From IMG/VR virus record IMGVR_UViG_3300046526_000409, positions 1-64,000 of that record: a DNA stretch of 64,000 nucleotides; one strand, 5' to 3'. Positions 1-64,000 of the stretch are shown here, in pieces (positions within the stretch are counted from its first letter, which is position 1; each line of letters opens with the position of its first letter). The stretch comes from a virus. Taxonomy: Duplodnaviria; Caudoviricetes. A model generated the notes under the pieces. It made no database searches. It saw only the letters and a program-made list of their open reading frames with translations, and had not been told where the DNA came from. Made by a program: the position numbers and the translations under genes.

Positions 1-59
1 GGCACCACGCATGGCGCCCCCGATCGCGCCCAAGATTCGGGCGCGATATGAGAGAGAGT

Positions 60-304
60 GACGCTACGGGTAACGGTGGCGGTACCTCTGTGTTAGCTCT
101 TGCCACCACGTATCCACGGACTGTCTGTCCCCATGCTGTGAAAGCCACGGACGTCCAGTCACGCGCATTTGGTCCCCTCCTATAAGAGTTCGGCGACAGT
201 AGGCAGACTTCACCCCTGTTGCATGCGCGCCCTATCGACACGTCGGTCGATAGTGAGGACCTCTCGGTCCCCGTGCAGAAACGTCGTTACCGTTCCCGTG
301 CGTC
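60..304 (-). ncRNA. Candidate ~245-nt multibranched structured RNA (or structured leader)
   Basis: Closing stem 304-291 with 75-60; internal stems 75-80/102-107, 119-123/156-160, 162-168/223-229, 232-239/246-253; GGACC-GAGA-GGUCC GNRA hairpin at 255-272 on the minus strand; no credible CDS. Confidence 0.55.
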
Positions 305-310
305 TATATC

Positions 311-372
311 CACTGTTGAGTTCTCAAACAACGACCGCTTCCTTTGTACTAACCCTCTCGGGCGTTCCTCCG
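311..372 (-). promoter_or_regulatory. rRNA-leader-like antitermination element (GAGA-loop hairpin plus boxA-like TTGTTTGAGAACTCAACAGTG)
   Basis: Minus strand reads CGGAGGAACGCCCGAGAGGGTTAGTACAAAGGAAGCGGTCGTTGTTTGAGAACTCAACAGTG, closely resembling actinobacterial rrn leaders as recalled. Confidence 0.7.
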
Positions 373-436
373 TGCGGTACTTCCTGCCTGCTTTCCGAGG
401 CTCCGTTTCCGGCGCCCCTTCCTGCTGACAAGGAGA

Positions 437-466
437 AAGCTACGGGGTGCGTAGCGGTAAGCACAA
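437..466 (-). promoter_or_regulatory. Putative principal-sigma promoter, leftward
   Basis: TTGTGC (466-461)-N18-TAGCTT (442-437), upstream of the boxA-like element. Confidence 0.5.
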
Positions 467-728
467 CCCCAATCCGCTTACTAGCTTGCTTCCGTGTGCT
501 GCGTAGCGTTCGGCACCCTCCGTGACCTGCGATGCGTGACCGGCAGTAGTTGATAACTACTTTCCGTGACCACGGGTCGCCGGCGACTCCGGTGTCCCTA
601 TATGCGCCTCTATGTCCGTTTCTCGCGCTGCTCGTCGGCATGCTCAGCAGCTGCTAGGCCGCTCGAAAATCGGGGGGTGCGTAGTGGTCGGCATGCTCCC
701 TACGGCATGCACCACGTAGGGCGTAGGC

Positions 729-945
729 ACGGCTCGCAGCGGCTCACGCTGCCTCGCTACGGCTCACGCTGCCTCGCATGCGCGCCATGCCTCACAGCGG
801 CTCACAGCGGCGCCTAGCGGCTCACGTTCGGCACGCTGCCTAGCGGCGCCTGTAGCGGCTCACAGCGGCTCACGCTGCCTCGCTACGGCTACGGCTCACA
901 GCGGTGCCCGTAGCGGCTCACGCTGCCTCACAGCGGCTCACAGTG
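729..945. repeat. Degenerate ~10-bp periodic tandem repeat (G[GC]CTC[AG]CNNN)
   Basis: Exact GGCTCAC at 741, 761, 799, 819, 857, 867, 893, 915, 935 with GCCTC[AG]C variants in phase. Confidence 0.9.
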
Positions 946-1828
946 GCGCCCGTAGGGAATCCGGGGGCAAGGGGAAGGGTCCGGCACTCTCCCCATACTC
1001 CCCATACACACAGTGAGGCAATGACTACGTTGTGCCATGCTGCGCCGTGCGCACGCTCGGTAGCCAAGAAAGGTACTTTCGCTACTTTCTGCTATGCCGG
1101 CTCTCTGTAACTGCTGACATAGGTAATCCTAAGTAGCTGACGCCTCATTGGTATAGTGCGCCCCCTTGACCGGCCCATGCCTGTGACCTGCGCATATACA
1201 CGTTGAGTAACTCTCTGCGTATCTGACGGTCCGTTTGTCAGGGGGTGGCCCCACGGCCCCGCAACCCTGGGTTGACAGTATCCGTTTACCGAGCGTGACT
1301 ATCGACTTTATGCAGAAAAAGGTGCTGCAAAGGGGTTGACGTGCGCCCTGGTGACACTTTCTCAGTTGGCCCGGCGGGGTTTCCCCAGTTCAGGCCGTAC
1401 CCAAATGGGAATTTGGGAGTAACCCATAAGGTACGAAGACCGGCAGGTGTCACGTACGGGGTGAAACGGGCACGCGCGCGTGCATGAAATGGTATGCAAG
1501 ATCACGCATATTTATTGGTTGGAACGGAAGGGGCGAAAAGGACACCCCCACCCTTAAACGGGCAAAGCCGGCTACAGGCCCCTGATGTGTCATGTAGCCA
1601 CCAGGTTGAGCAAGTCGGACAGTAGCCGTCCGTGACTGGGGTGGGTTTCGCGATTTCGTAGACACAGAGCTACGAAAGTCGTCGAGATGGTCACGCTGGG
1701 CAGTTTCGCACCTGAATGCCGGCGGCGCTGTCGAGTCGGGCAATACGGAGCGTTATTGTGGCGTGCGTCACAGGACAAATGACCGAAAAGGTCGGTGCGC
1801 GCAGGCAGGGCCGGTTACGGTTCCGCGC

Positions 1829-2287
1829 ATGAAGATCCGAAGATGGGCTGCTGTGGTGGCCGTGGGTGGGGCATTGATCGGGCTGGCGGGCTGTGGGGAC
1901 AGCGGTAAGCCGGCGACTACGAAGGCGGCAGCGAAGCCGGCAGCGAGTCTGCGGCCGTCGGTGCAGCCGGGGGACATGGTGAAGTCGACTGAGGCGTCTC
2001 TGGCGCTGAATCAGTTGCTCGCGCGGGATGGCATGGACGTCTGCTCCAGCTATGACGAGTGCAACTGGTTCGTGACCTTGATCCGGGACGACGTTCGCGA
2101 CGTCCAGGTGGCGGTCGTGGTCGAGGTCGGCAGCGATCCGTACTACCAGGACGTTGTGAAGACGGCCACCGCCATCATGGAGGAGGCGGACGCGAAGCAG
2201 GCGGCGCCGTCCGATCTGCACGCGTCGGTGTACGCGAAGGCGCAGACGCTCGACAAGAAGCTGAAGGCAATCGGCCTGGAAGGCTGA
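1829..2287 (+). CDS. Putative lipoprotein
   Basis: MKIRRW, hydrophobic stretch, lipobox LAGC. Confidence 0.8.
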   Translation: MKIRRWAAVVAVGGALIGLAGCGDSGKPATTKAAAKPAASLRPSVQPGDMVKSTEASLALNQLLARDGMDVCSSYDECNWFVTLIRDDVRDVQVAVVVEVGSDPYYQDVVKTATAIMEEADAKQAAPSDLHASVYAKAQTLDKKLKAIGLEG

Positions 2288-2305
2288 GGAGCTACGGTGC
2301 GGCGC

Positions 2306-2578
2306 ATGAAGATCCGAAAAGGTGTGACCGCGGTGGCCGTAGGTGGGGCACTGCTCGTTGGGCGTGTGGTCCAGATTGCTGTGGCGCGGTCGAACGGTGC
2401 GAGCGCAGGTCCCCGTACTAGGACGATGTGGCGCTGGCGCTGTGAGTGCGGCGGCAAGTCGCGTTATAGCGAGACGTCTGAGTTTCTCGCGCAGTGCAAC
2501 GCCGACAGGCACACGCTTCGCAAGCCCGTGGGACATCCGAAGCCGGAGGTGTACTCCGCCGAAGAGGAGATCGAGTAG
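2306..2578 (+). CDS. Small hypothetical protein; N-terminus duplicated from the upstream lipoprotein gene
   Basis: MKIRKGVTAVAVGGALL; WRWRCECG...H motif. Confidence 0.6.
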   Translation: MKIRKGVTAVAVGGALLVGRVVQIAVARSNGASAGPRTRTMWRWRCECGGKSRYSETSEFLAQCNADRHTLRKPVGHPKPEVYSAEEEIE

Positions 2579-2800
2579 GTCGGAGCTGATCTGCCGACGC
2601 GACGGACCGTAGGGTGCCGGCGCAAGGACAAAGAACTGAAAAGGTCGGTGCGTGCAGCCGGCGGAGGCTAGGCTCCTGGCTGGTCGTCCACCGCATGGCG
2701 AGTCTCTGCTGATGGCGTCCAACCGACGAAGAAACCGAAGGCCCGTAAGGCTGTTGTCCCTGTTGGCGCGGGGAGCCATGCGGGTCTTTGGCGTTGGTGA

Positions 2801-2977
2801 CTAGCTCTGCGGCGATGTGGGGAGCTTGGCTGCGCAGACGTTGCACAGCGGGCTTGAGGGCCTGTCGCTGGCGGGGCCGTAGCGCTGCGTCTTGTTCGAG
2901 CAGCGAGCACCCTGGCACGGTCCGATGCCCTGTGTCGGGGGGATGTAGGTGATCTCTTCAGGCGCAGGCATGGTCAT
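2801..2977 (-). CDS. Small Cys-rich (Zn-finger-like) protein
   Basis: CQGARC...RYG...PLCNVC. Confidence 0.55.
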   Translation of the reverse strand: MTMPAPEEITYIPPTQGIGPCQGARCSNKTQRYGPASDRPSSPLCNVCAAKLPTSPQS

Positions 2978-3036
2978 GGCGTCCTGTTCGTTCTGGGGTT
3001 CTGGGGTTCTGCCAGCGTACGGCGGCCGGCGGGGAT

Positions 3037-3396
3037 TTAAGGGAGGCCCAGCTCGGTGTCCGGCCGGCACAGGGTGCAGGCGGTGAGTCCCTCGGTGAGC
3101 GCTCGTAGGGCTTGCTCGCGCGTGATGGCGGAGACGCGGGCGCCGCTCGGGTTCGAGCCGAAGCACTCGCCAGTGTGGATGGCGGTGGGCTTGCCTCCGA
3201 CGCTCTTCTCCAGGAGCCAGTCGGCTGGTGGCGGGCGTCGTTCAGCGGCGCGTTGGTGAGCCTGCTCGCGCTGCATCTCTCCTTGGATCCACGCGTCGAT
3301 CTGTGCGAGCTGCTGGAGGGCCTGCTGCTCGACGACACGGCGGGTGAACATGAGGGTCTCCAGTCGGGACATCCCCGCTCCATCGTTATCGCTCAC
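3037..3396 (-). CDS. DUF6233-family protein
   Basis: WLLE...IHTGEC...ITREQALRAL...ACTLCRPDTELG pattern. Confidence 0.75.
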   Translation of the reverse strand: MSDNDGAGMSRLETLMFTRRVVEQQALQQLAQIDAWIQGEMQREQAHQRAAERRPPPADWLLEKSVGGKPTAIHTGECFGSNPSGARVSAITREQALRALTEGLTACTLCRPDTELGLP

Positions 3397-3404
3397 GCGT
3401 TCGA
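3389..3404. promoter_or_regulatory. Possible LexA (SOS) box over the DUF6233 start
   Basis: TCGCTC-ACGC-GTTCGA vs actinobacterial TCGAAC-N4-GTTCGA (2 mismatches); TATTAT -10 adjacent on the minus strand. Confidence 0.4.
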
Positions 3405-3546
3405 TAATACGACGGTGGTGCCTTTCGGGGCGATCGTGGGCGGCTGCTCGTGTTCGATCGGGTCCTGTGTCGGTTCGGTCACGGTCTTTGTGGTCGAGTA
3501 AGTGGCCTTGAGGCAGGGGCAGTACGCCTCGGCATACCTTCCGCGC

Positions 3547-3975
3547 ATGAGCGATGAATTGCAGATCGAGCAGGACCGCGCATTGGTCGAGCTGGCCGCG
3601 GCGAAGCTGCTGAAGACGTCGAGTGCGGCTGTGCAGGAGAAAGGCCGGCGGCGGTACGTCCAGTCGCAGACGCGGGGGAGCCGTACCCCTGTGGTGGTCG
3701 ACGACGTCGAGAAGCCGAGCTGCGTGATCGAGGTGTTCGCGCCGCGCTATGAGTTCGTCCTGGAGCACCTGGCGCTGATCGGTTCGCCGGCGCTGGGCTG
3801 GACGGTGGCTGTGTGGCTCGGGACTGTCGTGACGCGTTGGGATGTGGCGGCTCGCGAGGAGCGGGGTGCCGCGGTGGAGGTTGCGGCGGAGCTGCTGAAG
3901 TACCAGAAGCGGGATTTGGGCTTCGGCCGGCATCAGTGGGTGCCGATCAGGGCCGCCGTGGATGAGGCGGCGTGA
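3547..3975 (+). CDS. Hypothetical protein
   Basis: ORF with Streptomyces-like codon use, leaderless-type start. Confidence 0.65.
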   Translation: MSDELQIEQDRALVELAAAKLLKTSSAAVQEKGRRRYVQSQTRGSRTPVVVDDVEKPSCVIEVFAPRYEFVLEHLALIGSPALGWTVAVWLGTVVTRWDVAAREERGAAVEVAAELLKYQKRDLGFGRHQWVPIRAAVDEAA

Positions 3976-4047
3976 GAAGTCAAAACAGGTAGCGGGCCTG
4001 CGCTCGGTGGTGGATCCTGATCTGTTGCCCATAACGAGGAGTACCGC

Positions 4048-5364
4048 GTGGAGATCCAGTCGCTGGAGCAGTTGCAGGCTGCCGACCGCACATCGCTTGC
4101 CTTCACCCCTTATGGGCTGGGGCAGATGGAACCTGGAGACGCCGCGCGGTTCCAGCAAAGTCAGATTGCCTCGTGCAAGTTGAGCACTGATGTCCCGGAG
4201 CGGACACGCGGAGCGTTCGAGGAACTCACGAAGCTCTTCGCGCAGGGCGTCTTGTGCTACAGCCTGTACACCCGAGTCCAGGACGATGCGGTGCTGCGGC
4301 TGGAGGGCGCGTTGCGTGACCGGTTCGTCCAGTGGTGCGGCGGCTCGGTGACGTTTGAAGACGTGGCCGGGACGCTGCCTCCGTATTCAGTGGACGTGGC
4401 CACGCCGCAGTCAGTGAGTGACGCTTGTAAAGGACTACCCAAGGGGAGCAGGGCACGTAGGCCGAAGTGGCGCCTTCGGGTCGGCGGTCAGTTGATCTTC
4501 TTCAATGGCATGCTGAGCAGCCTGATGAGCTGGGCCCGTTGCGCGGGCCTGTTGCGCGGCCAGCGGGCACGCAAGGTGGAGTCCCTCCTGGTGGAGCGGC
4601 GTAATTCTGTGGCTCACGGCGACTCTCACATCGACACCCCCGTGGCGGCGGCACGGGCGCTGCGCGATCTTGCCGAGTTCATCAACCAGCTCTGGGGACA
4701 TCCGACTCCGGGTGGCCGGCTGTATCCCGCGCAGGTCCCTCGGGAGGTTGCCGTGCTCGCCTGGGACGGCGCCGGCAGCATCTCTCTTGGTTCGCCTGAG
4801 TCTGTCGCCGCCGACGAGGGCACCGAGGGGTACAGCCATGTCGTTGTCCGTTCGGCGTCCGCACCGGGCATGCAGGTGGAGGACTCGCACTGGATGGAGT
4901 TCGACGCACGGTTCGAGACGACGCAGTACCCCACGGAGCATTTGTGGGGGCCGGTCAGCCGTAGCGAGGCCGTGGCGTGGCTGGATGCCGAACGCCCGCA
5001 GGGTGACAGCGTGGAATTCCTGGACCGGGTCTTCATGGTCCGGTCCGTCGGGGACCAGGTCTACCCGCCGATGCGGCCGGAGGTCGTCGCCGGATTGGAC
5101 AGCGCCCTCTGTCAGGGAACCTGGCACACGCTGCGCGCTGACTTCCCGTTGGACGCTTTTAACCACGTTCGCGGTGGCATCGATCGGTCATCCGGGCACA
5201 CCAGGCGGCCAGGGGACTGCACCGCGTGTGCTGTCCAGGAACTGGGCAGGGGAACTCACGCCGAGGCGCTAGGCGTGGCAGAAGCGGTACTCGGCACGCT
5301 CAGTCCTGTACGGCCCCACACCGTTCACATCCCGGACTCGATCCACTGGCCAATCCGGTTCTGA
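4048..5364 (+). CDS. Hypothetical protein with HEPN-like RxxxxH motif
   Basis: 438 aa; helical N-half ending ERRNSVAHG; RBS GAGGAG. Confidence 0.75.
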   Translation: MEIQSLEQLQAADRTSLAFTPYGLGQMEPGDAARFQQSQIASCKLSTDVPERTRGAFEELTKLFAQGVLCYSLYTRVQDDAVLRLEGALRDRFVQWCGGSVTFEDVAGTLPPYSVDVATPQSVSDACKGLPKGSRARRPKWRLRVGGQLIFFNGMLSSLMSWARCAGLLRGQRARKVESLLVERRNSVAHGDSHIDTPVAAARALRDLAEFINQLWGHPTPGGRLYPAQVPREVAVLAWDGAGSISLGSPESVAADEGTEGYSHVVVRSASAPGMQVEDSHWMEFDARFETTQYPTEHLWGPVSRSEAVAWLDAERPQGDSVEFLDRVFMVRSVGDQVYPPMRPEVVAGLDSALCQGTWHTLRADFPLDAFNHVRGGIDRSSGHTRRPGDCTACAVQELGRGTHAEALGVAEAVLGTLSPVRPHTVHIPDSIHWPIRF

Positions 5365-5651
5365 TGAGACGTAGTGCGTCCGCCGGCCGGCGGTAGACCA
5401 GATCCGGTACGAACGTTTGCAGCGCAACAGCACCGAGGCGTTGTCTGTGGTGGATTGGGCGGCTCGGCCGGCGATGCGTGGCCGAAAGGTGCGTGGGGAC
5501 GTCTGCGAGACCTCGTGTGCAGACGTGACCGCGGGGTGCAAGCGATTGCGGACTGACGTATGAGTTGCGCTTTACAACCAGAGGGATTTAGACCTCTGTG
5601 AGGATTGTGTGAACCAGCAGGTCAGCTCCTCCTTACTGCCGGTATGAGGAT

Positions 5652-5732
5652 CCTCTGAGGTTGGTCTCGCGAGGGTTAACGGATGATGAACGAGCCTCGT
5701 TCAAGTGACGCTCGTCACTACAACCTCAGAGG
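5652..5732. repeat. 12-bp perfect inverted repeat
   Basis: CCTCTGAGGTTG (5652-5663) / CAACCTCAGAGG (5721-5732). Confidence 0.8.
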
Positions 5733-6018
5733 GTCTCGTGCGTCCCAGTGATCACTGTGCGGTGGCTCAATCAGCACTGTGCGTGGCATATGCCCACGTC
5801 AGGTGACGGTTACCGGCGGACACACGGCGAGGTGACGCACGAAGAGTTGAGCAAGACTCACATCTGCTTCTGTGGCACAAGAAGATCCACAAGATGGTGA
5901 ACAAGTCGTGTGGGTGGTACATGTGGAACCCGCCGTTCGGGTAGGCCGACTGAACGGCTGGTCAGTATCAGTCCATACGGGCGTTCGAACGTTCGTAAAT
6001 CGGGGTGGGGTGTGCGCC

Positions 6019-6270
6019 ATGACGTTGGTCGCCGGGGTGGAGGACTCGGGAGCGGTCCCGGTCCTGAAGGCAAGTGTCTTCATGCGGCAGGCGCCGTTTG
6101 TGCGTACTGACGAGGACGTTCCTCATGAGGGATCGATCCCTGATCTGTACGGGCTTGAGGCCGAGGCGGCGATGGAACAGGCCATCGAGCAGGGGCTGTT
6201 GCGGTGGTCGGTGAACCTGAAGACGGGGGAGACGGTGCTGACGCGTTCTAATCGTCAATCGAACACCTGA
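6019..6270 (+). CDS. Small hypothetical protein (start uncertain)
   Basis: 3' part of ORF 5872..6270. Confidence 0.4.
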   Translation: MTLVAGVEDSGAVPVLKASVFMRQAPFVRTDEDVPHEGSIPDLYGLEAEAAMEQAIEQGLLRWSVNLKTGETVLTRSNRQSNT

Positions 6271-6446
6271 TTGGTTTGTGACTCACCAGGCTTATCTTGT
6301 GGCACAAGTAGGCGAACAAGTTGACCAACTCGTGGTCTATAGTGGCGGCCATCGCTGCAATGTAATGAGTTAGGTCCGCAACGAGCGGGACACCTTGACG
6401 AACTTTCGCCGCCTTCGGAATGCGGGCGGCTACGGAAGGAGCGCTC

Positions 6447-7088
6447 ATGGCTACTGAAAAGCCACGGTGCACCCGGCTAGTAGGCCATGACGGCTCCGGC
6501 CGAGAGATCAACTGCGGTAAGCCGGTTCCCGGCCGACCGCTTCATATCGAGATCAACGGCGCGAGGGCACTCGACCTCGTTCTGTGCGGCGAGCACAAGG
6601 CGGAGTGGTACGAACACAACGCGCCGTACTTTGACAGGGCTCAGGCGGCGAAGGTCGCGCTGGAGAAGCTGTTCGAGGACCACGCCGGCAACCTCTTCAC
6701 CACGGCTGAGATTCGGGCGTACCTGCGCGCCAGGCTGCATGAGCGCGACGACCTTTTCCGTGACCGCAAGGAGCGGGAGTTGGTCGCGGCTCTCCAGGAC
6801 CGGGGCAAGCTCAGCTTCGCCGTGGAGGACCTGTTCAAGGAAGTCCGGCGTCGTGAGGAGGAGCTGGAAGGGGGCGACTGGGAGGACGTCACCCCCTCGA
6901 AGGTCCGAGAGTTCCTTAATACAGCGTTCGACCACAAGGACGACAGGCTCTCTCCACAGGACATGCGTTTGATCGCCAGCATGCCGGGGACGGGTATGCC
7001 TGCGCAGCCTCTGATGGAGCTGTACGCCCGGCTCCGGCGGTCGGACCGGGACCGGTCCACCACGGACGATCCGGCGGTGCACTCGTGA
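6447..7088 (+). CDS. Lsr2-like nucleoid/regulatory protein
   Basis: N-terminal EING..LDLVLC..H...PY dimerisation-like segment; EIRAYL...DRGKLS...LF DNA-binding-like segment plus a second degenerate copy. Confidence 0.6.
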   Translation: MATEKPRCTRLVGHDGSGREINCGKPVPGRPLHIEINGARALDLVLCGEHKAEWYEHNAPYFDRAQAAKVALEKLFEDHAGNLFTTAEIRAYLRARLHERDDLFRDRKERELVAALQDRGKLSFAVEDLFKEVRRREEELEGGDWEDVTPSKVREFLNTAFDHKDDRLSPQDMRLIASMPGTGMPAQPLMELYARLRRSDRDRSTTDDPAVHS

Positions 7089-7140
7089 CGTTATTACGGG
7101 GCCGCGCACGCGGCTTCCCGGACCTGGAGTTGACCTAACT

Positions 7141-7184
7141 CAAGAGGGGCTGAGCACTCGGAAGTCCGAGGCCGGCCCCTCTTG
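7141..7184. terminator. Hairpin/terminator
   Basis: CAAGAGGGGC...GCCCCTCTTG inverted repeat. Confidence 0.6.
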
Positions 7185-7215
7185 CTATTTCAGCGAGTTG
7201 CAAGGAGCGCAGCGC

Positions 7216-7491
7216 ATGGGTGAGTACTTCACGGAGCAGTCCTCGGCGTTCGACCGGACTGTTGGCCACGGTGCGGATGCCTGGCACCGGTTGGATCGTG
7301 AGGAGCGGGCTGCGCGGCAGGAGAGGTCCGGAAGGCGCCGGATGGAGGCTCGCCGGCGTAACTCGCACAGCAGTCGAGTGCAGACCGTGGTGAAGGTGTG
7401 GCCCGAGGTGATGGCGGCGGCTATGAAGGCGGCCGGCGGGGACGCGAGCCGGCTGCGCATCGTGAGCGACACCGAAGTGTGGGTGCACTGA
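7216..7491 (+). CDS. Hypothetical protein
   Basis: RBS AAGGAG; ORF. Confidence 0.65.
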   Translation: MGEYFTEQSSAFDRTVGHGADAWHRLDREERAARQERSGRRRMEARRRNSHSSRVQTVVKVWPEVMAAAMKAAGGDASRLRIVSDTEVWVH

Positions 7492-7510
7492 CCAGGGAAA
7501 GACTTCATTC

Positions 7511-7543
7511 CAACAACTTGTGCCACAAGTTGTTCCTCTTGTA
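7511..7543. promoter_or_regulatory. 12-bp-periodic operator-like repeat (CAA[CG]TTGT[TG]CCA); also at 5871, 6296, 49981, 52331, 58423
   Basis: CAACAACTTGTGCCACAAGTTGTTCC, upstream of the recombinase. Confidence 0.7.
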
Positions 7544-7660
7544 GGCTCGGGGTGTTACCGAGAGCGCTGGGCAGCGCGGACCGGTGACACTCCGGGCCTT
7601 CTTGCTTGGCGGGCACCAAGCGCCGAGGGCCTCCACCGACCGACCGGAGGAAGGCACCCC

Positions 7661-8656
7661 ATGGGCGCTCAGATCGCTCTCATCGAGAACGGGCAGATAC
7701 AGCCGATCGCTGTGGCTGGCGCCTTCCTTCTGACCAAGTCCGGTCGTACCCGCGAGGAGTACAAGCGCGACCTGCGCCACTACCTCACCTGGTGCGCTGA
7801 GTCCGGGCTGGACCCCTTCAACCAGAAGCGGGTCCAGATGGACGCCTTCAAGAACTGGCTCGCAGACCACTACGGCAACGGCGCGATCAACCGCCACCTG
7901 TCCGTGGTGTCGGGCCTGTTCAAGTACGCCATGACCGAGCTGGAGGACCTCGTCTTCCGCAACCCGGCCGCACTCGTCGGACGCCAGCCCGTCTCTAACA
8001 TCTCCCAGGCCACCGGCCTCACTTTCGAGGAGAGCGAGCAACTGCTGCGCGGCGCCGAGGCATACAGCCGGCGCGCGGCGGCTGTCGTCCACGTCCTTCT
8101 CCTGACCGGCATGCGTGTGAGCGAGCTGGTCAACGCCGACGTCGAGGACTTGGGCGAGGAGCGCGGGCACAACGTGCTTCACATTGTGCGCAAGGGTGGC
8201 CGTCGTCAGACCATCGTCATCCCGCCGAGCGCCTGGGCGGCCCTGGTGACCTACCTGGACGGCCGTGAGAGCGGCCCCCTGGTAATCACCTCGACCGGCC
8301 GGCGCATCACCCGGCAGGGCATCTGGGACATGGTCAAGCGTCTTTGCCGACGTGCAGGCGTGCGTGAGATCCGGACACACGACCTGCGCCACACTTGCGC
8401 AACGCTCGCGTTGGAAAGTGGCAAGTCCCTGGAAGGCGTACAGGACCTGCTCGGTCACGCGGATCCGCGCACCACTCGGCGGTACGACCGTGCACGCAAC
8501 AACCTCGACAACTCCCCGTCCTACGCGCTGGACGAGCAGCTTCGTGCAGTCGCTGCGCGCCGTCAGGCCGAAGCGGTCCTGGACGAGGCAGTCGAGGTAC
8601 TGGTCGACGAGGCTCTCCGCGAGGTGCTTGCCACCGCGGAACTCGTCGCCGCCTGA
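7661..8656 (+). CDS. Tyrosine recombinase/integrase (XerC/D-like)
   Basis: TGMRVSE, RKGG, HDLRH, LGH, TTRRY catalytic motifs; SAM-like N-terminal domain. Confidence 0.95.
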   Translation: MGAQIALIENGQIQPIAVAGAFLLTKSGRTREEYKRDLRHYLTWCAESGLDPFNQKRVQMDAFKNWLADHYGNGAINRHLSVVSGLFKYAMTELEDLVFRNPAALVGRQPVSNISQATGLTFEESEQLLRGAEAYSRRAAAVVHVLLLTGMRVSELVNADVEDLGEERGHNVLHIVRKGGRRQTIVIPPSAWAALVTYLDGRESGPLVITSTGRRITRQGIWDMVKRLCRRAGVREIRTHDLRHTCATLALESGKSLEGVQDLLGHADPRTTRRYDRARNNLDNSPSYALDEQLRAVAARRQAEAVLDEAVEVLVDEALREVLATAELVAA

Positions 8657-8674
8657 TCCGTGAGAGGAGAAAGC

Positions 8675-9118
8675 ATGCCCGAGGTCACGCCGGCCGCTGT
8701 CCGGCTTTTCCAGGAGGACTACCCGCAGTCGGGTACGTGCCCCGCCAAGGCCATTGATGATCCGTCCCAGCACCACGTCTGGGAGCGGACGCAGTACGGC
8801 AACGTCTCCTGCGCAGACTGCTACGTCCCGCATCCGGACGAGCCGCTGGAACGCCTGAGCCATTCGGATCTGGAGTTCCTCCAGAGCATCTGCGACGCCA
8901 CGGGCCCCCTGTATGGAGGACGCTTCAACCACGCGACCGGAATGCAGGAGTTCCACGGCATCGAGCTGTGCGACGACGAGGAGGGGGAGGACCTCACCTT
9001 CTACCTCGTCGCACGCAACGCCCTGCCGGCAATGGTCCACGCGTACCGCAGGCTTCTGGCGGAGATGGACGAGCGCTCCGGGAGGACGGTTGTCGTTCCC
9101 ATGCGGGAGGCGGCATGA
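8675..9118 (+). CDS. Hypothetical protein
   Basis: RBS GAGGAG; overlaps the next start (ATGA). Confidence 0.75.
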   Translation: MPEVTPAAVRLFQEDYPQSGTCPAKAIDDPSQHHVWERTQYGNVSCADCYVPHPDEPLERLSHSDLEFLQSICDATGPLYGGRFNHATGMQEFHGIELCDDEEGEDLTFYLVARNALPAMVHAYRRLLAEMDERSGRTVVVPMREAA

Positions 9119-9873
9119 ATCTCCCGGACACGTTCATGGGGTTCGACCTTGAGACGACCGGGGTCAACGTCGAGAGCGACCGCATCGTCACAGGCGCCAT
9201 GGTCGAGGTCCTGCACGGCGTTCCCCGGAGTACGCGGAAGTGGCTCGTCGACCCCGGCGTCGAGATTCCGGAGGGTGCCGCGAGGATCCACGGCGTCACG
9301 ACCGAGATGGCACGCCGGGACGGCATGAACCCGATCCGGGCCACCGCTCAGATCGCCGGCCAGATATTCGGTGCCCTGTCCAACGGGCTCCCCGTCGTCA
9401 TCATGAACGCGCCGTACGACTTGACGCTCCTCGACCGCGAATGCCGGCGCCACGACGTCACCCCGGTCACCGAGATCCTCGCCTCCGTCAAGGACGCCGT
9501 GATCCTGGACCCGTACGTTCTGGACCGGCGAGTCGACCCGTTCCGGCCCGGCAAGCGCACCTTGGAGAGCCTCGCCGCGTACTACGACGTGAAGCTCATC
9601 GGCGCGCACGAGGCCGGCGCCGACGCCCTGGCCGCCGTCCAGGTCACACAGAAGATCCTGCGCACCGCCGAGGACGAACGCGCCTTCAATCGCAGCACCT
9701 ACCACCACCAGGTCTACGGCCAGGACCTCGGCAGCCTCTACGCGCAGCAGCAGTTGTGGTTCGCCGCCCAGTCCGCCGGCTATCAGGACTGGCTGCGCCG
9801 TACCAAGAACCCCAACGCCGTCGTCAACGGCTTGTGGCCCATCGTCCCTTCCAAGGAGTCTGCACGTGTCTGA
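9115..9873 (+). CDS. DEDDh 3'-5' exonuclease (Pol III epsilon-like)
   Basis: FDLETTG, NAPYD, AHEAGAD. Confidence 0.92.
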   Translation: MNLPDTFMGFDLETTGVNVESDRIVTGAMVEVLHGVPRSTRKWLVDPGVEIPEGAARIHGVTTEMARRDGMNPIRATAQIAGQIFGALSNGLPVVIMNAPYDLTLLDRECRRHDVTPVTEILASVKDAVILDPYVLDRRVDPFRPGKRTLESLAAYYDVKLIGAHEAGADALAAVQVTQKILRTAEDERAFNRSTYHHQVYGQDLGSLYAQQQLWFAAQSAGYQDWLRRTKNPNAVVNGLWPIVPSKESARV

Positions 9874-10333
9874 CCTTGCCCAGTACGGCGGTTTTCAGGG
9901 CGCGGTCGCCCAGTTCCACGAGGCGTTCGACGTTGACAACGACATCGTCACCCCGGAGAACTTCCGGGCCCTGCTTGCTCGTCGAGTCACGCTGATCACC
10001 GAGGAGACCAGGGAAGTCGTCGAGGCGATCGAGGCCGTGCAGGACGGGATCGGCCACCCCGGCTACCCGGTGGGCCGCGTGGAGCACCTGGCCAAGGAAC
10101 TGTCGGACCTGCTGTACGTGGCCTTCGGTACGGCGGACCTTCTCGGGATACCGCTGGACATGGCGTTCGCCGAGGTCCACAGCAGCAACATGTCGAAGCT
10201 GGGGGATGACGGACAGCCCGTTCTCCGTGAGGACGGGAAGGTCCTGAAGGGGCCGAATTACCGGGAGGCCGATATGACGGACGTCGGCGTCGAAGCCCTC
10301 GTCCACTACATGGGGTTGCAGGTCGCTGGATAA
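9866..10333 (+). CDS. MazG-like all-alpha NTP pyrophosphohydrolase
   Basis: EETRE...KELSDLLYV...EVHSSNMSKL...DGKVLKGPNY. Confidence 0.9.
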   Translation: MSDLAQYGGFQGAVAQFHEAFDVDNDIVTPENFRALLARRVTLITEETREVVEAIEAVQDGIGHPGYPVGRVEHLAKELSDLLYVAFGTADLLGIPLDMAFAEVHSSNMSKLGDDGQPVLREDGKVLKGPNYREADMTDVGVEALVHYMGLQVAG

Positions 10334-10396
10334 CACAATACGAAGACCCCCGCTTAGCATTGAGGACATGAGTCCTTGACGCTGAAGGCGGTCTGA

Positions 10397-10705
10397 ATGC
10401 TTCACCACCTGATCGCGGCAGCGGCCCCGGATGGTAGCGGTGTCACCTTTGACAACCCGCTCATTCTGGGGCCGCTTGCTGCGTTTGTCTTCGCGATCTT
10501 CGTAAGCGAAGTCGTCGTTCCCGGAAAGACGTATCGACGGGAGGTGGACGAGAACGCGAGGCTGCGGGATCTCGTGGAGCACGTAATTCCTCTCGCGGAG
10601 TCGATGACGACGACCGCACAAGAGATGGTCACGGCGACTACCCGTGTCACGGACGTGATGGACCGCGTCATCGACAAACTGGCCGATCCTCGCCGCGACG
10701 GCTGA
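10397..10705 (+). CDS. Small membrane protein (possible holin-like)
   Basis: One TM helix followed by VVPG and a coiled coil. Confidence 0.6.
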   Translation: MLHHLIAAAAPDGSGVTFDNPLILGPLAAFVFAIFVSEVVVPGKTYRREVDENARLRDLVEHVIPLAESMTTTAQEMVTATTRVTDVMDRVIDKLADPRRDG

Positions 10706-10716
10706 AAGGGGCGACC

Positions 10717-10905
10717 GTGGCCCTTTGGAGTACCAAGCGTCCCCAGCACAACACGATCGACCTCGCGGACGCCTCAGCTCGCATGACCCAGGCAGCAGCC
10801 ACCCTGCGCCTCACTGCCGTCAAGGCACGCCACGCCACCAATGACGCCCGGCGCTTCACCGACCGCGTCGAGGCCCAGTTCGTGAACAACCAGGGAGCAG
10901 CATGA
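10717..10905 (+). CDS. Small hypothetical protein
   Basis: ORF coupled to the next gene. Confidence 0.5.
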   Translation: MALWSTKRPQHNTIDLADASARMTQAAATLRLTAVKARHATNDARRFTDRVEAQFVNNQGAA

Positions 10906-11072
10906 CCACCTCTACCGCCCGGAAGACGACCAAGCCGGCCGACGACGAGCAGCCGCGGCACCACTGCGACAACCACCCGAGCCGGGGCGCGGCCCTGTCC
11001 ACGACCAGTGGTGGCGCCCACAGCCAGATCCACCTGTGCAGGGACTGCGCCCGTGAGGCCGGGAGGCTGTGA
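10902..11072 (+). CDS. Small Cys/His protein (not in ORF track)
   Basis: MTTST...CDNHP...HLCRDC; RBS GGGAG. Confidence 0.55.
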   Translation: MTTSTARKTTKPADDEQPRHHCDNHPSRGAALSTTSGGAHSQIHLCRDCAREAGRL

Positions 11073-11213
11073 TGCAGGTGTCCACGTGCGTGTGGTGGCA
11101 GGGCAGGCATGTGCAGGCCGGCCGCTTCTGCCCACACAGGCCAGGGGTCGAGATCGACCCCGAGGGCCAGGAGCACCCGGTCGGTTGGACCGTTCAGAAC
11201 CCTGGAGGTAAAG

Positions 11214-11654
11214 ATGCCTAACCGTGGATGGAAGCCGCCCCCGGTCCGGGAGTTGCCCGAGCCGGCACTCGGTGGCGGACGCTACTCCAAGCGCCAGGTC
11301 GACCGTTTTCAGGCGTACGACCAGCGGGACATGCGCCCCAAGACCCGTGCGGCGCTCCAGGAGTTCGAGCAGACCGGTAACACCGACAAGCTCCTGACAT
11401 TCAGCACCTGGCCGAACCACACCATCAACCGAGACCGTCCGCGCACCGTTTCCGCCGGCTACGACTCGAAGTCCCACACGCTCCGCGTCGAATTCCGAAA
11501 CGGAGAGGACGGCCGCGGGCGTCCCGGCGGTCCTGTCTACGAGTACTACCGTGTTTCGCCGAACGTCTGGAAGAACGTACGACGTACGGGATCCGAAGGA
11601 CGGAACATCGTGAACAAGGCGCTTGAGGGCCACCCTTACCGGCGCATCCGTTAA
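11214..11654 (+). CDS. KTSC-domain protein
   Basis: AGYDSKSHTLRVEFRNG...YEYYRVS..VW...SEGR. Confidence 0.8.
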   Translation: MPNRGWKPPPVRELPEPALGGGRYSKRQVDRFQAYDQRDMRPKTRAALQEFEQTGNTDKLLTFSTWPNHTINRDRPRTVSAGYDSKSHTLRVEFRNGEDGRGRPGGPVYEYYRVSPNVWKNVRRTGSEGRNIVNKALEGHPYRRIR

Positions 11655-11687
11655 CAGAATTCGGAAATCGTTACTAGGGTGCGCCGC

Positions 11688-11927
11688 ATGAATCCTCCTT
11701 ACTTTATGCGCCGTGTTCCCACCCTCAAGGGCTGGCCCTTCACGTACAAGACCTGGACCCAGGAGATGAGGGAACCCTTTCGCCGCGGGGAGACTCGCGT
11801 CGTCCGCCTTCCCTTCCGGCAGGGGTTGGGGTTCGGGAAATGGACCGAGACGCTGCCGACTGAGGACCACGCCCTGGTGGCCGTCCTGGGCAAGCCGAAG
11901 CCGCACATCCCCGGCCGCGATGTCTGA
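11688..11927 (+). CDS. Hypothetical phage protein
   Basis: ORF; TAGGGT-N7-ATG leaderless-type start. Confidence 0.6.
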   Translation: MNPPYFMRRVPTLKGWPFTYKTWTQEMREPFRRGETRVVRLPFRQGLGFGKWTETLPTEDHALVAVLGKPKPHIPGRDV

Positions 11928-12014
11928 CGAAGACCTCGCCCGCCGGCAGGTGGCGCGCAGAAGCGAGGACACGGACGAGGAATGGGAACTGCTACAGATG
12001 CTGGGGTTGGACGG

Positions 12015-12263
12015 ATGAAGCTACGTGCACTGCTGGACCGCCTATGGCCGGCGCATCGGCTGCGGGAGAGGGCAGAGCGGCGCGTCAAGATGCTGCCGCT
12101 CGTGGAGCTGCTGGATTCCGCCGACAACACGGGATCCTCGATCGCCGCGGCGCTCTACCGGCACCGGAAGCAGCCGAGCGACGAGGCCCTCGCTGAGGCC
12201 GTGGACGCGGTGGTCGCCCTCGCGGTCATCGTCCGCGAGCTGGAGGACCGCCAGAAGGCGTGA
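12015..12263 (+). CDS. Hypothetical helical phage protein
   Basis: ORF with high GC3. Confidence 0.65.
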   Translation: MKLRALLDRLWPAHRLRERAERRVKMLPLVELLDSADNTGSSIAAALYRHRKQPSDEALAEAVDAVVALAVIVRELEDRQKA

Positions 12264-12660
12264 GAAAGCCCCAGCCGTTTGACTGGGGCATCTACTGGTG
12301 TGTCTGCGCTGTGCATGCGATTACGACTGAGAGGTACAACCTCTCAGCCGCGCACGCCCCTATCAGTGCTGTTTGCACCGGCACGTCTTACAGTGACGTT
12401 TCCCTCCGCCCGCTACCGCAGGCAGGAGTTTCACCTTCACCGGTCCGATTCGCACCGTCCCGCCGCGTTGCCGAACTATCTCCAAGAGATACACGGCAAC
12501 TAGCACGGCTCCCAGTAGCAAGATCCAATCTTGCATCACCCGTCCTCCTTCCCTGGAGGACCTGTGAAGCTGAGAAGGTCCTGCACGAATGGCATCGTGT
12601 TAAGAGGGATTCAGGGGCACTGTTCGGTATGTCCAGTGTGCGCCCCTGCGTGCCTCTTTG
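12264..12660 (-). ncRNA. Candidate structured ncRNA(s); core 12292-12518 with 3' terminator 12264-12289
   Basis: Closing stem 12292-12298/12512-12518; hairpins 12327-12347 and 12467-12500, more at 12365-12457 and 12518-12658; G.U pairs and U-tail mostly favour the minus strand. Confidence 0.6.
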
Positions 12661-12676
12661 TCTAGGTTGGTCGCCC

Positions 12677-13138
12677 TTAGGTGAGAGGGAACGCCCAGGA
12701 GACGCAGAGGATGTAGACGATGAAGCTCGCGGCGACGCAGTACCCCGAGATGCGCAGCAGGTGAATTCCGCCCTGTGCGCGGCGCAGTGACGACTCGACC
12801 TCGCGGGCGTACGGGCCCACGTTGAAGCCGGCCCAGCGCATGCGGCGGGTCAGGCGCAAGCCGATCGCCGAGACCAGGAGCATGGTGAGGGCCATGGGCG
12901 CGAGGGAGTCGTGGAAGCTCCCCGAGGCGTACCAGGTCTGGGCACCGACATAAACGGCCAGGACCGTGCCGGCCCAGATGGCGATGCGGTAGGCCCGCAC
13001 CAAAGAGCGCTCCGCGACGCGGCCGGTGGCGACCAAGTACGCCTGTCCGTCGCTGAGTCCGTGGCCGGGTACGGAGCGAACGGCGTCCGCCTCCCGTGTG
13101 ATTCTCCCCGCCCAGGCGTCTTCGCCTTCCCAATCCAT
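12677..13138 (-). CDS. Membrane protein (about 3 TM)
   Basis: Hydrophobic helices; antisense to the late genes. Confidence 0.6.
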   Translation of the reverse strand: MDWEGEDAWAGRITREADAVRSVPGHGLSDGQAYLVATGRVAERSLVRAYRIAIWAGTVLAVYVGAQTWYASGSFHDSLAPMALTMLLVSAIGLRLTRRMRWAGFNVGPYAREVESSLRRAQGGIHLLRISGYCVAASFIVYILCVSWAFPLT

Positions 13139-13266
13139 AACCCGCCCCCAGGAATGTGTGTGCAGTGTGAAGTAACTGTAGCGCCGTCATGGGGCTGACG
13201 TGCTAACACAATTCCATTGCGCCTTTTTACCCTTATTGCACCAATTGGAGCAATGTGGGGTAGTGG

Positions 13267-14823
13267 ATGACATCGACGGACGCAGGCGGGACTCAAATAC
13301 CGGACGACGAGGAGTTCCTGCTCCCTGTCAATCCCGAGATATCCCAGGAGACCGTCGACCGCATCATCGGGAAGATGCTCCTGGTCATCGACGAGTTGTC
13401 GGGCCATCCGCTCCGCGACTACCAGGTACCGCTCGCCCGCAGGATCCTGGAGTCGATGATCCTCGGTGACACGTCGAAGATCACCGCATGCTGGGCACGT
13501 CAGTCCGGCAAATCCGAGACTCTCGCGAACACGCTCGCGGCCACCCTGATCATGTTCCCCCGCCTGGCACCGATCTTCCCCAACCTCCTGGGGCGCTTCC
13601 GCGAGGGCGTCTGGCTCGGTGCCTTCGCGCCCGTGGACGACATGGCGGAGAACATCTACGGCCGCATCGTCTCCCGGTTGACCAGTGACCGCGCACAGGA
13701 GCTGATGGCCGACCCTGAGATCGACGAGAAGGTCGTCGGAAAGGGCAAGGAACTGCGGCTGGTGAAGTGCGGCAGCCTCGTGCGAAAGCAGACCTGCCAC
13801 CCGCGGGCGCAGATCGAAGGCCGCACGTACCACGTCGTGCTGATCGACGAGGCCCAGGTCGCCGACGAGAAGGTCGTCAACAAGTCGATCAGCCCCATGC
13901 TTGCCTCGACGCGAGGGACGATGATCCTCACGGGGACCCCGACCTACACCAAGGGCGTCTTCTACAAGATCATCCAGCAGAACAAGCGGCAGGCGACCAA
14001 CCGAGGAGCCCGGCCCAACCACTACGAAGCCACGTGGAAGGACGTCGCCAAGGCGCATCCCGACTACGGCGTCTACATCCGCGGCGAAATGCTCACCATC
14101 GGTGAGGACTCCGACGAGTTCCGTCTCTCCTACCGGCTCCAGTGGCTGCTCGACCGAGGCATGTTCACGACCTCCGAGCGGATGGATGAGCTGGGGGACC
14201 GGTCGATGCAGACCGTTCCGGCCTGGCACCGCACCCCGGTCATCGTCGGCATCGACCCCGCCCGCAAGCAGGACTCAACGATCGTCACGGTGATCTGGGT
14301 CAACTGGGACTACCCGGATGAGTTTGGCCAATACGAGCACCGGATCCTGAACTGGCTCGACCTCTCGGGGCTGGGCTGGGAGGAGCAGTACTACCGGATC
14401 GTCGACTTCCTGGCCAACTACTCCGTGCTCGCCATTGGCATCGACGCGGGCGGCATCGGTGACGTCGTCGCCAGCCGGCTGCGCGTCCTCATGCCCAGCG
14501 CCGACATCATCGATCTGCCGTCCGACCGCGGCGCACAGTCGAAGCGGTGGAAGCACCTGATGGAACTGATGCGGACCGACAACGTCTCCTGGCCGGCGCA
14601 CTCCAAGGTCAAGCGCACCAGGGTCTTCCAGCGCTTCCGCCAGCAGATGGAGGACGCCGAACTCGACTTCCAGGGCCCCAACGTCATCGTCCACGCCCCC
14701 GAGGAGGCCGGCGCCCACGACGACTACGTCGACAGCCTCGCCAACGCCGTCTACATGACCGCCGACCTTTCCATGCCCGAGATCCAAGAGGAGAGCAACT
14801 TCCTCTACTCCAGGGCCGCCTAG
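13267..14823 (+). CDS. terL: Terminase large subunit
   Basis: ARQSGKSE Walker A, VLIDEAQ Walker B, TGT coupling motif, GIDPA and HDDYVDSLA nuclease motifs. Confidence 0.95.
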   Translation: MTSTDAGGTQIPDDEEFLLPVNPEISQETVDRIIGKMLLVIDELSGHPLRDYQVPLARRILESMILGDTSKITACWARQSGKSETLANTLAATLIMFPRLAPIFPNLLGRFREGVWLGAFAPVDDMAENIYGRIVSRLTSDRAQELMADPEIDEKVVGKGKELRLVKCGSLVRKQTCHPRAQIEGRTYHVVLIDEAQVADEKVVNKSISPMLASTRGTMILTGTPTYTKGVFYKIIQQNKRQATNRGARPNHYEATWKDVAKAHPDYGVYIRGEMLTIGEDSDEFRLSYRLQWLLDRGMFTTSERMDELGDRSMQTVPAWHRTPVIVGIDPARKQDSTIVTVIWVNWDYPDEFGQYEHRILNWLDLSGLGWEEQYYRIVDFLANYSVLAIGIDAGGIGDVVASRLRVLMPSADIIDLPSDRGAQSKRWKHLMELMRTDNVSWPAHSKVKRTRVFQRFRQQMEDAELDFQGPNVIVHAPEEAGAHDDYVDSLANAVYMTADLSMPEIQEESNFLYSRAA

Positions 14824-14831
14824 GAGCCAGC

Positions 14832-15338
14832 GTGACGATCGATCCCAACTACCACAGCTCCGACCCCAACGACCCGTACAACATCCCCGGCTGGACCGCG
14901 ATCAACCAGCTCGCTGGCCCCGGTCAGCCTGCCGACAATCCGCCCGCGCCGTTCCCTGCGGACATCGCCGTTCAGACCGTCGTGGCGACCTACATGGTGG
15001 AGGGCGGACAGCCGCTGCCCGGCTCCGTGCTCATCCAGGCCGACCGCAGGTACCGCGACAAGGCGACCGGGGACCTGGTCGTCCCCAACGCCCGCCGGCT
15101 GAAGGTCGTCAACGGCGCGCTCAGCGTCGACCTGCCGGCAAGCGACGATCCCGACCTGGTCGAGCCGTTCTTCTACAGCGTGCACGAAGTCGTGCCCGGT
15201 GGCCGGAAGTTCATGATCAGCGTCCCGCACGATGCGAGCGGTCCGCTCAAGCTGCACGACCTGATCGTGGAGCGGGACTACCAGGAGATTCAGCCACCTC
15301 GGATCTACGCGCTCAACCCTGCGAAGGGGAGCTTCTGA
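14832..15338 (+). CDS. Hypothetical (probably virion-associated, beta-rich) protein
   Basis: RBS AGGAG + GTG; GALSVDLPASDDP motif seen in actinophage minor virion proteins. Confidence 0.7.
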   Translation: MTIDPNYHSSDPNDPYNIPGWTAINQLAGPGQPADNPPAPFPADIAVQTVVATYMVEGGQPLPGSVLIQADRRYRDKATGDLVVPNARRLKVVNGALSVDLPASDDPDLVEPFFYSVHEVVPGGRKFMISVPHDASGPLKLHDLIVERDYQEIQPPRIYALNPAKGSF

Positions 15339-15365
15339 GCCGAGGTCTGGCTGTGTGAGGGCAAA

Positions 15366-15521
15366 TGAAAAAGTCCCTCGGGTGAGGGACTTACTGTGAA
15401 GCTGAACCGCGGCGTTTCTGGACCCAGTTAAAGAACCAGATTGAGCAGTAGCCAGCGGCTACCTCCTCCGCAAAGCGGAGCATTAGGTGGAACAAGGGGA
15501 TCACCCCCTCTCCATCTTGCT
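15366..15521 (-). ncRNA. Candidate ~155-nt sRNA with its own -10 and intrinsic terminator
   Basis: -10 TAATGT (15531-15526); hairpins 15448-15462, 15466-15480, 15488-15514; terminator 15371-15392 plus U-run. Confidence 0.6.
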
Positions 15522-15596
15522 GAGTACATTAGAGGATCGGTCGGGCATCCGCTGCCGAAACTCGACATTGTGACGCAGGTCACGCAGATGCACCAA

Positions 15597-15631
15597 AGCA
15601 CCCCGCCCCTCAACCGAAGGGCGGGGTGCTT
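15597..15631 (-). terminator. Intrinsic terminator of the inserted cassette
   Basis: AAGCACCCCGCCC...GGGCGGGGTGCTT just past the stop at 15641. Confidence 0.8.
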
Positions 15632-15640
15632 CAGTTGAGG

Positions 15641-16003
15641 TCAGCTCAGTGAGTCCTCGATCGCCTGGAAGATGTCGGCGTCGGTCTCCTGCTGCCACTC
15701 CGGCAGGCCGGGCCAGTCGGCCACGTATGCCGACTTGGGGTCCCCGAAGTGCTTGAACATCTGCGCCGTCCAGCAGGTGGCGACGAAGCGGCCCCGCTGC
15801 TCACGGGACAGCCGCGAGGCATTGCCGGCGCTCTCCTCGACGAACTGGCGGACCTGCCGGTAGACGGAGCCGGCCGCATCCTTCTCCCAGTCGGGCGTCT
15901 CCTCCCAAGGGGTGATGTAGCTCGGCTTGGGCTCGCCGGGGAAGTGTTTCTTCACTCCTTCGATCCACGCTTCGCGGAACAGTCGGGCGCCATCGGCCGT
16001 CAT
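15641..16003 (-). CDS. Conserved hypothetical Trp-rich protein
   Basis: Internal duplication (PKPSYITPWEETPDWE / PKSAYVADWPGLPEWQ); follows the XRE gene. Confidence 0.75.
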   Translation of the reverse strand: MTADGARLFREAWIEGVKKHFPGEPKPSYITPWEETPDWEKDAAGSVYRQVRQFVEESAGNASRLSREQRGRFVATCWTAQMFKHFGDPKSAYVADWPGLPEWQQETDADIFQAIEDSLS

Positions 16004-16017
16004 GCCAATCCCTTCCT

Positions 16018-17274
16018 TCAGGTCCTGCACAGAACACCAATCTCGGCGTCCAGCTCTGCCACGCGACGGTCTCCGCCCAGCGAGCCGAGTTCCGTGCGCA
16101 GCGTCTGGAGTCTACGGGCGACGTATCCCGAGCCTGACTGTCTGGCCAGCCGCAGCGCCTCACTCCCGTACGTCAGGAGCTGCTCGGTGTCGTGACGTTT
16201 CGCGCCGATGGCAGCGAGGTCGGCCAGGACGGCACCACGGCGGCGGAAGGACGTGCCGCTCTGGAGCGCTCCGGAGTCCAGGGCGCTCTTCAACGCGGTC
16301 TCTGCGAGGTCGAGCCGGCCCAGTTGTACATACCGGGCGCCGCGTTCCTCGGCGAGACGAGAGCCGTCGAAGCGGAGCCAGCCGGAGTTGTGCACAGGGG
16401 CCGGCAGGCCGGCAACCTCCTGGGCCGTGTCCATCGCGCGCTCGCAGGCGTCGAGGTCGCCCAGGTTCGCGTACGCCTCCGCGCGCACGGACGCCACCCA
16501 GAACCTCGTCGACAACGAGCTGTCTCCTCGGGCGGCGACGCGCCCTGCGACCTCCAAGACGTCGGCGGCCTCGGAGTACCGGCGGGCGTACAGGTCCACG
16601 TAGGAGTGCCGGACTAACGCGCAGGCCCACAGATCGAAGGACCGGGACTGCGTGCTTGCAGAAGCGGCGAGAGTGTAGGCCGCTGCGGCGTCCGTGTACC
16701 GGTTCTCGTCGAAGGCCAGCTCGCCGGCCAGTTGGAAGAGGTCGCCGGCTGCCGTGCACAGGCTGTCGGTGTGACGTCCGGGGCTCGACTTCAGGGCGTC
16801 GTTGAGCGCAACGAGCTGGTCCTGCACGACGACCGTCACGGACCGCTTGGACCGGGCCAGTTGGTAGACCTGCCACAAGTGCCCGTTCATGGCGTGGAAG
16901 TCGTCGATGGAGCCGCGGTCGGCGCACTCCGCAATCGCCTCCGTCGTGTCGGCTTCGAGCGCCGTGAGCGCGCCGGTCACCGCCAGCAGGCGCAGAAACT
17001 CGCGTCGGATCATGTCGTCGATTCCCCCGGAACCGTTGGGAGGGCCAATCGGCGACGCCGCGGACTCCTGGGGGGTGGCTTGTGGCGGGGCCAGCAGTGC
17101 GTCGAGTTCGGAGAGTTCCAGGCCCAGCGCGCGCGCCATCTTGGGGCGCTGCTCGGGCGTTGGCACTGTCTGTCGGCGTTCCCAGCGACCGACCGTCGTG
17201 CGGTCTACGCCGAGAGCGTGTGCGAACGTCTCCTGACTGTAACCCGAGGCTTTACGTCGCTCAGCAAGACCCAC
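16018..17274 (-). CDS. XRE-family HTH regulator with TPR-like C-terminus
   Basis: RRKASGYSQETFAHALGVDRTTVGRWE HTH; MIRREFL linker; helical repeats. Confidence 0.9.
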   Translation of the reverse strand: MGLAERRKASGYSQETFAHALGVDRTTVGRWERRQTVPTPEQRPKMARALGLELSELDALLAPPQATPQESAASPIGPPNGSGGIDDMIRREFLRLLAVTGALTALEADTTEAIAECADRGSIDDFHAMNGHLWQVYQLARSKRSVTVVVQDQLVALNDALKSSPGRHTDSLCTAAGDLFQLAGELAFDENRYTDAAAAYTLAASASTQSRSFDLWACALVRHSYVDLYARRYSEAADVLEVAGRVAARGDSSLSTRFWVASVRAEAYANLGDLDACERAMDTAQEVAGLPAPVHNSGWLRFDGSRLAEERGARYVQLGRLDLAETALKSALDSGALQSGTSFRRRGAVLADLAAIGAKRHDTEQLLTYGSEALRLARQSGSGYVARRLQTLRTELGSLGGDRRVAELDAEIGVLCRT

Positions 17275-17524
17275 GTTGGATTCCTCCCCGCTTGACCAGG
17301 GGTTTATCCGGGCGGCGCACCCCGTGCATCAAAGGTGCATCCAGGATGCCTCATGGATGCCGTTGTTCGCCCAGATCTTCGGCGGTTGGCTTGTCACCAG
17401 CCGCAGTGAGCAGCCAAATCCACCTTGGTACCCCCGTGCTGCGGCATGCGGAGGGTCCGGCCTTGGGACGTCACATCGCAGGGCCGGGCTATCCCCAACC
17501 CCCACTCGGAGGGATCGCCTCGCG

Positions 17525-17941
17525 ATGATGCTTGCCGCCAGAGCTTCAGGAACAAGTGTTCCTGCGTACACCGAGTCCTGGCCGTGTGAGCCCGAGTCGG
17601 CGGAGAAGGCCCGCAAGCTCGTCTCGGCGGCCCTGTCGCTGTGGGGTGTCAGCGACTCCATCGCGGACGGCGAGCTGATCGCCTCCGAATTGGCGAGCAA
17701 CGCCATCAGGCACGCAGGTCCAAGAGGCTTCCGGATCACGGTCTCCAGACCCGAGGACGGGATAGTCAAGATCCGCGTTGTGGACTTCAGCCACAAGGAA
17801 CCTGTCCTGCGGGCGGTAGCCGTCGACTGCGAGAGCGGGCGTGGCATGCACCTCGTGGCCCTGCTGAGCGCGCGGTGGGGCTGTGAGCCCACGAACTGGG
17901 GCAAGACCGTTTGGGCCGAGATGAAGGTGGCGGCGCGGTGA
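17525..17941 (+). CDS. HATPase_c (anti-sigma/RsbW-like) ATP-binding protein
   Basis: SELASNAIRH, ESGRGMHLV, WG...GKTVWAE. Confidence 0.9.
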   Translation: MMLAARASGTSVPAYTESWPCEPESAEKARKLVSAALSLWGVSDSIADGELIASELASNAIRHAGPRGFRITVSRPEDGIVKIRVVDFSHKEPVLRAVAVDCESGRGMHLVALLSARWGCEPTNWGKTVWAEMKVAAR

Positions 17942-18336
17942 CCGTGATCGCGGCCTGGAGACCGCCTCTCACGGCACAGCAGCTCCGGGACGTACTCACA
18001 AGGGTGCGTGCCTGGACGCCGTTGAGCCTGCCGGCCATCTTCGACGACCTGGACCAGGTCCTCGGAGAGCAGCAGCCGGCCATCGACGAACTGGACGAGA
18101 TAGGCGAGCGATTACGCGGCGCCTTGATGCAGCTCAGTTCCATCGCCGTCGCGGACCCAAGACACCGTCCGGACGCCGAGACCCTCGTGCTCGTCGAGCG
18201 TGGACGGGCCCTGCGAGATGAAGAGATGACCGGCGGCTACCGCGCGGACCTGGGACTGGCGAGACGGATGGCCTGGACGACCTCCGACCTCATCGAGCGG
18301 ATGCTCAACGAGCGGCACATCAAGGACGACGACTGA
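17938..18336 (+). CDS. DUF6415-like protein
   Basis: RLRGALMQL...LARRMA pattern and cassette position. Confidence 0.6.
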   Translation: MTVIAAWRPPLTAQQLRDVLTRVRAWTPLSLPAIFDDLDQVLGEQQPAIDELDEIGERLRGALMQLSSIAVADPRHRPDAETLVLVERGRALRDEEMTGGYRADLGLARRMAWTTSDLIERMLNERHIKDDD

Positions 18337-19004
18337 TGCGAACCCTGACCGGCACGACCCTGGTCCCGTACGTCACTCTCCGGGAGGGAGAGGACGGCGT
18401 TCCCGAGTCCTCGCTGAGGATCCTCCGCCACTGGCGCACCAAGGAGCCCTATGCGGCCTACGCGTCCGAGGTGCAGCAGGACAGGGACCTTCGAGACGTG
18501 CTCTGGGCGCGGTGTACGCAGAACCGCAGGGACGACTGCGGCATGCCGACAGGCAGACCGCTGTGGAAGCTGATGCACCCCTCCCGGCAGCGCGAGTGCA
18601 TGGAGCAGATGCTCTGCCAGATCTGCGTGAAGCCGGCGAAGACGCCCCTGGGGTGGGTCTTCTTGAACGGCCCCGACTGGACTCCCACGGAGGGCGCCAA
18701 GGAGCTGACGGCGCAACCGCCCGTCTGTGCCAAGCACATCAAGGCTGCTGCCACCCTCTGTCCCCACCTCGATGGCCAGCCGCGGGTCCACCTCGTCCAG
18801 CGAGCGCCGCTCTACGGCGTGCACGGGACCATCTACGGGTTCGGCGAGGAAGGGATCAAGGTCGTCGGTATCCCGGACGCGCCCCTGCCCTACGGGCACC
18901 CGAACACGGCCACCTTCCTCGCCTCCCAACTGGTCCGACGGCTGAGTGTCTTCAGGCCGGTCGACATGGAGGAACTGCTGGAGCACCTCCAGGTGGCCGC
19001 TTAG
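18336..19004 (+). CDS. Conserved Cys-containing hypothetical protein
   Basis: VPYVT...LWAR...HPSRQRECM..LCQIC...PPVC..H...CPHL. Confidence 0.8.
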   Translation: MRTLTGTTLVPYVTLREGEDGVPESSLRILRHWRTKEPYAAYASEVQQDRDLRDVLWARCTQNRRDDCGMPTGRPLWKLMHPSRQRECMEQMLCQICVKPAKTPLGWVFLNGPDWTPTEGAKELTAQPPVCAKHIKAAATLCPHLDGQPRVHLVQRAPLYGVHGTIYGFGEEGIKVVGIPDAPLPYGHPNTATFLASQLVRRLSVFRPVDMEELLEHLQVAA

Positions 19005-19143
19005 ACCTGTCCGGTGGCCGGGCGAAGGAAGCGTCCAGCCACCGGGCAGCACCACTCCCCGCCTCGGCCGGCATGACGGCGAATCGTCAGCCGGGGCGGG
19101 GTGCACCACACAGCACGGCAACGACACCCCGAAGGGAAAGTCA

Positions 19144-19644
19144 ATGACCGTCACGATCGAACAGCCCACCAGCGCGCAGACGCGGGACCCGCAGGAACTG
19201 CTCAACGCGGTCGCCCCACACATCACGGAGCTGACCGTCAACGTCTTCGACAGCGGCATGAGCCTCTGGGACCGCGAGATCGCTCTGCTCCTGCGCGACC
19301 ACACCATGGTCCGTGACATGGCCGAGCGCATCCTCGGCCAGGCGGTGGCGTACACGCTCTGCTCCATCGAGAACCCGACCGTCCACCTCGGCGTCGGCAA
19401 GCTCGTGGACATCGGCGTACATCAGCTCATCCTCGACACCCCCGTCTGGTGGGGCATCTGCCGTCTCTACAACGGCGGCGCCTTCAAGCACCACGCCCCG
19501 TTCATCCAGCGCCGCGGCGACGGCCTGTGCCTGCGCACCAGCGAGTTCATGGCTGCCAAGGGCTGGGTCGTTGACGAGGAACTGTGGGCGATCGACGGCG
19601 CCTCGTGCTCGCCGTGTGACAACAAGGTCCCCGACAGCCACTGA
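19144..19644 (+). CDS. Glycine-rich-domain (GRDP)-like protein
   Basis: VDIGVHQLILDT...C...FKHHAP; C-terminal CSPC. Confidence 0.65.
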   Translation: MTVTIEQPTSAQTRDPQELLNAVAPHITELTVNVFDSGMSLWDREIALLLRDHTMVRDMAERILGQAVAYTLCSIENPTVHLGVGKLVDIGVHQLILDTPVWWGICRLYNGGAFKHHAPFIQRRGDGLCLRTSEFMAAKGWVVDEELWAIDGASCSPCDNKVPDSH

Positions 19645-19723
19645 CCGCGCTACAGTCGCCCCCGCCCTCGTGCCTCCCGCGACGGCGGGGGCGACCGCAC
19701 CCCGACCACGCAGAGGAACCGCT

Positions 19724-20377
19724 GTGCCTGTACCGCACGACATCGCCGCCGAGACTGAACTGTGGGACACCTACGCAGAGTCCGCTTTCAAGGACGACGC
19801 GGAGCCGAGCATCTGCTGGACCCAGTACGCCGGCCACGGTCCCGGCCCCGAACTCCTCGGCAGCCCGCGCCGGGTGCTGGAGATCGGCTGCGGCACCGGC
19901 CGCGCCCTCGCCTTCCTGGCCGGTCAAGGCATCACAGCACACGGCGTCGACCTCTCCCCGATCATGGTGAAGAAGACCAGCGAACGTTGGGCGGACAGCG
20001 GCGCCACCTTCCACTGTGGGGAGGTCCTGAAATGGCTGGCCGATCACGAGGACACCTATGACGCGGTGTACTCCATTTTCGGTGCCGCCTGGTTCACCGA
20101 TCCAAGCCGGCTGTTCCCCCTGGTGAGGGAACGGCTCAACCCCGGTGGCGTGTTCGTCTTCTCGCAGCCCCCAGCGATCCCCGGCGCGTACGGACCCCAG
20201 GGGATGTATAAGGGCGGCTTCGCAGGGAAGGCAATGTTCACCTACCGCTACAGCTACCGGCCGGCCGTCTGGGAGCGCTTGTTGACCAGGGCCGGATTCG
20301 CGTCGGCCGATGCCGACACGATTGACGCTCCCAAACCTGGGCACATCGGCACGTTGATTGTGCGCGCTCATCGGTAA
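19724..20377 (+). CDS. Class I SAM-dependent methyltransferase
   Basis: VLEIGCGTG, GVDLS, LNPGGVF. Confidence 0.92.
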   Translation: MPVPHDIAAETELWDTYAESAFKDDAEPSICWTQYAGHGPGPELLGSPRRVLEIGCGTGRALAFLAGQGITAHGVDLSPIMVKKTSERWADSGATFHCGEVLKWLADHEDTYDAVYSIFGAAWFTDPSRLFPLVRERLNPGGVFVFSQPPAIPGAYGPQGMYKGGFAGKAMFTYRYSYRPAVWERLLTRAGFASADADTIDAPKPGHIGTLIVRAHR

Positions 20378-20485
20378 TACGGCTCCGGCCGAGCGTTGAC
20401 ACCTTGCGCAGCCGTGCCATTAACACTTTTCTGGTGAGCCCCTCACCCTTGATTCCGAGACGTCTCGCAAGGAATTGAGGAACGA

Positions 20486-20884
20486 ATGGCAGGAAATCTC
20501 GCCCCGAACCCGAGTTTCCCGGAGCAGGGCAACTACGACTACGGCGTCAAGACCGGATCCAACACAGCTCGCCGGGGCCGCCTCCGATTCGAGGAGGGTG
20601 TCGCCACTGACACCGACATTCCCCAGGAATTCGGTAAGGGCGTGATGCAGGGCTACCAGACGGCGCCGGGTCGAAACAACCACAACCTGAACGTCTTCGA
20701 GAAGCCGGCCGCCGAGACCATGCGCGAGCGAGCCCACGTCGGCTCCGCAGCCTGGCCCGAGGCGCCGGAGTTCCTCGGCAGCTTCGCGCACGGAGCTGGC
20801 CACGGTGCGGAGGTGCGCTTCGAGATGGACGTTCGTGACGGCCGGCACCAGGAGCGTCCGAACTACGCCAAGACCACCGACTGA
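20486..20884 (+). CDS. Conserved phage protein upstream of portal
   Basis: RBS GAGGA; RRGRLRFEEGVATDTD motif. Confidence 0.8.
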   Translation: MAGNLAPNPSFPEQGNYDYGVKTGSNTARRGRLRFEEGVATDTDIPQEFGKGVMQGYQTAPGRNNHNLNVFEKPAAETMRERAHVGSAAWPEAPEFLGSFAHGAGHGAEVRFEMDVRDGRHQERPNYAKTTD

Positions 20885-20903
20885 TCGTAGCGTCGCAGCT
20901 CGT

Positions 20904-20933
20904 AAAGCCCCCCTGGGAAACCTGGGGGGCTTT
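20904..20933 (+). terminator. Intrinsic terminator
   Basis: AAAGCCCCCC...GGGGGGCTTT. Confidence 0.75.
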
Positions 20934-21046
20934 GCTGTTAACACCTCTCAGAGCCTGCGTGTGAGGATTGGGCATAGCGCAATTCGTCATATCAACTCGT
21001 AGCACCGCGCCTCCATACAGGTGCACCATTCGGTGCTTAGTCGAGG

Positions 21047-22780
21047 ATGTGTCGGTTGTCCTTCGCTTTCTTCCCGCCGAATCAGCGTGCGGCCGGCTCT
21101 GATCTCACCATCAGCATCAGCCCGTTGGGTCTCGTTGAACTGTCGGACGAGGACTTTGAAATTCACGGGCCGCGCCTGAACCGCTACGCGACCAACTTCG
21201 CGTTCTACCTCGGGCACCACTGGGCCTACCGTCGGGAAGCCGGCGAACCGCAGATCACCCTGAACTACGTGGCGACCTTCGCGCGCTACATCAACAACTT
21301 CTGCTTCTCCAAGGGCGTGCAGTTCGCCGTACCCAAACGCTACGAACACATCGTTCCGGCCCTGCTCAAGCGGGTCTGGGAGGTCGACAACGACAAGCAG
21401 TCCCTGCTGAACTCGATCGGCGAACAGGGCGGCGTCACAGGCGACTCTTTCGTGAAGGTCGCCTACGAGCCGCAGTGGGTCGACTCGGCCGGCGGTGTGC
21501 ATCCGGGCCGCGTCCGCATCCTTCCCCTGAACAGCGCGCACTGCTTTCCTGAGTATCACCCCCACGACAGAGACCGTCTCGTCGCCTTCAAGCTGCGCTA
21601 CAAATTCTGGACGACCGGCGCCGATGGGGCTCGGATGGTGATGACGTACACCGAGCGGCTGACCGACACGACCATCGACGAGTTCCTCAATGACGAACTG
21701 ATCGACTCCCGCCCGAATCCGCTCGGCATGATTCCCGTCGCGCACATCCGGAACATAGCCGTGTCCGGCTCGCCTTGGGGCCTAGCCGACATCGGCGACA
21801 TCATCTCCATCAACCGTGAGCTGAACGAGAAGATGACCGACGTCTCGGACATCATCAACTACCACGCGTCGCCGACGACCATCATCCAGGGCGCCAAGGC
21901 CACGAACCTGGAACGCGGCCCCCGAAAGATCTGGGGTGGCCTGCCGGAAAAGGCCAAGGTCTACAACTTGGAGAACGGCGTCGACCTGTCCGGGCCTATG
22001 GGATTCATCCAGGTCCTCAAGACGGCGATGCACGAGATCATGGGCGTTCCGGAATCCGCGCTCGGACAGATGCAGCCGATCTCGAATACGAGTGGCGTTG
22101 CTTTGTCAATTCAGTACCAGCCACTGATGAACCGCAACAGCACCAAGCAGATGAACTACGGGCTCGGCCTGAAGCACATCAACGAGCTGGTGCTGCGGAC
22201 CCTGTTCTGCCACGAGCCCGAGACGCTGCTGTACGACCCGTACAGCGACGGCATCATGACCTCCGGCGATCAGCCTGTTCTCCTCGACCCCAACGATCCC
22301 CAGGTTTATCAGGTCGAGTGCGTATGGCCCATGCCGCTTCCGGTCGACAACCTCGTGAAGCTGAACGAAATCCAGGCCAAGCTCGCCATCGGTCTGGAAT
22401 CCAAGCGAAACGCTCTCGTGGAACTCGGCGAAGAGTTCCCCGACGAGCGCTTGGAAGAGATGTTCAGCGAGCAGCGCAGGGACGTTATCGAGCAGGGAGC
22501 CCTGGAGCTTATCAAGGCAACCATTTCCTCTGCTATTCTCCAGATGACTGGAATTGCTACTGAGGAAAGTGGTAATCCAGCCCCGTCAAGCGGGGGAAGC
22601 CCGGAGCAGTCCGGAACTCCCGCTGGCAACGCTCAGACCGGAGTTCTTCCCGGAGCAACCGGGATCGACCTCGGTGTGGACACCAACATGTTGATCAATC
22701 AATTCGTGACCATGGCGTACGGCACCAAGCTGCCGCAGAGCCGGAATTCGGAGGATGCCAGTAACCAGGAGACGAGCTAA
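21047..22780 (+). CDS. Portal protein (SPP1 gp6-like; start uncertain)
   Basis: Size and position; GVTGD, NPLGMIPVAH, SGVAL motifs. Confidence 0.9.
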   Translation: MCRLSFAFFPPNQRAAGSDLTISISPLGLVELSDEDFEIHGPRLNRYATNFAFYLGHHWAYRREAGEPQITLNYVATFARYINNFCFSKGVQFAVPKRYEHIVPALLKRVWEVDNDKQSLLNSIGEQGGVTGDSFVKVAYEPQWVDSAGGVHPGRVRILPLNSAHCFPEYHPHDRDRLVAFKLRYKFWTTGADGARMVMTYTERLTDTTIDEFLNDELIDSRPNPLGMIPVAHIRNIAVSGSPWGLADIGDIISINRELNEKMTDVSDIINYHASPTTIIQGAKATNLERGPRKIWGGLPEKAKVYNLENGVDLSGPMGFIQVLKTAMHEIMGVPESALGQMQPISNTSGVALSIQYQPLMNRNSTKQMNYGLGLKHINELVLRTLFCHEPETLLYDPYSDGIMTSGDQPVLLDPNDPQVYQVECVWPMPLPVDNLVKLNEIQAKLAIGLESKRNALVELGEEFPDERLEEMFSEQRRDVIEQGALELIKATISSAILQMTGIATEESGNPAPSSGGSPEQSGTPAGNAQTGVLPGATGIDLGVDTNMLINQFVTMAYGTKLPQSRNSEDASNQETS

Positions 22781-23568
22781 TGACACTTCCGGCCAACGCC
22801 CCCGCCCCTGCCCCGAACGGCGCCGCCAACGACCAGGTCCTCACCGTCCCGGTCATTCCCGAGCAGCCCAGGGAACCGCAGGCTGACGCTCGCTTCACCG
22901 CCGACGACCTGGAGAAGGTCCGTCGCGAGGAGCGCGAGAAGCTCTACGGGCGTCTGAACCAGCAGGACGAGATCCTCAAGGCCACCAAGGAGGAACTCGA
23001 AGCCGTCCGCAAGGCCCGCGAGGACAAGGAAGCCGCAGAGGCGACCGCCCGCAAGCAGGCCGAGGATGAGGCCGAGGCGAAGAGGCAGTCGGATCTGTCT
23101 GCCAAGTCCCTGCTCAAGGAGCGCGAGCAGGAGTGGGAGAAGCGCTTCACCGATCTCCAGTCCAGCTACGAGCAGGACCGCGAGCTGTTCGCCCGCGAGC
23201 AGGAGTTCCAGCGCCTCCAGAACGTCCGCACTGACCTGCTGTCGCAGGCTGCCGACGACATCGCACCCGAGCTGGCCGACCTCGTCCAGGGCAACACCGA
23301 GGACGAACTCCGCCACTCGGTAGAGCTGATGAAGCAGAAGAGCGCGGCCATCGTCGCCCAGATCCAGCAGACCCAGGTCGCTACTCGGGCTTCGATGCGA
23401 GGCACCGCTCCCACCGGTTACGGCGTCGGTCCGGCCGACTCGGACGCCGGCTACCGCCAGTATTCCGCTGGCGACATCAAGAACATGCCCATGAGCGAGT
23501 ACGCGAAGCTCCGCGGCCAGCTCCTGCCGGCCGCTGGCACCGCCGCGCGTCAGGGCACGTTCGGCTAA
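22780..23568 (+). CDS. Capsid scaffolding protein
   Basis: Charged coiled coil between portal and capsid; C-terminal MPMSEYAKLR. Confidence 0.8.
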   Translation: MTLPANAPAPAPNGAANDQVLTVPVIPEQPREPQADARFTADDLEKVRREEREKLYGRLNQQDEILKATKEELEAVRKAREDKEAAEATARKQAEDEAEAKRQSDLSAKSLLKEREQEWEKRFTDLQSSYEQDRELFAREQEFQRLQNVRTDLLSQAADDIAPELADLVQGNTEDELRHSVELMKQKSAAIVAQIQQTQVATRASMRGTAPTGYGVGPADSDAGYRQYSAGDIKNMPMSEYAKLRGQLLPAAGTAARQGTFG

Positions 23569-23595
23569 TCCGCCGCACTAGTAAGGGAAACACAT

Positions 23596-24881
23596 ATGGC
23601 ATCTGCCATCACCGGTACGCCGCGTCTGTCGGCGTCTCCGACCAACTACTCCGGCACGAACTCGCAGCTTTCTCCGGCCATCCAAGAACTCTGGTCGAAG
23701 GAAATCCTGTTTCAGTCGATGCCGATTCTCCGGTCTCGGGCCGCCTGACGCAGTGATGCGTCAGTGAGAACCACGCTGTATCGGTGAACCCCACCGATTT
23801 CCTCGTAGCATTCATTCGTAGCACGGGGAATACCGAGGGAACCCAACACCTGGGACTCCGTAGAGACTACACGCGAGGCGCCTCCCACAGGATCAGCTCT
23901 TAGGTGAGAAGTGAGCTGAAACTGGAGGCGAAGATATAGTCCGAACTTGCGGGATGGAAAACCGTAAGAGCCAGGCAGAAATGACCTGGCCCCGCATCCA
24001 GCGGGTAACACCAGCGAATTGTCGAGCAGTTCGCAGTCAAGAAGACCGAGCTGGGCGTCAGCCCCGGCCTGGTGATCCACTTCATGCGGTACGACAACCT
24101 CGGCGACGCCTCGCAGCTCGTCGAAGGCGTCCGCATGGAGACGCACGCCCTCACGGCGTCTCAGTTCAGCATCACCGTCTCCGAGCACGGCTACGCCATC
24201 GCGGTTTCGGAGCTGCTGCTCAACTCGTCCTTCGACGACGTGCTCGCGTCCGGCTCCCGGCTCCTGGGCCGGAACATGGCGAAGTACCTCGATGAGCAGG
24301 CCCGCGACACCCTGCTCCAGGCGTCGTCCGTCCTGTACGGCTACGACAAGTGGGCCACCACGGGCAACGCGATCACCCGCGTCTCCCCGTACGACAAGGG
24401 TGCCCCGTCGGCGAACCGTTCTGGCCTGACCGGCAACTACAGGTTCACCTCGGCCCTGGTCAAGGACATGGTCGAGACCCTCGCCACCCGCAACATCCCG
24501 CGTCTCGGTGATGTGTACGTGTGCTTCGTGCACCCGCACCAGTCCCGGTGGCTGCGTGAGGACCCGACCTGGATCGAGTCCTCGAAGTACGCGCAGCCGG
24601 GGGCGTTCTCCCTCGGTGAGATCGGCCGGATCGACGACGTAATTTTTGTCGAGACCACACAGGTCAAGAAGATCGACAACGGCAACGCCACGACCCACGC
24701 GGACGTCTACCAGAGCATTTGCATTGGTGACAACGCCTTCGGTCACGCGATCTCCCTGCCGGTCGAGCTTCGCGATGGCGGTGTCCAGGACTTCGGCCGT
24801 GAGCACCTGCTGAGCTGGTACTCGATCTTCGGTCTGGGCCTGATCACCGACGCCTCGGTCGTCATCGCGGAGACCAACTAA
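23596..24881 (+). CDS. Major capsid protein (N4-gp56-like), two exons 23596-23734 + 24022-24881, 332 aa spliced
   Basis: Joined exons read MASAITG...LWSKEILFQSMPILR-F-EQFAVKKTELG... in frame with ORF 24072..24881; VHPHQ, GEIGR, DFGREH motifs. Confidence 0.93.
23735..24021 (+). ncRNA. Group I self-splicing intron (287 nt, no ORF)
   Basis: Exon ends in U, intron ends in G; P1 CGGU/GCCG; P10 CUCGG/UCGAG; P2 23745-23764; R element GUAGAGACUACACG; S element AAGAUAUAGUCC (23931-23942); P7 GACUA/UAGUC. Confidence 0.95.
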
Positions 24882-24991
24882 GGTCTTCGCGCTTGCGAAG
24901 TCTAATGTTCGCAGGCACTCCCTACGAGCGGGCGCCACTTCGGTGCCCGCTTGTAGGTACCGCACAAAACTTCCCTGAGTAGGAGAACCAC

Positions 24992-25348
24992 ATGGCGACT
25001 GCCCGCAAGCCCGCCGGAGACCTCACCGGACGCCAGGCGGAGGCGCTCGCGGCGGCACGCGACGCCGAGGCCAAGGAACGCGCGAAGACGATGGCGACGG
25101 CCACGATCGTCGCGGAGTCCGAGAAGTCGACCACGGTCGTCGACCTGGTCGACAAGCCCAAGCCCGCCGAGGTCGAGGAGCAGCCTGTCGTCGTCGAGGA
25201 GGCCGCGCGAGAGATCCGCGTGAACGCCAACCTCACCGACGTCGTCATCGGCCAGGGCAACTACTACACCTTCGAGGTCGGGGTGCCGTACCGGGTGCCG
25301 GCGTTCGTCGCCAACCACCTGGAGGAGAAGGGCCTGATCTGGCACTGA
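24992..25348 (+). CDS. Conserved phage protein downstream of capsid
   Basis: RBS AGGAG; ORF. Confidence 0.8.
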   Translation: MATARKPAGDLTGRQAEALAAARDAEAKERAKTMATATIVAESEKSTTVVDLVDKPKPAEVEEQPVVVEEAAREIRVNANLTDVVIGQGNYYTFEVGVPYRVPAFVANHLEEKGLIWH

Positions 25349-25423
25349 GCCAGCCCCAAGCCCGCGGGGGAGAGGGGTGTCTCCCTCTCCCCTTTTCGTC
25401 TGTGCCCTTCCAGGAGATACCTC

Positions 25424-25762
25424 GTGACTGACATCCAGGTCGGACAGCCCTACGTGCTGACGGCTGAGGGCGGCTACGGCAGCGGTGTGGGATCCGTCCC
25501 GCAGGGCGCCGTGGTGACGCCGTTCGACTCCGTTCCGCCCGGTACGGCGGGCGTCGGCTACGCAGTTGAGGACGTCGTCCTCGTCGGCTACCACGACGTC
25601 GTCACCTTCCCCGGAACGCCCGTGGATCGAACGCTGGCCATCGCCAGCAGCATCTTCACCGGCGCCTTCACCCTCCAGGCGGACATGCCGGCTGAGCCGG
25701 AAGCCCCGGAGGACCCCGTCGTACCGTCCTCGCCCGATCCCGCACCGACGGGCGGTGAGTGA
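25424..25762 (+). CDS. Hypothetical virion protein
   Basis: RBS AGGAG + GTG. Confidence 0.7.
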   Translation: MTDIQVGQPYVLTAEGGYGSGVGSVPQGAVVTPFDSVPPGTAGVGYAVEDVVLVGYHDVVTFPGTPVDRTLAIASSIFTGAFTLQADMPAEPEAPEDPVVPSSPDPAPTGGE

Positions 25763-26394
25763 TGGCCGGCGGCTACCTCACGCGGCAGGCGGCCCATGCG
25801 CTGCTGACGCTCATGACCGGGGGAGGTGAAGACACCACGTCCGGCACCGACCCGGTTGCCGACCGCCTCCTGAAGGCCCACCAGATGCGTCACTGGGCCG
25901 GCGGCGACGTAAGCGCTCCCGGTGCATGGGCGCCCAAGGCGTACCTGCTGCACCTCTTGGACCAGGTCGACGCCCAGGGCGTGGCCGCCGTCCGCGACAC
26001 CGTGGAGGCAATGCCCGACGACCCGAGCGGCGCGGTGTATCTCGCGCTCTCGACAGTCGATCCGGGGGACATCGCGACCGGGCTGTCGGGCGAGCTTCTG
26101 GCAGCCGGCTATCAGCGGCAGGCGGTGTCCCTGTCGGCTCCCAAGTCTGCCGGGTCGTTCGTCATCCAGTCGGGGACCCCCGCGGAGGTCGACCTTGCTG
26201 TCAGCGCGGTGTTCGGACCTTTCACCGACATGGCCGGCTCAGGAGGGGCGGTCACGCACATGGCCCTGGTGACGGCTGCAACAGGCACGGACTACGCGGT
26301 GATTGCGGTGTGGCCGCTGGACGTTCCCGTGACCGCAGCCCAGGGCGAATCGCTGCTTGCCCAGGCTGGTTCGCTGACGATCAAGGTGGCCTGA
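25762..26394 (+). CDS. Fibre/decoration-type virion protein
   Basis: YLALSTVDPG...GYQRQAV...FGPFT motif; paralog of the next gene. Confidence 0.7.
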   Translation: MAGGYLTRQAAHALLTLMTGGGEDTTSGTDPVADRLLKAHQMRHWAGGDVSAPGAWAPKAYLLHLLDQVDAQGVAAVRDTVEAMPDDPSGAVYLALSTVDPGDIATGLSGELLAAGYQRQAVSLSAPKSAGSFVIQSGTPAEVDLAVSAVFGPFTDMAGSGGAVTHMALVTAATGTDYAVIAVWPLDVPVTAAQGESLLAQAGSLTIKVA

Positions 26395-27014
26395 TGCCCG
26401 GATACCTCCATCAGATTGCGGAGCGTGCCGCACTCCAGTTCATCACGTCGACATCTACGGCAAGCAGTCCTCCGACGACCACGACCATCCGCGGCTATCT
26501 GCTGAAGCTCTACCAGACGCAGGGCCTGGCGGGTCTCGCCGGCTACCTTCCGGTGGACTTCCTGAACTCCTTCGCCACGCAGGCCAAGGCGGATACCAGC
26601 GGCTCCTGGCTGAGCGGTCTCATCGGGACGCGCACCGACGGACCCAGCACCTTCTACCTCGCCCTGCTGACCGGGGATCCGGGCCGCCAGGCGACCTTCG
26701 CGAACACAGCGGCGCTGGAGGTGGCAGCTCCGGGCTACAGCCGGCAGGCCATGCCGTTCTCCCTGGCGACCGCTCCCAGTTCCGGCGGCTCGGCTGTGTC
26801 CAACTCGGCGCCGCTGTTCTTCGGGCCCTTCACGGCCTCCGGCGGACTGGGAGTCGTAGCGACCCACGCCGCCCTCGTCACAGTTGCCAGCGGTACGGGT
26901 GGAGCCGTCAACGCCATCTGGCAGCTCGACACTCCCGTATCCGCCAGCCAGAACGAGACCCTGATGCTCAACACTGGTGGCCTGTCGATTGGGCTCGACT
27001 CATGGCAGAGCTGA
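26394..27014 (+). CDS. Fibre/decoration-type virion protein (paralog)
   Basis: YLALLTGDPG...GYSRQAM...FGPFT. Confidence 0.7.
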   Translation: MPGYLHQIAERAALQFITSTSTASSPPTTTTIRGYLLKLYQTQGLAGLAGYLPVDFLNSFATQAKADTSGSWLSGLIGTRTDGPSTFYLALLTGDPGRQATFANTAALEVAAPGYSRQAMPFSLATAPSSGGSAVSNSAPLFFGPFTASGGLGVVATHAALVTVASGTGGAVNAIWQLDTPVSASQNETLMLNTGGLSIGLDSWQS

Positions 27015-27820
27015 CCCGAATCCTCGCTCGCATGCGCTCCGAAATCGGGGACTTCGGGAGCGGCTTCCGTGACCTCCTCTCCGGTACGGGGGAGCTGACC
27101 GACTACGACCTCAGCTCCGTCAACGTCACCCTCAGCCGGGTCAGCCTCCTCAACGGGCAGTCGATCACTGACCTGATCGCCGGCACCGACTACCAGGTCG
27201 ACAGTCGCGAGGGACGACTCACCCTCCTCGGCGCCCACGCTCCGCTTCCGCTGGGCCAGACGCTGATCGTCGAGGGCAACGCAGCCGGCATGTTCACCGA
27301 CGAGGAGCTGACCCAGCACCTGCGGGACGCCGAACTCCAGCACTGCCACAACAGGCACGCCACCGTGCGGTACCGGTCGGCCAACGGCTTCATCCGCTAC
27401 GCCGACGAGCCGCTGACGCTGGAAAACCTGCCGGACGTCGAGGAGCTGCCCCTCGTGCTCCTGGCCGTGGTCAACGCGCTGTGGGCGGTCGCAACCGACG
27501 CGTCCTCGGACGTAGACATCTCCACAGGCGAAGGAACCCACGTCAACCGCGGGCAGCGCTACACCCAGGTCCTGCACCAGATCTCGGTGATGACCGACCG
27601 GTACGAGGAACTGTGCCGGCAGCTCAACGTCGGCCTTTTCCGTATCGAGATGGCGAACCTTCGTCGCGTCTCGCGCACCACCGGCCGGTACGTGCCGCTC
27701 TACGTGGACCGCGAGTACGACGACAACGCGTACCCCGAGCGGGTCCTGCCGACCATCGACAAGCACGACGTCGACCCGTCCGGTATCCCCAACCCCACCT
27801 ACAACGGGTGGGCTGCGTGA
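27002..27820 (+). CDS. Head-tail adaptor/neck protein
   Basis: Position; R.EIGD...FTDEEL pattern. Confidence 0.65.
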   Translation: MAELTRILARMRSEIGDFGSGFRDLLSGTGELTDYDLSSVNVTLSRVSLLNGQSITDLIAGTDYQVDSREGRLTLLGAHAPLPLGQTLIVEGNAAGMFTDEELTQHLRDAELQHCHNRHATVRYRSANGFIRYADEPLTLENLPDVEELPLVLLAVVNALWAVATDASSDVDISTGEGTHVNRGQRYTQVLHQISVMTDRYEELCRQLNVGLFRIEMANLRRVSRTTGRYVPLYVDREYDDNAYPERVLPTIDKHDVDPSGIPNPTYNGWAA

Positions 27821-28347
27821 GCCGAGCCGACTGGAAGCGCGGACGCTTCTCCGCCACAGAAGAGGGCGAGCGCATCGACCAGGGCCTGCGGGCCTGGCAG
27901 CAGCAGGTGGGTGACGTCATCGCCTACTGGCGCTTCTCCCACACCCGTTCGGTCTCCAACGACATCTACGACGAGGGTGACGAGGGCGGTCTGGCCTACG
28001 ACGGGCCGTGGTCGGTCCCGGTCCTGCACGCCACCCACGTCGAGGCGGGCGACCAGGAGGGCGACCGCGGCTTCTACACCGTCGACACGCTCGACATCAG
28101 CGCCGTATTCGCCCAGATCCAAAAGGTCGGGCTCACCCAGGCCGACATCCACAACGACCGGTACCTGAGGGACCGCATCGCCTACGACGGGCGCCTTTTC
28201 CGCATCACCCAGATGTCCATCCTCGGGCAGATCCGCAGGCAAGACGTGCTCGTGTCCATCACCGCCGTCGAGGTCAAGCCCGACGAGCTGACTGCGGACG
28301 CGATCTTCGCCCAGTACATCCCCGCCTCGGGGGCCGGCGAGCGCTGA
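27817..28347 (+). CDS. Head closure/neck protein
   Basis: Position; DIYDE...DRIAYDGRLF. Confidence 0.6.
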   Translation: MSRADWKRGRFSATEEGERIDQGLRAWQQQVGDVIAYWRFSHTRSVSNDIYDEGDEGGLAYDGPWSVPVLHATHVEAGDQEGDRGFYTVDTLDISAVFAQIQKVGLTQADIHNDRYLRDRIAYDGRLFRITQMSILGQIRRQDVLVSITAVEVKPDELTADAIFAQYIPASGAGER

Positions 28348-28371
28348 GCGCCCGGCACAACAAGGAGCCCC

Positions 28372-29964
28372 ATGGCCACCTACGAACGCCCTGACGCCTT
28401 CGTCGAGGAGCGTCTGACCACCTACGCAGACACCGTCACCACGGGCACCACCACGTCCACCGACTACGTCACCCCCGCCCAGGCTGACGCCCGCTACCAG
28501 CAACTCGGTCAGCCCGTGAACCTCGTGCTGGCTCCCAGCCAGGGGGCCGCCATCACCGTGCAGCAGACCAGCGACTCGAAGCCGCGCTTCCAGGCCGGTT
28601 CGGACGGCGTCCTCGCGTTCGGCACCGGCTCCGCCGACCCCGACGTGAACCTCAAGCGAGTAGGCCCAGGACAGCTGGGCACCGATGGCAGCCTGACCCA
28701 GGCCGGCCACACAGTCCTCGACGTCTCCCAGCTCGCCGTAGCCGGCGGCGTCGCCACCCTTGGCAGCGACGGCAAGCTGGCCCCGAGCCAGCTCCCGGCC
28801 ACCGCAGGCGGCGGCTCATCGAACCCGAATGCCGCGCTCCAGGGCACCAAGGGGTACTACGTTCCCGCGAGTTGGGGCGAGTTCTGGCGGCCGAAGCGGA
28901 ACGCGGCCAAGACCGGGGCGGGAAAGGCGACCGTCGCCGTCGTCGGCGGTGCTTCTGCCGCGGGTTTCCCGGCATCCAAGCTCCGCACCAAGTCGTGGCC
29001 CGGCGTACTCAACACGTCGCTCCAGAGCGTCTACGGTGACGGCGGCTCGGGCTTCTACACCTCCGTGCTCAGCCCGCTCGGCATCCTGGGGTACACCAAC
29101 ACCACCTCCTGGGCCAGCGAGCTGATCGGTCAGACGGGCACCTGGACCATCGGCGGCTACTCGGCCGGCCCCGGCTGGGGCTATCTGTACTCCAAGACCC
29201 CCGGAGACAACCTCACCTTCACGGTGAAGGGCACGAGCATCACGATCTACACGCTCGGCGCGGACGGTCAGCACTCGCCGTGGTCCTACAGCATCGACGG
29301 CGCCACCGCTGTCGTAGTCACGGACACAGCCACCACCGGACTTGCCGTCGTCGCCACCAAGGTCACGGGCCTCTCGGTCGGCACCCACACGGTCAAGCTC
29401 ACCCACACCGGAACCAGCAGCCAGTACCTGGCCGTCTGCGGCGTGGCCGGCGAGAACGCGACGGGAGTCGTGCTCAACAACCTCTCGCGCCGATACACCA
29501 TCGCGAGCGAGTACCTGCCGGCGCTGAAGTTGCCGTGGAACGGCGGCCCGAGCTATCCGGCCGACGTCGTCGTCTACGCGGTCAGCATCGACGACATCAC
29601 CAGCGGCATCGACGCGGACGCCTGGGCAACGAGCGTGCGCCAGCACCTCAGCAACATCCGGGACGGCGGAACCGCCACCGGAGCTACGGACATCGTCATC
29701 GTGCTCCCGCACATCGGCACAGCAGACACCGCCACGTTTTGCTATCAGGACTTCATCGACCGCGCCCACGGCCTCGCCCACGCATTCCAGGCGGCCGTCA
29801 TCGACCTTTGGGCGTTGGGTCGGAACTCGTGGAACTACTGGAACTCGCTCGGTTATTGGGGCGACACCTCGAATCCGGGGGCCGCAGGAACCGATGCCTA
29901 TTTCATGTCAGACGCCGGCCACTCCTACGTCGCAGGAGTCATCAACGCGCTCCTTACGAGCTGA
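28372..29964 (+). CDS. Virion fibre protein with degenerate SGNH-hydrolase-like domain
   Basis: GVATLGSDGKL fibre repeat; VAVVGGASAAG block I and FMSDAGH block V, both diverged. Confidence 0.65.
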   Translation: MATYERPDAFVEERLTTYADTVTTGTTTSTDYVTPAQADARYQQLGQPVNLVLAPSQGAAITVQQTSDSKPRFQAGSDGVLAFGTGSADPDVNLKRVGPGQLGTDGSLTQAGHTVLDVSQLAVAGGVATLGSDGKLAPSQLPATAGGGSSNPNAALQGTKGYYVPASWGEFWRPKRNAAKTGAGKATVAVVGGASAAGFPASKLRTKSWPGVLNTSLQSVYGDGGSGFYTSVLSPLGILGYTNTTSWASELIGQTGTWTIGGYSAGPGWGYLYSKTPGDNLTFTVKGTSITIYTLGADGQHSPWSYSIDGATAVVVTDTATTGLAVVATKVTGLSVGTHTVKLTHTGTSSQYLAVCGVAGENATGVVLNNLSRRYTIASEYLPALKLPWNGGPSYPADVVVYAVSIDDITSGIDADAWATSVRQHLSNIRDGGTATGATDIVIVLPHIGTADTATFCYQDFIDRAHGLAHAFQAAVIDLWALGRNSWNYWNSLGYWGDTSNPGAAGTDAYFMSDAGHSYVAGVINALLTS

Positions 29965-29976
29965 CAGAGAGTTCCC

Positions 29977-31485
29977 ATGGTCATTCCTCAGATGCCGCTT
30001 GTCATAGCGGTAGCCAAGAGTCAGGTCGGCGTCCACGAAGGGTATTCCGAGGGCGGCTGGAACAACTTCACCCGCTATGCCTACGAAGTTCCCACCCTCG
30101 CCTGGGCAGACGGACAGTCGTGGTGCGATACCTTCGTCTCGTGGGTCGCCATGAGAGCAGGCGTCGCGAGCCTCTTTCCACGCACTGCGGACTGTTCGGC
30201 CTCCATTACCTGGTGGCAGGCGGCCAACCGCTGGAGCTGGTATCCGGCGGTGGGTTCGCAGGTCATGCTGGGACCCAGTGGAGCCGATCACACGGGCATT
30301 GTTTACGCTTTCGACTCCGTCTTCATCTACACGATCGAAGGCAATGGAAACGTAAATGGGACGGACGAAGGCGATGGCGTCTATCTGCGAAAGCGGAAGC
30401 GCTCGGACGCGAATGTCTACGGCTATGGTCTGCCGGCATACGCCGAAGGGATCATCACGGCCGACTTGTCGCTGAAGGGCCTCGCCGGCTACATCTACGC
30501 CACTGCCCACACCGGCCCCGGTCCGGCCACGCTGCGCCAGGGCGCCTGGATGGTCGACCACCTGGTCACCGGAACGCTCGCCATCAACGGGCCGGCAAAC
30601 GCTGGTCGCATGGCCATCCAGCAGAACGACCCCGACACGGTCGGCCTGGAGGTCACGGCGTCGTCGTCGCCCAACCAGTCCCTCGTCAAGTTCCGGGACA
30701 CCAACGGCAACGTCGCATTCGAGGTCAACGCTGCCGGCCAGATCGTTCACCGTGGCCAGTCGCTGCACACCAGCAGCGTCCAGATCGGCTCCGCTACGCC
30801 CGACCTCGGCGGTGGCGGCGGTGTTCTGGGCATCAAGGACGCGTCCCCGGCACCGACCACCAACCCGACAGGCGGAGCGGTCCTGTACTCCGAGGGCGGC
30901 GTACTCAAGGTTCGCGCCGCGAGCGGTGCCGTCGTCGACCTGTCCACGGTCCCCAGGAACGAATTCCGCCCCAGCGACCACGGCTTGATCGCCTGGACGA
31001 TGGATCCTGCGTCCTGCTCGACGACCGGTACCGCGCTCAGCACCGGCTACATCTACTTCGTCGAGATCGTCCTGCGGAACCCGGCCACGATCACGAGCCT
31101 GTGCGTGAACCTCAGCGCTGGCGGAACCGGGCTCACGGCGAACCAGTGCCTCGCGGGCCTCTACACCGCCAGCGGCACGCGCGTTGGCGTCACGGCGGAC
31201 ATGTCGACGACGTGGAACACCGCAGGCGACAAGACCATGGCGCTCACGTCGTCGTACAGCGCGGCGGCCGGCAAGTACTACGTCGCCTTCCTGGTGGTCG
31301 GAACGACGAGCCCCACATTCGCGTGCGGCTCCACCCTCGGCAATTTCACCCCCGGAAATGCGCACCTCACGGCGGGCAATTACCGATTCTGCCGCTCCGC
31401 GTCCGGCCAGACCTCGCTTCCGGCGAGCTACACGATGGCGAGCGCAACTCCCGACGCCAACAACGTCTGGACTGCTGCCGCCTAA
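29977..31485 (+). CDS. CHAP amidase domain fused to fibre-like C-terminus
   Basis: WCDTFVSW...HTGIV...TIEGN. Confidence 0.85.
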   Translation: MVIPQMPLVIAVAKSQVGVHEGYSEGGWNNFTRYAYEVPTLAWADGQSWCDTFVSWVAMRAGVASLFPRTADCSASITWWQAANRWSWYPAVGSQVMLGPSGADHTGIVYAFDSVFIYTIEGNGNVNGTDEGDGVYLRKRKRSDANVYGYGLPAYAEGIITADLSLKGLAGYIYATAHTGPGPATLRQGAWMVDHLVTGTLAINGPANAGRMAIQQNDPDTVGLEVTASSSPNQSLVKFRDTNGNVAFEVNAAGQIVHRGQSLHTSSVQIGSATPDLGGGGGVLGIKDASPAPTTNPTGGAVLYSEGGVLKVRAASGAVVDLSTVPRNEFRPSDHGLIAWTMDPASCSTTGTALSTGYIYFVEIVLRNPATITSLCVNLSAGGTGLTANQCLAGLYTASGTRVGVTADMSTTWNTAGDKTMALTSSYSAAAGKYYVAFLVVGTTSPTFACGSTLGNFTPGNAHLTAGNYRFCRSASGQTSLPASYTMASATPDANNVWTAAA

Positions 31486-31570
31486 ATCCGGGCCTGTAAC
31501 AGATTCCTGCGAATGCTGTAATCCTAACTTCGGAGGAAACGTGACATAAGTACCGGAAGGCCCCAAGCAG

Positions 31571-32155
31571 ATGCCCTGGATAACCAATGAGGATGCCGCC
31601 ATCAAGGCGAAGCTCCAAGGCTTGGTTGTCAAGGACACCAACGCACCTACTGAGGGCCTTCCGGTAGACGTGCGTTTCCGTCTCCCCGAAAACGAACTTG
31701 CGGCGGCGACCTTTCCGCTCATCGTCATCGAGCGCACCCGCGTAGAACCGGACCACGAGCGAGAACACCGCGGGACCGTCGAACTCGGCTACACCCCCGA
31801 GGGATATGACAGCACCAAGTCCTATCTGGCGCCCGACCCCATCCCGTACCTGTTCGAGTACCAGGTCACCGTCTACACGCGAAAGCAGCGGCACGCGGCG
31901 AGCATCACACAGGCGCTCTCCACACGGGACTATCTCCACCCGCGCTGGGCCTACCTGGAAGTTCCGCAGGACGGAACCGTAAGGCGTCTCGAAGTTGCTG
32001 GCGGACCCGAATTCAACGAGGGTCGCGACACCCAGGGGAAGCGCCTGTGGCAGGTCGACTACCTGCTGCACGTGAGCGCCGAACTCCTCGACGAGATCGC
32101 CGAAATCAAGCTCGTCCAGACGGTCGACATCACCACTCATCCCCTCGGCCAGTAG
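31571..32155 (+). CDS. Tail terminator/completion protein
   Basis: Directly before the sheath; FPLIVIE...PIPYLFEYQV. Confidence 0.65.
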   Translation: MPWITNEDAAIKAKLQGLVVKDTNAPTEGLPVDVRFRLPENELAAATFPLIVIERTRVEPDHEREHRGTVELGYTPEGYDSTKSYLAPDPIPYLFEYQVTVYTRKQRHAASITQALSTRDYLHPRWAYLEVPQDGTVRRLEVAGGPEFNEGRDTQGKRLWQVDYLLHVSAELLDEIAEIKLVQTVDITTHPLGQ

Positions 32156-32175
32156 GCCCTGAAGGAGCTTTCTCT

Positions 32176-33726
32176 ATGGCGACTTTCCTGCGCCCCGGCA
32201 TCTACGTGGACGAGACGCTGGATGCGATATCGAACCCGGTCACCACGAACCCTGGCGAGGCTATCGCCGCGTTCATCGGTGCCCACAACTTCGGTCCGGC
32301 CCTTCCCACGCTGATCACCTCCTGGTCGCAGTTCAACCTCGTGTACGGCGGCTGGGGCACCGGGACCGATCTGCTTCCGTACGCGGTGTACTCCTACTTC
32401 GCCAACGGCGGTGGCAAGGCGTACATCTGCCGGGCGGTCCCGTCCGACTCGGTCGCGTCGCACGTCACGCTCAACGACCGGCAGACGACCCCCGAGGCGG
32501 TGCTGTCGCTGACGGCCAGGGCAGCCGGCGCCTTCGGCAACAAGGTGTACATCGACGTCTCCGACGCCAACACGGGAGCCGGCCGCTTCAACATGGCCGT
32601 CAAGGTGGGCGGTACGACGGACGCGTACATCGCCGACCGGTACAACGACGTCAGTCTCGATCCGGCGGACTCGCGGAACCTGGTCGCGATGATCAACTCC
32701 CCTGTCAACGGCTCGGCGTTCATCAAGGCCGACTACGTCGCCACCGACGCGTGGACCGCCTCAATCACCCCTTCGCTCCAGACCGGTACGCCGCTGACCG
32801 GTGGTCTGGACGGCAGCGCGACCCCGGATCTGGTCACCGCCACGAAGCAGCTCGAAGCGACCGGCGAGATCGTCAACGTCAACCTGCCGGGCGTCACCGA
32901 CACCGCGATCCTCAACAACATCATCGCCTGGGCCGAGGACTACGGGTACGCCTTCGTCGTGGCCGACGCGCCCTCGACGCCGTCCCTGGACGCAGCCACC
33001 GCGGTCACGAACTACGCCAAGCTCTCGCCGGCCGCGAACTCCAGCACGAGCCCGCCGCCGCTGAAGTCCAGTTCCTACGTTGCGGTGTTCGGTCCGTGGC
33101 TAGTGTCGGCCGACCCGTCCTCGGTGGCGTCCGGTGCCACCCGCACCCTGCCGCCTGGCGGTGCGGTCCTGGGCCAGATCGCCAAGACGGACACCCTCTA
33201 CGGCCCGCACCAGTCGGCAGCCGGCACGCTCAGTCGGCTCACAGGCGTCTACTCGACCGAGCTGCGATTCACCAACTCCCAGCTCGACAACCTCAACGCC
33301 TGGGGCATCAACGTCATCCGGCAGATCCCCCAGAACGGCATCTGCATTATGGGCGCCCGCACGTTGAAGAACGGCTACCCCGACCGGTACGTCGCCGTTC
33401 GCCGGCTGCTCACCTACACCCGCAAGATTCTCGTCGACCTCACTCGTAGTGCTGTCTTCGCGCCCAACACCCCCGAGCTGTGGCACTCCATCGCGGCGAC
33501 CCTCACCCAGCAGCTCACCACGCAGGCCCAGGCGGGTCAGTTCGCCAGCTCGACCCCGGACACCGCGTTCCAGGTGATCTGCGACGACAGCAACAACACC
33601 GCCACCACGGTCGACAACGGCGAAGTCCACATCGACGTCGGCATTGCCGTTGCTCGGCCGGCCGAGTACGTCGCGATCCACATCAGCCAGTACGACGGCG
33701 GTGCGACGGTGACTGAGTCCGCGTAA
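32176..33726 (+). CDS. Contractile tail sheath protein
   Basis: RPGIYVDE, YFANGG, INVIR..GICIMGARTL...YVAVRR, PAEYV. Confidence 0.95.
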   Translation: MATFLRPGIYVDETLDAISNPVTTNPGEAIAAFIGAHNFGPALPTLITSWSQFNLVYGGWGTGTDLLPYAVYSYFANGGGKAYICRAVPSDSVASHVTLNDRQTTPEAVLSLTARAAGAFGNKVYIDVSDANTGAGRFNMAVKVGGTTDAYIADRYNDVSLDPADSRNLVAMINSPVNGSAFIKADYVATDAWTASITPSLQTGTPLTGGLDGSATPDLVTATKQLEATGEIVNVNLPGVTDTAILNNIIAWAEDYGYAFVVADAPSTPSLDAATAVTNYAKLSPAANSSTSPPPLKSSSYVAVFGPWLVSADPSSVASGATRTLPPGGAVLGQIAKTDTLYGPHQSAAGTLSRLTGVYSTELRFTNSQLDNLNAWGINVIRQIPQNGICIMGARTLKNGYPDRYVAVRRLLTYTRKILVDLTRSAVFAPNTPELWHSIAATLTQQLTTQAQAGQFASSTPDTAFQVICDDSNNTATTVDNGEVHIDVGIAVARPAEYVAIHISQYDGGATVTESA

Positions 33727-33837
33727 GGAATCGGGGCCGGATCGAATAACGGTCCGGCCCCACCGTAAACCTCTCGATAACCACACGGTCTCCACATGGA
33801 TAACCACCCGGCGCACCTCGTGCTACGGGAGTAGTGA

Positions 33838-34422
33838 ATGGCATCCACCCTAAAGACCGTCTCGCAGAGCCAGAGCTTGGCCTCTCGGCAGACGGACCCT
33901 CTCCGCTCGTTCAAGTTCCACGTCCAGATCAGCCAGGTCGGAAAGCTCGCCCAGCAGTACCCGAAGCTCGGGTTCATGAGCGTCAGCGGCCTCAGCGTGA
34001 CGACCGATGTCATCGCATACAGGGCTGGCGGAATGAACACCACCACCCAGAAGATGCCTGGTCAGAGCGACTTCAGCCCCGTCACCCTTTCCAAGGGAAT
34101 GATGCCGGGCGACCAGGTCCTCGTGAACTGGATGTACCAGCTCTTCGATGTCATGCAGGGCAATGGCTCCGGGAGCGATACGGGTACCGAATTCCGGGCC
34201 ACGATCGACATCATGCTCATCGACCACCCGGTCACGAAGAACAAGGCCGCGGTGAAGGCCGTGTGGCGCCTCTACAACGCCTGGCCGACCTCGGTGGCAT
34301 TCGGTGATCTCGACGCCGGAAGCAACACGTTCGCCGTCAACCAGATCACGTTCGCCCACGAGGGGTGGGACTTCAAGGTGGCCGACAACTACGGCCCGAA
34401 CTCCCAGGCGTACATCAAGTAA
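33838..34422 (+). CDS. Tail tube protein (T4 gp19-like)
   Basis: DPLRSFKF, SVSGL, YRAGG..KMPG..VTLSKG, NAWP. Confidence 0.92.
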   Translation: MASTLKTVSQSQSLASRQTDPLRSFKFHVQISQVGKLAQQYPKLGFMSVSGLSVTTDVIAYRAGGMNTTTQKMPGQSDFSPVTLSKGMMPGDQVLVNWMYQLFDVMQGNGSGSDTGTEFRATIDIMLIDHPVTKNKAAVKAVWRLYNAWPTSVAFGDLDAGSNTFAVNQITFAHEGWDFKVADNYGPNSQAYIK

Positions 34423-34445
34423 TCCCCGATACAAGGAAATCACTC

Positions 34446-35300
34446 ATGACTGAAATGCAGTACGACTGGACCTTCGATTCTCCCGCTGGTGGCCGGTCGG
34501 TCGACGTCCTTGGCGACACTCCGGGCGCGACCGCCGCCATCGACTCCCTCCTCACCAGCTCGGCCGGGGAGCCGCCGGCCATCCCTGCGCCCGCTGACTG
34601 CATCGTCACTCTCCCCGCGGGACTGGTCCGAGAGGACCACATCATCACGGAGGCAGAGGTACGTGAGCTGACGGGTGCCGACGAGGAGGCCCTGGCCCGC
34701 GTCCGATCCAACCCGCTCCGCCTGCTGGAGACACTCCTGGAGCTGGGCACCGTCCGCATCGGCGACGTGCCGGCCACCTCGGACGTTCTTCCCCAGCTCC
34801 TTCTCGGCGACCGGGATGCCCTCGTCGTCGCCATCCGCCGGGTCACCTTCGGCGACGAGATGGAGTTCTCCGAGATCATCTGCCCCACCTGTGGTGAGGA
34901 CTTCGCAGCGAAGATCTCCCTCGGCGCCATCGAGCCCACGACGGTGACCTCAGGCCGCCTGACGGTGCCGATGCGCAAGGGTGGCTACGCCATCGTGCGG
35001 TATCCCAACGGCGCCGATCAGGCCGCCATGCTCGCGCTTCCCAAGGCGACGGACGCCGAGCGCAACACCTTCCTGCTGGGTCGCTGCCTGGTGGAGGTCC
35101 GGGACGCGCAGGGCAAGGCCACGCCTGGCAGCGCGGACCTGGCCAGGTCGCTCGGCATGGGGGACATCCGCACCATCCTCAAGCAGCTCGCCGCAACGCA
35201 GCCTGGTCCGCGGCTGCTGGAGGTGTCGATCGAGCACGAAGCGTGCGGCGGGGAGGTTCCGCTGCCCCTCTCGGTGGCGGACATCTTTCGCGATTTCTGA
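34446..35300 (+). CDS. Tail/baseplate assembly chaperone
   Basis: VRELTGADEE, GDRDAL..IRRVTFG, CPTC. Confidence 0.8.
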   Translation: MTEMQYDWTFDSPAGGRSVDVLGDTPGATAAIDSLLTSSAGEPPAIPAPADCIVTLPAGLVREDHIITEAEVRELTGADEEALARVRSNPLRLLETLLELGTVRIGDVPATSDVLPQLLLGDRDALVVAIRRVTFGDEMEFSEIICPTCGEDFAAKISLGAIEPTTVTSGRLTVPMRKGGYAIVRYPNGADQAAMLALPKATDAERNTFLLGRCLVEVRDAQGKATPGSADLARSLGMGDIRTILKQLAATQPGPRLLEVSIEHEACGGEVPLPLSVADIFRDF

Positions 35301-35460
35301 CGCCCGAGCGACACGGGCTGACTACACCACCCTCGCCTACGCCCACCCCGAGTGGCAGCTCAGCGAGATCAAACAACTGACGGTCAGCGAGCGCGAGTAC
35401 TGGCGCGACCTGGCCCTCTGGGTCAAGGAACGAAGGGAGGCGGCGGCGTCCAGTGGCTGA
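35287..35460 (+). CDS. Frameshift extension of the tail chaperone (+1 frame, no own start)
   Basis: WQLSEIKQLTVSEREYW typical of chaperone second parts; UUU_CGC at 35286-35291. Confidence 0.65.
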   Translation, partial: FAISDARATRADYTTLAYAHPEWQLSEIKQLTVSEREYWRDLALWVKERREAAASSG

Positions 35461-38400
35461 AGAGAACGAGATCAACCGGGGCGAGCCCAACTTTGGGGGC
35501 CGCCTCCTCGGCACCAACGGAATGCAGCGGGCGGCCGACAAGGTCTCCAGCGACATCGACAAGCTCGGTGCCAACATCGCCGCCCTCAACCGCGCCCTCC
35601 AGGGTGCGATCAACTCGGCCACGCGAGGGGCGGCGTTCCGTGGCATGCCGACGCAGGCATTCCCGGCGGCCAACCAGACGACCCGCATCAACGCGGCCCC
35701 GATCTCCCACCCGCCGGCCAACACCGTCATCCAGGCTGGCGGCAGTGCGGGCTCCGCCTTCACGCACCCTGTCACCGGCCGCGTCTACAGCGGGGATCTC
35801 GGCGCTCGCCTTTCCGACCGCTACAACGCGCAGGTCGGCCGCTACGACGCGCGCACTGCCGCACAGTCCTCCATGGCGCAGGCGCAAGCACAACTCCGCA
35901 GCGCGCAGGAGTCTGCCCGACAGCAGTCGGCGCTCCGGCAGGAGCAGCTCCAGCTCGCCCAGATGCAGCGCGAGGCCCAGCGGCAGGCACAGCAGGCGGC
36001 ACAGCGTCAGCAGGAAGCCGCAGCCGCTCAGGCCCGCTACCAGGCGCAGCAGACCTCCGCATCGGCACGCTCCGGCGTCAATCCAGACCTGCTGGGCCGC
36101 GTCACCCCTGGTCGGGTGGCGCAGGCTCGGCAGACCAATGCCGACGCCCGCTACGGCTCGCTGTTCGACGAGGCGATCCGCCGCCAGAACATCGCCAGCA
36201 ACCCGACATACGGACTGCGCGTCGGGCAGCGGATGTGGGCGTACAACCGGGCCACGGGCCTGTCCAGTGCCACCGTCAGCGGCAGCGGTGTGTACGCCTC
36301 GCGCAACGGCACGGTACTCAACGCAGGGCGCCGGCAGCGTGATGGCTGGGACGTTCCTCCGGCAGGCGGATTCTCTAACCAGATACCCCTGGATGACCGC
36401 GGCTCTGTCGGGTTCGGGGGCAGCAGCTCAAGTGGCAACTTCGCAGCAACGGTGCCATCCAACAACAGCAGCTCCTCGGTAGACACCGCCGCTCCTGCCA
36501 ACTTCGGCAAGGGGCCCGGCAACACGCTCTACCAGCAGGCGGTCAAGTACGGCGACCGCATGAAGCCGCAGATGGAGGAGATGGACCGGTACACCAACTG
36601 GGCCTCCATAGCCTCCGGCGGTGCGCCGTCCGGCTACGACAAGTGGGGCTGGAAGAACAAGATCCGTGACCACAGCTACGGCATGGTCGTGGCCCAGTCC
36701 ACCGAGGACGCGAGCAACGCGAACTTCCTCCTGGATAAGAACTTCGGCCTGACGTACGGCACTTCGGCGCAGTCCTCTGCCCGCGGGAACGCCTTCGGTG
36801 CCGCGTACGTCGCCGGCTTGGACGCTGAGACCGGCGCCAAGCTCTACAGCAGCATGTACAACCCGCAGGCGTCGCTCGCCGCCCAGCGTCTTGGCTACGG
36901 CCGGACCATCGGCTCGGGAGGCAAGGCGGCTGGCATCGGCTCGCTCTCCGACAACATCATGTCGCGCACGTTCGGGTCCTCATCGATCTCGTCCAAGAAG
37001 TTCGCGGCGGCCACGGCCACCGGCCAGGTCCTCGACTACAACGTCGACCAGCTCGGCCAGGCCAGCGGCTGGGACGCAGACACGATCGACAACCTCAAGG
37101 AGTACATGCGGGGGCGCAACACCCTGTTGCAGAACTCCAAGATGTCCTCGTCCGCTGCCGACAAGCTGATCGCACAGGCCGCGCAGACTGGCGGTAAGGG
37201 CGACGACGCCCGCAAGAAGCTGTCCAAGTACGGCGTCTCGGAAAGCCTCGGGCAGACGAGGAAGACCTTCGAATCCCAGGAGCGTCAGCACGACGCCAAC
37301 ATGGGTGACTCCTTCGCCCACAACCTGGAGACCGCCACCAAGGCGGTGCAGAAGTTCGAAGGCGCCATCAACTCGATCCTCGAACTGCCCGGCATCAAGC
37401 AGGTCGTCGGCGCCTCAGGTGCCTGGGCCACGGCCACCAAGGAGCCGGTCAAGCAGATCAAGTCGATGTGGGACTTCGGCAAGAGCCTGCTGCCCACTGG
37501 CATCTTCGGTGGCGCGGCCGGAGCTACCGGCTCCACGGGCGGGGGCGACAGCAAGTCACACACCGCCACCTCCAACCACGTGGCCAGTGGGAACGCCGGT
37601 TCCGCCATCGCCGCTGCGCTGACCCAGATCGGCGTTCCCTACGTGTGGGGCGGCGAGCAGGAGGGCAAGGGCTTCGACTGCTCGGGCCTTACCCAGTGGG
37701 CATTCCGGAAGGCTGGCATCAACCTGCCCCGCACCTCGCAGGAGCAGATGGGCGTCGGCGTCGGTGTCGACAAGCAGCACATCCAGCCCGGCGACCTGCT
37801 GTTCCCCGAGCCCGGTCACGTGATGATGGCGATCGGAAACGGCAAGCTGGTCGAGGCGCCGCACACCGGTCTGGATGTCCGCGTCCGCTCGTACGGACTC
37901 GGCGAGATCAAGGCAGTCCGTCGCGTGGCCAGCGCGGTCGGTGCCCTGGCCAGCTATAACACCGACACCAAGCAGACCGACGACGACTCCGCTGGCAACG
38001 CCGGATGGTTCGGAGGGTCGGGCAACAGCGTCGGTCAGGAAGAGGTGGACGCCATCGCCGCCGCGCTGTCCGGCGGCGGCGGCTACACCATGGGCGCGCA
38101 GACCAGCGGCACCGGCCAGTCGAGCAACGCAGACAGCGCCACGGCGGTCTCCAGCGCCCCTTCGAACCCGAAGGGCAACGTCGCCCTGGGCAAGAAGCTC
38201 GCGGCCAAGCGGGGCTGGACGGGCAAGGAGTGGGACGCGCTCTACCAGCTCTGGCAGCACGAGTCCGGCTGGCGTACGAACGCGGATAACCCCACGTCAG
38301 ACGCGTTCGGCATCCCCCAGGCGCTTCCTGGATCGAAGATGGCGTCCAAGGGCAAGGACTGGAAGACCAACCCCACGACGCAGATCGAGTGGGGCATGGA

Positions 38401-38797
38401 CTACATCGCTGGCCGGCCCGACTACGGCAAGCCCTCGAAGGCGTGGGACCTGTGGCAGAAGCGCAGCCCCCACTGGTACGCCGTGGGCGCCTGGGACATC
38501 CCGGAGGACCAGCCGGCTGTCGTCCACAAGGGCGAGATGATCCTGCCGGCCGCCAAGGCGGAAACGATCCGCCAGGCGCTGATCAAGGACTCGGTCAACG
38601 TCGTCTCGCCGGCTGGCGCCGCAGCCTCCGGCGGCATGCACTCCGGCGGCGGGGTGTCACTCTCCTTCGCTTCGGGCGCCATCCAAGTCAACGTCACCGG
38701 AGCCATGAACGACCGGGCAGCCTCCGACGCGGCCAAGAAGGTCGTCGACTACATCGCCGCGGACAACCGCATCAAGCAACTCGGAGTTGGTGTCTGA
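35453..38797 (+). CDS. Tape measure protein with NlpC/P60 and lytic transglycosylase-like domains
   Basis: 1114 aa; GVPYVWGG..FDCSGL..H; HESGW...AFGIPQAL. Confidence 0.9.
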   Translation: MAEENEINRGEPNFGGRLLGTNGMQRAADKVSSDIDKLGANIAALNRALQGAINSATRGAAFRGMPTQAFPAANQTTRINAAPISHPPANTVIQAGGSAGSAFTHPVTGRVYSGDLGARLSDRYNAQVGRYDARTAAQSSMAQAQAQLRSAQESARQQSALRQEQLQLAQMQREAQRQAQQAAQRQQEAAAAQARYQAQQTSASARSGVNPDLLGRVTPGRVAQARQTNADARYGSLFDEAIRRQNIASNPTYGLRVGQRMWAYNRATGLSSATVSGSGVYASRNGTVLNAGRRQRDGWDVPPAGGFSNQIPLDDRGSVGFGGSSSSGNFAATVPSNNSSSSVDTAAPANFGKGPGNTLYQQAVKYGDRMKPQMEEMDRYTNWASIASGGAPSGYDKWGWKNKIRDHSYGMVVAQSTEDASNANFLLDKNFGLTYGTSAQSSARGNAFGAAYVAGLDAETGAKLYSSMYNPQASLAAQRLGYGRTIGSGGKAAGIGSLSDNIMSRTFGSSSISSKKFAAATATGQVLDYNVDQLGQASGWDADTIDNLKEYMRGRNTLLQNSKMSSSAADKLIAQAAQTGGKGDDARKKLSKYGVSESLGQTRKTFESQERQHDANMGDSFAHNLETATKAVQKFEGAINSILELPGIKQVVGASGAWATATKEPVKQIKSMWDFGKSLLPTGIFGGAAGATGSTGGGDSKSHTATSNHVASGNAGSAIAAALTQIGVPYVWGGEQEGKGFDCSGLTQWAFRKAGINLPRTSQEQMGVGVGVDKQHIQPGDLLFPEPGHVMMAIGNGKLVEAPHTGLDVRVRSYGLGEIKAVRRVASAVGALASYNTDTKQTDDDSAGNAGWFGGSGNSVGQEEVDAIAAALSGGGGYTMGAQTSGTGQSSNADSATAVSSAPSNPKGNVALGKKLAAKRGWTGKEWDALYQLWQHESGWRTNADNPTSDAFGIPQALPGSKMASKGKDWKTNPTTQIEWGMDYIAGRPDYGKPSKAWDLWQKRSPHWYAVGAWDIPEDQPAVVHKGEMILPAAKAETIRQALIKDSVNVVSPAGAAASGGMHSGGGVSLSFASGAIQVNVTGAMNDRAASDAAKKVVDYIAADNRIKQLGVGV

Positions 38798-39420
38798 TGG
38801 TGAGCCTCAGCAATCCTCAGTTCGACAGCCGTATGCGGGCTTTCCCGCACCTCGGCCTCTCGGGGAAGACGGACACGACTTTCTGGCGCGGAGCGATCAT
38901 CCGCGACGACAAGTCCGTCAAGGCCGGCCTGCTGTCGGTGAACTTCCTGTTCAACCCCGGCACGATCACCATCAGCCACCAGCAGGGCTACACCCTCACG
39001 GCAGACCAGCAGTCGGTAGACGGGAACAAGATCGGCGCAGGCGGCATCGGTACGCTCCAGTTCGAGCTGCTCTTCGACCGGACGTACGAGATGTACGCGG
39101 GTGGTGCCACGAAGCTCGAAGACCCGGCGATCAAGGGAGTCCTCTCCGACGTCGAGGCGATGTACAACATCACCGGGGCCTACGACATCACCGCCAAGGG
39201 TCCGAAGGCGAAGGTCCTTCAGGCTATGCAGCCCAACCCGTGCACGTTCTACTTCGGCGGCACCGCAGCCGGCTTCCTGGGCAACAACAACCTGTCCTAC
39301 TACGGCGTCGTCACGAGCCTGGTCGTCACGCACACCCACTTCTCCCGCGACATGGTGCCGCAGCGCTGTGCCATGAGTCTCACGGTGGACATTCAGACGA
39401 AGGACAATCCGACACTGTGA
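38797..39420 (+). CDS. Tube-initiator (CIS tube-like) baseplate protein
   Basis: FLFNP..I, LQFELLFDRT, HTHFSRDMVP. Confidence 0.8.
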   Translation: MVSLSNPQFDSRMRAFPHLGLSGKTDTTFWRGAIIRDDKSVKAGLLSVNFLFNPGTITISHQQGYTLTADQQSVDGNKIGAGGIGTLQFELLFDRTYEMYAGGATKLEDPAIKGVLSDVEAMYNITGAYDITAKGPKAKVLQAMQPNPCTFYFGGTAAGFLGNNNLSYYGVVTSLVVTHTHFSRDMVPQRCAMSLTVDIQTKDNPTL

Positions 39421-39692
39421 TCACAGCGAATTCGCGGTACTCATCCAGCGTCACCGTCATCGCTACCGGAAGTGACGGAAAGTCCCGTAATGTGATCCTC
39501 TCGAAGAGCCCAATTGTCATTGCTGCCACCGTGCAGATATACACCTGGGCCGAGGGTGACCGAGTGGATCTGGTGGCATACCGCAATTACGGCGACGCCT
39601 CACAGTGGTGGCGCATTGCAGACGTCAACCCTCAGATCCTGGACTGGACGGAAATAGCCGTCGGCACAAGGATTAGGATCCCGATTGTCTAG
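39417..39692 (+). CDS. LysM/tail-X-like baseplate protein
   Basis: GDRVDLVAYRNYGDASQWWRIADVNP...G..IRIP. Confidence 0.85.
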   Translation: MITANSRYSSSVTVIATGSDGKSRNVILSKSPIVIAATVQIYTWAEGDRVDLVAYRNYGDASQWWRIADVNPQILDWTEIAVGTRIRIPIV

Positions 39693-40857
39693 CAAGTGGC
39701 CAGTCATATCCCTGGAGACCCCCGCGCTGAGCGGGCGGAAATGGGTCACCGACGTGGCCGTCACCCAGGGAGAATCGCTACACGAGGTCGCCCAGATCAC
39801 GGTGCTCCACCAGATGCAGCGTGGCGCCTCCAGCGGCTCAGGCTGGTCCCTGGACGCCGCGGGTGTGATGCCCGAAGGAACACCCGTCTCACTGCGGTTC
39901 GGCGACACCATCCGCTCGACGCCGTTCTACGGATACGTCGCCTCGGTAGCAGCACAGGGAAGCGACATCCACCAGTCGGTCACCGCAACCGTGCAGGTGC
40001 CCGTGGTCTACACGTGCATAGGCCCGACCTACTTCATGCAGTCGCAGTCCAACCGGCTGTGGGCCTCGGCTACTGCCTCCTACGTCGCGCGAACCCTAGC
40101 CAGAGGCGCAGGTCTGCGCCCACAGGTGCAGCAGAGCAGCCGGCAGTTCGACAACCTTCCCCAACAGGCGACTTCCGACTTCGCTTTCCTCCGGGACCTC
40201 GCCGAGGAGGTCGGCTACCGCATGATCCCGAGCGGGTCGACACTTGCGTTCACGGATCCGCTGGTGTCCCTGCGAGAGTCCGGGGAGGACCGGCTGACCT
40301 TCCAGTACGACAAGGCGCGGACTGACACCGTCAAGAACTGGAAGTCGACCGCGGGACAACTGGACCCCCTCGGCGGCCGGCGCACCCGACGCGAGGGCTA
40401 CTCCTTCAACACCACCACTGGCGCCCTCGTCCGCGTCGTCGCCGACGGGACGCAAGACGCTGTGGTGACCCAGTACAGCACCGGCCGGCCGTTTGCGACT
40501 CAGGCGGAGGCCGCCGAAGGTCTCGCCGCCGAGGCCCGCCGCGAGCGCCTGTGGGTCCACGCGGAGGCCACGGTCCGCGGCGACTCCCGGCTGCGACCCG
40601 GCATCGAGGTGGAGATGGACGGCAGCGCCCTTGGCCCCAGCGATCCGGGGCTGTGGATGATTCGATCCGCCACTCACCGGATCTCCGTCATGCCGGGCCA
40701 GCCCACAGCCGGCGTCTACTGGACCGACGTCACCCTTGGCCGCAACCGCCTTGACGGTCTCGACTACGTTCCCAAGTCCGGCCTGGTCGACGCAGTCCAG
40801 GACGGCACGTCACTTATCGACGGGCGCTGGCGCGCTCAGCACGTGGGGAGGGCCTGA
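39685..40857 (+). CDS. Baseplate hub (gp27/GpD/VgrG-like)
   Basis: QQATSDFAFLRDLAEEVGY; GDSRLRPG. Confidence 0.85.
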   Translation: MSSKWPVISLETPALSGRKWVTDVAVTQGESLHEVAQITVLHQMQRGASSGSGWSLDAAGVMPEGTPVSLRFGDTIRSTPFYGYVASVAAQGSDIHQSVTATVQVPVVYTCIGPTYFMQSQSNRLWASATASYVARTLARGAGLRPQVQQSSRQFDNLPQQATSDFAFLRDLAEEVGYRMIPSGSTLAFTDPLVSLRESGEDRLTFQYDKARTDTVKNWKSTAGQLDPLGGRRTRREGYSFNTTTGALVRVVADGTQDAVVTQYSTGRPFATQAEAAEGLAAEARRERLWVHAEATVRGDSRLRPGIEVEMDGSALGPSDPGLWMIRSATHRISVMPGQPTAGVYWTDVTLGRNRLDGLDYVPKSGLVDAVQDGTSLIDGRWRAQHVGRA

Positions 40858-40859
40858 CC

Positions 40860-41540
40860 ATGACGCTGTCCTCCACGAGCACCGACATCTACGCCGGCAT
40901 CATCACGCACGCGCAGGATCCTCAGGGACTCGGGCGCGTGCGTCTGCGCATCCCGCAAGTCTCAGGGGATGCCGTCACCGGCTGGGCTTACCCCTCGGGA
41001 CAGGTCACCCGACAGGCCGCTGTCAGCGAGCGCGTATGGGCCACCTACGACGGCGGAGGCCGGCGGCTGGTGTACTGGCCGGCCGAACCCGGTCAGATCA
41101 CCGGGCCCCAGATAGCCGCGGGCGCCCTGGACGGCATGACGGTGTCAGCCGACAAGCCCCTGCTCAGCAGCGACCACTGGACCGATCCGGTGCTCACGGC
41201 CGGCTGGGCAACCACCACGTCCTTCGGCGGCGTCACAGGAGTCCAGCCCATCCAGTACCGCAGGGACGCCTGGGGATCCCTGCACCTGTGCGGCGCCCTG
41301 ACCGTCACCGACCCAGCAGCCTCAGCCATCGCATTCACCGTGCCGGACGGCTACTACAACCCGAACTACCGCGTCGGGTACCCCGCTGTGGAACAGAAGG
41401 CTGACGGTACGTTCATCACGACCTGGGGATACGTCAACACGGTCGGCGCGGTCCACTTCGACAAGCCGGCCGGTTTCACCCGCAACGCCGGGGACGCCTT
41501 CTACGTCAACGCGCGCGTCCACCTGGGCACCATCACGTAA
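40860..41540 (+). CDS. Baseplate spike (gp5 OB-fold/gpV-like)
   Basis: DPQGLGRVRLRIP...TGWA. Confidence 0.85.
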   Translation: MTLSSTSTDIYAGIITHAQDPQGLGRVRLRIPQVSGDAVTGWAYPSGQVTRQAAVSERVWATYDGGGRRLVYWPAEPGQITGPQIAAGALDGMTVSADKPLLSSDHWTDPVLTAGWATTTSFGGVTGVQPIQYRRDAWGSLHLCGALTVTDPAASAIAFTVPDGYYNPNYRVGYPAVEQKADGTFITTWGYVNTVGAVHFDKPAGFTRNAGDAFYVNARVHLGTIT

Positions 41541-41553
41541 GGACAGCAGTCCC

Positions 41554-42672
41554 TTGGCCGACACCTACGCCAACTACGCCGACCTGGCAGCACACGCGGC
41601 CCTCGGCACCGACTACCTCATATCCTCGCGCGTGGTCGCCGGGGCGCGCGGCGTGAACATCGCCATCCACGGCGGCGCCATCGAGGCACCCACGACGCAG
41701 CTCGCGGACTACTGCGCCAACGTCCTCGGCAGCTCCTTCTACTCGTTCCAGGGCGTCATGAGCAGCGGCAACTCGGCGCTGCACGTCACCAGCACCCGCT
41801 TCGACGAGCCGACCATCTTCCAGGTCCTGCGCAACGTGGAGTGGACGGTGTCCTGGCACGGCACCAGCGGCAGTGAACAGGTCACCTACCTCGGAGGTCT
41901 GGACACCGAACTCGGGACCGCGATCAATCGGCGCCTTACGGCAGCCGGCTTCACCGTCTCCGAATCCCCGCAGGAGATCGACGGCAACGACGCGCTGAAC
42001 ATCGCCAACCGCAACTCGCGTGGCCAGGGCGTACAGCTCGAACTGAGCAGAGGGCTACGGGAGAGCTTCTACCTCAGCGGGGACCTGACCCTGGCGTCCA
42101 TCGCCGACGCCTCTCGCCGCACCGACATCTTCTACACCTACACGTCCGCGGTCATGGCAGCCGTCGCAGAAACCTGGCCCCAGAGCCGGCCCGACTCGGG
42201 CTCAACGGTGAAGCCCGTCGCAGGTACTGAAACCGTGACGAGCGTCGCCGGCTACCCCGGTGCGGGCACCATTCAGATGCGCATGCCCTTCCGGCTCGAT
42301 GCCATGGGCCGGGTGGCCGTTCTCACTTCCCCAGACCAGATGCTCGTCCAGCGATCCCGTGCCGTGGTAGCCACCGTGCCAGGCGAGTACGTCGGCCAGC
42401 CTGCCTTCGGATCCAACGTCTCCGCCGCCCTGTTCAGGCCCAGCGACCCCATCGCGCCAGCCATCATCAGCGACGCGGTCCGTGACGCCATGGCGCGCTG
42501 GGAGCCCGACGCCGTCATCACCGACATCCGCCCGGTCGTCAACGACGACCAGGAGGGCATCGTGGACGTCGAGGTCGACGTCGCGCTCAGCACCACGCCG
42601 GCCACCGAAGTGGAACAGACGGAGAGCGTGCGTATCCTGCCCGGCGGGCGCGTAGTGGGTGGCTCCCTATAA
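41554..42672 (+). CDS. Poly-gamma-glutamate hydrolase-family domain fused to a gp25-like baseplate wedge domain
   Basis: AIHGGAIE, LHVTSTRFDEP, SWHG, NIANR..GVQLEL; C-terminal TVPGE...PAFGS...RWEP. Confidence 0.85.
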   Translation: MADTYANYADLAAHAALGTDYLISSRVVAGARGVNIAIHGGAIEAPTTQLADYCANVLGSSFYSFQGVMSSGNSALHVTSTRFDEPTIFQVLRNVEWTVSWHGTSGSEQVTYLGGLDTELGTAINRRLTAAGFTVSESPQEIDGNDALNIANRNSRGQGVQLELSRGLRESFYLSGDLTLASIADASRRTDIFYTYTSAVMAAVAETWPQSRPDSGSTVKPVAGTETVTSVAGYPGAGTIQMRMPFRLDAMGRVAVLTSPDQMLVQRSRAVVATVPGEYVGQPAFGSNVSAALFRPSDPIAPAIISDAVRDAMARWEPDAVITDIRPVVNDDQEGIVDVEVDVALSTTPATEVEQTESVRILPGGRVVGGSL

Positions 42673-42761
42673 CACTCGGGCATGCCCGCCTCATAAACTG
42701 ATCCACATACGGTGCACGAATTGGGACCCCTTCCGCTGTCCCAATTCAGGAGAAACTCACC

Positions 42762-44267
42762 GTGGCGGATCTTACGTCCAGCTCGCCGGCTATCGACTAC
42801 ACCTCGAAAGACTTCGAGGGATTCCGGCAGGCAATGCTCGACCACGCCGCCCGTGTCTACCCGGAATGGTCCGGCCGGAACACGGCAGACTTCGGCGTTC
42901 TGCTGGTCAACCTCTTCGCGTACATGGGCGACATCCTGTCCTACTACCAGGACGCCGCCGCGCGAGAAGCGTTCCTGGAGACCGCGACGCAGCGCTCCTC
43001 CGTACTCGCCCATGCGGCACTGCTCGGCTACACGCCGGCAGCGGCAGCCGCAGCGACTGGCAGCGTCACCTTCGTCACCGACGCCACCCAGACCACGGAC
43101 GTCGTCATCCCTGCCGGGACGCAGGTGACCACCGCCTTCATCGAGAGCCTTGACTCACCGCTCACCTTCGAGACCGATGCCGCGGTCACCGTGCCGGCAC
43201 AGGCCGGTACCGCCACGGCGTCCGTCACTGAGGGCGCGAAGGTCGGGACGCAGACCATCACGCTGAACGCGGGCACGGCCACGGAAACCCTCGCCCTCGT
43301 CGACAGCCTCGGCACCTCAGACGGAACCGGCAGCCAGACGTTCACCCTGCCATCCGCCCCGGCCCTGGTCGACACCGTCCGCGTCTTCGCCGGCAGTGAC
43401 TCACTCGTCGAGTGGCAAGTCACCAATGACCTGCTCACAGCCGGGCCCACCGACAAGGTGTTCACCCTCACCAGCACGGACACCGGAACCGTCACCATCA
43501 CCTTCGGCGACGGCACCCTGGGCGCCATCCCCGACCTCGACCTCCCCGTCTACGCCTCCTATCGAGTAGGCGGAGGGGCCCGCGGCAACATCGACGCCAA
43601 CCAGATCATCGACGTCAGCATCGGGATCGCCGGCATCTACATCGCCAGTTCCTCCGCCATGACCGGCGGCCGAGAAGTCGAAAGCACGGAGTCGATCCGA
43701 ACCAACGCTCCCAAGGCTTTCAGAGCGCAGGACCGCGCGGTGAGCCTGCGGGACTTCGAGGACCTGGCGCTGGCCGTACCCGGCAACGCGAAGGCCAAGG
43801 CGATCGGCGCTCACTACAGCGCCATCACCATCGCCACCGTCGGCGCGGACAACGCCGTGCCCTCCGACGACCAACTCACGGCCACGGCCCGGTACGTCCA
43901 GGACCGCACCCTGACAGGGGTCTATGTCGATGTCGTTCCCGGCACGCTCGTCGGCGTCAACATCGGCGCTGCTGCCAGCCCGGTCGTCCTCGGCATCTAC
44001 AGCAACTTCAGGGCCTCAGAGGTCGTCCTGGCCGCGCAGAAGGCCCTCCAGGACCTCCTCTCCAGCCAGCGCTCCAGCTTCGGACAGCGCATCCCCGCGT
44101 CCAAGATCTTCGCTCTCCTCGACGCGATCCCCGGCGTGGAGTACGTGACCATCCCGCTCCTGGCCCGAGCCGACGGACAGCAGACCGGCGCACAGGACAT
44201 CATCTGCCGCGACTGGGAGATCCCTGTGGCCGGCCAGATCTACATCACCGCAGACGGCGGCCAGTAA
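42762..44267 (+). CDS. Baseplate J/gp6-like wedge protein
   Basis: IDYTSKDF, DFGVLL, EAFLETA, FGDG..G, QDRAVSLRDF. Confidence 0.92.
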   Translation: MADLTSSSPAIDYTSKDFEGFRQAMLDHAARVYPEWSGRNTADFGVLLVNLFAYMGDILSYYQDAAAREAFLETATQRSSVLAHAALLGYTPAAAAAATGSVTFVTDATQTTDVVIPAGTQVTTAFIESLDSPLTFETDAAVTVPAQAGTATASVTEGAKVGTQTITLNAGTATETLALVDSLGTSDGTGSQTFTLPSAPALVDTVRVFAGSDSLVEWQVTNDLLTAGPTDKVFTLTSTDTGTVTITFGDGTLGAIPDLDLPVYASYRVGGGARGNIDANQIIDVSIGIAGIYIASSSAMTGGREVESTESIRTNAPKAFRAQDRAVSLRDFEDLALAVPGNAKAKAIGAHYSAITIATVGADNAVPSDDQLTATARYVQDRTLTGVYVDVVPGTLVGVNIGAAASPVVLGIYSNFRASEVVLAAQKALQDLLSSQRSSFGQRIPASKIFALLDAIPGVEYVTIPLLARADGQQTGAQDIICRDWEIPVAGQIYITADGGQ

Positions 44268-44278
44268 GGAACCCCCAG

Positions 44279-45112
44279 ATGAGCAAGGTCTACCCCAACG
44301 CAGTCCGAACGTTCCCGACACACCAGGACGGCCGGGACTTCGTCCTGGCGGCCGACGTCAACGAGATCCAGGACGAACTGACCGGCGTCGAGACGGCCAT
44401 CGGCACCAAGCCGCAGGTATTCACAGACGCTGCCGGCAAGGCACACCAGTACAAGGACGTCGCCAGCCGGCTCGACTCGATGCAGCGCTACGACGACCAG
44501 GTCGCCAGCACCGTCAACTCCCTGATCGACGCCAGCAACACCGGATGGAACCTGCCGGTCGGAACCGCCCGGTGCACCGGCACCTCCATCGCGCCGACGG
44601 TCGACCAGCTCGATGTCGACATCACCAGGGACTGGCACCCGGTGAACTGGAACCGGAAGATGACCGACCTCGGCATCCCGAACAAGATCTTCCCTTGGCT
44701 GACGAGCCCCACTATCACCTGCCCCAAGACGGGCTGGTGGATCATCACGATGCGGCTCATCGCCACCATCCCCACGGGTCCCAACTCCCTGGACCACATG
44801 TGCTACTCGCGCATGTACCTCTCCGACCACGACACCGATGTCGCAGTCGGCTCATCCACCAACCCGCGGGGCACACACGGCTACCACCGTGCCGACCTCA
44901 CGTACTCGGGGGAGTGGTTCCAGGGCGAGCGGCTCCAACTGCAAGTCCGGCACATGGACTCCCTGCGGGTCCACAACCGCGCAAGCTCCCCCAACCCGGT
45001 AGGCAACATCACCGCCTGGGCCTGGTGCGGCCTGACCTACATCCGCGCACTGCCCGATGACGTGATCAGCCGCCCCATCGACGACCTCGACCCGGCGCTG
45101 CCGTCGGCCTAA
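44279..45112 (+). CDS. Hypothetical tail protein
   Basis: VYP...DVNEIQDE...IE.AIG N-terminus typical of fibre anchors. Confidence 0.7.
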   Translation: MSKVYPNAVRTFPTHQDGRDFVLAADVNEIQDELTGVETAIGTKPQVFTDAAGKAHQYKDVASRLDSMQRYDDQVASTVNSLIDASNTGWNLPVGTARCTGTSIAPTVDQLDVDITRDWHPVNWNRKMTDLGIPNKIFPWLTSPTITCPKTGWWIITMRLIATIPTGPNSLDHMCYSRMYLSDHDTDVAVGSSTNPRGTHGYHRADLTYSGEWFQGERLQLQVRHMDSLRVHNRASSPNPVGNITAWAWCGLTYIRALPDDVISRPIDDLDPALPSA

Positions 45113-45139
45113 CACGGCTCACCCCCAGGAGACACAGAC

Positions 45140-47911
45140 ATGGCCGTGTACGGCTACGACTACTACGGCAAGAGCCTGTACGGCGCCGACACGGCCGTCC
45201 AATACAGCGTCGAGCCCGTCACCGCGACATCCATCGCCCCCGGCCACATCCAGCTCGCCTGGGGTGCCGCCTCGCAGAACACCTGGAGCGTGCTGCGGGT
45301 CGTCAGAAGCCCCTTCGGCGTGCCAGCGCACGCGGACGACGGCGTCGTCCTCACCGAGATACCCAAGAGCGCGCCCGGCCGCGTCTGGGACGACATCGGA
45401 CTGCCACAGGGACGCGTCTTCTACTACGCCATCTTCCTGGGCGTCGTGGCATGGTCGAGCACCGCCGCGTACGCACCCGGCGACGTGGTCGCCTACGCCG
45501 GAGTCAACTACGCCGCCATGGCCGCCAGCACGGGCGTCACGCCTGGAAGCGACAGCAGCTACTGGCAGCATGCCACCCTCACAGAGGACTGGGTTCGAGC
45601 CGGTGCCGCCGCCGGACTCTCGATCCTCGACCAGGGGTACTCACTGCGGCTGTACGAGTCGGTCCCGCGTGCCTACCGACTGGACACCACCGAGGTCACC
45701 GGCTACGAAGACGGCGTCACCAACCCGGAGCTGTTCAAGTTCCTCAGCATCTTCGGCCACCAGCTCGACACCATGGCCACCGAGACCGGCATCCTGCGCG
45801 ACCTGCGTCGCATTGAAACCGCCCCGAACCATGCCATCGAGCACCTGGCCCACCAGTTCGGTGTGTCCACCGAGGTCAGTGACGAACCCCTCCGGCGCCG
45901 ACTGCACACCAACAAGGCTGTCGGACTGGCACGAAACCGGGGGACCGACGACGGCATCGTCGACCTCATCAACACGCTCACCGGCTGGGACGTCTCGATC
46001 GAGCCCAGCAACAACCTCATGCTCAACCAGGACCAGTCCACCTTCGCCAGCCCGAAGTACCCCGACTGGGATCCGAACCTGACCTACCAGGGCAACGAGA
46101 CCGTCGACCACAACGGCGCACTCTGGACCGCCATCAAGTCCATCAGCACATCGACACGTGCCGACACCATGACGGTGTCCGCCAGCTCTGGCACGGTGAC
46201 CAAGACCGCACCAAGCTCGTCGATCACGTGGTCCCCGAGCACGCTCATCTACGGCACGACCCCGTACCTCGTCCTCAGCGGCACGACCAACTCCTACGTG
46301 ACTGTGAACTTCACGATCGCGGCGGACGGTGTCTATGACTTGTCCGTCTCCGCCACCGACGGAACGGCATACGGCAAGACCACCTACGCCATCGACGGCG
46401 TACTCAGCAGCATCGGCACCGTCGACCACTACCTGAGCGCCCTCGGGAGGACGCCGCGAACCTTCCCCAGCACCCGGTACCTCGGGCGATACACGCTCAC
46501 GGCCGGCACCCACACCTTCACCACCAAGATCGTCGGAAAGAACGCCGCAGCCACTGACGACAACGCCGGCTTCAACTCCCTTGTGGTCACCGGGACCGTG
46601 GACCCCTCGCGCGGGCAGGAACCGGTGAACGGCAGCGGTTGGTGGAGCAAGGTCACGGACGCCACACGGATCGATGTCGGCAACCTGCTGACCAACCCGA
46701 TCACGCTGTCGCCCTCGACGTGGAGCCTGCGCAACCTCTCTACCGGTGCCTACCCCGCTGGCCTGAGCGTCGCCGCCGGACTCACCGCGGTCACCGGAAC
46801 GAACACAGACAACAACGCCGGCACTGTCAACAACCCAGGAGCGTCGGCAGCCAGCCTCGGCGTCCGCTCGGTGGGCACACCGGTCGCGACGACCTGGTCG
46901 TCGAGCACGCTCTACGTCCTCGACAACCTAGTCAGGGACACCGACGGCACCGTATGGCGGGCGCTCGTCAAGAACCAGAACGTTCAGCCCGGAACCAACC
47001 GCAACGTCTGGGAAGTCTCCGACACCCAGGGCGCCGCCCCACTGCCCCTCCCGACGATGGTCCGGCAGTGGGGAGTGCCGCTGAACCGGATCCCCCAGTG
47101 GAGCCCGCAGGTCGGCTATGTAGCCGGCGACCTCGTCGCGTTCAACAACTTTGCCTACAAGGCCCGCGTCGACTCCCGGAACAAGCAGCCAGACGGCGAC
47201 GCTGCCGACAGCACCTACTGGTCATTTGCCGGCGCCGCGCAGCAGACCTTCACCGTCTCCGCCTACACGAAACTGCTCGCCGGCTCCACGAGCACGCTCG
47301 CCCGGCCCTTCGTCGAGTGGTACGACGAGCAGGGCAACCTGATCACCACCATCAACGACGGCGGTGTGTACTCACAGGGGTTCTTCCAGCGTTTCAACGA
47401 ACCCGCCCCCACCCTCGCGGGCGACAAGAGCTATGCCAGCCCGTGGACTTGGAGCGGTTCGGGGGCATGGGCCACCAGTGGGACGTGGGTCGTCTCGGAC
47501 GGCATGCTCTCCCCGATCACCCCGAGCACCACCCCGTACAAGGTGTGGGCGCTGAACTCGATCCCCATGGGAACGCCGATCGGCGACCAGCGTTTCTACA
47601 TCACGTTCATGAGCCGGCCTCGCCTCGGGTCGGCAGCCGAGCACGGGATCGTCTTCCGGTCGAACAGTGACGCCAGCAGTTTCTGGATGGCCTCGCGCAC
47701 CCGGCTGACCAAGACCGTCAGCGGCACCATCACCGTCATGGCGTCGTGGCCGGAGATCCCCGATGGCGGACGCCTCTACGTCAGCCACGCCTCGAATCTG
47801 ATCGAGATCTACCAGTACGTCGGCCCCGGCGTCGCCCCCACGAAGCTGGCGTCCGTCACCCAGGCAACCCCGGACGGCGCGTTCTTCGGCCTGCTCGAAA
47901 GGAGCCTGTGA
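45140..47911 (+). CDS. Baseplate wedge/tail protein with repeated CBM5/12-like carbohydrate-binding modules
   Basis: RGT..GI..L...LTGW wedge motif; four W....Y..GD.V...G..[YW].A repeats. Confidence 0.8.
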   Translation: MAVYGYDYYGKSLYGADTAVQYSVEPVTATSIAPGHIQLAWGAASQNTWSVLRVVRSPFGVPAHADDGVVLTEIPKSAPGRVWDDIGLPQGRVFYYAIFLGVVAWSSTAAYAPGDVVAYAGVNYAAMAASTGVTPGSDSSYWQHATLTEDWVRAGAAAGLSILDQGYSLRLYESVPRAYRLDTTEVTGYEDGVTNPELFKFLSIFGHQLDTMATETGILRDLRRIETAPNHAIEHLAHQFGVSTEVSDEPLRRRLHTNKAVGLARNRGTDDGIVDLINTLTGWDVSIEPSNNLMLNQDQSTFASPKYPDWDPNLTYQGNETVDHNGALWTAIKSISTSTRADTMTVSASSGTVTKTAPSSSITWSPSTLIYGTTPYLVLSGTTNSYVTVNFTIAADGVYDLSVSATDGTAYGKTTYAIDGVLSSIGTVDHYLSALGRTPRTFPSTRYLGRYTLTAGTHTFTTKIVGKNAAATDDNAGFNSLVVTGTVDPSRGQEPVNGSGWWSKVTDATRIDVGNLLTNPITLSPSTWSLRNLSTGAYPAGLSVAAGLTAVTGTNTDNNAGTVNNPGASAASLGVRSVGTPVATTWSSSTLYVLDNLVRDTDGTVWRALVKNQNVQPGTNRNVWEVSDTQGAAPLPLPTMVRQWGVPLNRIPQWSPQVGYVAGDLVAFNNFAYKARVDSRNKQPDGDAADSTYWSFAGAAQQTFTVSAYTKLLAGSTSTLARPFVEWYDEQGNLITTINDGGVYSQGFFQRFNEPAPTLAGDKSYASPWTWSGSGAWATSGTWVVSDGMLSPITPSTTPYKVWALNSIPMGTPIGDQRFYITFMSRPRLGSAAEHGIVFRSNSDASSFWMASRTRLTKTVSGTITVMASWPEIPDGGRLYVSHASNLIEIYQYVGPGVAPTKLASVTQATPDGAFFGLLERSL

Positions 47912-49590
47912 TGCCGGTACTCAGCACCCAGCCGATCGAGACGACCGTCTCGGCAACAGGCAGCGACCCCGTCACTCAGTACTCCCTCATCATCAGCGGA
48001 TCCGCCACCAGCGCATCCAGCGGCGTCGCGGCCATGTCGACGCTCAAGCCGGCTGGAGGATTCGCCGACCTCGGCATTGCCAACCCGTCCTCGGTCGACC
48101 CCGCGATGTCGTGGGTGAGCGGCTCGGAACTGCTGCCCACCGTGACCTCGGCATGGCAGCGAACGAGCATCACCGCGACCGCCCCCATCGACTACAACCG
48201 CGGCGAGAAGGGCACCCTGTGGCGTGGAGCCGCGTACGCCAGCGTCGGCCTGCGGTGGGACGGCCTGCCGGCAGCCAGCACCGTGGCCTTCGACCGAGTC
48301 CAATTCGCCAAGGCCCCTTCCGGCAACCTCCTGGACCGGTCAGCGGCGTTCCACGACGACCACATGTGCTACGAGTCCTACAGCGGAACCGTGGCCGCGC
48401 GTACCAAAGAACGGGCCCTGGTCGGCGACTACTCCGCCAAGTCGACCATCCTCTACATCCCCAGCGGCTCGACCGGCTGGGGACTGGACCCACACACCGA
48501 TGCCCTGGCCCCGCTGAAGGCCGGCAGCGGACGGATCACAGCGCGCGTCGCGGTCTCGACCGACGTCTCCCGCAAGTGGCGGGTCTGGGTCCGCTGCTAC
48601 GACGCGAACTACAACCTGGTCTACGACGGCCTCTCCACCGCGCCGGACAACACCAGCCAGGCCAACGGCAGATGGTCCACGGCACAGATCAGCGTCACCG
48701 CCCCCAGCACCGCCCGCTACGCCTGCGTGACACCGTTCGTTTACTACGGGGCCGCCTCGCCGCAGATCGGCTGGTACTTCTATGCCGACGCCCACTTCAT
48801 CTCGTACGAATCCAGCGACCCCGCATATCGAGTTCCCGACTGGCTTGCCCCGAGGCGTCTGAACATTCGTGTCAAGCCCAATCGTGTCAATCTCGTCAAC
48901 AATCCAGGAATGAATTCCGCAAGCTCCCGCTGGGGATTCTTCGGGCCCACGGGAGTCACGAACACATTCACCTGGGACAGTGTGACCGGCAGGACCAAGG
49001 CCGGCTCGCTGAAGTTCCAGAGCCCTCAGGGCGGCACGCCTGGGGCACAGGTAGGCATCGCTGCCATCGGAGGCATCAACCCCGCGAGCAAGGGCGGCGA
49101 CCTGCTCCGCACGGGCGTCCCGCACACGATCTCGGCGTGGGTGAACGTTCCCGCGGGCTACCCACCGGTCAGCGCCGCAGCCTGGGATCCGCTGTCCGCC
49201 GCCTACCAGTTCGGACCCGACTCGAACTGGATCAAGGCCAACCGTCCCGACCTCGTGGACGGCAACTGGGTGCGCGTCTACTACACCTGGACCCCGCCAG
49301 CCACCAGCACTCGGCAGTTCTACGGCGGCGTCATGGCGCCCAAGGCCACCTATCAGGCCAGCGCCACCGGGGTCTCCTTCTGGATGGACGACGTCTTGGT
49401 CGAGGAGGGCTCGGAACTGCGGGAGTTCTTCGACGGATCCGACCCTTCTGCCGATTACCTGTGGCAGGGCTCGAATGACACCTCGAAGAGCCTCTACTTC
49501 CCCGGCAGGGCTCGGCACGCACAACGACTCACGGAAATTCTCCAGGACAATGTTCCGTGGGGAACGACTTTCAATCTCGACTTCTCGTAG
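47911..49590 (+). CDS. Tail protein with galactose-binding/CBM-like beta-sandwich domains
   Basis: NLVNNP...WMDDVLVEEG...FFDG...YLW. Confidence 0.75.
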   Translation: MPVLSTQPIETTVSATGSDPVTQYSLIISGSATSASSGVAAMSTLKPAGGFADLGIANPSSVDPAMSWVSGSELLPTVTSAWQRTSITATAPIDYNRGEKGTLWRGAAYASVGLRWDGLPAASTVAFDRVQFAKAPSGNLLDRSAAFHDDHMCYESYSGTVAARTKERALVGDYSAKSTILYIPSGSTGWGLDPHTDALAPLKAGSGRITARVAVSTDVSRKWRVWVRCYDANYNLVYDGLSTAPDNTSQANGRWSTAQISVTAPSTARYACVTPFVYYGAASPQIGWYFYADAHFISYESSDPAYRVPDWLAPRRLNIRVKPNRVNLVNNPGMNSASSRWGFFGPTGVTNTFTWDSVTGRTKAGSLKFQSPQGGTPGAQVGIAAIGGINPASKGGDLLRTGVPHTISAWVNVPAGYPPVSAAAWDPLSAAYQFGPDSNWIKANRPDLVDGNWVRVYYTWTPPATSTRQFYGGVMAPKATYQASATGVSFWMDDVLVEEGSELREFFDGSDPSADYLWQGSNDTSKSLYFPGRARHAQRLTEILQDNVPWGTTFNLDFS

Positions 49591-49606
49591 AAATTCAGGA
49601 GTGTCA

Positions 49607-49921
49607 ATGGACAAGGTAAGCATCGTCAATCTTCTGGTGGGTGCAGTCCTCCCTCTTCTGGTCGCGTTCGTCTCCAAGGAGACCTGGGCTGGCTGGGTCA
49701 AGGGCACCATCCTCGCGGCGCTCTCGGCGGCTGGCGGTCTGGGCACCGAGTACATAGCGGGCCCCGACGGCTTCAACCTGACCATCGCCGGCTGGTCCGC
49801 AGCGTCGGCCTTCGCCTTCGGTGTCGCCGCGCACTACGGCGTCTACAAGGACACCACCCTCCAGGAGCTGCTCGCCAAGGCGCTCTACAAGGCGCCAGCC
49901 GCGGTGGACGTCTCTGGCTGA
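49607..49921 (+). CDS. Putative holin
   Basis: 104 aa, 3 TM, end of late operon. Confidence 0.7.
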   Translation: MDKVSIVNLLVGAVLPLLVAFVSKETWAGWVKGTILAALSAAGGLGTEYIAGPDGFNLTIAGWSAASAFAFGVAAHYGVYKDTTLQELLAKALYKAPAAVDVSG

Positions 49922-49939
49922 TCGAGTACCACGCACCAC

Positions 49940-49968
49940 GAGCCCGTCCCGAAATCCGGGGCGGGCTC
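49940..49968 (+). terminator. Terminator ending the late operon
   Basis: GAGCCCGTCCC...GGGGCGGGCTC. Confidence 0.7.
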
Positions 49969-50078
49969 GATGCTTGTTGGCCAACTTGTTCCACAACTTG
50001 TACGTTAAGATGTTCCACAAGTCATGATCCCCGGCGCGTCCGCTCGGACGGCGCGACGTGCCCGTACAAGGAGCACAA

Positions 50079-51056
50079 TTGGCCACCATTCACATCGCTG
50101 TCGCCGGGGCCGGCCCTGTCGACAAGGGCACCGTCACCGAACTGCTCGACGACTGGCTCGGCATCGACGCAAACGGCAAGCCCACCAACGACGAAGACGT
50201 CCTCCTCGTCCTCCCGGCCGGCGCCGATCACATCACCCCCGCCGTCAAGGCGGTCTACAACTGGTCCGGCGACATCGACCCCGAGGTTCCCTACACCGCG
50301 GTCGTTGCCCAGACGCTCGACAAGGCGTCCAAGGTCGTCCGCGACAACGCCGAGGACGCGGTCCCGGCACGGGACGAAGAGGTCTACACCGTCCTGGGAC
50401 GCACCCTCGCCGAGCGTGACGGCGACCGCTACCTGCTCGTGGCCGGTGACGAGGGCGACGACGAACTCCTCGACCTGGTCGCCTACGCGCACGACGAGGA
50501 CATCGCTGTTCTGGACCTGCGTGACGCCCTCAAGCAGATCAGCCCGGCCGAGCCGGAGGAGGTCGAGCCCGAAGCCGAGGGTGAGACGGAGGAGGTCGAG
50601 GAGGAGCCCTGCGAGGGCGGCACCCAGACCCTCGTCCCGCTCCCCGAGCAGCCGGAGGCCGCCGAGCCCGAGGCCACGCTGGAGACCGAAGTCGCGGCAG
50701 CCCACCGGGAGACCGTCACCATCGAGCGCTACCAGCCGCCGAACGCCGACGTGATCGAGGTCCTGACGGCCGTCGTCCGGCACCTGCGCCTCGTCGACGA
50801 GTCCAATGCCGCGGCCAACCTCGCCGAGGTCCGCTACCGCCCCATCACGGCACTGGCCATCAAGGGGCTGGAGGCGGTCAAGGCCGACTCCGTGGAGGAC
50901 GCCGCACCGGTCGACCTGGCCGAAGCCGTGGAGCAGCCGGCGAGGCGCCCCAGCGGCAAGGTCCGCAAGGAGTGGCTCAACCCGAAGACCAGCGAGTGGG
51001 AGCCCCTTCGCGGCCGACCCCGCAAGGACGTCGAGATCCGCGAAGTCGCGGCCTGA
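50079..51056 (+). CDS. Acidic hypothetical protein, Rossmann/SLOG-like N-terminus, C-terminal RGRPRK AT-hook-like motif
   Basis: RBS AAGGAG + TTG; IAVAGAG start. Confidence 0.7.
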   Translation: MATIHIAVAGAGPVDKGTVTELLDDWLGIDANGKPTNDEDVLLVLPAGADHITPAVKAVYNWSGDIDPEVPYTAVVAQTLDKASKVVRDNAEDAVPARDEEVYTVLGRTLAERDGDRYLLVAGDEGDDELLDLVAYAHDEDIAVLDLRDALKQISPAEPEEVEPEAEGETEEVEEEPCEGGTQTLVPLPEQPEAAEPEATLETEVAAAHRETVTIERYQPPNADVIEVLTAVVRHLRLVDESNAAANLAEVRYRPITALAIKGLEAVKADSVEDAAPVDLAEAVEQPARRPSGKVRKEWLNPKTSEWEPLRGRPRKDVEIREVAA

Positions 51057-51120
51057 CAAGGGCCATCAGCGGGGCGGCGCCGGCCGCCCCGCTTCTCCCA
51101 CAGCTTCCCGAGGTGACCAG

Positions 51121-51381
51121 ATGAGCCACGACGACCACCCGAAGGGGACTCTCCAAGGCTGGGCCAACGCCCCCGTGAGCGTCCCGCGAGAGATCGCCAC
51201 CAACGACCGCATCACCTGCGGTGCCCTCGGCCTGTACGTCTACATGCTGACCCGCGAGGAAGGCGCCGAGATGACACCTGCGGCGCTCGCCGAGGAGCGG
51301 AACGAGTCGCTGCCGAAGGTCAACGGCTGGTGGGTCGAGCTGCGTTCCGCCGGTCTGATCACCGCTGAGGGTGGCCGGTGA
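51121..51381 (+). CDS. Small winged-HTH protein
   Basis: ALGLYVYML...ELRSAGLI. Confidence 0.65.
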   Translation: MSHDDHPKGTLQGWANAPVSVPREIATNDRITCGALGLYVYMLTREEGAEMTPAALAEERNESLPKVNGWWVELRSAGLITAEGGR

Positions 51382-52325
51382 CCGACGCACAGCAGCAGGA
51401 CCGGCTCCAGGCCCACGAACTGTGGGTCCAGACCCCGCACGTCTTCATCCTTGACCACAAGATCTCCGACGCCGCCTTCCGCCTCGGCTGCCTCCTGGCG
51501 AAGTACGCCGGCAGGAACGGCTGCGCCTTCCCCAAGCAGGAGACGCTCGCCAAGGACCTCAATTGGTCCCTGCGCACCGTGTCCCGCCGCATCACCGAGC
51601 TGCGCGAGAGCGGCTGGCTGCGCACCGAGCGGCGTCGACCCGGCGGCCCGTGCAACTACTACCTGGCCACGCCCGAGGACATGGGTTACGCCAAATCTGT
51701 CGTAGGGGTTACGCCAAATGTGGCGCAACAAGAAATAGAACCAGTGAACATCCTTCCTTCGGAAGGGCCGCACGCTCCGCGAACGGCGCCGCGCAGGGCC
51801 TCCCGGCGAGCCGAGGAGCAGCGCCGGGTGGCCGAGGAGGACGCCTACGACCCGGCCAAGGCCATGGGGCTGTGGGACGACGACAAGGCCCCTGAGGAGG
51901 CCCCGGAGATGCCGCGCAGCGGCTGGGGTGCCGGCCGGCGCGAGAGGGCCGCTGGGAGCCGCCAGCCCGGACCTGACACCGGCCCTGGCCTCGCCCGGCA
52001 CTGGCGGGAGACGGTCGAGGCCCAGAGGTGGGCGTTCGGCCTGGAGTCCAACCTCAAGGCGCTCGCCAGTCACTTCGTGAAGCTCAAGCAGGCCGGACTC
52101 ACTCCGGAAGAGCTGCGGGAGATGAGCGAGCTGTACGCCACTACCGAGGGTCTGCGGAACCCGCGGGCGCTCGCGTGGCAGGACTTCATTGGCAAGCGCG
52201 CCCTCCTGATCGACTCGGTCCGCAAGGGACGTGAGGCGAAGGCCGCGAAGGAGCGCCCGGAGGAGGTCTACGACGGCTGGAGCGACAGCGGCGCGGAGCA
52301 GCCGGCGAGCGGTTGGACCTGGTGA
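51378..52325 (+). CDS. Replication initiator-like HTH protein
   Basis: AFPKQETLAKDLNWSLRTVSRRITELRESGWL; precedes the loader. Confidence 0.8.
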   Translation: MTDAQQQDRLQAHELWVQTPHVFILDHKISDAAFRLGCLLAKYAGRNGCAFPKQETLAKDLNWSLRTVSRRITELRESGWLRTERRRPGGPCNYYLATPEDMGYAKSVVGVTPNVAQQEIEPVNILPSEGPHAPRTAPRRASRRAEEQRRVAEEDAYDPAKAMGLWDDDKAPEEAPEMPRSGWGAGRRERAAGSRQPGPDTGPGLARHWRETVEAQRWAFGLESNLKALASHFVKLKQAGLTPEELREMSELYATTEGLRNPRALAWQDFIGKRALLIDSVRKGREAKAAKERPEEVYDGWSDSGAEQPASGWTW

Positions 52326-52400
52326 CGATCAACTTGTTCTTTAAGTTGTTCCACAACTTGTGATTCAATGTGGTCCTCAAGCCAGCACAAGGAGGGGACC

Positions 52401-53087
52401 GTGCAGACCGCCGAGGCACCGACCAGGGACGAGAGCCTGGTCTGGCGCACAGCCCGAGTCCCGGTGAAGCACTGGGGCCAGAGCATTGACGACATCGCCG
52501 AGATGCACCCCGACGTCCGGCAGACCATCGAGCGCTTCGTCGCCACCTGGCGTCAGCGCTACGTCCCCCAGGACGCGACGATGGACCAACTGCCCAGCGA
52601 CCGAAGCCTCGTCGGCAAGGGCCTGCTGCTCTTCGGGAACGCCGGCACCGGCAAGACCACGACCGCATCCGCCGTCCTCACCACCATCCGGCGCGCGTAC
52701 GGCGGTGTCGTGTTCTTCGTGCCGTTCGCCGACTACGTCCAGGCCCTGATCGACCACCGCCACTGGCGCGAGTTGTACCAGTCCACCGGAGACGAGTTGG
52801 CGCGCGAGCGCTTCATCCAGCTCCAGAAGATGCTCGACAAGGTCCTCACCTGCCCCCTGGTCGTCCTCGACGACATGGGCAAAGAGCACCACACCAGCTC
52901 GGGCTTCGCAGCCGACGTCTTCGACGCCCTGATCCGCGGCCGGCACCGCAACGCCCGGCCAACCATCCTCACCAGCAACAACAAGCCCGGCGACTGGGAC
53001 AAGACCTACAACCTCTCGATGCAGTCCTTCCTCACAGAGGCTTGCGAGGTCGTCCCGATGACCGGCCGGGACCACCGCCGTGGCTGA
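52401..53087 (+). CDS. DnaC/IstB-like helicase loader ATPase
   Basis: GNAGTGKT, LVVLDDMGKE, PTILTSN. Confidence 0.9.
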   Translation: MQTAEAPTRDESLVWRTARVPVKHWGQSIDDIAEMHPDVRQTIERFVATWRQRYVPQDATMDQLPSDRSLVGKGLLLFGNAGTGKTTTASAVLTTIRRAYGGVVFFVPFADYVQALIDHRHWRELYQSTGDELARERFIQLQKMLDKVLTCPLVVLDDMGKEHHTSSGFAADVFDALIRGRHRNARPTILTSNNKPGDWDKTYNLSMQSFLTEACEVVPMTGRDHRRG

Positions 53088-53325
53088 GACCTGCGGCGAC
53101 GCCCACTTCTACGAGCACAGCTTCGAACTGCCGGCGTGGATGCCCAGGCACCAGGTGCGCCGCATCGAGCGCTCCGGTCTCGCGGTGATCCTCGCGCAGA
53201 TGCGCATGGACGGCGTCGAGCCGGACTGGTCCACCTTCAAGCTCCACGTCGAGTGGCCGAGGCGCACCGGCAAAACGGTCCTGATCAACACCATCATCAC
53301 GGCCCTGAAGGGGGGAAGCCAGTGA
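53080..53325 (+). CDS. Hypothetical protein
   Basis: Coupled ORF. Confidence 0.6.
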   Translation: MAETCGDAHFYEHSFELPAWMPRHQVRRIERSGLAVILAQMRMDGVEPDWSTFKLHVEWPRRTGKTVLINTIITALKGGSQ

Positions 53326-54599
53326 CGACGGTCCTTTCGCACGAGCACAAGCTCCTGTGCAAGGTCATCGCGACGGGGGACATCACCACGGTCCTCAACG
53401 CCAAGATCAAGCCCAGGCACATCACCAACGGCGAGATCCGGCGCGTGTTCGAGGACATGATCGCCTACAACGCCGAGTACGGCACGGCGCCCACCCTCGA
53501 CGCAGTACGCGCCGACCACCCCACCTTCGAGGTCGCTCAGGTCGACGAGCCGCTCGACTACCTCATCGACCGGATCCGCGACCGGCGCCGCACGGCCCTG
53601 ACCGAGCGCGGACTCAACGCGGCCGTAGAGGCACTGGTCGGCCAGGGCGACACCGCCCACGCGCTCGACATCGTCCGAGCCCTGATCAGCAAGGTCGCCG
53701 AAGACACCCCGGTCGGCAACGACTTCAACTGGGCGCGGACGATCGACGACCGACTCACCACCTACCGCTCCTACGCCGAGCGGGAGGAAGGGGAGCTGAT
53801 AGGTCTTCCGACAGGCTTCCCGTCGCTCGACAGGCTCACCCTCGGCCTCCAGGCCGGCCAGATGGTCACCCTCACCGGCCTGGAGAAGTCCAACAAGACG
53901 ACGACCCTCCTGGCCGTCACCCGCGCCATGCACGCCGTCGGCGCCCGCCCGCTGCTCTTCTCCTTCGAGATGAGCGCGCTGGAGATCTCCGAGCGCCTCG
54001 ACGCCTTCCTCGCAGGCATCAGCCAGCGCAAGCTCCGAGCCGGCGAACTCAACGAGCTGGAGTGGAAGCGGCTGGAGAAGGCCATGCGGAAGCTCGAAGG
54101 GATGGGCGACTACATCATCGCCGAGGACCCTTCCGCCCGGATGACCCTCGACAACGTCCAGGCCAAGATCGACGAGTACAAGCCCGACGCGGTCATCATC
54201 GACGGCGCCTACTTCTTCGTGGACGCCGTCAGCGGCGAGCAGCAGACCCCGCTGGCCATGACCAACATCTCCCGAGGTATCAAGCGCATGGCCGCCCGCA
54301 ACGGCCTGCCGTTCGTGGTCACCACGCAGGCCCTGCGCTCCAAGCTCGGCTCCAACGGCCTCAACTCCGGCTCCATGGGCTACACCAGCGCCTTCGCCCA
54401 GGACGCCACCCTCGCGCTCGGTGTCGAGCAGACCGACGACCCCATGTTCTACAAGCTCAAGGTCCTGGCCGGCCGCAACGTCCCCAAGGACGAGTGGTTC
54501 GTCAAGCTCGACTGGGAGTCCGGCTCCCTCATCGAGCAGCAGGGAGACCCCTTCGGCGAGGAGGTGGAGGACGATGTCCCGGCGTACGCGGGCTGGTAA
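53322..54599 (+). CDS. dnaB: DnaB-like replicative helicase
   Basis: GLPTGFPSLD, FSFEMS, VIIDG, QDA. Confidence 0.9.
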   Translation: MTTVLSHEHKLLCKVIATGDITTVLNAKIKPRHITNGEIRRVFEDMIAYNAEYGTAPTLDAVRADHPTFEVAQVDEPLDYLIDRIRDRRRTALTERGLNAAVEALVGQGDTAHALDIVRALISKVAEDTPVGNDFNWARTIDDRLTTYRSYAEREEGELIGLPTGFPSLDRLTLGLQAGQMVTLTGLEKSNKTTTLLAVTRAMHAVGARPLLFSFEMSALEISERLDAFLAGISQRKLRAGELNELEWKRLEKAMRKLEGMGDYIIAEDPSARMTLDNVQAKIDEYKPDAVIIDGAYFFVDAVSGEQQTPLAMTNISRGIKRMAARNGLPFVVTTQALRSKLGSNGLNSGSMGYTSAFAQDATLALGVEQTDDPMFYKLKVLAGRNVPKDEWFVKLDWESGSLIEQQGDPFGEEVEDDVPAYAGW

Positions 54600-55551
54600 C
54601 GACGACCTCTTCGACGCTCCCATCCCCGGCGACGTCATCTCGGCGATCGGCAAGCTGGGGATCGAGATCGTCGGGGAAGACTCGGAGAACTGGCGCATCC
54701 CCTGCCCGGCACACCTGCGCCGGAAGGGGAAGGAAGACCGGAACCCTTCCTGCTACGTACACAAGGACACCGGCGTCTTCATCTGCTTCTCCTGCGACTT
54801 CCGGGGCCCCTTCGTCCGCCTGGCTGAGGAGATCCGCGGGGAAGGCGCCGACGACGCTGCCCAGTGGGTGAGCGAGCAGGGCGTCATCGACCGCGCCGTA
54901 CGCCTCCTGGCCGGTGAGACCTACGCCAAGCAGCGTGAGGCGGAAGAGGTCACCGAGTCCCACATGGCGCTCTTCACCGAGCCGCCGGCCAAGGCCCTCG
55001 CGTCCAAGGGCATCACCGTTGAGGCAGCCCGGCGTTTCGAGATCCTCTGGGACCCCAAGAGGAAGTACTGGATCTTCCCGGTACGGGACGAGCGCGGGAA
55101 ACTTCTGGGGTGGCAGGAGAAGGGGAAGGGTCACTTCCTGAACTACCCCGAGGGGATGCAGAAGGGCGACTCGCTCTTCGGCCTCCAGGCGCTCGACGGC
55201 GAGGAGGGCGTGCTCGTCGAGTCGCCCGTCGACACCGCAGTGTTGTGGACTGCCGGCATAGCCGGTGGGCTCGCGAGCTATGGCGCCATCCTCACGCCGC
55301 GGCAGTTCCGGATCCTCGGCGGCAGGCTCAGCCGGCTGGTCGCCGCTCAGGACAACGATCACGACGGCAAGCGTGAGCGGCGCAAGGTCTTCGACCACTT
55401 CCACGGCACCGGGCTGATCGTCCGCTACTTCGACTACGGCGACCTGGCGGTGAAGGACCCCGGCGAGATGACGCCTGAGCAGAACCGGGCCGCGTACGAG
55501 AGCGCCTACCACCCGATGATGCGCCGCCTGTCCACCTTCGGGAGACGCTGA
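54574..55551 (+). CDS. DNA primase (CHC2 zinc finger + TOPRIM)
   Basis: CPAH...CFSC; LVESPVD; DNDHDG; KDPGE. Confidence 0.9.
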   Translation: MSRRTRAGNDDLFDAPIPGDVISAIGKLGIEIVGEDSENWRIPCPAHLRRKGKEDRNPSCYVHKDTGVFICFSCDFRGPFVRLAEEIRGEGADDAAQWVSEQGVIDRAVRLLAGETYAKQREAEEVTESHMALFTEPPAKALASKGITVEAARRFEILWDPKRKYWIFPVRDERGKLLGWQEKGKGHFLNYPEGMQKGDSLFGLQALDGEEGVLVESPVDTAVLWTAGIAGGLASYGAILTPRQFRILGGRLSRLVAAQDNDHDGKRERRKVFDHFHGTGLIVRYFDYGDLAVKDPGEMTPEQNRAAYESAYHPMMRRLSTFGRR

Positions 55552-57179
55552 TGTTCACCGGAGTCCTGCACCCCTACCAGTCCGACGACGTCGACCGCAT
55601 CGTCGACCGCGGCTCCATGCTCGCCGCCTACGGCATGGGTACCGGCAAGACCGTTATGGCCATCGCCGCCGCCGAGATGCTCATGGACACCGACCGCCAC
55701 ATCACCTGCATGGTCGTCGTGCCGGCCGCCCTGAAGTGGCAGTGGGCCGAACGCATTGCCCAGTTCACCGACGTCGACACCAAGCGGCGCCCCGTGGGCA
55801 AGGCGCACATCACCGTGCCGGCCGACCACCACTGCACCGTCATCAACGGAACACCGGAACAGAAGAGGAAGCAGTTCGCGTTCATCCGCGAGCACCAGCC
55901 GGACTATGTCATCACCGCCTACGAGAACCTCGTCCACGACTGGACGCAGGTGCGGAAGATCAAGCCCGGCATCGTGGTGGCTGACGAGGCTTCCCTCATC
56001 AAGACCTTCAACGCCGACCGCACCCGCAAGATCAAGCGCATCAACAGCGAGCACCGCATCGGCCTGACCGGAACAGTCATGGACAACGGTTCCCCGGAAG
56101 AGCTGTTCAGCGTCTTCCAGTGGATCGACCCGGAAGTCCTCGGACCGTGGGACTACTTCGACCCCGCCTTCATCGTGCGCAGCAAGAGGGGAGGCTTCCC
56201 CGTCGCGTACAAGAACCTTCCCCTTCTGCACCAGAAGGTGAGCGCCGCTATGGTCCGGAAGACTCGGGAAGACCCTGACGTGGCGCAGTACATGCCGAAG
56301 GTGGAGCGCAGCACGCTGCTCGTCGACCTCGACCGGGACACCGCCAAGGTCTACCGGCGCATCGCCAAGGACACCCTGTTCGAGATCACCAAGGCTTCCG
56401 GTCACGGCTCCGGCAGCATCGACCTGGCGGCCCTGTACTCGGGCAAGGCCAAGCCGACCGAAGACACCGCCCAGGGACGCGTGATGGGGCGCCTGCTGGC
56501 CCTCCACATGCTGGTGAACCACCCCGGTCTCATCCGCGACAGCGCCGCGCGCTACGAGGCCGGCAAAGGCGGCAGCAAGTACTGCCTCACGCTGGTGGAG
56601 TCCGGGCTCCTCGACGACCTGGACCACTCGCCCAAGCTGGAGGAACTGACCCGCCTTCTGCGGAAGGAACTGATGCGTGACGGCGACCTGAAGGTCGTGG
56701 TCTTCTCGTTCTTCAAGGGCATGCTCAAGCTGATCAGCGAGGCGCTGCCGCAGTACCGGTCGGTGTCTTTCACCGGAGACCACAGCGCACTCAAGAAGGC
56801 AGAAGCCAAGGCGCTCTTCTCCTACGAGAAGGACGTGCGACTCTTCCTGGCTTCCGGTGCCGGCGGCTACGGCCTGGACCTTCCGGAAGCCCGCATCCTC
56901 GTCAACTTCGACCAGCGGGACTCAGCCGGCGCGCAGGACCAGCAGGACACACGACACGTCCGCGCCTCCAGCCAGCACGAGACGGTCCAGGTGATCGACC
57001 TCATGGCGGCCGGCTCGGTCGAGGAACGCCGCAGCCAGCGCCGGCAGTTCAAGACCCGCACGACCGCGGCCATCCTCGACGGCCAGGGCGCCGACGCCGA
57101 CGGCCGGGTGGTCAACGACGTCGAGAGCCTCCGGGAAAACCTGGAGCGCTCCCTGAGTCAGCTCCCGCTGGCCGCCTGA
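55551..57179 (+). CDS. SNF2-family helicase
   Basis: GMGTGKT, DEAS, LTGT, SPKL, GLDL. Confidence 0.9.
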   Translation: MFTGVLHPYQSDDVDRIVDRGSMLAAYGMGTGKTVMAIAAAEMLMDTDRHITCMVVVPAALKWQWAERIAQFTDVDTKRRPVGKAHITVPADHHCTVINGTPEQKRKQFAFIREHQPDYVITAYENLVHDWTQVRKIKPGIVVADEASLIKTFNADRTRKIKRINSEHRIGLTGTVMDNGSPEELFSVFQWIDPEVLGPWDYFDPAFIVRSKRGGFPVAYKNLPLLHQKVSAAMVRKTREDPDVAQYMPKVERSTLLVDLDRDTAKVYRRIAKDTLFEITKASGHGSGSIDLAALYSGKAKPTEDTAQGRVMGRLLALHMLVNHPGLIRDSAARYEAGKGGSKYCLTLVESGLLDDLDHSPKLEELTRLLRKELMRDGDLKVVVFSFFKGMLKLISEALPQYRSVSFTGDHSALKKAEAKALFSYEKDVRLFLASGAGGYGLDLPEARILVNFDQRDSAGAQDQQDTRHVRASSQHETVQVIDLMAAGSVEERRSQRRQFKTRTTAAILDGQGADADGRVVNDVESLRENLERSLSQLPLAA

Positions 57180-57337
57180 TTCTCCAAGGCGAGGATCTGC
57201 GCCTCGAACTCCGGAGGAACGAGGAAGCCGGCGGTGCGCCCACTGCGTGTGATCCGGACGAACTTGCCCCGGTGCTGGACCTCGTTGAGGAGGCTCGCGA
57301 ACTCCTCGCGAGCCTGCTGAGTCGGCTTCTCTTCCAT
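57158..57337 (-). CDS. Phd/YefM-family antitoxin-like DNA-binding protein (59 aa, not in ORF track)
   Basis: MEEKPTQQAREEFASLLNEVQHRGKFVRITRSGRTAGFLVP. Confidence 0.8.
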   Translation of the reverse strand: MEEKPTQQAREEFASLLNEVQHRGKFVRITRSGRTAGFLVPPEFEAQILALENQAASGS

Positions 57338-57346
57338 AAACGCCAG

Positions 57347-57386
57347 CTTACAGACCTGAAGGTGCCGTAAGGTCTGTAAGGTCTGG
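57347..57386. promoter_or_regulatory. Operator repeats in a divergent promoter
   Basis: CTTACAGACCT / AGGTCTGTAAG inverted repeat plus tandem TAAGGTCTG. Confidence 0.7.
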
Positions 57387-57478
57387 TAGCTTTCGCAGCG
57401 TCAGATACCTACTCGGAAAACAAGAAGACGGCCTGGGGTGCACCCCCCAGACCGCCTTGGACAGGAGCCGTAACTCCC

Positions 57479-58357
57479 ATGCAGAACCCTATCCGCCGCC
57501 GCCCCGAGCCGGAGGCCACGTCGGAGACCAAGAAGCCGGCGCGCGTCCCCGGCGAGCGCTTCACCGTCTACTTCGTCGTGGCAATGACCGTCATGGCCAT
57601 CGTCCTGGCGTTCCTCTTCGACTTCGGCAACGTCTGGGCGCTCGCGGCCAGCCTTGGCGTCCCTGAGCACGTGCAGCCCCTGGTCGCGCCCGCGGTCAGC
57701 CTCTCCTACCTCGGCCTGATGGTCGGCCAGCAGTACCTCGGTCTGCGCGGCTGGAGCGACAAGGAACTCCGCCGGCCGCGCGCCTGGCTCATCCTCATGG
57801 GCGTCATGACCTACGGCCTCAACTGCGCGGACGCCTTCATGCGCCGTGCGTACGGCGAGGGCCTCTTCGACGCGGTGATGCCCACCCTGCTCCTGATCTG
57901 GGGCGAGATCGGACCGTGGCTCATGCGGCAGGTGCACTTCGCCCGCACCGAGTACGCCGAAGCCCACGTCACCCCCGAGCCGGCTGTCGAGGCAGACGGG
58001 CGTGTCGACTACCTGGAGCGTGCTGTGGAGGAGCTGCTCGGAGAGCTGATGTCCAAGGAGTACGAGGACGACCGGCCCAAGCCCCGTGGCCGGCGCCAGT
58101 CGACGCTGCGGCCGACGGCCCGCGAGTTCATCTGGAACTGGCTCAACGACGGCAAGGTCTACAGCGACCACCCGGCTGCCGCCTGGCACAAGGCGCTGCG
58201 CGAGCAGATGGGGGAGGACGCGCCGACCGTCGAGCGCTGCCGGCAGATCATGCGGGAGGAGTTCGACAAGATCGAGGCCCTGTGGGGCAAGGCCAAGGAG
58301 AACTCGGAGAACGTCGATGAGCACATCAAGGCGATGGAGGATGCGCTGAGCGCCTGA
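57479..58357 (+). CDS. DUF2637/Spd-like membrane protein with C-terminal helical domain
   Basis: 4 TM helices; LA..LG......VAPAV; resembles Streptomyces plasmid spread proteins. Confidence 0.65.
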   Translation: MQNPIRRRPEPEATSETKKPARVPGERFTVYFVVAMTVMAIVLAFLFDFGNVWALAASLGVPEHVQPLVAPAVSLSYLGLMVGQQYLGLRGWSDKELRRPRAWLILMGVMTYGLNCADAFMRRAYGEGLFDAVMPTLLLIWGEIGPWLMRQVHFARTEYAEAHVTPEPAVEADGRVDYLERAVEELLGELMSKEYEDDRPKPRGRRQSTLRPTAREFIWNWLNDGKVYSDHPAAAWHKALREQMGEDAPTVERCRQIMREEFDKIEALWGKAKENSENVDEHIKAMEDALSA

Positions 58358-58366
58358 CATCCCCAC

Positions 58367-58402
58367 GAGGCCCCGGTGGACGCACACGCCACCGGGGCTT
58401 CC
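58367..58402 (+). terminator. Terminator
   Basis: GCCCCGGTGG...CCACCGGGGC. Confidence 0.7.
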
Positions 58403-58566
58403 TGCTGTCCAGCAACTAGACGCACAACTTGTTCTTCAACTTGTTCCTCAAGGGTGTTAGTCTTTGATCAGTCGCCAGGGCGCGCCCTCGATCTGCGGTG
58501 GTCTGTTGTTACCGCGCAGTCAGCCGCCCTGGCGACGTTGTCCCTACACGTACTTGAGGAGACGGC

Positions 58567-59064
58567 GTGGATTTCTCTGACGCCCCGGCAGAGTCGGTTC
58601 TGACCGCGAACACGCCGGAATCCGGATTCGAACGCAAGGCTGCCCAGTGGGCCGTGATCAAGCACCGCGTCGACACCCAGACGACGCTGCTGAACAAGCT
58701 GCGCGACGACATGACGGCCGACCTGCGACAGGTCGGCATCCAGGACGAGAAGGGCAGCTACATCATCGAGCTGCCCCGCCAGCTACGGGTCGGTGACAAG
58801 CCGTTCAAGGGCATGAAGCTGGAGCGGTACACCACCCAGGGGCTGAACGAGGACGAGGCCGAGGACATCGCCCGTGACGTCGACAACGCCTCCGTCACCA
58901 ACGGGGTCCCCGCCGTCGTCTACGAGCGGCTCTTCCCCATGGTCCGCCAGTTCGACCCCCAGGAGGCGTACGTCCTCTACCAGGAGGGGCTCCTGACGGA
59001 CGACCACATGGAGCGGATCTTCCCGGAGAAGGAAGGCTTCCGGTTCAAGCGGGTGGACGCATGA
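58567..59064 (+). CDS. Hypothetical phage protein (coiled-coil N-terminus)
   Basis: RBS GAGGAG + GTG. Confidence 0.75.
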   Translation: MDFSDAPAESVLTANTPESGFERKAAQWAVIKHRVDTQTTLLNKLRDDMTADLRQVGIQDEKGSYIIELPRQLRVGDKPFKGMKLERYTTQGLNEDEAEDIARDVDNASVTNGVPAVVYERLFPMVRQFDPQEAYVLYQEGLLTDDHMERIFPEKEGFRFKRVDA

Positions 59065-59549
59065 GGGACTGGGACAGCGAGTTCGCGAGCATCGCCGACC
59101 CGCAACCACCGACGAAGTTCTATCCCGGCTCCACTCGCCGCATCTCACGCCGGCCCGTGCACACGCAGGCCGACCTCCGCTCGGACGCGGTCGCGCATCT
59201 CGACCCGGACCGCTGGGACGCCAAGCCGCAGGTCAAGCCGTTCGCCGGCGGCTACCGCGAGTTCTTCGGCATCGGCGACCTCGCCAAGGCTCTGCGGCGG
59301 GACGCCGTGACGATCCGAAAGTGGGAGGCCGGCGGGGTCATCCCGAAGGCCACCTACGTCATCAGCGGCAAGACAGCCAATGGCAACCGCCGCCTCTACA
59401 CCCGCGAGCAGATCAACGTCATGGTCCGCATCGCGGAAGAGGAAGGGCTGTTCGACGGCGACCCCCGAGGCATCCGCATCACGGACACCCGGTTCACCGC
59501 ACGTGTCACGGAAGCGTTCGAGCAGCTCAGGCAGAAGGAGGCGGCGTGA
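59061..59549 (+). CDS. MerR-type HTH DNA-binding protein
   Basis: IGDLAKALRRDAVTIRKWE..G.IP...RRLYT. Confidence 0.85.
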   Translation: MRDWDSEFASIADPQPPTKFYPGSTRRISRRPVHTQADLRSDAVAHLDPDRWDAKPQVKPFAGGYREFFGIGDLAKALRRDAVTIRKWEAGGVIPKATYVISGKTANGNRRLYTREQINVMVRIAEEEGLFDGDPRGIRITDTRFTARVTEAFEQLRQKEAA

Positions 59550-59770
59550 AGCCGGTCGTGGAGTACGAGAAGACCGTGACCGAGCGCTTCAACCTCGGCT
59601 CCTACGAGCACATCGAGGTGACCGCCCGGGTCAAGTCGACGGACCCGCGCGTCCTGGACGACGCCATCGACGAACTGCTGGAGCGCGAGCGGCGGATGGC
59701 GGCCGACCTCACCACCGAGGACAACAGCTTCGCGCACGTCCACCCCGCCATCACCGACGACGAGGACTGA
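59546..59770 (+). CDS. Small conserved actinophage protein
   Basis: FNLGSYE motif; RBS GGAGG. Confidence 0.7.
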   Translation: MKPVVEYEKTVTERFNLGSYEHIEVTARVKSTDPRVLDDAIDELLERERRMAADLTTEDNSFAHVHPAITDDED

Positions 59771-59771
59771 T

Positions 59772-60626
59772 ATGGCCCGAGCCGAACTCGACGACATCTT
59801 CGAGGAAGACGCACCCACCACCCGCGGAGCCGGCCGCAGCCGGCGAAGCTCGCTCGACGAGGACGACGCCCCCAAGACGCGACGCGGTCGAAAGGCTCAG
59901 GGCCGCGACGCATTCGAAGAGGACGACGACACCCCGACCAAGGGCAGGGAGCGCGGCAACTCCGCCCGCAAGCAGGGAGCCTCAGCCGGCTGGGGAGCCT
60001 TCGACGAGGTCGCCGGCAGCGGCGGCCAGGACTTCGAGGCCAAGAACGAGATGCGCCTGGAGATCACCAAGGATCCCCAGCTCATCCGCCTGCTGGAGCC
60101 CGAGCCGTTCGACTCCTACGAGTACCACTACGTCCGGGAGATCACCTCCGGCAAGCGCTCCTTCCGGGGGCTCGCGCCGAAGGACGACTGTCCGCTCTGC
60201 GACGACCTCGACCACTACGGCCGCAAGGTCGCCACCTTCAACGTCGGCGTCTGGGACGAGGACGACAAGAAGTGGATCCACAAGGTCTGGGAGGTCGGCA
60301 TCCGTGCCGCTCGCACCCTCCAGGCCATCGCCAAGGACCCCAAGAAGGTCGGGCGGGACCACGTCGGCGACCTCACCGCGCCGCAGCTCTACATCGCCGT
60401 CCACAAGACCGGCAAGGGCACCAAGACCGAGTACCACGTCGAGGCAGTCAAGGCCCGCGACGTCGACTCCGACTGGGACGCCGACGAGCTGAACGACGCC
60501 GATCACGAGCGACTGTCCAAGTCCTGCTACTCGGAAGCCTGGGAGCGCCACTGCACCCGCGCCGAGCTGGAGGCCGCCGTGCAGAAGGTCCTCAACGGCG
60601 TGGACGACGACGAGGACGACGACTAG
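59772..60626 (+). CDS. ssDNA-binding protein (gp32-like)
   Basis: H...CPLC zinc site, KTGKGTKTEY, acidic tail DDDEDD. Confidence 0.75.
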   Translation: MARAELDDIFEEDAPTTRGAGRSRRSSLDEDDAPKTRRGRKAQGRDAFEEDDDTPTKGRERGNSARKQGASAGWGAFDEVAGSGGQDFEAKNEMRLEITKDPQLIRLLEPEPFDSYEYHYVREITSGKRSFRGLAPKDDCPLCDDLDHYGRKVATFNVGVWDEDDKKWIHKVWEVGIRAARTLQAIAKDPKKVGRDHVGDLTAPQLYIAVHKTGKGTKTEYHVEAVKARDVDSDWDADELNDADHERLSKSCYSEAWERHCTRAELEAAVQKVLNGVDDDEDDD

Positions 60627-60702
60627 ACCACCTGACCGGCCGCCCCTCACCTGTCACCCTCCTCCGGGTGGGGGGCGGCCACCCCGCAGCTAAGGACCAC
60701 AC

Positions 60703-61899
60703 ATGCCGATCCTCGGCCTGTGCGCGGGATTCGGCGGCCTAGAAATCGCGGTTGAGGAACTCACTGGCGAGCGCGTCGCCTACCTGGCAGAGATCGACCG
60801 CTACGCCGCCCAGATCCTTGCGCACCACCACCCCGACATCACCAACCTCGGGGACATCACCTCCTTCGACTGGGCCGAACTCATCGGCCAGGTCGACATC
60901 ATCTGCGCGGGCTTCCCGTGCCAGGACATCTCCAACGCAGGCCACAGGAAGGGAATCGATGGCGAGAAGTCGGGCGTCTGGCGAAACGTCGCCGAAGCCG
61001 TTCGCGTACTTCGACCGCGGCTCGTCTTCCTGGAGAACGTCTCCGCCATCGCCCGACGAGGACTCGACCGAGTACTCGGGGACCTGGCCGCGATCGGGTA
61101 CGACGCGCGATGGATGTGCTTTCGAGCTTCCGAAGTTGGAGCAGCCCACCATCGCGACAGATGGTTCTGCGTTGCCTTCCCTTCTGCCGACGCCCCTGGC
61201 GCGGGACTGGAAGGCCGGGACGGGCAACCGTCACGGGAAGATGAGCCGGCCTCTAAGCGAGGTCGCCTTGCTCTTGCCGGCGGAACCCCTTCCGATGGCG
61301 ATGCTTCCGACACCGAGGGCCAGCGACGGCCCGAAGGGCGCACCGAACCAGCGGGACAGCAGCGGACGCTATACGCACTTGCCGGCGGCCGTGGTGCATC
61401 TCCTGCCGACCCCGATTGCCGGGGACAGCAAGAACACGGGCAACCTGAAGCAGGACGGGACGCCGTACGGGAACCGCCCACGCCCCACGCTGACGGACGC
61501 TGTGCGCCATCTCCTGCCGACTCCCACAGCGTCCGACGGCAAGGGCGGCGCGGGACACGCCCCCGGCTCGACTGGGTCGATGAACCTCCGCACCCTCGTC
61601 ACTCACCTGCCGAGTGGTGGGGGGAGTACGCGCCGGCCATCCACCGATGGGAAGCCATCACCGGAGTTCAGGCGCCGTACCCGACCGAAATTGGGCCCAG
61701 AGGCGGACGCCGCCTAACCGCGGTCTTCGCCGAGTGGCTGATGGGCATCCCCGGACGCGTCACCAGCGTCCCCGGCCTCAGCCGCTCCCAGCAACTCCAC
61801 AAGATCGGCAACGGGGTCGTACCCCACCAGGCATGGGCTGCCTACCGCCTGATCCTCCTGGAGTTGTTGCTCGCAGAACGAATCCAACTCGCAGCTTGA
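60703..61899 (+). CDS. C5-cytosine DNA methyltransferase (catalytic frame)
   Basis: LCAGFGG, GFPCQD, ENV, HHRDRWF, EWLMG, IGNGV. Confidence 0.93.
   Translation: MPILGLCAGFGGLEIAVEELTGERVAYLAEIDRYAAQILAHHHPDITNLGDITSFDWAELIGQVDIICAGFPCQDISNAGHRKGIDGEKSGVWRNVAEAVRVLRPRLVFLENVSAIARRGLDRVLGDLAAIGYDARWMCFRASEVGAAHHRDRWFCVAFPSADAPGAGLEGRDGQPSREDEPASKRGRLALAGGTPSDGDASDTEGQRRPEGRTEPAGQQRTLYALAGGRGASPADPDCRGQQEHGQPEAGRDAVREPPTPHADGRCAPSPADSHSVRRQGRRGTRPRLDWVDEPPHPRHSPAEWWGEYAPAIHRWEAITGVQAPYPTEIGPRGGRRLTAVFAEWLMGIPGRVTSVPGLSRSQQLHKIGNGVVPHQAWAAYRLILLELLLAERIQLAA
60959..61717 (+). CDS. Nested +1-frame polypeptide of the methyltransferase (beta-subunit-like, repeated TRD-like units)
   Basis: RBS AGGAAGGG + ATG 60959; TWPRSG; four [LM]LPTP..[RSG]D repeats. 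Confidence 0.7.
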   Translation: MARSRASGETSPKPFAYFDRGSSSWRTSPPSPDEDSTEYSGTWPRSGTTRDGCAFELPKLEQPTIATDGSALPSLLPTPLARDWKAGTGNRHGKMSRPLSEVALLLPAEPLPMAMLPTPRASDGPKGAPNQRDSSGRYTHLPAAVVHLLPTPIAGDSKNTGNLKQDGTPYGNRPRPTLTDAVRHLLPTPTASDGKGGAGHAPGSTGSMNLRTLVTHLPSGGGSTRRPSTDGKPSPEFRRRTRPKLGPEADAA

Positions 61900-61918
61900 T
61901 ACGGAAGGACCACGAGAC

Positions 61919-63865
61919 GTGCGCGACGTCATCCTGACGATGGCAAACCTCGAAGAGGCTGTCGCGTACTTCTCGCGGTACGACGAGTTCGTCATCGACA
62001 TCGAGACCGTCGGACCCCACCGAGGCGTCCCGGTCGCCAACGAAATCCTGTGGGTGGCCCTGGCCACCTACGGGCGTGCCGTCGTCATCCCGTTGGGACA
62101 CCCCAACGGCGACCGCCTGATAAGCAAGGCGACCTGGCGCAAGAACAAGAAGACCGGGGAACGGGAGACCATCCCCGCGGTGTGGAGTGCCCCGCCCAAG
62201 CAGCTCCGCCCGAGCCAGGTCTTCAAGGCACTGGAGCCCCTGCTCTTCTCCAGCCGGCGAAAGGTCGCCCACAGCGCCACCTTCGACCTCGGCAGCCTCG
62301 CGAAGTACTACGGCGGGCGGATCCCGCCCAAGCCCTACGGCTGCACCCTGGTCGGCTCCTGGCTGCTCGACGAGAACCGCCTCAACGGCCTGAAGACCCT
62401 CGTCGAGAAGCGGTACAAGCACAAGTACGACACGGAGAACGTCGGCAAGGAAGTCGAGAAGTACGGCTTCACCAAGGTCGCCCGGTACGCCTACCTCGAC
62501 GCCAAGTACACCTGGCTGCTGTGGCGGGTGATGTGCGGCGACCTGGTCGAGCAGGACCTCTCCCGCATCATGGCGCTCGAACTCAGCGTCACCGAAGTGC
62601 TCCTCGACATGCACCCCACAGGCGCGTGCATCGACGAGGATCGGCTCCTGGAGCTGGAGCACGAACTCGTCATCAAGCTGGAGGAGATCAAAACCCGCCT
62701 CTTCCGGGCGGCCGGCAAAGTCTTCAACGTAGGTTCTCCGCCGCAGCGCCAGGACATCCTCTATCTGTCCAAGGCCCAAGGGGGCCAGGGCCTCAAGCCC
62801 ATCAAGCTCACCGACGGCGGCAGGGCCAAGAAGCGCAACGGCGAGAAGATCGGCTTCCGGGACTGGAGCACCGACGCCGAGACGCTGGAGGCATACCCGG
62901 AGAACGAGGTCTGCCGGATCCTCCTGGAGTACGCCGAGGTCGACAAGCTCCTGTCGACGTACGTCTACGGCTACCTCGGCAAAGCCGACCAGCCCCGCCG
63001 CGTCTTCAAAGGGCGCATCCACCCGATCTTCAAGCAGTACGGCGCCCGCACCGGCCGCTTCTCCTGCTCGGCCCCGAACCTTCAGAACGTCCCGAGGCCA
63101 GGCACCGAACTGGGCACCAAGGTCCGGTCGTTGTTCATCGCGCCCAAGGGCCACAAGCTCCTCATCGCCGACTGGGGACAGATCGAGCTGCGGGTGCTCG
63201 CGCACTACCTCGGCCGCGGTGCCCTGTACGAGGGCTTCCTGGCCGGCGTGGACGCCCATACCGCCACCGCAGCCCTCGTGTTCGGGGTCTCCTGGGACGA
63301 AGTCACCAAGGAGATGCGTCAGGTCGCCAAGGGCCTCAACTTTGCGATCGTCTACGGCGCAGGCCCGGAGACCGTCGCGGCCATGGCCGGCATCAAGGTG
63401 CGCGAGGCCGAGCGCATCATGCAGATCCACGAGGAGCAGTTCCCCGAGATCTACGAGTTCAAGCGGTCGGTCGTCAACACGGTCCGCAAGCGCCAGTCAC
63501 ACGACCTCACCACGCTCCTCGGACGCAAGCGCCGGCTCCCGGAGATCGCCTCCGGCCTGAAGTGGCTGCGTTCCAAGGGCGAGCGCCGCGCAGTCAACAG
63601 CCTCATCCAGGGCTCCTCGGCCGACCTCATCAAGCTCGCCATGGTCCGGCTCCACAAGGCCATCAAGGAGAGCGGCCACGACGGCATCAAGCTCAGCCTC
63701 ACCGTCCACGACGAACTCGTCGTCATCTGCCCGGAAGACCTGGTCGACGTCGGCTCCAAGATCCTCCAGGAGGCAATGATCGGCGAGGGAATCCAGCACC
63801 TCATCAACGTTCCACTCACCGCCGACGTGGTCGTCTGCGACCGCTGGTCCGAAGCCAAGGATTGA
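61919..63865 (+). CDS. Family A DNA polymerase with 3'-5' exonuclease
   Basis: DIET, TGRFS..PNLQN, DWGQIELR, R..AK..NF.IVYG, VHDE. Confidence 0.96.
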   Translation: MRDVILTMANLEEAVAYFSRYDEFVIDIETVGPHRGVPVANEILWVALATYGRAVVIPLGHPNGDRLISKATWRKNKKTGERETIPAVWSAPPKQLRPSQVFKALEPLLFSSRRKVAHSATFDLGSLAKYYGGRIPPKPYGCTLVGSWLLDENRLNGLKTLVEKRYKHKYDTENVGKEVEKYGFTKVARYAYLDAKYTWLLWRVMCGDLVEQDLSRIMALELSVTEVLLDMHPTGACIDEDRLLELEHELVIKLEEIKTRLFRAAGKVFNVGSPPQRQDILYLSKAQGGQGLKPIKLTDGGRAKKRNGEKIGFRDWSTDAETLEAYPENEVCRILLEYAEVDKLLSTYVYGYLGKADQPRRVFKGRIHPIFKQYGARTGRFSCSAPNLQNVPRPGTELGTKVRSLFIAPKGHKLLIADWGQIELRVLAHYLGRGALYEGFLAGVDAHTATAALVFGVSWDEVTKEMRQVAKGLNFAIVYGAGPETVAAMAGIKVREAERIMQIHEEQFPEIYEFKRSVVNTVRKRQSHDLTTLLGRKRRLPEIASGLKWLRSKGERRAVNSLIQGSSADLIKLAMVRLHKAIKESGHDGIKLSLTVHDELVVICPEDLVDVGSKILQEAMIGEGIQHLINVPLTADVVVCDRWSEAKD

Positions 63866-63867
63866 CA

Positions 63868-64000
63868 ATGAGAACGATTCCCTTCGAAGTCCTCAAGGCC
63901 GAACTGGCTCAGGACCTCAACGCCGGCCGAGCGGAAAACGACCTGCTCGTCAAGAGCGGTCAGGTCGGACGCAGCAGTGATGTGCTCGAAATGGAGCAAC
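63868..64000 (+). CDS. Hypothetical protein, truncated by window end
   Basis: ATG 2 nt after the polymerase stop, open to the end. Confidence 0.5.
   Translation, partial: MRTIPFEVLKAELAQDLNAGRAENDLLVKSGQVGRSSDVLEMEQ

Follow-up and report, generated by a model that had tools for sequence, protein, structure and literature searches.

A conserved, covarying RNA fold behind a near-copy of the host rRNA-operon leader in a Streptomyces prophage

Untranslated RNA is the natural target of Rho. In phage lambda, which is also known to use host boxA, nut sites and host Nus/boxA antitermination are found together with an RNase III-sensitive N leader, in which a large structure lies between the nut site and the first gene. 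The rrn operons escape Rho by means of a boxA-nucleated complex (PMC10250234; PMC4807359). The E. coli leader-trailer helix requires more than 17 bp, and its RNase III site shares bases with boxC (PMC10250234). The use of host boxA by phages is already known, as in T7 (PMC3709561); at the locus described here the RNA family and the host phylum are new, the rrn leader is copied more fully, and the neighbourhood is unusual.

The stretch of DNA analysed (the window, 64,000 nucleotides) comprises bases 1-64000 of a 91,966-bp IMG/VR 'provirus' record (G000). Its structural genes resemble those of Streptomyces siphoviruses of ~113-116 kb, such as BRock and Alone3, and a T4-type large terminase is encoded at 13267-14823. 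A colinear element of 75-88% identity is present in three virus records (G001-G003) and in two Streptomyces genomes (G048 and G181). On this comparison the window is assigned to a conserved Streptomyces prophage body of ~88 kb, and the RNA is hence taken to be phage-borne. A large serine recombinase (Resolvase and Zn_ribbon_recom), annotated as a serine integrase, lies beyond the window at 88753-90804 of the record; it carries a C-terminal DUF4096 (IS4/5 transposase-like) segment and sits in a 4-kb stretch which is absent from the relatives. No terminal repeats joining the two record ends were found. Coding genes in the window were chosen at a GC3 of at least 0.72, and bases 1-1760, at whose left end the RNA is located, are without a credible gene.

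Fold, covariation and strand of the 245-nt RNA

The minus strand from 304 to 60 folds into a multibranched structure of 245 nt and 11 helices. An RNA of about this size and strand had been proposed in an earlier note made from the letters of the window, and every helix listed there is present in both our minimum free energy and our consensus structures. The whole is closed by P1, a long-range helix of 16 bp with two bulged bases (304-289 with 77-60), which bears out the closing stem previously drawn at 304-291/75-60. P2 (287-275 with 117-105, 11 bp) stacks on P1 only across a three-way junction formed by P1, P2 and P10. A five-way junction joins P2 to P3 (272-266 with 261-255, capped by a GAGA loop), P4 (253-246 with 239-232), P5 (230-223 with 168-161) and P8 (160-156 with 123-119), and an inner three-way junction joins P5 to P6 (222-212 with 204-193) and P7 (188-185 with 180-177). 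The remaining helices are P9 (152-143 with 137-127), P10 (104-102 with 80-78) and P11 (98-95 with 87-84). P3, P4 and P8 coincide with the GAGA hairpin 255-272 and the stems 232-239/246-253 and 119-123/156-160 of the earlier note, and its stem 162-168/223-229 is slightly refined in P5. The stem placed at 75-80/102-107 corresponds roughly to P10.

The minus strand has a predicted folding energy of -105 kcal/mol, the mean for shuffles being -86.9 (z -4.19), and none of the 200 shuffles folded as low, the comparison with shuffles having been put forward in the earlier note; the plus strand gives a z of -3.11. Homologues were collected in two ways. An exact-pattern scan of IMG/VR with the boxC-containing 19-mer gave 22 loci, three of which (L007, L013 and L020) continue into the same RNA, and BLAST of ~800 Streptomycetaceae species genomes gave two further members, L165 (G048:C21) and L166 (G181:C2). 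The family has therefore six known members including the window copy, with identities of 82-95% among them. A covariance model built from four members recovers L165 and L166 at full length (265 and 232 bits); in none of the loci examined does it detect a paralogue or a distant copy. An exact 20-mer had no match in 185,579 species genomes and two chance matches in metagenome contigs, further patterns in IMG/VR returned the known three only plus one tandem-repeat artefact, BLAST against 50,697 phage records gave matches confined to the rrn-leader part, and BLAST against plasmids gave nothing relevant.

In the alignment of the six sequences (A4), 94 consensus pairs are paired in 98.6% of cells and 15 of them show double, compensatory changes, so that the covariation among homologues which the earlier note had set as a test is present. 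The observed pairing, double-change count and covariation score were reached by 0 of 500 shuffles, and pairing fell to only 30-47% when the partners were slid by 1-3 columns as a control. This covariation excludes chance folding. Between two and four compensatory pairs are found in each of P3, P7, P8 and the hairpin that trails the RNA. P1 is paired in all 96 cells and includes one compensatory pair (G-C to A-U in L165), most of it being invariant across the six members. P6, P10 and P11 are likewise invariant and are thus neither supported nor contradicted, since they never vary among six closely related members; the most striking invariant stretch, GGCAAGAGCUAACACAGAGGUACC, lies in P10/P11.

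Among 561 paired cells on the minus strand there are 63 G.U and only 3 A.C, and one-sided changes lead to G.U on this strand at 13 pairs. If the same helices were read on the plus strand, pairing would be 87.9%, compared to 98.6% on the minus strand. The imbalance between G.U and A.C, together with the promoter and leader found on the same strand, points to the structure belonging to a minus-strand RNA, although G.T pairing in single-stranded DNA is possible in principle.

Constraint on the RNA is much stronger than on its surroundings. Compared with G001-G003 it is 93% identical with zero indels over 245 columns, as against 58-86% identity in the flanks; taken by part, identity is 67% in the promoter region, 58% in the next 230 nt, 64% in the trailing hairpin and 97% in a short CU-rich linker. 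Stop codons are present in all six frames of every member examined and GC3 is 0.56-0.64, and the region is for these reasons considered not to be coding. The 11-helix fold is thus conserved, covarying and strand-specific.

The earlier note recognised no known RNA family here, and the same was found on searching. Rfam 15 at gathering thresholds returned no family over the whole window, and at E<=10 over 1-1800 and 1-360 it returned chance-level matches only, none of them on the RNA. ARAGORN reported neither a tRNA nor a tmRNA in the window. A derivation from the host rRNA or the rrn leader was considered and rejected: Smith-Waterman scores against the leader plus 16S (1-130) were at the shuffle mean, short-word BLAST against the whole rrn operon gave chance matches, and the SSU and LSU models gave no match on the RNA. 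No match to TROVE (Ro60) or RtcB was found in G000, G001 and G003 or near the element in G181 and G048, and a bacterial or phage Y RNA (YrlA-like) was rejected as there is neither a TROVE or RtcB gene nor an Rfam or ARAGORN match. A literature search of incomplete coverage found neither this RNA nor a copied rrn leader described for Streptomyces phages. From these comparisons, the element is classed as a structured non-coding RNA of an undescribed family.

The leader and promoter upstream

A putative sigma-70-type promoter is present on the minus strand at 437-466, with a -35 element TTGTGC (466-461), an 18-nt spacer and a -10 element TAGCTT (442-437), and the motif would place the start of transcription near 430. 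TTGTGC-N18-TA(G/A)NNT occurs 138-154 nt upstream of boxC in all six members (6/6), and was not flagged by a generic promoter scan. The spacer has two different sequences among the members and yet its length is constant, as expected of a real promoter.

Between this promoter and the RNA lies a boxB-like hairpin, CGCCC-GAGA-GGGTT (351-364, minus strand), which is near-identical to the one that Streptomyces rrn leaders carry at the equivalent position (host counterpart GCCCGAGAGGGT in L058, L111, L086 and L066) and whose stem changes compensatorily between phage copies (alignment A2). It is followed by a boxA/boxC sequence, AAGCGGTCGTTGTTTGAGAACTCAACAGTGGA (309-340, minus strand), which matches the host rrn leader and occurs once in the window. 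In four Streptomyces genomes the 15-mer TTGAGAACTCAACAG precedes 16S rRNA by 169-188 nt; it is common across Actinobacteria, often at contig ends. Around the motif, ~60-75 nt are nearly identical between the phage and the leaders upstream of 16S in seven Streptomyces genomes, and this stretch holds the GCCC-GAGA-GGGT hairpin, AGTACAAAGGAAGCG and boxA/boxC in the same order; the rrn leaders of the two hosts G181 and G048 are 79-89% identical to window 313-376. The phage leader is therefore a near-copy of the Streptomyces rrn antitermination leader with boxB hairpin, boxA and boxC. What the earlier note had called a boxA mimic belongs to a true copy of that leader.

P1 begins 5 nt after the boxC-containing 19-mer, with boxC outside the helix, and the RNA therefore takes up the position of an rRNA. 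In the host, the 23S leader-trailer helix has the boxA/boxC of the spacer (GAGAACUGCACAGUGGACGCGAGC) as its 5' strand, the partner being the 3' flank of 23S; this helix was read directly from the flanks, RNAduplex on leader plus trailer having over-extended and been uninformative. In a viral contig of 106 kb (L024, IMGVR_UViG_3300006169_000009, 3650-7189), the same boxC motif stands right in front of 21 tRNA genes and a tmRNA gene, showing that actinophages do place genes of stable RNAs behind such a leader.

The same rrn-leader copy is also present in ~70 sequenced Streptomyces phages of the Likavirus/R4-like group, including L002 (Hydra 49776-50070), where it lies ~700 nt from the right end, between a consensus promoter and leftward genes, and is followed by a different, shorter stem-closed structure. 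Homology of the 245-nt RNA to these or to other post-leader structures of viral contigs was rejected, as the covariance model finds none and the Hydra region folds differently. In four rhizosphere metagenome runs, contig depth rises 4- to 100-fold over window 301-400 and there only, and short contigs of many other actinobacteria match the rrn-leader copy at these positions. None of the public sequencing runs listed for the RNA and leader stretch is an RNA run.

Two further features were observed in the non-coding DNA to the right of the leader. At 730-953, in non-coding DNA where the leftward leader and the rightward genes diverge, a repeat array of GGCTCAC(A/G)GCGG / CACGCTGCCTCGC is made of two units of ~100 nt placed 126 nt apart, and could be a set of protein-binding sites. 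The non-coding stretch 1001-1400 is 86% conserved among relatives, compared to 58-73% in neighbouring stretches, and a further functional element may lie in it; at 1567-1546 the minus strand has a terminator-like hairpin, noted together with this stretch.

Proposed role and the sequences downstream

We favour, at a probability of about 0.5, the reading that the RNA is a module in an untranslated leader resembling that of an rrn operon, protected from Rho through boxA and probably excised as a stable RNA. About 0.7 kb of folded untranslated RNA precedes the genes, so the phage would need the same protection from Rho as an rrn operon. In the proposed mechanism, host NusB/NusE and their partners would load at boxA and make the polymerase resistant to Rho across the folded untranslated stretch. 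The 5' strand, tethered at boxA, would be kept close to the polymerase for the ~225 nt that pass before the 3' strand emerges, and such tethering might help P1 to close as a miniature leader-trailer helix. A double-strand-specific nuclease, for which RNase III is the obvious candidate, or other nucleases could then free a stable RNA of ~245 nt. The likeliest action of this RNA would be to bind a protein with its conserved loops and junctions. Since P1 has 16 bp with two bulges, against more than 17 bp required in E. coli (PMC10250234), and P2 is set off from it by the three-way junction, P1 is not an obvious RNase III substrate, and its cleavage by this enzyme seems plausible but not assured. 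A specific partner for the RNA is suggested by how strongly it is conserved, by its lack of indels and by the constancy of sequence in its loops and junctions. The earlier proposal of a novel phage ncRNA positioned like a pre-rRNA is thus supported in part, in the sense of an undescribed and phage-borne RNA, placed directly after the rrn-leader copy and enclosed by a long-range helix; its processing belongs to the reading given here as probable.

What follows the RNA in its relatives bears on this reading. Window positions 1-21 hold the 5' strand (GGGGGCGCC..., minus strand) of a second closing stem, which is cut by the end of the record. In L165 this stem (GGGGGCACCG...CGGTGCCCCC, 10 bp, its counterpart beginning at window 21 to 13) encloses a 16S rRNA-like fragment, in which L165:1847-2065 matches positions 101-347 of the Rfam bacterial SSU model (127 bits, E 4e-37) and helices 6 and 10 are shortened (region 1826-2130). 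L166 and L020 are without the 16S-like fragment and keep the stem as a hairpin. L166, and only this relative, has an extra domain of ~215 nt between boxC and the RNA (L166:1300-1500), with a perfect 10-bp closing stem GCTAGCGAGC/GCTCGCTAGC and no Rfam match. From these gains and losses, the leader emerges as a string of stem-closed modules that are independently gained and lost, and the 245-nt RNA is the first of several such modules in a long untranslated leader. A bolder version, which we consider unlikely, is a miniature pre-rRNA in which the excised 245-nt RNA and the trimmed fragment of the 16S 5' domain would be decoys or scaffolds aimed at host factors connected with the ribosome (such as ribosomal proteins, assembly factors or the Nus/S4 machinery), or in which the CUCUCUCUC tail would be an anti-Shine-Dalgarno mimic tuning ~20 downstream GAGAGGAGAGAG genes.

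The strongest rival, which we regard as a real possibility, is that the RNA is never released and is a purely cis-acting leader domain serving the downstream operon. It might protect the 5' end, insulate the coding part from the Nus-loading site in folding, or use its CU-rich tail and a Shine-Dalgarno-like loop to control translation. Same-strand genes do follow the RNA 390-700 nt downstream in L020, L165 and L166, which are all three of the loci with downstream DNA, and the absence of a U-tract terminator after the RNA also agrees with a cis role. In this genome such an operon would lie outside the window, to the left of the record edge; it is known from three relatives, L180 (G048:C21:49000-64000), L181 (G181:C2:730500-745500) and L038 (G003:80001-94789), where it comprises small same-strand genes over at least 13 kb. 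Pfam gave nothing on the operon proteins of these relatives. Almost all of the genes are headed by an identical extended RBS, GAGAGGAGAGAG (10-21 copies per locus), of which the whole G000 record has only one per strand, and nearly every gene is then followed by a Hammerhead type II or Pistol ribozyme; of 47 Rfam matches in the three loci 46 are ribozymes, the remaining one being the 16S-like fragment. The CU-rich linker ACUCUCUCUCAU that follows the RNA (48-59, minus strand) is invariant save for a 1-nt deletion near its 3' end in L013, and 7-8 of its bases (CUCUCUCUC) are complementary to this RBS. The near-invariance of the linker and its complementarity to the RBS of 10-21 operon genes per locus speak for a cis role, and one may speculate that the pairing is functional. 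Against such a role, 11 helices, invariant loops and zero indels are more than a stabiliser usually needs, the modules are gained and lost independently in the manner of genes, and in another phage (L024) the same leader drives a tRNA/tmRNA array.

A GC-rich hairpin of 9-10 bp lies after the linker at 23-47 on the minus strand (47-38 with 33-23), as the earlier note had described, and four of its pairs show compensatory changes in the six sequences. A multi-way junction closed by P1, with a covarying GC hairpin 12 nt further on, has the look of an aptamer with its expression platform, and a riboswitch-like or protein-sensing attenuator, whose junction would bind a ligand or protein and thereby set read-through of the 47-23 hairpin, was therefore weighed. 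We consider this very unlikely. The hairpin, read from 47 to 23, fails the intrinsic-terminator pattern because no U-tract follows it, and the antiterminator at the upstream boxA would override a terminator switch. P1 and P2 are moreover far too long and stable to switch, the sole alternative pairing found, between GGGCGCG in P5 and CGCGCCC in the hairpin, does not survive in L007, where the hairpin sequence differs, and there is no match to an Rfam riboswitch.

Just past this hairpin three records (G000, G001 and G002) end, within a few bases of where the 16S-like match starts. The shared end suggests that the provirus was cut at an rRNA-like gene call, which is the most economical reading. 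Position 1 as a physical genome end (telomere, cos site or phi29-like layout) was rejected, as DNA continues beyond it: the Logan contig of the probable source run extends 132 nt further, and the sequence also continues in G003, G048 and G181. A phi29-type packaging RNA was likewise rejected, since the record, and not the DNA, ends at position 1, and the terminase is of T4 type. A structure acting at the level of DNA (for instance as an attachment site, as a signal for replication or packaging, or as the folded terminus of a linear replicon) might have been suspected from the three coincident ends and from the better-than-shuffled folding of both strands, but it is highly improbable given the continuing DNA, a shared cut that points to a gene-call boundary, the pairing of 98.6% on the minus strand compared to 87.9% on the plus strand (with G.T pairs in single-stranded DNA possible in principle), and the promoter and rrn leader that immediately precede the structure on its own strand.

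Significance and comparison with known systems

Structured phage RNAs that have firm comparative support and belong to no family are scarce, and in actinophages scarcer still, and early gene control in actinophages is poorly understood. At this locus a temperate Streptomyces phage has copied the whole rRNA-operon leader of its host and has put its own folded RNA in the place of the rRNA. Were the RNA excised and active in trans, it would represent a new class of phage effector RNA tied to host ribosome synthesis. If it is a leader only, the locus would be a clean natural case of boxA antitermination carrying polymerase over ~0.7 kb of folded untranslated RNA. It could also serve as a compact natural system in which to study the help that long-range helices receive from the rrn antitermination complex in closing.

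The closest parallel is the rrn operon. The phage carries a near-copy of its leader, and the long-range helix around the folded RNA starts directly after boxC, much as the host 23S leader-trailer helix starts at the spacer boxA/boxC (PMC10250234). In contrast to the rrn operon, the enclosed RNA of the phage is only 245 nt long and without detectable similarity to 16S, 23S or the leader, its helix is shorter (16 bp) and excludes boxC, and protein-coding genes come after it. The early boxA of T7, like the boxA behind the putative promoter here, lies downstream of host-type early promoters, where host polymerase reads through a long phage unit (PMC3709561). As in the N leader of lambda, a large structure lies between a nut-like site and the first gene; however, neither an N-like protein nor a lambda-type boxB is evident here. 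The locus differs from both lambda and T7 in the wholesale copying of the rrn leader and in having a multi-branched, covarying domain instead of a single hairpin. With phage tRNA/tmRNA arrays, such as that of L024 behind the same boxC motif, it would share the excision of untranslated structured RNAs from a precursor with an rrn-type leader, although the 245-nt RNA is itself not tRNA-like by ARAGORN or Rfam.

Follow-up and report, generated by a model that had tools for sequence, protein, structure and literature searches.

Why would a provirus carry, close to one end of its sequence, a short block that resembles the leader of a ribosomal RNA (rrn) operon, and what could such a block do for a phage? 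The block lies in a window of 64,000 nucleotides, the whole stretch of DNA that was analysed. The window begins at base 1 and ends at base 64000 of a virus record of 91,966 bases, which carries the class provirus and is taken here to be a Streptomyces prophage. It is transcribed toward the left end of the record, and just 310 nt of the record remain past it. A preliminary description of this DNA had named a series of minus-strand strings at this place, and direct reading of the sequence recovered all of them. The features of the locus are as follows.

466-461, minus strand: -35-like hexamer TTGTGC, with an 18-nt spacer to TAGCTT
439-464, minus strand: inverted repeat GTGC...GCAC in the promoter spacer, with a local hairpin at 455-439
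442-437, minus strand: -10 hexamer TAGCTT of the TANNNT type, predicted start near 430
399-416, minus strand: GAAA-tetraloop hairpin CCGGAAACGG in the 5' leader, sequence invariant in 7 relatives
313-376, minus strand: nut-like site with homology to the rrn leader of Streptomyces, 89% identity, 64 nt
363-352, minus strand: boxB-like hairpin GCCC-GAGA-GGGT, stem kept and loop variable among copies
350-336, minus strand: conserved segment AGUACAAAGGAAGCG, in which AGUA..AAG is invariant in 19 copies; the preliminary description named it as AGTACAAAGGAAGCG
331-311, minus strand: 21-mer with CAACAGTG as its end
321-333, minus strand: boxA-like segment CGUUGUUUGAGAA, resembling the B. subtilis and E. 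coli boxA consensus
311-327, minus strand: invariant core UUGAGAACUCAACAG(UG), including a boxC-like NusA-site sequence
1-310, minus strand: conserved structured RNA, truncated by the record end, 75-88% identity in 6 relatives

A copy of the host rrn-leader site

Pairwise comparison of window 313-376 with a Streptomyces rrn leader gave 89% identity over 64 nt (E = 1e-20). Matches to this segment were found in 111 of 151 Streptomyces genomes, typically at 89% over 63-64 nt, and a matching genome in this sample usually held at least four copies of the block. At all six Streptomyces loci checked, a full 16S gene was located 158-200 nt downstream of the host block. The exact 21-mer was matched in at least 120 actinobacterial DNA stretches, many of them at contig ends, and it stood 74-141 nt upstream of 16S in all five other complete actinobacterial rrn operons that were checked. 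Both edges of the homology are sharp. In a multiple alignment it begins at CGC(A/C)CGGAGG and stops directly past CAACAG, and outside window 313-376 the flanks are without any rrn-like sequence in alignments and pairwise comparison. The preliminary description had placed nearly the same ~60-nt string in the Streptomyces leader and had proposed a comparison with Streptomyces rrn leaders; the significant match confirms this. The further claim that the phage captured a host rrn-leader block is borne out by the level of identity together with the position of the host copies upstream of 16S. In other words, window 313-376 is a phage-borne copy of the nut-like site of the Streptomyces rrn leader.

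An Rfam scan found no rRNA gene in the window or in the rest of the record. Because no rRNA gene comes after the block, it is a copy of the signal and not an rrn operon. Neither the window nor the remainder of the record had a match to any Rfam 15 family at gathering score, a permissive scan of window 1-1800 (E up to 10) gave chance-level matches only, and a tRNA scan found no tRNA. A near-identity search of phage records with window 1-1500 returned no match, and the short block was found only in the distant mode of the search.

Anatomy of the block

The block was aligned in 19 copies, of which 7 came from rrn, 11 from phages or prophages, and 1 from elsewhere. Besides AGUA..AAG, the string UUGAGAACUCAA.AG.G is invariant across the 19 copies. 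The invariant core is identical in the aligned copies except for a C to U change in Gilson and a C to A change in the related prophage G177, whose boxC reads CAAAAG in place of CAACAG. The core has a single occurrence in the 64-kb window. The boxB-like hairpin has GAGA, GAAA, or UACG as its loop in different copies, or else a loop of 6 nt at the tip of a longer stem, and the stem in Ibantik carries a C-G to U-A swap.

The labels boxB, boxA, and boxC are based on a secondary citation and on sequence comparison. The boxA consensus is AUGAUCUUUGAAA in B. subtilis and UGCUCUUUAACA in E. coli (quoted in PMC13753749), and the boxC of the M. tuberculosis rrn leader is a specific site for the KH domains of NusA (PMC2724277). 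The boxA-like segment reads UGUUUGAGAA in the window and UCCUUGAGAA in Streptomyces rrn. The window form is similar to UCUUUGAAA of B. subtilis and UCUUUAACA of E. coli, a consensus that is not actinobacterial. No other part of the block varies as much among the phage copies as the 5' half of the boxA-like segment, and the 3' half of that segment and the boxC-like part are invariant. In E. coli, the 5' half of boxA contacts NusB/NusE. A variable boxA 5' half next to an invariant boxC-like part suggests that the most constrained function of the block may be the docking of NusA, and not boxA action of the classical kind.

In the RNAalifold prediction, the AGUACAAAGGAAGC segment forms a helix with the 5' half of the boxA-like stretch. 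Pairing in this helix reached 95.5%, compared with 22-56% in slid controls. Compensatory change was seen in only two pairs of the helix, because the block hardly varies. This putative helix is thus compatible with the data.

Promoter and 5' leader

The -35 hexamer has the same position in 7 family members, and its sequence differs in G001 only (TAGTGC). The spacer is 18 nt in all 7 relatives. The -10 hexamer takes the forms TAGCTT, TAGAGT (twice), TAATGT (three times), and TAGTGT, and is always TAnnnT. The form TAGAGT also serves as the -10 hexamer in Hydra, in Gilson, and in the rrn promoters of Streptomyces. A scan of window 1-1800 for E. coli-type promoters found no promoter, TTGTGC being weak against the E. 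coli consensus, and flagged a terminator-like hairpin with a T-rich tail at 455-439. The negative scan does not settle the matter, since the main defining feature of HrdB promoters in Streptomyces is the -10 consensus TANNNT, and their -35 is often not conserved (PMC6344877).

Covariation at the RNA level among the 7 relatives starts just 3' of the -10 hexamer, and this onset fits a start near 430. The GAAA-tetraloop hairpin shows it in the outer pairs of its stem, which change from CG to GC in three relatives and from GC to CG in one. Covariation was also found in an outer CCGC/GCGG helix and as a G-C to C-G pair. The leader of the window folds at -39.1 kcal/mol (z = -2.0). TTGTGC-N18-TAnnnT at 466-437 is a probable leftward promoter with a start near 430, as judged from its sequence in the relatives. 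The leftward promoter that the preliminary description placed ahead of the block is supported by the fixed TAnnnT position and by the covariation downstream of it. The distance from this promoter to the rrn-leader block is about 55 nt.

The inverted repeat in the spacer changes symmetrically in its two halves, with AU to UA and GC to AU changes in three of the 7 relatives, and the spacer stem (455-439) has no U-run directly after it. The repeat is probably an operator for a phage-specific repressor, and a terminator is less likely. Symmetric change of the halves is as expected for a putative operator whose specificity differs between phages. No significant BLAST match was found between the window promoter and rrn upstream regions, and the likeness of this promoter to rrn promoters is only suggestive, by way of Gilson and Ibantik. 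Upstream of the promoter, a 1.2-kb gene-free stretch contains degenerate ~10-bp tandem repeats at window 740-947 (unit AGCGGCTCAC, ~14 copies in three arrays), which may be protein-binding sites.

The block in other phages

The preliminary description had proposed a survey of related phages for conservation. A 101-nt query found the block in 85 Streptomyces phage records, and a longer query found it in 70. Thus, the block is not peculiar to the present phage. The carriers fall in at least four unrelated groups:

Likavirus-type phages, ~50 kb (Hydra, Triste)
Gilsonvirus, ~128 kb
Flowerpowervirus, 46 kb
Ibantik

In each group, the block is located in unannotated DNA near a genome end. Every copy examined points in the same direction as a series of small genes, which begin 120-340 nt downstream of it. 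The flanks of the block are unrelated between the phage groups, and the core is invariant. The Hydra copy has TTGACA-17-TAGAGT ending 37 nt ahead of it, the sole promoter-like site in 1.1 kb, and the Ibantik promoter is TTGACA-N17-TAGTCT. In Gilson, ~150 nt more of upstream sequence align with the tandem promoters of Streptomyces rrn. The phage copies share GUG(G/A)A after boxC, which hints that the block spread among phages following its capture. No publication on rrn-leader copies in phages was found in the literature.

Two further sequences of this kind were seen. Hydra has a second partial core copy (AGAACTCAACAGCGG, an rrn-type variant; L002:413-427) ~300 nt upstream of the main copy. Another rrn-leader-like block (88% identity to rrn over 69 nt) is present on contig 43 of G001, on the minus strand at about position 1513 of locus L129. 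It is not beside 16S and precedes a GC-rich leader of ~230 nt and a gene for a DUF4097 (toastrack) protein.

The operon downstream

Since the record stops 310 nt past the block, the operon downstream was read from relatives. The left 3.7 kb of the window are colinear with prophages of the Streptomyces genomes G001, G043, and G177 and with three virus records. All four relatives that extend past window position 1 enter one co-oriented ribozyme unit. The ribozyme arrays are these:

G001: 1 pistol and 18 hammerhead II ribozymes, array at L161:5178-16013
G043: 19 hammerheads, array at L163:5063-15361
G177: 3 pistols and 17 hammerheads, array at L176:4113-16518
G402: 2 pistols and 7 hammerheads, as far as its record end, array at L170:3742-9597

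A circular-permutation reading of L170, with the phage body following the array, was rejected, as L170 is simply the end of its record.

In the relatives, the operon consists of ~11 kb of single-gene cassettes separated by ribozymes, with one ORF per gap between ribozymes. The cassette junctions are uniform: a stop codon, ~8 nt, a ribozyme, ~12 nt, the same strong ribosome-binding site, and ATG. One cassette encodes ArdA (E = 1e-25), and nine other cassettes tested had no match in Pfam or PHROGs. Cassette content is variable, as 60 cassettes fall into 26 families, 10 of which occur in a single array only. Prophage genes flanked by hammerheads, ardA among them, were already known (Perreault et al. 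2011, PMC3088659).

The first gene starts 0.7-1.1 kb after boxC in G001, G043, G177, and G402. The long untranslated transcript envisaged in the preliminary description is therefore found in part. The first 0.7-1.1 kb are untranslated in the relatives, but ~11 kb of protein genes come after it in all four. No consensus promoter was found on the operon strand within the unit. Terminator-like sites in the operon are at chance level, and there is no clear intrinsic terminator downstream to override. A search inside the arrays for a second nut-like block or for boxA-like sites, such as rrn operons have, found none; there is one per operon. Two independent Streptomyces hammerhead II arrays, in G129 (L187, G129:C34:59734-68524, 9 copies) and in G003 (L188, G003:C9:174554-175367, 3 copies), have no rrn-leader block upstream. 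This indicates that the pairing of leader and array is specific to the present phage family.

The conserved RNA and a 16S-like piece

The RNA of window 1-310 is more conserved than its flanks among 6 relatives, and it is not shared by the other phage groups. It was considered as a diverged remainder of the leader plus 16S nt 1-100, and this candidate was rejected because no similarity was found. In G177, an insertion of ~190 nt closed by an inverted repeat (L176:3140-3340) sits exactly between boxC and the conserved downstream RNA.

Directly after the 310-nt RNA, the G001 and G043 prophages contain a 219-nt 16S-like fragment (L161:4423-4641 and L163:4081-4299, respectively). It matches positions 101-347 of the Rfam bacterial SSU model with 127-130 bits. 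Several of its helices are shortened with pairing preserved, and a 114-nt core is 88.6% identical to Streptomyces 16S. The fragment is 98% identical between the two prophages, whereas their flanks are only 74-88% alike. The spacing from block to 16S-like fragment is 310 nt, compared with about 260 nt in the rrn operon, and the order is the same. Nothing rrn-like lies between the block and the fragment. G177 and G402 are without the fragment, a full 16S follows the block in none of the 7 relatives, and neither the 16S-like piece nor the 310-nt RNA turned up again in a search of viral and metagenome contigs.

The ends of three virus records, the present one included, fall no more than 1-2 nt from the fragment start, and one virus record without the fragment is not cut at that point. 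The coincidence of the record ends with the fragment start suggests that these records were trimmed at an rRNA call. The present prophage thus probably has a 16S-like piece just beyond window position 1. The earlier statement that no 16S sequence follows the block is correct for the window itself. It is probably an artefact of where the record stops, as only 310 nt remain past the block, and a 16S-like fragment is present there in two relatives.

How might the leader act?

How would a copied rrn leader serve the phage? We infer both Nus binding and anti-termination, and it is fairly probable that the block confers rrn-type anti-termination by host Nus factors alone. Transcription would begin near 430 from the promoter at 466-437, and the nut-like site would emerge in the nascent RNA. 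The site would recruit the factors of the host rRNA operons, with NusA on the invariant core and NusB/NusE on boxA, followed by NusG. The RNA polymerase modified in this manner would resist Rho and pausing. It would be carried through 0.7-1.1 kb of untranslated structured RNA, where exposure to Rho is greatest, and so reach a long operon at the prophage end. If the present prophage is like its relatives, that operon would be the ~11 kb of ribozyme-separated cassettes, one of them for ArdA. Such a device would be active as soon as expression starts and without a phage protein like lambda N, since host factors would suffice. This anti-termination reading agrees with what is established about boxA and boxC and with the observations on the block: its identity with the host site, its position after a conserved promoter, its orientation in line with a long operon, and its recurrence in several lineages. 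Counting against it are the negative E. coli-type promoter scan, the lack of a clear intrinsic terminator downstream, the variability of the boxA half that contacts NusB/NusE in E. coli, and the two independent hammerhead arrays that have no such leader. Self-cleavage at the first ribozyme would cut the RNA tether to the polymerase, so the protection may cover only the untranslated leader, and a single site per operon may likewise mean protection limited to that leader.

A more extended model is that the leader forms the front of a pseudo-pre-rRNA, made of the rrn signal, the 300-nt RNA, and a miniaturised piece of the 16S 5' domain. The host machinery for rRNA transcription and early 30S assembly would be engaged. 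It would either launch the ribozyme-processed anti-defence operon at time zero or divert ribosome-biogenesis factors. We consider this model rather unlikely.

Other explanations for the block have to be weighed against anti-termination. One is that it is a device for RNA folding or processing, on the view that the rrn complex is mainly a co-transcriptional chaperone and that anti-termination is secondary. The 5' leader would be held at the polymerase while the RNA of window 1-310 folds and is excised like pre-rRNA; a long-range helix beginning immediately 3' of boxC would close this RNA. A highly conserved structured RNA does begin immediately past the block, and two relatives carry a structure-preserving 16S-like sub-domain in rrn order and at comparable spacing (310 against about 260 nt). 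However, in the other four phage groups the block precedes ordinary small genes and unrelated downstream sequence. A role specific to the 310-nt RNA therefore cannot explain the conservation of the block, and we regard folding as its main role as unlikely, although folding and anti-termination are compatible and can coexist. Alternatively, an abundant leader RNA could act as a decoy that titrates NusA, or NusB and NusE, from the host rrn operons and lowers rRNA synthesis. The match to host sites is near-exact, and the Hydra copy stands behind a near-consensus promoter, so a large output is possible. Yet a decoy has no need of a sense-oriented position at the head of an operon, which every copy examined has. 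The element, moreover, belongs to a temperate prophage, and there is one copy per genome. We judge a decoy to be distinctly unlikely.

The phage might instead mimic the expression level of rrn, through strong initiation coupled to growth rate or through RNA stability, with elongation unchanged. This would account for Gilson, which also copies the rrn tandem-promoter region, and would agree with the TAGAGT -10 hexamers shared with rrn promoters and with the HrdB dependence of all Streptomyces rrn clusters (PMC6344877). It is highly improbable in view of the window family, where the promoter lacks significant rrn similarity and yet the transcribed block is 89% identical, and in view of the invariant part, which is in the RNA, well 3' of the start site. 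The folding, decoy, and expression-level explanations are not mutually exclusive. Finally, could the block simply be host rrn DNA at the edge of a provirus call, or a relic that recombination left behind without a function? A pipeline set the limits of the record, one of which is only 310 nt away, and a 16S-like piece follows the block in two relatives. Nevertheless, its phage-specific flanks are colinear in 7 relatives from different hosts, none of which has a full 16S, true host leaders have other flanks, and the block is conserved in the genomes of free lytic phages. Host DNA or a relic is thus an extremely improbable explanation.

Anti-termination by host Nus factors, the reading that we prefer, would have consequences beyond this locus. 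If it is true, many actinophages (at least 85 records) would achieve termination-resistant early transcription via host factors alone. To our knowledge, rrn anti-termination in Actinobacteria has been little studied, and the block is a simple natural test bed for it, being short, placed ahead of non-essential genes, and available in tractable hosts. In this phage family, the element also heads a variable array of ribozyme-delimited cassettes with an anti-restriction gene, which would tie transcription control to an anti-defence hotspot. If the pseudo-pre-rRNA model were true, rrn mimicry by actinophages would exceed boxA and amount to a general, undescribed strategy of host takeover.

Relation to known systems

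Most of what is known of processive anti-termination in phages comes from systems of the lambda type, which require a protein of the phage, and from a small number of RNAs that act by themselves. The nearest relative of the present block is the nut-like site of actinobacterial rrn leaders, in which a hairpin, a boxA-like part, and a boxC-like part likewise follow one another in this order soon after a promoter. It differs from the phage block in that an rRNA operon follows, whereas the phage block has none and its flanks are phage sequence. The sequence after boxC differs as well (GUGGA or GUG(G/A)A in phage copies, GCGUGCC in Streptomyces rrn), and the phage copies, unlike the actinobacterial rrn-leader site, tolerate variation in the 5' half of boxA.

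The nut sites of lambda render the polymerase termination-resistant through host Nus factors. Like the present block, nutL and nutR are leader RNA sites of a phage, with a boxA related to the host rrn boxA. In lambda, boxA comes before boxB, whereas in the present block the hairpin comes first, as in rrn. Phage N bound to boxB is required in lambda, but the hairpin loop of the present block varies (GAGA, GAAA, UACG, or 6 nt). The copying of a whole host site implies that no phage protein is needed. The put RNAs of HK022, like other anti-terminator RNAs that are independent of factors, are also phage leader RNAs that act without a phage-encoded protein. The put RNAs act directly on the polymerase via a two-hairpin fold of their own and, unlike the present block, bear no likeness to the host rrn leader.

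An rrn-type boxA outside rRNA operons has been described for suhB and for CRISPR arrays in Gammaproteobacteria, where it blocks Rho (PMC13753749). These sites likewise stand ahead of a long or poorly translated transcript. They are chromosomal and consist of boxA only, in contrast to the present block, which is carried by actinophages and comprises the full hairpin-boxA-boxC arrangement. As to the operon, the Agrobacterium example of Perreault et al. 2011 (PMC3088659) has one gene between ribozymes, ardA included, like the operon of the relatives. The arrays of the relatives differ from it in being much longer (17-20 ribozymes), in their uniform ribosome-binding sites, and in their rrn-type leader. 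Thus, anti-termination sites that use Nus factors are known from rrn and nut, and what is new here is that phages borrow the whole rrn site of the host.

Follow-up and report, generated by a model that had tools for sequence, protein, structure and literature searches.

A predicted group I intron without an open reading frame interrupts the major capsid gene of a BRock-like temperate Streptomyces phage

The single capsid gene of a BRock-like temperate Streptomyces phage is very probably interrupted, within the codon for Phe47, by a compact group I intron that carries no ORF and has helices P1 to P10 with a P3/P7 pseudoknot. The element occupies positions 23735-24021 of the window, by which we mean the whole 64,000-nucleotide stretch of viral DNA that was analysed (positions 1 to 64,000 of IMG/VR virus record IMGVR_UViG_3300046526_000409). 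Below we describe the comparison with uninterrupted capsid genes, the predicted structure of the RNA and its conservation among relatives, and then weigh other ways of reading the locus. Features of the window are on the plus strand unless a minus strand is given.

Two capsid reading frames join at a single phenylalanine codon

An ATG at position 23596, which has a Shine-Dalgarno-like AAGGGA nine bases before it, opens an ORF of 50 codons that is closed by the TGA at 23746-23748. From 24022 a second frame stays open as far as the stop codon at 24879-24881, and the longest conventional ORF within it, starting from GTG 24072, encodes 269 amino acids. Between these two capsid frames the G+C content falls from approximately 0.66 to approximately 0.55. 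Exon 1 (23596-23734) consists of 46 codons plus the T of a split phenylalanine codon and ends ...CTC CGG T, its last base being the U of the U.G splice pair discussed below. The intron ends with G24021, and exon 2 (24022-24881) starts TC GAG CAG, supplying the last two bases of the phenylalanine codon, 285 further codons and the stop. When 23734 is joined to 24022 the result is a capsid protein of 332 amino acids with one terminal stop, which is 63 residues longer than the longest conventional ORF of the second frame. The in-frame UGA at 23746-23748, at which translation of unspliced RNA would end, lies 12 nt into the intron, ahead of the catalytic core and within the 5' strand of P2. An early in-frame stop of this kind is also common in classical phage group I introns.

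Exon 2 matches the major head protein family PHROG 1357 (phrog_1357; E 7.5e-53), but the match is limited to profile positions 53-344 of 356, indicating that the N-terminus is missing from exon 2. The missing N-terminus is supplied by exon 1, as it is in BRock and Alone3, so that the joined exons would cover the profile over its full length. On this basis the product is predicted to be an HK97-fold major capsid protein of the BRock type of PHROG 1357. Directly upstream lie the portal gene (21047-22780; phrog_64 portal protein) and a scaffold-like gene (22780-23568), the latter assigned as scaffold by its position only, and this gene order is the same as in Alone3 and BRock. The window's capsid gene is the only one in the 92-kb genome, and capsid output must therefore depend on splicing, as the original prediction had proposed.

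The position of the junction was addressed by tblastn with the 46 residues of exon 1 and the 285 residues of exon 2. In six Streptomyces phage records, among them those of phages BRock, Alone3, LuckySocke, GiJojo and pSt2308, the two exons map onto an annotated capsid gene that is uninterrupted, with exactly one codon between the two matches. Exon 1 matches solely at the N-termini of BRock-group capsid genes, at 74-78% identity, and exon 2 shares 66% identity with the capsid proteins of BRock and Alone3. Alignment of the joined protein with these two proteins runs without a gap over the junction (...MPILR-F-EQFAVKK...), and the junction block is identical in both; more generally, the block SKEILFQxMPILR-F-EQFAVKKTELGV is common to the window's capsid and the uninterrupted Streptomyces phage capsids. 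At the nucleotide level no other cut restores the phenylalanine, and this cut leaves U as the last base of the 5' exon and G as the last base of the insert. Comparison with uninterrupted genes thus places the predicted junction exactly at 23734/24022.

DNA contigs were also compared over the junction. A metagenome DNA contig of a more abundant, intron-less relative runs from the equivalent of 23734 to that of 24063 with 41 letters between them, which is exactly 287 nt fewer than in the window. The original prediction had given the same boundaries, together with the 50-residue unspliced ORF, the 332-residue spliced capsid and the 63-residue difference, and all of these proved correct; the alignment with intron-less capsid homologs that it had put forward as a check is the gapless one with BRock and Alone3 described above.

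The insert has the predicted anatomy of a group I ribozyme

A search with the Rfam group I model RF00028, a further check that had been suggested, held in part: the match is full-length, at 23720-23968 (E 5.4e-6 when a 551-nt region is searched and 2.2e-7 when the genome is searched), but it scores 30.7 bits, under the gathering score of 50 bits, which is a database cut-off and not a biological criterion. When the whole window was searched with Rfam at the gathering threshold no match was returned, and the intron emerges with E-value thresholds only. Because its score lies under the 50-bit cut-off, annotation pipelines miss it. The fold energy of the intron has a z-score of -6.1 relative to shuffled sequences.

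Helices were placed by hand, guided by the RF00028 alignment. P1 (23731-23743) pairs the exon sequence CGGU (23731-23734) with the guide GCCG (23740-23743), giving the splice pair U23734.G23740 and three G-C pairs. The first five bases of the intron, CUCGG (23735-23739), can be read from the sequence as a P10 guide that forms five pairs with UCGAG (24022-24026); since this guide adjoins the P1 guide GCCG, the ligated exons would sit on one continuous 9-nt guide. P2 (23745-23764) has eight pairs (23745-23752/23757-23764) capped by a GUGA loop of the GNRA type. P3 (23771-23776 with 23873-23878) contains one A.A mismatch in the window copy and encloses P4 (23781-23786/23831-23836), P5, which is a simple hairpin (23789-23792/23825-23828), P6 and P6a (23837-23859) and the 5' strand of P7. 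P7 (23863-23942) is made up of G23863, a bulged A23864 and GACUA (23865-23869), with UAGUCC (23937-23942) as the opposing strand, and is pseudoknotted with P3. It encloses P8/P8a (23880-23929) and J8/7, whose sequence GAAGAUA agrees with the Rfam consensus. There is no insertion between P7, P3' and P8, and the intron consequently has no P7.1/P7.2. Towards the 3' end follow P9 (23946-23952/23962-23968), P9.1 (23970-23975/23985-23990), P9.2 (23991-23995/24001-24005) and the terminal G (omega G) at 24021, and relatives at the same site likewise have a G before TCGAGCA.

The predicted guanosine-binding portion of P7 comprises G23863-C23942, the bulged A23864 and G23865-C23941, and the last of these pairs is G-C in 69 of 71 family cells. 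All of the RNA elements named in the original prediction (the U.G pair of P1, P10, P2 with its GUGA loop, P7 GACUA/UAGUC, P8, P9 and the terminal G) could thus be located in the sequence. Points against reading the insert as an intron include the RF00028 score of 30.7 against 50 bits, a P1 of four pairs only, and the A.A mismatch in P3.

The L5 loop (23793-23824) carries a direct repeat of TCGTAGCA at 13-nt spacing and is 24 nt longer than that of the BAKA intron. The repeat looks like a small tandem duplication, and the loop is variable across the family.

The intron has homologs in Cluster J mycobacteriophages and covaries across a family

Megablast of the region against cultured phages gave no match. 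In a sensitive blastn search the intron matched 28 Cluster J mycobacteriophage records (BAKA, Optimus and others), in each case inside the intron of the minor tail gene. IMG/VR was searched with a P5'-P7 motif, which yielded 53 contigs, and a covariance model, R1, was built from the window intron and the BAKA intron. Model R1 recovered 88 relatives in 53 viral contigs; it has one match in the window and one in its 92-kb genome, in which this intron is the sole copy of the family.

Over 75 distinct relatives, 94.7% of the proposed pairings are paired, compared with 36-45% when partners are slid, and compensatory changes are found in 60 of the 70 pairs. Covariation over the same 75 sequences lies above all 500 shuffles and all slid controls by every measure. 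The alignment was not fitted to P3 and P7, the pairs of which are mis-nested in model R1, and these mis-nested pairings can therefore serve as a control: they are paired in 34% and 25% of cases, against 85% and 95% for the correct ones (94.8% for P7). Among the remaining helices the proportion paired is 92% for P1, 97.8% for P2, 100% for P4, 99.6% for P5, 95-96% for P6/P6a, 99.2% for P9, 99.5% for P9.1 and 88.3% for P9.2, although these helices were fitted by model R1 and their counts lean towards the model. Compensatory changes occur in all eight pairs of P2, and covariation is seen in four of the six pairs of P7.

At the splice pair, 57 of 71 family cells have U.G. Pairing in P1 is retained at different target sites, the guides varying with the insertion site. 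By reading the sequences, a P10-type guide complementary to the copy's own 3' exon can be recognised in family copies at other capsid sites and in BAKA. Homology and shared structure place the window's intron in the BAKA/LittleE intron family of Cluster J mycobacteriophages. The RF00028 match of 30.7 bits, the homology with BAKA, the match to model R1 and the covariation all argue for the 287 nt at 23735-24021 being an ORF-less group I intron, with 39 amino acids as its longest internal ORF, in agreement with the original prediction.

In the sampled contigs the family lies mostly in capsid genes

Translated exons flanking the family copies were compared with PHROG families. Of 51 such exons (L086-L138), 19 match PHROG 1357 and 18 match PHROG 10, both of which are major head protein families, and the two sets are apparently different members. 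A few more match other capsid PHROGs, and tail or portal families account for only a handful. These numbers suggest a preference for capsid genes that spans unrelated phage lineages, although the seed motif may bias the count.

Within approximately 20 codons of the conserved N-terminal block of the capsid (W/SKEIL/FQxMPILR/FEQFAV/KK, where slashes mark the sites), family copies were found at four insertion sites, from a comparison of contigs L114, L087, L108, L116, L128, L088 and L096 with window positions 23596-24100. In each of these copies the P1 and P10 guides are complementary to the copy's own flanking exons, for example UUCUUG with CAAGAA at the FAV/KK site. Several copies may also share one gene. 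Contig L117 (5678-7935, minus strand) has five family copies in a single capsid gene, with the exon pieces between them recognised by eye; L102 (1684-4066, minus strand) has five copies and L111 (4440-6409, plus strand) has four, within approximately 2.4 kb. In L096 (7936-8493, plus strand) two family introns surround a 16-nt micro-exon, TCGAGCAGTTCGCGGT; the first occupies the site used in the window and the second the FAV/KK site.

The sensitive blastn search also matched an insert in the Bacillus phage vB_BceM_WH1 (L005, 1283-2590), where a DEAD/DEAH helicase gene is annotated in two pieces, gp015 and gp017, with a 'recombinase family protein' ORF between them. The 3' end of this insert resembles P7-P9.2 of the window (77% identity over 81 nt; 48.7 bits with model R1), and the insert is probably an unannotated, ORF-bearing group I intron.

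A tentative and rather unlikely generalisation from these observations is that there exists a large, largely undescribed family of ORF-less group I introns of approximately 230-300 nt to which the window's intron would belong, and that this family has specialised in phage major capsid genes and moves to new sites by changing its P1 and P10 guides.

Copies at the same site vary in a manner consistent with preserved folding

Several IMG/VR contigs, and prophages in four Streptomyces genomes, have the same intron at this site, where it measures 282-297 nt. In two of the four genomes the spliced frame is intact, at 331-332 amino acids, and the encoded protein is 95-97% identical to that of the window. 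Identity to the window is 92-98% for the intron, 88-94% for the flanking exon DNA and 77-88% for third codon positions of the exons. Across eight distinct same-site copies 18 pairs are variable, ten of which show compensatory double changes and four of which show any non-standard pair. This variation fits an RNA that must keep folding, and recent horizontal spread could add to the pattern.

One of the genomes, that of Streptomyces diastatochromogenes ATCC 21481 (L148, a 7.7 Mb contig), has a 297-nt intron and, relative to the window, a 1-nt gap in exon 2 that ends the spliced frame after approximately 243 matching residues; this frame break is either prophage decay or an error in the Pilon-polished assembly. 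Separately, in a 2022 data set of 12 million letters, a 25.6-kb contig spans 23300-24500, intron included, at approximately 96.5% identity. Three intron changes are among the differences listed for this contig (33 more exist), and all three fall at unpaired positions. None of the sequencing runs listed as containing this part of the window is an RNA run.

Distribution, mobility and alternative readings

Across the 80 closest capsid loci in IMG/VR, the intron family is present in four and absent from 76, and it is also absent from all six cultured BRock-group relatives. The intron is therefore sporadic, as mobile introns are. The longest ORFs inside it encode 39 (plus strand) and 34 (minus strand) amino acids; neither matches a PHROG family, and no homing endonuclease ORF was found inside the intron, as the original prediction had stated. 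A search of the 92-kb genome that covered the HNH and GIY-YIG nuclease families found neither. There is a sub-threshold match to HNH_3 at 3460-3519 on the minus strand (15.5 bits, E 0.0016), in an open frame of 449 amino acids; it lies 20 kb from the intron, and the genome gave no other hint of a homing-type nuclease in this search. For ORF-less introns the published options for mobility are an endonuclease acting in trans and reverse splicing, the latter being without direct experimental proof according to a review (PMC3984707). Candidate routes of spread for the intron described here are a nuclease in trans, recombination between co-infecting phages, and reverse splicing.

It is improbable, in our view, that the intron has been kept for a benefit to the phage, whether as a guanosine-nucleotide- or folding-dependent checkpoint on capsid synthesis or, for example, by excluding co-infecting relatives. 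All capsid output from this sole capsid gene passes through splicing, most of the family copies reside in capsid genes, which represent two or more distinct PHROG capsid families, and the intron is more conserved than synonymous sites; these observations speak for such a role. However, the capsid bias may partly reflect the seeding of the search, and the conservation is already accounted for either by recent spread or by the requirement that the intron be spliced from an essential gene. The intron is moreover dispensable, since the 76 loci and six cultured relatives noted above do without it. No regulatory element was found in a promoter and terminator scan, which gave no promoter-like site in or near the intron and weak, minus-strand terminator-like matches only. 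Any guanosine nucleotide can serve group I introns as cofactor, at concentrations below those normal in cells, and the need for cofactor is low relative to the available pools. The original prediction had raised a GTP checkpoint; nothing in the sequence bears on it, and most relatives dispense with the intron.

A second alternative, that the locus is a dead relic, with a capsid pseudogene in a defective prophage and no splicing, is less probable still. The IMG/VR record is classed as a provirus, the 1-nt gap in exon 2 of S. diastatochromogenes breaks the frame, and the window copy has its mismatch in P3. Nevertheless, CheckV estimates the record at 100% completeness, the S. diastatochromogenes break may be an assembly error, and relatives with introns of 282-297 nt show protein identities of 95-97%. 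We rejected this alternative on the grounds that all core helices are intact, that the exons are in frame and that compensatory changes are found within the same-site clade.

Finally, the reading in which there is no intron, the locus comprising two separate genes (a 50-residue peptide and a 269-residue, N-terminally short capsid) or being decoded by translational bypassing or frameshifting, is almost certainly wrong and was rejected: gene callers do report the 50-residue ORF as a protein, but the 17 residues encoded by 24022-24071 are conserved with homologs, no Shine-Dalgarno-like sequence precedes GTG 24072, the gap has a group I ribozyme sequence with covarying structure, and a 287-nt translational bypass is to our knowledge without precedent.

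A proposed splicing pathway

Returning to the reading of the insert as a group I intron, we propose that the ribozyme would fold on the late transcript, where a guanosine cofactor would attack after U23734 while the guide GCCG keeps that base in P1. Exon 1, through its newly released 3'-OH, would then attack after G24021, with exon 2 held in place by the adjacent guide CUCGG (P10), and the product would have a CGG-UUC-GAG junction and encode the capsid protein of 332 amino acids. Ribosomes that load on unspliced RNA would be expected to halt at the UGA at 23746, before they reach the catalytic core. From the sequence we infer that the window copy undergoes splicing, and does so unaided; for the BAKA homolog the evidence of splicing comes from infected cells and not from in vitro assays, and a protein helper may therefore be needed. 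The intron is best read as a selfish passenger that is kept splicing-competent by selection, because the capsid depends on splicing.

Discussion

The closest published precedents are found in Cluster J mycobacteriophages. The minor tail gene of BAKA and Optimus has an ORF-less intron of 265 nt, the splicing of which was demonstrated by RT-PCR (Pope et al., 2013, PLoS One 8:e69273; PMC3706429). The window and BAKA introns share 81% identity over 58 nt by blastn and approximately 78% column identity in a pairwise alignment. They have the same helices, core blocks, L9.1 loop and GUAACA tail, both lack an ORF, both follow a 5' exon that ends in U and end in G themselves, and both reside in a late structural gene of an actinophage. 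In P3, P7 and P9 they differ by compensatory changes, with five compensatory pairs in P9. The BAKA intron, however, is in a tail gene rather than a capsid gene and in a phage of Mycobacterium rather than Streptomyces, and the window's intron differs from it in its P1 and P10 guides and in the sequences of P2 and P8, as well as being 22 nt longer overall, with the L5 loop 24 nt longer.

In LittleE the intron, like that of the window, lies in the major capsid gene of an actinophage, and its splicing was established by RT-PCR together with N-terminal protein sequencing across the junction (PMC3706429). The first 156 bp of the LittleE intron are 98% identical to the BAKA intron (PMC3706429), which puts it in the same family. 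Unlike the window's intron it is 820 bp long and has a LAGLIDADG-like homing endonuclease ORF on the opposite strand (PMC3706429), and the capsid family and insertion site are also different; the likeness to LittleE is drawn from the description in that paper. A further capsid-gene intron, in the lactococcal phage Tuc2009, is cited in the same work (PMC3706429).

The classical phage introns (those of T4 td, nrdB and nrdD, SPO1 DNA polymerase, Twort orf142 with its three introns, and the capsid subunit gene of Tuc2009; PMC3706429, PMC3984707) are of the same ribozyme class as the intron described here. They too interrupt conserved parts of essential phage genes, and some are likewise ORF-less. 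In contrast to the window's intron, they lie mostly in genes of nucleotide or DNA metabolism, their hosts are Gram-negative or low-GC, and many carry endonuclease genes. The 'Jug' jumbo phages of the gut resemble the window in having group I introns in essential genes, many of them and of approximately 206 nt, with splicing supported by metatranscriptome reads (Sci Adv 2026; PMC12880540), but they infect Bacteroides and the genes concerned are terL, nrdD and DNA polymerase (PMC12880540).

The original prediction had treated an ORF-less intron in a capsid gene as a rarity. That view did not survive: LittleE and BAKA were published with RT-PCR in 2013 (PMC3706429), and the family is found here mostly in capsid genes. 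Since the window's intron is homologous to the BAKA element, its kind is already known. Literature searches for this family in Streptomyces phages or in actinophages generally found only Pope et al., 2013 and papers that cite it, and no description of the family outside Cluster J. The new elements are the host lineage (temperate BRock-like Streptomyces phages) and the site in the capsid gene.

The interruption has left its mark on sequence databases. The 50-residue ORF of exon 1, including four residues encoded by the intron, can be found in public records as one of ten near-identical sequences that form a cluster, and where it is named, as in one Streptomyces RefSeq genome among others, it is called a 'hypothetical protein'. 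By exact look-up, neither of the truncated exon 2 products, with starts at 24072 and 24087, is on record. The expectation that gene callers would mis-annotate the gene is thus borne out for the exon 1 stub. With the capsid gene split by annotation and the intron missed at the Rfam threshold, phages of this lineage will be wrongly placed by classification on the capsid, and proteome matching will be in error for them too.

Beyond Cluster J mycobacteriophages, the BAKA/LittleE family is thus also present in temperate BRock-like Streptomyces phages, where it provides a clean case of an essential late gene that depends on a ribozyme without an endonuclease of its own. The wider pattern, in which many copies lie mostly in capsid genes with guides retargeted for each site, is a more interesting lead than the single intron. 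Were a capsid-specialised family to prove real, it would constitute evidence from natural populations for endonuclease-independent transposition of the reverse-splicing type, or else for a benefit linked to capsid expression.
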